Assembly (NCBI RefSeq): GCF_003334385.1
Contig: NZ_QOWN01000189.1
Reading direction: 5' to 3' (one strand)
Length of the DNA: 365 nucleotides
Origin: Escherichia coli
GTDB taxonomy: Bacteria; Pseudomonadota; Gammaproteobacteria; Enterobacterales; Enterobacteriaceae
Positions 1-365 of the stretch are shown here, piece by piece. The notes beneath the pieces were generated by a model. That model was not told the origin of the DNA. It ran no database searches and saw nothing but the letters and a program-made list of their open reading frames with translations. How positions within the stretch are numbered: position 1 is the first letter of the stretch; each line of letters starts with the position of its first letter. The position numbers were made by a program, and so were the translations under genes.

Positions 1-365
1 GCGCTGTTGGTCGCCAGGTAAAGATGCGGGCTTAACCGGATATCCGGCGGCAGCGCCCCCCACAGCCGCGCCAGCGTGTGGCCGTCCGGCTGCGCTGCCT
101 TACCACCGCGCACCAGCCACATTGACTCGCTGCGGCTGTACACCGCCTCCCCCGGCAGCAGCGGCTCAAAGTGAATGCTCCGCCCGCCGTTGTCGTTGAG
201 TACCAGTGCATCATCGCGTAGCTGTAAGCGGATATCAGAAGGCGCTTTCCAGCCGGGGCCAAACACTCCCACCGGCGCGGGTGTCCTGGTCCGGTAGCTG
301 CTGTAGGTGCGGGAGAGAATGAACGGCAGCGGGCCGGGCAGCGCAAGGTCCGTCTCGCCGGGCAG
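1..365 (-). CDS. rhs: Internal fragment (partial at both ends) of an Rhs-family protein gene, covering the conserved N-terminal region upstream of the YD-repeat core; in-frame codons run from + position 365 down to 3
   Basis: Seen in sequence: this minus-strand frame has 121 consecutive sense codons with no stop, while the other frames I translated (minus frame 3 and all three plus frames) contain stops. Third-codon-position GC is about 79% by hand count (25 of 121 codons end in A/T) and CTG dominates for Leu, as expected for a real gene in a GC-rich enterobacterial-type sequence. The translation reads as a plausible protein rather than the Arg/Cys/Trp-rich product of an off-frame read. Established knowledge (from memory, not searched): the stretch LPGETDLALPGPLPFILSRTYSSYR...GPGWKAPSDIRLQLRDD...NDNGGRSIHFEPLLPGEAVYSRSESMWLVRGG...LSPHLYLATNS closely matches the N-terminal region of E. 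coli-type RhsA/B/C proteins. Paralog cannot be assigned, so the symbol is given at family level only. Confidence 0.8.
   Translation of the reverse strand, partial: MPGETDLALPGPLPFILSRTYSSYRTRTPAPVGVFGPGWKAPSDIRLQLRDDALVLNDNGGRSIHFEPLLPGEAVYSRSESMWLVRGGKAAQPDGHTLARLWGALPPDIRLSPHLYLATNS

What the first reader, a model, noticed from the sequence alone, without database searches (positions are those of the whole stretch)
1..365. Window lies entirely inside an Rhs polymorphic-toxin gene on the minus strand
The only frame open across the full window is a minus-strand frame with no start or stop inside it, which is presumably why the ORF track did not list it. Its translation matches, from memory, the conserved N-terminal region of enterobacterial Rhs proteins. 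Rhs genes are accessory, recombination-prone loci that encode large YD-repeat proteins with variable C-terminal toxin domains and cognate immunity genes, often delivered by type VI secretion. This window itself is the conserved part, not the variable part.
Basis: partly seen in the sequence, partly recalled or inferred. Interest (0 to 1): 0.45.

Follow-up and report, generated by a model that had tools for sequence, protein, structure and literature searches.

The report
Fragment of an E. coli Rhs toxin gene
The window is an internal piece of a well-known Escherichia coli Rhs toxin gene, encoding the N-terminal plug and first wall strands of the protein shell that carries a bacterial-warfare toxin; it is ordinary and already annotated in thousands of genomes.

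Summary
The only stop-free frame is on the minus strand, starting at base 365. Its 121 aa match NCBIfam RHS_core (NF041261) at profile positions 58-178 (E 3.5e-75) and Pfam DUF6531.

The DNA is 100% identical to annotated "RHS element core protein"/"rhsD" genes in many E. coli chromosomes. 3,871 of 5,426 complete genomes have a match, and 1,163 records match at >=99%. It encodes residues 58-178 of 1,402-1,407-aa proteins that pass the RHS_core cut-off and have YD repeats, the Rhs-associated core domain, an AT-rich variable tip and small downstream ORFs.

It belongs to the RhsD-E subfamily: 95.9% identity to K-12 rhsD against about 78% to rhsA/B/C. Of 11 sampled 100% copies, 9 lie behind vgrG at the yncH (RhsE) locus and 2 at the ybbP (RhsD) locus, so the source locus cannot be fixed from 365 bases.

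By alignment to the Tse5 cryo-EM structure, the window starts 10 residues after the predicted N-terminal cleavage site. [quoted passage not shown]

One correction: the open frame alone is not significant, because 30% of shuffles have one. Homology and third-position substitutions carry the case. Already known; low interest.

The parts
1..365 (-). Internal fragment of an Rhs core gene (RhsD-E subfamily): codons 58-178 plus the first two bases of codon 179. There is no start or stop in the window.
   Evidence: Only open frame. NCBIfam NF041261 RHS_core positions 58-178, E 3.5e-75. 100% identical to annotated Rhs genes; the peptide is found exactly at aa 58 of five full-length proteins.
168..365 (-). 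Part encoding protein residues 58-123: the larger, C-terminal portion of the DUF6531 domain, which is the N-terminal plug of the Rhs cocoon. It includes the GR-I-F motif (residues 118-123), which aligns to Tse5 G115, R116, I118 and F120; the Tse5 paper names R116, I118 and F120 among the plug residues that hold the N-terminal fragment.
   Evidence: Pfam PF20148 at window aa 4-66 (E 4e-15) and aa 46-123 of the full protein. Alignment to Tse5 shell chain 8cp6_B. The Tse5 paper equates DUF6531 with the N-terminal plug, residues 48-124.
3..167 (-). Part encoding residues 124-178: the stretch after the plug that leads into the beta-barrel wall, upstream of the first RHS repeat that Pfam matches even weakly (aa 209-243, E 3).
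   Evidence: Covered by the RHS_core model. Aligns to Tse5 shell residues of about 125-164. Pfam RHS repeats start at aa 209 (E 3, not significant) and first reach E <= 0.001 at aa 365 of the full protein.
261..288 (-). Small multi-allelic patch (protein residues 83-92) that holds 8 of the 15 differences from K-12 rhsD. Most of them are synonymous.
   Evidence: clustering P of about 1e-4 under uniform placement. A third allele occurs in an O157 rhsD-locus copy. rhsA/B/C are not closer in the patch.

Best explanation
The window is an internal piece of an Escherichia coli Rhs ('rearrangement hot spot') polymorphic-toxin gene of the RhsD-E subfamily, read on the minus strand. It encodes residues 58-178 of a protein of about 1,400 aa. 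In the whole protein, a short PAAR-like N-terminal peptide (about residues 1-47) is inferred to dock onto a VgrG spike of a type VI secretion system. A YD-repeat beta-cocoon encloses a variable C-terminal toxin, which an internal aspartyl protease (DPxGL motif) cuts free. A small downstream gene is inferred to protect the producer. The window's own contribution is structural: it encodes most of the N-terminal plug (DUF6531) that closes one end of the cocoon and holds the N-terminal peptide, plus the first strands of the cocoon wall. It begins 10 residues after the predicted N-terminal self-cleavage site (N47|P48). Shown here: identity, frame, position in the protein, domain content, subfamily and gene neighbourhood of identical copies. 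Inferred from homologues: the plug function, the cleavage and T6SS delivery.
For: Frame. Family: NF041261 RHS_core E 3.5e-75 at positions 58-178; Pfam DUF6531. Identity: 100% to annotated Rhs genes, 3,871 of 5,426 E. coli genomes hit, 1,163 records at >=99%. Exact peptide at aa 58 of five full-length proteins. Those proteins score 2,750-2,777 bits against the curated cut-off of 2,000, and have YD repeats and the Rhs-associated core domain at 1181-1258. Pfam on the E. coli C protein (L001) gives DUF6531 at 46-123, RHS repeats, PF03527 and a DUF6973 tip. Core GC is 0.64 and tip GC 0.40. There are three different tips after the DPxGL motif in five strains, with different downstream ORFs. Subfamily: 95.9% to K-12 rhsD against about 78% to rhsA/B/C; the rhsDE subfamily is described in PMC2935791. 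Purifying selection acts in this frame. Structure mapping: E. coli residues 48-169 align to Tse5 shell residues 1-118, starting exactly at the post-cleavage Pro (E 2.8e-18). In Tse5 the plug is residues 48-124, equals DUF6531 and anchors the N-terminal fragment (PMC10684867). A similar plug is reported in Photorhabdus Rhs1 (PMC8636562). vgrG lies immediately upstream in 11 of 13 sampled copies.
Against: Nothing contradicts the identification. Limits: the window holds none of the family's hallmark YD repeats, the protease motif or the toxin, so those were verified only on full-length genes that contain the identical segment. 5 of 13 sampled near-identical copies are flagged as pseudogenes or truncated, so the source copy may not be functional. 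The N-terminal cleavage and plug role rest on a 121-residue alignment to Tse5 in which roughly 40% of positions are identical. In Tse5 that cleavage is dispensable for toxicity. No expression or secretion data exist for this E. coli protein in what I examined.
Confidence: 0.97

Rival explanations
1. The window comes from a dead Rhs remnant (a frameshifted, stop-interrupted or truncated copy) rather than from a working toxin gene.
For: 5 of 13 sampled copies at >=99.7% identity are flagged as pseudogenes: H1 frameshifted, H29 internal stop, H31 frameshifted, H33 internal stop, and H28, a 630-nt 5' fragment in Rosetta2-DE3 that still contains the whole window. The K-12 rhsE is itself a pseudogene.
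Against: Within the window there is no stop, no frameshift and no difference from intact genes. 8 of 13 sampled copies are annotated intact. This rival concerns the state of the gene, not what the sequence is.
Confidence: 0.35
2. The source copy is the orphan RhsD-locus gene (downstream of ybbP, no vgrG next to it) rather than the vgrG-linked gene at the RhsE position.
For: 2 of 11 sampled 100% matches are at ybbP-rhsD: LB14b full length and Rosetta2-DE3 truncated. Both are chromosomes of about 4.5 Mb with a single match each.
Against: 9 of 11 sampled 100% matches, and both 99.7% matches, are at yncH-vgrG-rhs. The only exact 60-mer match among the GTDB species representatives also carries a vgrG 3' end. 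K-12-type and O157-type rhsD alleles differ from the window at 15 and 7 positions.
Confidence: 0.2
3. A second, overlapping gene is encoded in the +1 frame of the same strand (window 32..346, 104 aa with a TTG start).
For: The +1 frame is open for 118 codons in RhsE-type alleles. Only 0.8% of codon-order shuffles give a run of >=104 codons.
Against: The frame is interrupted by a stop at gene nt 332-334 in K-12 rhsD, rhsA, rhsB and rhsC. Synonymous sites of the Rhs frame change freely (12 of the 15 differing codons against rhsD are synonymous). Runs of 96-111 open codons occur elsewhere in the +1 frame of this G+C-rich core. Five alternative frames were inspected, so the p-value is not corrected for that.
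Confidence: 0.01
4. The open frame is a chance product of G+C-rich non-coding DNA.
For: 30% of shuffles of the window have an open frame.
Against: E 3.5e-75 to RHS_core, 100% identity to annotated genes and a third-position substitution bias.
Confidence: 0

Closest known systems
E. coli Rhs core proteins at the yncH-vgrG-rhs (RhsE) locus, e.g. WP_000014859.1 in E. coli C and WP_000014864.1 in strain 2011C-4251
   Same: The 365 bases are 100% identical. The window peptide is residues 58-178 exactly.
   Different: Nothing within the window. The tips and downstream ORFs differ between strains, and the source strain's version is unknown.
E. coli K-12 RhsD (b0497, NP_415030.1)
   Same: Same subfamily (RhsD-E). 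95.9% nucleotide identity and 118 of 121 aa identical, at the same position in the protein.
   Different: 15 nucleotide differences, 8 of them in one 28-nt patch, giving R84K, A110G and V112I. It is an orphan locus without vgrG, and K-12 has no T6SS (the last point is from general knowledge).
E. coli K-12 RhsA/RhsB/RhsC (RhsABCF subfamily)
   Same: Same family and architecture, with a gap-free alignment over the 121 residues.
   Different: About 78% nucleotide identity, with 29 of 121 codons non-synonymous.
Pseudomonas aeruginosa Tse5 (PDB 8cp6), a T6SS Rhs pore-forming toxin
   Same: Same short N-terminal-peptide architecture. E. coli residues 48-169 align to the shell from its first post-cleavage residue (PVNPLLGAK against PVNPMLGSK). 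Both have the DUF6531 plug, and the GR-I-F plug motif aligns to Tse5 G115, R116, I118 and F120.
   Different: Roughly 40% of aligned positions are identical over this stretch. The toxin tip is different. The residue before the cleaved Pro is Asn in E. coli and Lys in Tse5. Cleavage and plug function have not been shown for the E. coli protein.
Photorhabdus laumondii Rhs1 (PDB 7q97)
   Same: Rhs cocoon with an N-terminal plug and two autocleavages. It aligns weakly to residues 41-165 (E 4.8e-5).
   Different: It has a long N-terminal region of about 290 aa with prePAAR, a transmembrane segment and a full PAAR domain, and it needs an EagR chaperone. The E. coli protein has only about 47 residues there, and its Pfam PAAR hit is not significant (E 0.28).

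Membership tests
Rhs core protein (NCBIfam NF041261 RHS_core, equivalog) | Full-length match to the RHS_core model above the curated cut-off (2,000 bits) | tested here: met
   The window alone scores 253.7 bits and E 3.5e-75 over all 121 aa at positions 58-178; as a fragment it cannot reach a whole-protein cut-off. Three full-length genes that contain the identical segment score 2,750-2,777 bits over positions 1-1261.
Rhs core protein | N-terminal plug domain (Pfam DUF6531, PF20148) ahead of the repeats | tested here: met
   PF20148 at window aa 4-66, E 4.2e-15, and aa 46-123 of the full protein, E 2.9e-18. This is the only family hallmark that lies inside the window.
Rhs core protein | Multiple YD / RHS repeats forming the cocoon | tested here: met
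   Not in the window. In genes with the identical segment: TIGR01643 YD_repeat in 6 stretches, and Pfam RHS_repeat matches between aa 209 and 961, of which eight have E <= 0.001 (aa 365-678).
Rhs core protein | Rhs-associated core domain ending in the DPxGL aspartyl-protease motif that marks the core/tip boundary | tested here: met
   Not in the window. TIGR03696 at aa 1181-1258 and PF03527 at 1154-1190. The motifs ...IDPMGL...MDPLGL and ...VDPLGL are each followed by unrelated sequence.
Rhs polymorphic toxin system | Variable, A+T-rich C-terminal tip followed by a small cognate (immunity) ORF | tested here: met
   There are three different tips among five strains with an identical window. Tip GC is 0.40 against core GC 0.64. 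The downstream ORFs differ with the tip: ydcD, dsORF-e4 or hypothetical. Immunity function itself was not tested.
Rhs polymorphic toxin system | Linkage to type VI secretion (adjacent vgrG) and T6SS-dependent delivery | tested here: inconclusive
   vgrG lies 66 nt upstream in 11 of 13 sampled copies, and 2 of 13 are at the orphan ybbP locus. The source locus of the window is unknown, and secretion is not testable with these tools.
RhsD-E subfamily of E. coli Rhs (clade I) | Core sequence close to rhsD/rhsE and about 20% diverged from rhsA/B/C | tested here: met
   95.9% to K-12 rhsD, 100% to RhsE-position genes, and 78.0-78.2% to K-12 rhsA/B/C. The subfamilies are described in PMC2935791.
Rhs cocoon with N-terminal autocleavage (Tse5 / Rhs1 type) | Cleavage before a conserved Pro at the start of the plug (PVxxxxG motif) | not testable with these tools
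   The motif N47|P48-VNPLLGAK aligns to Tse5 K47|P48-VNPMLGSK. It lies 10 codons outside the window. Actual cleavage needs mass spectrometry.

The most novel reading that the evidence does not exclude
The 104-118-codon +1-frame ORF that is open only in the RhsE-type allele (window 32..346, minus strand) might be a lineage-specific overlapping gene. A second unlikely reading: the identical copy in a 'Lentisphaerae' MAG scaffold might be a real inter-phylum transfer rather than mis-binning. Neither is strictly excluded, and both are very unlikely. The ORF is broken in all K-12 paralogs, and synonymous sites of the Rhs frame are unconstrained. The MAG scaffold is 96.8% identical to E. coli over its entire 3.5 kb.
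Probability: 0.01. Interest if true: 0.35.

Novelty: already known. Interest (0 to 1): 0.07.

Why it matters
It matters little beyond correct annotation. Rhs genes have been described in E. coli since the 1980s-90s, and their cocoon structure and T6SS delivery are established in homologues. The useful outcomes are practical. A 365-base read from this region cannot be assigned to one locus or strain, because the same sequence sits at two loci and in more than a thousand genomes. An open frame in 67% G+C DNA is not evidence on its own. The window maps to the least-studied part of the protein, the DUF6531 plug just after the N-terminal cleavage site, whose role in E. coli Rhs proteins has not been tested.

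Tried and rejected
(1) An overlapping +1-frame ORF (window 32..346) looked unusual, at p 0.008 under codon shuffling. I rejected it because a stop interrupts it in K-12 rhsD and in rhsA, rhsB and rhsC, and comparable open runs occur elsewhere in the core.

(2) RNA elements: Rfam at E <= 1 found nothing on either strand.

(3) Chi site, promoter-like sites, terminator-like sites, and direct or inverted repeats: none were found.

(4) Gene conversion from rhsA/B/C as the source of the clustered differences from rhsD: not supported. Identity to rhsA/B/C in the patch is 0.64, lower than elsewhere in the window. A tandem second Rhs gene in L002 looks closer in the patch by eye, but it is out of register in my comparison and was not properly tested.

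(5) Assigning a unique locus: this failed, because exact copies exist at both the RhsE and RhsD positions.

A 60-mer worked and found only one scaffold, probably mis-binned.

It was repeated correctly.

(8) Structure prediction and the very large protein searches were deliberately not run, because the identity was already settled at 100% nucleotide identity.

Full report
**Observation.** The window is 365 bases and 67% G+C. Six-frame translation shows one frame with no stop: the minus strand read from base 365. It gives 121 codons, LPGETDLALPGPLPF...LYLATNS, plus two bases of the next codon. The other five frames have 1-4 stops.

The open frame alone is weak evidence. 30% of mononucleotide shuffles of the window have at least one fully open frame. 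The case for coding rests on homology and on the substitution pattern.

**Identity.** The 121-aa translation matches the NCBIfam equivalog model NF041261 'RHS element core protein' over its whole length, at profile positions 58-178 of 1261 (E 3.5e-75). Pfam finds DUF6531 (PF20148) at window residues 4-66 (E 4e-15).

Megablast against 5,426 complete E. coli genomes finds matches in 3,871 of them, with a median of 3 places per genome. In 1,163 records the best match is >=99% identical. The annotated features under the matches are 'RHS element core protein' or 'rhs element protein RhsD', on the strand corresponding to the open frame.

In five full-length genes, the window peptide is found exactly at residue 58. 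The proteins are 1,402-1,407 aa.

Rfam, Chi-site, promoter, terminator and repeat scans found nothing else in the window.

**Family features on the full-length genes.** The window contains only one of the family's hallmarks, so I tested the others on genes carrying the identical segment.
- Three of them score 2,750-2,777 bits against RHS_core, whose curated cut-off is 2,000. They also have YD repeats and the Rhs-associated core domain at residues 1181-1258.
- Pfam on the E. coli C protein (L001) gives DUF6531 at 46-123, RHS repeats between 209 and 961 (eight of them with E <= 0.001, at aa 365-678), PF03527 at 1154-1190 and a DUF6973 tip.
- After the DPxGL motif the sequences become unrelated. 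There are three different tips among five strains, followed by different small ORFs such as ydcD and dsORF-e4.
- Core GC is 0.64 and tip GC is 0.40. This is the classical Rhs pattern described in PMC2935791.

**Frame under selection.** Against K-12 rhsD the 15 differences fall 1/2/12 by codon position, and 12 of the 15 changed codons are synonymous. Against rhsC they fall 21/16/45, and against rhsA and rhsB 21/16/46. The Rhs frame is the one being conserved.

The +1 frame of the same strand (window 32..346, 104 aa) is open for 118 codons in this allele, which only 0.8% of codon-order shuffles reach. It carries a stop at gene nt 332-334 in K-12 rhsD, rhsA, rhsB and rhsC, so I reject it as a gene.

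**Paralog and locus.**
- The window is 100% identical to the genes at yncH-vgrG-rhs-...-pptA-yddH-nhoA. That is the position of the K-12 rhsE pseudogene, which lacks this 5' part.
- It is 95.9% identical to K-12 rhsD and about 78% to rhsA, rhsB and rhsC. It therefore belongs to the RhsD-E subfamily.
- Of 11 sampled 100% matches, 9 are at the vgrG-linked RhsE position.
- The other 2 are at the ybbP-linked RhsD position: strain LB14b, full length, and Rosetta2-DE3, a 630-nt fragment.
- Two 99.7% matches are also at the RhsE position.

The locus therefore cannot be decided from the window; the RhsE position is about four times as likely in my sample. Five of the 13 sampled copies are flagged as pseudogenes, so the functionality of the source copy is also open.

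PGAP labels several RhsE-position genes 'rhsD'. That name reflects similarity, not position.

**Other species.** Among the GTDB species representatives, an exact 60-mer from the most discriminating part of the window occurs only in a 3,462-nt scaffold binned to a 'Lentisphaerae' MAG. That scaffold is 96.8% identical to the E. coli C vgrG-rhs region along its whole length and contains the window at 100%. It is most simply mis-binned Escherichia DNA.

**What this part of the protein does (inferred from homologues).**
- The first 200 residues of the E. coli protein align to the shell chain of the P. aeruginosa Tse5 cryo-EM structure (8cp6_B) at E 2.8e-18. The alignment starts exactly at the chain's first residue: E. 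coli P48-VNPLLGAKVLPGE against Tse5 P48-VNPMLGSKLLPEE.
- In Tse5, residues 1-47 are cleaved off between K47 and P48. Residues 48-124 form the N-terminal plug that closes the barrel, and the authors identify this plug with DUF6531. The plug holds the N-terminal fragment through residues that include R116, I118 and F120 (PMC10684867).
- In the alignment, Tse5 G115, R116, I118 and F120 correspond to a conserved GR-I-F in the E. coli protein (residues 118-123, window residues 61-66).
- So the window starts 10 residues after the predicted cleavage site. Bases 365-168 encode most of the plug, and bases 167-3 encode the first strands leading into the cocoon wall.
- Photorhabdus Rhs1 has an analogous plug and N-terminal cleavage (PMC8636562).
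- The E. coli protein has only about 47 residues ahead of the plug, as Tse5 does. The Pfam PAAR match there is not significant (E 0.28).
- Whether the E. coli protein is cleaved, and whether cleavage matters, is untested. It is dispensable in Tse5 and essential in Rhs1.

**Passing observation.** The 15 differences from K-12 rhsD are clustered, with 8 in sense nt 78-105 (window 261-288). The probability of that is about 1e-4 under uniform placement. An O157 rhsD-locus allele carries a third version of the patch. rhsA, rhsB and rhsC are not closer to the window in the patch, so I could not name a donor. A small recombination tract is plausible but unproven.

**Verdict.** This is an ordinary, already annotated segment of a well-known gene family. 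Novelty: already known. Interest: low.

Noticed in passing
window 261-288 (sense nt 78-105; protein residues 83-92): 8 of the 15 differences from K-12 rhsD are packed into 28 nt (P of about 1e-4 under uniform placement). The patch is multi-allelic: an O157 rhsD-locus copy has a third version. rhsA/B/C are not closer there, so no donor for a conversion tract was identified.
   Followed up: partly
window 32-346, minus strand, +1 frame relative to rhs: A 104-aa TTG-start ORF, open for 118 codons in the full gene. Only 0.8% of codon-order shuffles reach that length, but a stop interrupts it in K-12 rhsD/A/B/C, so it is not conserved.
   Followed up: yes
L011 (E. coli Rosetta2-DE3, NZ_CP083274.1) 6830-7800: The ybbP-linked rhs copy is identical to LB14b rhsD for 629 nt. 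It then abuts a tRNA-Arg/tRNA-Ser/csrA/alaS/recA region that lies about 2.3 Mb away in K-12 (the K-12 position is from general knowledge, not checked here). This is a rearrangement or deletion end inside an rhs gene, 93 nt beyond the window segment. Whether it is real or an assembly artefact was not checked.
   Followed up: partly
L020 (JALHET010000378.1, 'Lentisphaerae bacterium' MAG scaffold) 1-3462: The scaffold is 96.8% identical to the E. coli C vgrG-rhs locus over its whole length and holds the window at 100% (2265-2629). It is probably Escherichia DNA mis-binned into the MAG.
   Followed up: partly
L001, L003, L013 (RhsE-position genes): RefSeq/PGAP names the vgrG-linked gene at the K-12 rhsE position 'rhsD'. 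The gene name follows sequence similarity and does not indicate the locus.
   Followed up: yes
L010 (K-12 MG1655) 5891-7939: The K-12 rhsE pseudogene lacks vgrG and the 5' half of the core, including the segment in the window. Other strains carry the full vgrG-rhs pair at this position.
   Followed up: yes
L002 16114-18365; L005 12492-15272: Strain 600468 has a second RHS core gene in tandem, 81% identical to the window in the homologous stretch. Strain 214-4 has orphan Rhs tip fragments and a group II intron reverse transcriptase downstream of the rhs gene.
   Followed up: no
13 sampled copies at >=99.7% identity (H1, H3, H7, H14, H24, H27-H34): Five of the 13 are flagged as frameshifted, stop-interrupted or truncated. 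This suggests frequent decay of this locus, or sequencing errors in a long G+C-rich gene.
   Followed up: no

What the first reader, a model, noticed from the sequence alone, without database searches (positions are those of the whole stretch)
32..346. The supplied 104-aa ORF is probably an out-of-frame shadow of the real gene
The track ORF (minus strand, TTG start at 344-346, stop at 32-34) is shifted by one nucleotide relative to the frame that is open across the whole window. Its product is dominated by Arg, Cys, Trp, Ala and Gly (for example RCCRGRRC and RWRGCGGRCRR), the usual signature of reading a GC-rich gene off-frame. Annotating it would produce a false hypothetical protein overlapping the Rhs gene.
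Basis: partly seen in the sequence, partly recalled or inferred. Interest (0 to 1): 0.3.

Follow-up and report, generated by a model that had tools for sequence, protein, structure and literature searches.

The report
Off-frame shadow ORF inside rhs gene
The 104-codon open reading frame is a chance by-product of reading a GC-rich E. coli Rhs toxin gene one base out of frame, not a gene, so the finding is correct but ordinary.

Summary
The window is 365 nt from inside an Escherichia coli rhs core gene and is 100% identical to many E. coli chromosomes. Its minus strand is the sense strand. The frame open across the whole window encodes Rhs residues 58-178 (NCBIfam RHS_core E 3.5e-75; Pfam DUF6531).

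The 104-aa ORF (32..346, minus strand, TTG start) lies on the same strand, shifted by +1 nt.
- **Composition:** its product is 56% Arg, Cys, Trp, Ala and Gly, with 9.6% Cys.
- **Family matches:** it has none.
- **GC pattern:** its GC is highest at codon position 2, the shadow pattern.
- **Codon usage:** it fits host codon usage poorly.
- **Ribosome-binding site:** it has no Shine-Dalgarno core.
- **Conservation:** stop codons break it in K-12 rhsD (95.9% identical DNA) and in every ~77-80% identical paralogue, while the Rhs frame stays open.
- **Selection:** dN/dS is 0.08-0.44 in the Rhs frame and about 0.9-3.6 in the ORF frame.

Only 17 of 5.8 billion database proteins resemble it. Sixteen are Rhs N-termini or garbled versions of them, and one is a VgrG fragment; all drift into this frame. 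In the two whose DNA I examined, the cause is a 1-nt homopolymer deletion. The exact product is absent from 15 billion proteins. Seven alternative-frame ORFs of at least 104 aa exist in this one gene's core. Nothing here is novel.

The parts
1..365 (-). Internal segment of an E. coli rhs core gene (T6SS-associated Rhs toxin), codons 58-178. This is the real coding frame and it is open across the whole window.
   Evidence: 100% identity to many E. coli chromosomes, annotated 'RHS element core protein' or rhsD. In L001 the window maps to 6001-6365 of a CDS starting at 5830, and (6001-5830)/3 = 57, so it is in frame. NCBIfam NF041261 RHS_core matches with E 3.5e-75 over profile positions 58-178. 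Pfam DUF6531 matches with E 4e-15. dN/dS is 0.08-0.44.
32..346 (-). 104-codon +1-frame shadow ORF (TTG start at 344-346, TAA stop at 32-34). It is non-coding in this frame.
   Evidence: Searches give the coordinates and frame. It has no family match. Stops break it in close alleles and in paralogues. dN/dS is about 0.9-3.6. Its codon log-odds are about -0.5. It is absent from 15 billion proteins.
203..205 (-). Position where K-12 rhsD and allele L006 carry a TGA in the +1 frame (window TGG, K-12 TGA). This truncates the shadow ORF to 47 codons while Rhs changes only conservatively (A->G, V->I).
149..153 (-). G5 run on the sense strand (C5 on the + strand). A 1-nt deletion here in a metagenome contig (L014) produces database protein P0008, an Rhs N-terminus with a +1-frame tail.
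   Evidence: Alignment; coordinates.
331..333 (-). CCC run on the sense strand. A 1-nt deletion here in a draft genome (L015) produces database protein P0003, annotated 'type IV secretion protein Rhs', whose tail is the shadow-ORF frame.
   Evidence: Alignment; sequence.

Best explanation
The 104-aa ORF is a non-functional shadow ORF. It is the +1 reading frame of a 67% GC stretch of an E. coli rhs core gene.

The Rhs frame puts G or C at 79% of its third codon positions. Those bases become position 2 of the +1-frame codons. A +1-frame stop needs T at Rhs position 2, followed by A or G at the next two bases, so stops are sparse there: 40 in 1,200 codons of the core. Runs of about 100 stop-free codons that begin with a weak start such as TTG therefore arise by chance. 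The Arg/Cys/Trp/Ala/Gly-rich 'product' follows from that composition.

Selection acts only on the Rhs frame.

- **Shown:** the identity of the real gene, the frame relation, the lack of conservation and the lack of purifying selection in the ORF frame.
- **Inferred:** that the ORF is not translated into a functional protein.
For: 1. **The real gene.** The window is 100% identical to many E. coli chromosomes, and RefSeq annotates only 'RHS element core protein' or rhsD over it in the hit rows listed. The frame was checked in one locus. NF041261 RHS_core matches at E 3.5e-75 and DUF6531 at E 4e-15.
2. **Frame signatures.** GC by codon position is 0.68/0.54/0.79 in the Rhs frame and 0.54/0.79/0.68 in the ORF frame. 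Codon log-odds are +0.21 (rest of the rhs core) and +0.01 (neighbouring genes) in the Rhs frame, against -0.48 and -0.51 in the ORF frame.
3. **Start site.** There is no GGAG, GAGG or AGGA in the 25 nt upstream of the TTG.
4. **Not conserved.** The ORF is intact only in the window and three alleles at least 94.8% identical to it. A TGA interrupts it in K-12 rhsD (95.9% identical) and in L006 (94.0%). One to three stops interrupt it in all five paralogues at 77-79% identity, and one of these also lacks the TTG. The Rhs frame is open and colinear in all of them.
5. **Substitution pattern.** Variable columns by Rhs codon position number 36/27/61. dN/dS is 0.08-0.44 in the Rhs frame and 0.88-3.6 in the ORF frame.
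6. **Databases.** There is no Pfam, NCBIfam or PHROG match. All 17 similar proteins run from a real upstream frame into this one: 16 start in the Rhs N-terminus or a garbled version of it, and one starts in VgrG. In the two whose DNA was aligned, the cause is a 1-nt homopolymer deletion. The exact ORF product and four allelic versions are absent from 15 billion proteins.
7. **Length is ordinary.** A +1-frame ORF of this length arises in 8.1% of synonymous shuffles, and the same gene core holds six longer alternative-frame ORFs.
Against: The same interval is free of +1-frame stops in only 4.2% of synonymous-codon shuffles. That is mildly unusual on its own, but unremarkable given five alternative frames and a 3.6-kb core. 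The ORF is intact in several closely related alleles, though at 95% or more DNA identity that carries little weight. I examined no expression data, so low-level translation cannot be excluded.
Confidence: 0.96

Rival explanations
1. A young overprinted (overlapping) gene. Under this reading the +1-frame ORF is a recently born protein-coding gene, restricted to the RhsD/RhsE-like allele clade and translated from the TTG inside rhs.
For: The ORF is intact in the window and in three alleles at least 94.8% identical to it. The interval is stop-free in only 4.2% of synonymous shuffles.
Against: The ORF is broken in K-12 rhsD and in L006, which belong to the same clade at 94-96% identity, and in all more distant paralogues. 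dN/dS is at or above about 0.9 in that frame, with substitutions concentrated at its codon position 2. The start is TTG with no Shine-Dalgarno core, codon log-odds are -0.5, and Cys is 9.6%. No gene caller produced it as a stand-alone protein among 15 billion proteins. It has no family match.
Confidence: 0.02
2. Programmed or slippage-driven frameshifting. Under this reading ribosomes or polymerases slip at the short homopolymers (sense-strand CCC at 331-333, G5 at 149-153). This would produce a truncated Rhs N-terminus with a +1-frame Arg/Cys-rich tail as a regulated second product.
For: Database proteins with exactly this architecture exist, such as P0001, P0003 and P0008. The shifts examined map to homopolymer runs.
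Against: In the two cases examined the shift is a deletion in the assembled DNA, not a translational event. The shift points differ from protein to protein, and each frameshifted protein was seen on only one to four contigs, many of them short or draft. That pattern is what assembly errors, sequencing errors or sporadic pseudogenes produce. The tail is not conserved. No slippery heptamer or stimulatory-structure family was detected, and Rfam returned nothing at E <= 1.
Confidence: 0.01
3. The ORF region carries a functional non-coding element, either RNA or DNA, and the open frame is incidental to it.
For: None specific.
Against: Rfam returns no match at E <= 1 on either strand. The substitution pattern shows the three-base periodicity of the Rhs coding frame.
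Confidence: 0.01

Closest known systems
Shadow (spurious alternative-frame) ORFs in GC-rich genes
   Same: A long stop-free run in a non-coding frame of a high-GC3 gene. Its GC peaks at codon position 2, its product is rich in Arg, Ala, Gly, Cys and Trp, and it starts at a weak codon. It has no homologues apart from frameshifted copies of the host gene and is not conserved among relatives.
   Different: Nothing of substance. It lies on the same strand in the +1 frame, whereas the longest shadows in this gene are antisense (up to 397 aa).
E. coli Rhs core proteins (RhsA-E; NCBIfam NF041261 RHS_core), T6SS-associated polymorphic toxins
   Same: The true coding content of the window is residues 58-178 of such a protein. 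It is 100% identical to annotated E. coli genes, lies directly downstream of vgrG, and belongs to a gene with a GC-rich core and an AT-rich C-terminal tip.
   Different: The 104-aa ORF itself is not an Rhs protein. It only shares the DNA.
Overprinted / out-of-frame remodelled genes in the E. coli pangenome (Watson et al., Mol Biol Evol 2021, PMC8788219)
   Same: Public protein sets contain Rhs N-termini fused to the alternative-frame tail. That is the 'ORgene' architecture.
   Different: Here the fusions trace to single-base homopolymer deletions in isolated assemblies, and the tail shows no constraint. That paper does not mention rhs in its main text.

Membership tests
Rhs core protein (NF041261 RHS_core), applied to the whole-window frame | Sequence match to the RHS_core profile | tested here: met
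   E 3.5e-75, 253.7 bits over profile positions 58-178 of 1261. The curated cut-off of 2000 bits applies to full-length proteins and a 121-aa fragment cannot reach it. The full gene in L001 is annotated rhsD / RHS element core protein.
Rhs core protein (NF041261 RHS_core), applied to the whole-window frame | Genomic context: vgrG upstream, GC-rich core with an AT-rich variable C-terminal tip, and a small downstream gene | tested here: met
   In L001, vgrG lies at 3637-5763, rhs at 5830-10053 and ydcD at 10037-10519. GC is 0.61-0.69 in the core and 0.29-0.48 in the last ~600 nt.
Genuine protein-coding gene, applied to the 104-aa ORF | Open frame conserved in relatives | tested here: not met
   Stops interrupt it in 7 of the 10 homologous segments compared with the window, including alleles at 94-96% identity. 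One segment lacks the start codon.
Genuine protein-coding gene, applied to the 104-aa ORF | Purifying selection in its own frame (dN/dS < 1) | tested here: not met
   dN/dS is 0.88-3.6 in the ORF frame and 0.08-0.44 in the Rhs frame.
Genuine protein-coding gene, applied to the 104-aa ORF | Homologues in protein databases independent of the host gene | tested here: not met
   No Pfam, NCBIfam or PHROG hit. The 17 similar proteins all run into this frame from a real upstream frame: 16 start in the Rhs N-terminus or a garbled version of it, and one starts in VgrG. The exact sequence is absent from 15 billion proteins.
Genuine protein-coding gene, applied to the 104-aa ORF | Host-like codon usage and codon-position GC pattern, and a ribosome-binding site | tested here: not met
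   Log-odds are about -0.5 per codon. GC peaks at codon position 2. There is no Shine-Dalgarno core within 25 nt upstream of the TTG.
Genuine protein-coding gene, applied to the 104-aa ORF | Evidence of translation (ribosome profiling, proteomics) | not testable with these tools
   One literature search listed no paper that mentions rhsD together with ribosome profiling or out-of-frame translation among its ten top-ranked results. No raw expression data were available.

The most novel reading that the evidence does not exclude
The +1-frame ORF is a very young overprinted gene, or a pervasively translated proto-gene, confined to one clade of E. coli rhs alleles. It would yield a small Arg/Cys-rich peptide from within a T6SS toxin gene.
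Probability: 0.02. Interest if true: 0.45.

Novelty: not a real feature. Interest (0 to 1): 0.04.

Why it matters
Its value is mainly in annotation hygiene. Calling this ORF would add a false hypothetical protein on top of a well-known Rhs toxin gene. The case also shows how such sequences reach public protein sets. Single-base homopolymer deletions in rhs assemblies create 'hypothetical proteins' whose tails are this same off-frame sequence. A naive homology search therefore returns apparent 'homologues', and these should not be read as support for the ORF.

Tried and rejected
- **Family searches on the 104-aa product.** NCBIfam, PHROGs and Pfam returned nothing, even at permissive thresholds.
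- **Homology search of 5.8 billion proteins.** It gave 17 hits that at first look like homologues, with E-values down to 1e-49. Reading the sequences and aligning two encoding contigs showed these are frameshifted rhs genes, so I rejected them as support.
- **Cluster P0008 and its 195 members.** I considered whether this indicates a recurrent, perhaps programmed, frameshift. The listed members are mostly partial Rhs N-terminal fragments from short contigs, clustered through the shared in-frame part, so I rejected the idea.
- **Rfam scan of both strands at E <= 1.** No hit.
- **Literature search for rhsD with out-of-frame translation or ribosome profiling.** None of the ten top-ranked papers listed mentions rhsD. 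The E. coli out-of-frame remodelling paper does not mention rhs in its main text.
- **tblastn against plasmids for more distant Rhs homologues.** The non-enterobacterial hits, at 33-47% amino-acid identity, are too diverged and too partial for a nucleotide-level frame comparison. I did not use them beyond fetching one locus (L013).
- **Genome contigs and metagenome scans.** I did not run them. The E. coli alleles and paralogues already break the ORF, so the cost was not justified.

Full report
**Observation**

The window is 365 nt and 67% GC. The ORF listing finds one ORF of at least 60 aa: 32..346 on the minus strand, 104 aa, TTG start. Window 344-346 is CAA (TTG on the minus strand) and window 32-34 is TTA (TAA on the minus strand).

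A six-frame translation shows that the minus-strand frame starting at base 365 has no stop anywhere in the window. The ORF's frame is the same strand shifted by +1 nt. The product has 18 Arg, 10 Cys, 4 Trp, 15 Ala and 11 Gly out of 104 residues (55.8%). It has one acidic residue against 19 basic ones.

**What the DNA is**

The window is 100% identical to many E. coli chromosomes. 3,871 of 5,426 complete E. coli genomes hold a match, with a median of three places per genome. The annotated feature under the match is 'RHS element core protein' or 'rhsD' in the rows listed.

In E. coli C (locus L001) the window maps to 6001-6365 of a 4,224-nt CDS that starts at 5830. The window therefore begins exactly at codon 58, and the whole-window frame is the annotated frame. 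That gene lies directly downstream of a T6SS vgrG gene and is followed by ydcD, yncO and ISAs1 transposase pseudogenes.

The translated whole-window frame matches NCBIfam NF041261 RHS_core at E 3.5e-75 over profile positions 58-178. It also matches Pfam DUF6531 at E 4e-15. The gene has the classic Rhs composition: a 61-69% GC core with GC3 of 0.72-0.84, and an AT-rich C-terminal tip.

**Frame signatures**

GC by codon position is 0.68/0.54/0.79 in the Rhs frame, which is the coding pattern GC3 > GC1 > GC2. In the ORF frame it is 0.54/0.79/0.68, so the ORF's GC peak falls on its second position, which is the Rhs wobble position.

| Codon table used for scoring | Rhs frame (log2-odds per codon) | ORF frame (log2-odds per codon) |
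|---|---|---|
| Rest of the rhs core | +0.21 | -0.48 |
| Four neighbouring genes | +0.01 | -0.51 |

The ORF frame scores no better than the third frame of that strand. The 25 nt upstream of the TTG contain no GGAG, GAGG or AGGA.

**Is the ORF longer than chance?**

It is not. The +1 frame of the 3.6-kb core has only 40 stops in 1,200 codons. I shuffled synonymous codons among identical amino acids in the core 2,000 times. A +1-frame ORF of at least 104 aa appeared in 8.1% of shuffles, and the same interval was stop-free in 4.2%.

The real core contains seven alternative-frame ORFs of at least 104 aa. The longest is 343 aa within the core (397 aa across the whole gene) and lies on the antisense strand. 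The ORF in question is the shortest of the seven.

**Conservation**

I compared the window with ten colinear rhs segments from E. coli chromosomes and plasmids, at 98.1% down to 76.7% DNA identity.

- The Rhs frame is open in all ten, and the proteins align without gaps.
- The +1 ORF is intact only in three alleles at least 94.8% identical to the window.
- K-12 rhsD (95.9%) and allele L006 (94.0%) carry a TGA at window 203-205. It arises from changes that are conservative in Rhs (A->G, V->I).
- All five paralogues at 77-79% identity have one to three stops, and one of them has TCG in place of the TTG start.

Variable alignment columns number 36/27/61 by Rhs codon position. Nei-Gojobori dN/dS is 0.08-0.44 in the Rhs frame and 0.88-3.6 in the ORF frame. 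Selection therefore acts on the Rhs frame only.

**Databases**

The 104-aa product has no match in NCBIfam, PHROGs or Pfam. A search of 5.8 billion clustered proteins returned 17 hits.

Their sequences show otherwise. Nearly all begin with the genuine Rhs N-terminus (MSGKPAARQGDMTQYGG...) or a garbled version of it. One begins with a VgrG fragment. They switch into the +1 frame at different points, and some switch back and forth.

I aligned two of the encoding contigs with the intact gene. The cause in both was a single-base deletion in a short homopolymer: sense-strand CCC at window 331-333 in a draft genome, and G5 at window 149-153 in a 565-nt metagenome scaffold. None of the 17 occurs outside an rhs gene, and none starts at the TTG.

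An exact-sequence look-up among about 15 billion proteins found none of the following: the 104-aa product, three allelic 104-aa versions, or the 47-aa K-12 version. The 195-member cluster around P0008 consists mostly of partial Rhs N-terminal fragments grouped through the shared in-frame part.

**Other checks**

Rfam finds nothing on either strand at E <= 1. The plus strand of the window has only ORFs of 25-40 aa. A literature search did not list any paper on translation of an alternative frame in rhsD among its top results.

**Conclusion**

The ORF is a shadow of the rhs gene. It exists because high GC at the Rhs wobble position depletes stops in the +1 frame. It should not be annotated.

What remains untested is direct translation evidence. 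I put the probability that the ORF is a functional or proto-gene product at about 2%. The finding is correct, useful for annotation hygiene and not novel.

Noticed in passing
window 149-153 and 331-333 (sense-strand G5 and CCC runs); loci L014 and L015: Single-base deletions in these short homopolymers, seen in public assemblies, create 'hypothetical protein' or 'type IV secretion protein Rhs' entries. These consist of an Rhs N-terminus fused to the off-frame tail, and they show up as spurious homologues of the shadow ORF.
   Followed up: yes
L001 5830-10053 (the full rhs gene that contains the window): The same gene holds much longer alternative-frame ORFs, mostly antisense: 397, 240, 168, 144, 138 and 121 aa. 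They are further candidates for false gene calls. I did not examine them individually.
   Followed up: partly
L001 9400-12365: GC drops from 61-69% in the rhs core to 29-48% in the last ~600 nt (the variable toxin tip). Downstream lie ydcD (overlapping the rhs stop), yncO and two ISAs1-family transposase pseudogenes. This is the classic Rhs element layout.
   Followed up: no
hit H81 (NZ_OL790696.1): A 4.8-Mb E. coli record sits in the plasmid collection. It is evidently a chromosome filed as a plasmid.
   Followed up: no
hits H82 and H88 (Klebsiella oxytoca NZ_CP069916.1, 19 kb; NZ_CP069926.1, 5 kb): Small 'plasmid' records from Klebsiella oxytoca carry E. coli-type rhsD and rhsB segments, at 97.5% and 76% amino-acid identity to the window's Rhs frame. 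Possible causes are contamination, misassembly or transfer.
   Followed up: no
L012 (CP048292.1, 7-kb linear 'plasmid') and L008 (NZ_CM172715.1): L012 carries an rhs fragment with several frame disruptions inside the window-equivalent region. In L008 the rhs gene is annotated as a frameshifted pseudogene. Indel-damaged rhs copies therefore occur in assemblies.
   Followed up: partly
window 56-61: There is a C6 run on the + strand (G6 on the sense strand) within the Rhs coding frame. It is another homopolymer where indel errors would shift the frame. I did not inspect any database example.
   Followed up: no

Follow-up and report, generated by a model that had tools for sequence, protein, structure and literature searches.

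The G+C-rich Rhs core fragment of Escherichia coli as a probable legacy of a GC-richer background

Introduction

Why does a stretch of 365 nucleotides of Escherichia coli DNA (the window, by which the whole stretch analysed is meant) hold so much more G+C than the native genes around its copies, and is this excess being kept up or is it being lost? The initial annotation, made by hand count, gave roughly 245 G+C (about 67%) and about 79% GC at third codon positions (GC3), and exact computation returns 245/365 = 67.1% (C 124, G 121, A 61, T 59) and, in frame 1 of the minus strand, a GC3 of 79.3%. It also held that Rhs cores are known to be GC-rich, as is indeed stated by Jackson et al. 2009 (PMC2935791), who describe Rhs, after the Hill laboratory, as a G+C-rich core of ~1200 residues with an A+T-rich core extension (or tip), and who report 67.7% GC in the core versus 46.4% in the tip of a Serratia locus. 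That E. coli obtained its rhs genes from another source was proposed, according to the papers that cite this work, by Wang, Zhao & Hill 1998, and rhsD is counted in the literature as one of the 20 strongest compositional anomalies in K-12.

That the Rhs core of E. coli is G+C-rich has been recognised from the 1990s onwards, and the window represents an ordinary part of this core. What is added here is (i) a division of the excess into two halves, (ii) the observation that Rhs cores elsewhere match their hosts in composition and (iii) erosion of the excess at native per-site rates. These results support the old interpretation by horizontal transfer and argue against a special process that maintains GC.

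The window and its host gene

The only stop-free frame is minus-strand frame 1, with 121 codons (GC1 0.678, GC2 0.537, GC3 0.793), and on the plus strand each frame contains 2-4 stops. Translated in this frame, the window matches positions 58-178 of the NCBIfam RHS_core equivalog profile (NF041261) with 253.7 bits (E = 3.5e-75), the curated cut-off of 2000 bits being beyond the reach of such a fragment alone. At the DNA level, many complete E. coli genomes contain genes with 100% identity to it, under the annotation 'RHS element core protein' or 'rhsD'; profile match and identity together bear out the Rhs core assignment proposed at the outset. A second open frame of 104 aa (window 32-346, minus frame 2) was discarded, being rich in Arg, Ala, Cys and Gly, without family match and of the spurious type that is typical of GC-rich DNA.

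Specifically, the window (1-365, minus strand) comes from the interior of an Rhs core ORF that belongs to the rhsD/E subfamily; it is open throughout and corresponds to gene nt 172-536, that is, codons 58-178 plus 2 nt. Positions 168-365 (minus strand) belong to DUF6531 (Pfam PF20148; window translation residues 4-66, E = 4e-15), a domain whose whole extent is protein residues 46-123 (E = 6e-19 when the first 400 aa were scanned against Pfam), the window beginning at residue 58. The remaining positions 1-167 (minus strand) encode core residues ~124-178, between DUF6531 and the first RHS/YD repeats; they are covered by the RHS_core profile, and the Pfam scan of the translation found no separate domain in them. 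This part is nevertheless conserved among enterobacterial Rhs proteins, with the motifs SRSES-WL-RGG and LATNS recurring in a protein alignment of homologs, which was seeded from a search with the 121-aa fragment whose matches are nearly all short pieces of enterobacterial proteins, several with frameshifts.

The genomic context was read from E. coli C and from genomes with identical or near-identical copies of the window. The E. coli C gene with the identical copy is 4224 nt long (L001 16313-20536) and scores 2777.4 bits over positions 1-1261 of the 1261-position core profile. Its YD/RHS repeats lie outside the window (TIGR01643 YD_repeat, 156 bits; Pfam RHS_repeat from residue 209), and the motif that ends the core, PxxxxDPxGL, appears as PIQVIDPMGL at residues 1249-1258, with the Rhs_assc_core family (TIGR03696) at residues 1181-1258. 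Beyond this motif the C-terminal tips are variable between strains, and the downstream ORFs differ. A vgrG gene is found directly upstream (TIGR03361, 614 bits), and ydcD and ISAs1/H-rpt remnants are found downstream. Judged by these family matches, the host gene encodes the predicted conserved, shell-forming part of a polymorphic toxin associated with type VI secretion (T6SS), with a putative toxin tip and ydcD as putative immunity gene, the evidence for the toxin/immunity module consisting here of the gene order vgrG-rhs-ydcD and of family names.

Similar proteins have solved structures. The shell and Rhs-associated core of T6SS Rhs effectors (Tse5 8cp6, Rhs 7q97, Tse15 8uy4, Salmonella bongori Rhs 8qja-d) match the host gene product with E = 1e-122 to 1e-55, and a PAAR-like N-terminus, the shell, the logic of a C-terminal toxin and the linkage to vgrG would be common to both. 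However, the best matches start near residue 290, so that residues 58-178 of the window (including DUF6531) fall outside them, and the composition of the hosts differs. Closer still is the RhsD/RhsE core of K-12 (rhsD-E of the Hill laboratory), which is of the same subfamily and shares the G+C-rich core, the PxxxxDPxGL motif, the A+T-rich tip, a small downstream ORF and ISAs1/H-rpt. Over the window, K-12 rhsD is only 95.9% identical (98.3% over the core), and the window is therefore a non-K-12 allele of this subfamily, its E. coli C copy lying at the ydcD locus behind vgrG.

Some peculiarities of these loci concern naming and structure. The E. coli C gene is labelled rhsD, yet its neighbours are yncH/vgrG on one side and ydcD/pptA on the other, a location that is occupied on the K-12 chromosome by RhsE (rhsE being truncated there); the label stems from automated naming by sequence similarity and not by locus. 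Strains 1943 and 15A23CPO013 carry, ~7 kb further downstream in this locus, a second full-length RHS core gene (L060 27055-31317 and L063 27065-31327), with a DUF3969 ORF in place of a vgrG before it and 'dsORF-h1' after it. In strain ECO2947 (H146, NZ_CP046259.1 204222-209017), an rhs core gene is disrupted in its N-terminal part by an IS3-family element, which leaves a separate 'DUF6531 domain-containing protein' ORF adjoining vgrG.

Distribution and host assignment

A match to the window is present in 3871 of 5426 complete E. coli genomes (about 72%), and the element is therefore patchy among strains. Within a genome the window is found in 1-8 places (median three) and the whole core in up to 12, and the best match reaches at least 99% identity to the window in 1163 records. 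The condition attached to the initial reading, that the host be enterobacterial, agrees with this distribution and with native flanks of 49-51% GC.

A host that is itself GC-rich would make the composition unremarkable, and the initial annotation had named a genome average near 67% GC as the finding that would undo its claim. There is something on the surface to recommend this, as a 100% match lies on a metagenome-assembled genome (MAG) contig labelled 'Lentisphaerae', and contigs that bear the names Collinsella, Oscillospiraceae and Akkermansia contain relatives. But identical copies sit in many complete E. coli chromosomes between flanks of the composition just given, and two of the MAG contigs (L003 and L032) align over their full length with E. 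coli chromosomes or vgrG-rhs junctions at 99.4-99.6% identity, and are therefore mis-binned. A GC-rich host is thus extremely improbable as an explanation. The 'Lentisphaerae' contig, which carries the sole non-enterobacterial 100% match, was set aside as mis-binned E. coli DNA.

More generally, E. coli-type vgrG-rhs junctions turn up in MAGs assigned to Lentisphaerae, Akkermansia, Collinsella and Oscillospiraceae, where they lie on short contigs (L003 1-3462; L032 1-3574; L015; L017). Several records of the plasmid collection likewise resemble chromosomes or pieces of them, such as a 3.66-Mb record of Acinetobacter baumannii (H74, NZ_CP077849.1) and a 1.0-Mb record of E. coli (H27, CP061233.1), and Klebsiella oxytoca 'plasmids' of 2.7-19 kb with pieces of E. 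coli-type rhsD/rhsB (H26/H28/H85, NZ_CP069916/26/30) may be assembly fragments.

Composition against the local background

Along the E. coli locus, the core forms a block of 3.7 kb. Residues 1-1248 have a GC of 0.640 and a GC3 of 0.769, and 100-codon bins stay within 0.61-0.69 (GC) and 0.72-0.84 (GC3), whereas the C-terminal tip has 0.407 and 0.282, and ydcD 0.273 and 0.255. The native flanking genes are at about 51-52% GC with a GC3 of 55-57%, and the coding sequences of 56 native flank genes from two loci give 0.525 and 0.572. At PIQVIDPMGL, GC drops from 0.60 to 0.43 over ~120 nt. The sliding GC profile that had been recommended as a check displays a sharply delimited block at 62-67% GC, with AT-rich shoulders on either side.

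The window itself is unmatched by its surroundings. Across ~70 kb of native flank at two E. coli loci, none of 68,503 overlapping 365-nt windows reaches 67.1% GC (mean 50.9%, SD 6.1%, maximum 62.7%), and in the 40-kb locus of E. coli C no window exceeds 60.3% outside rhs and vgrG. The expectation that the window would look compositionally foreign in an enterobacterial host is therefore confirmed by direct comparison. Within the core, the window ranks high but not extreme, at the 87th percentile of core windows (core mean 64.4%, range 59.5-71.5%).

The vgrG gene upstream of rhs (L001 20603-22729, minus strand) is also raised, with a GC of 0.558 and a GC3 of 0.68-0.69.

Residues versus codon choice

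One explanation needs no foreign origin at all, namely that the protein shell demands residues with GC-rich codons (Arg, Gly, Pro, Thr, Asp) and that the DNA merely follows. How far this carries can be read from a recoding, in which the 121 residues of the window were recoded 5000 times with the codon usage of the local flank. The recoded window has a GC of 0.597 +/- 0.016, compared with 0.525 in the flank coding sequences and 0.669 observed, so that ~7 of the 14 points of excess are due to amino-acid content and ~7 to synonymous choice. Amino-acid demand accordingly covers about half of the excess, in keeping with the enrichment of R, Y, T, D, G and P (K, I, F and M being depleted) and with a GC2 that is higher in the window than in the core (0.537 vs 0.490). 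The margin of the window above the core mean comes from these second codon positions (the window being rich in Pro, Gly, Arg and Leu) and not from an added third-position bias.

The other half is left unexplained by residue content. None of the 5000 recodings reaches the observed GC, and GC3 is 0.793 against 0.595 expected under flank codon usage. In the same way, the distance of codon usage to the pooled flank is 0.529 for the core and 0.264 +/- 0.049 for 27 native genes (maximum 0.399), which places the core ~5 SD from native genes; the vgrG adjoining rhs is intermediate at 0.355. A preference for G-ending codons (CGG, ACG, GCG, GGG), considered as a possible signature of the core, was rejected, since G3/(G3+C3) is 0.555 in the core vs 0.596 in native genes of the same strand, which amounts to ordinary strand skew.

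Rhs cores in other hosts and the search for a donor

If GC-rich coding were a requirement of the Rhs protein, it should accompany the core wherever it is found. In a sample of 11 distant hosts with flank GC from 0.30 to 0.70, core GC follows flank GC with a slope of 0.97 (r = 0.97) and an average offset of ~+2.5 points, as obtained from one regression of core on flank GC, in which the flanks (~6-29 kb, often on plasmids or T6SS islands) serve as proxy for genome GC. Cores have a GC of 0.66-0.70 in Burkholderia, Ralstonia, Cupriavidus, Streptomyces and Paracidovorax, and of 0.37-0.42 in Acinetobacter, Bernardetia, Enterococcus and Photobacterium, with GC2 of 0.33-0.39 in low-GC hosts, so the protein tolerates AT-rich coding. 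That same-clade rhs genes of different genomes vary in base composition was reported before (Jackson et al. 2009, PMC2935791), and agrees with this trend across hosts. Against it, the E. coli core is an outlier, lying +14 points over its flank (z = 3.2 for GC and 4.2 for GC3).

The synonymous-site excess and the low-GC cores of Acinetobacter, Bernardetia and Photobacterium refute the constraint on protein composition as sole cause, and it is highly unlikely to suffice by itself. The same observations support the conclusion that Rhs cores are not GC-rich by nature, and that the excess in E. coli is a legacy and not a trait of the family. When the cross-host regressions are inverted, the background that they imply for the E. 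coli core is 0.619 from GC1, 0.636 from GC2 and 0.613 from GC3, a concordance that points to long residence in a genome of ~62% GC and is unlike the effect of a force acting mainly on synonymous sites.

In all likelihood, then, the GC excess is the legacy of a ~62% GC background, brought into E. coli by horizontal transfer and drifting slowly to the composition of its host. The core lineage would have spent a long time in that background, which would have shaped the residues it encodes as well as the codons used for them; horizontal transfer would then have carried it into the E. coli lineage, where it would since have drifted towards E. coli composition under the ordinary substitution regime of this species. 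The GC-rich 3.7-kb block of ~64% to which the window belongs stops abruptly at PxxxxDPxGL, with the A+T-rich tip and the putative immunity gene beyond. The adjoining ISAs1/H-rpt remnants and vgrG, as well as the patchy distribution among strains, lend further support to transfer.

The proposed donor deserves separate treatment. A scan across species found no donor lineage of matching composition, but since it used two short peptide patterns, this absence is weak evidence; the close relatives that it returned are all Enterobacteriaceae with flanks of 50-57% GC, and the nearest match in a GC-rich genome has 34% amino-acid identity. Acquisition from a GC-rich donor, as put forward in the initial annotation, is therefore favoured by the implied background of ~62% GC, whereas the donor lineage itself was not found; the transfer and the GC content of the donor are what we infer from the pattern as a whole.

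Within the Enterobacteriaceae the excess is smaller and uneven. The segment homologous to the window has a mean GC of 0.616 in 33 enterobacterial loci (range 0.544-0.686), ~6 points above the upstream flank, while the tips of these loci have a mean of 0.419. This unevenness suggests different residence times or repeated transfers.

Individual cores differ in this respect. Trabulsiella and one Citrobacter sp. (L028, L007) have cores near the value predicted from the flank, with GC3 ~0.65. The cores of C. youngae and E. albertii are still high, with GC3 ~0.77, and one Yokenella copy reaches 0.857 (L018, L005, L026).

Decay of the excess within E. coli

A legacy should erode, and a maintained excess should not. 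Among 10 distinct E. coli alleles, changes were polarised as singletons, that is, as changes private to one allele, with the ancestral state taken from the other nine. At synonymous third positions, 72-75 such changes go from GC to AT and 21 from AT to GC (p ~1e-7; for 75:21 against 1:1, p = 3e-8). Older sites, at which the change is not a singleton and unanimous outgroups supply the polarity, point the same way (35:12). Some of the counted point changes could in fact stem from gene conversion by rhs copies outside the sample, and 90 of 246 singleton states are shared with rhsB; when rare states present in any outgroup are dropped, the bias becomes stronger (41:4).

An excess of GC-to-AT changes is common among young bacterial variants, and for this reason 18 native genes of the same locus were counted in the same six strains as a control (rhs core counts were made via a codon alignment because of indels). 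These genes give 169:127 (GC-to-AT:AT-to-GC) at a current GC3 of 0.579, with an implied equilibrium GC3 of 0.508. The rhs core gives 54:21 in the same six strains (current GC3 0.775, implied equilibrium 0.572) and 72:21 over the 10 alleles (0.783 and 0.513, respectively). Per-site bias does not differ significantly between core and native flank genes (p = 0.36 and 0.95, on modest rhs counts of 75-93 polarised changes), and the core lacks the AT-to-GC fixation excess over neighbouring non-repeated genes that would mark a hotspot of GC-biased conversion. Under the ordinary E. coli regime, a core that starts from a GC3 of ~0.78 loses GC, and simple arithmetic from the counts puts the net loss at ~0.5 GC3 points per 1% synonymous third-position divergence, with an e-folding of ~0.5-0.6 substitutions per site. 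The excess of the E. coli core is decaying, not maintained.

It may be argued, on the other hand, that the GC-to-AT singletons are transient and purged, and that the composition is actively maintained, either through GC-biased conversion between the rhs copies or through selection (for instance, by escape from H-NS-type silencing targeted at AT-rich DNA). Rhs cores are classic recombination substrates. They also occur in several copies (median 3-6 places per genome), and alleles up to 8% apart stay within a GC of 0.634-0.640 and a GC3 of 0.755-0.769. Moreover, enterobacterial orthologs at ~70% identity are often still above their flanks, and the synonymous changes of vgrG are balanced, unlike those of the rhs core (16 GC-to-AT vs 15 AT-to-GC, a small sample).

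The near-constant GC3 of the alleles is, however, expected in any case, because relaxation is slow and needs ~0.5 substitutions per synonymous site. The equilibrium of the core (GC3 0.51-0.57) is indistinguishable from that of its native neighbours in the same strains (0.51), and the older sites are biased as well. A process acting mainly at synonymous sites would not predict that GC1 and GC2 are shifted as far as GC3 by the implied background, and distant Rhs loci, multi-copy as well, exceed their flanks by a mere ~+2.5 points. Active maintenance is thus an unlikely account of the excess. Similarly, there is only a slim chance that part of it is kept up over the long term, by biased conversion or by selection that keeps the core outside silencing while the AT-rich tips are silenced; if this were true, Rhs cores would represent a rare gene-specific mechanism of GC maintenance in bacteria.

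One sequence considered as a near outgroup, an allele at 81% identity (L057, NZ_CM129825.1 3675574-3679319), was excluded, since ambiguous bases ('too many ambiguous residues') and not divergence account for its low identity.

Comparison with other compositional islands

The legacy of a GC-richer background, slowly eroding, can be set beside known cases. The genomic background of Serratia marcescens is at ~59% GC, higher than that of E. coli. The clade II rhs of S. marcescens Db11 (SMA1610; PMC2935791) likewise has a GC-rich core in comparison with its tip, with a low-GC trough running downstream, the corresponding values here being 64% versus 41%. It differs in rhs clade and in host background, and the excess there is smaller. 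With the horizontally acquired compositional islands of the amelioration model, which reportedly goes back to Lawrence and Ochman, the E. coli core has in common its atypical GC and codon usage, sharp boundaries, IS remnants, a patchy presence among strains and substitution towards the host. Unlike the typical islands of that model, the block is GC-rich instead of AT-rich, and the locus is a composite in which core, tip and putative immunity gene have separate compositions.
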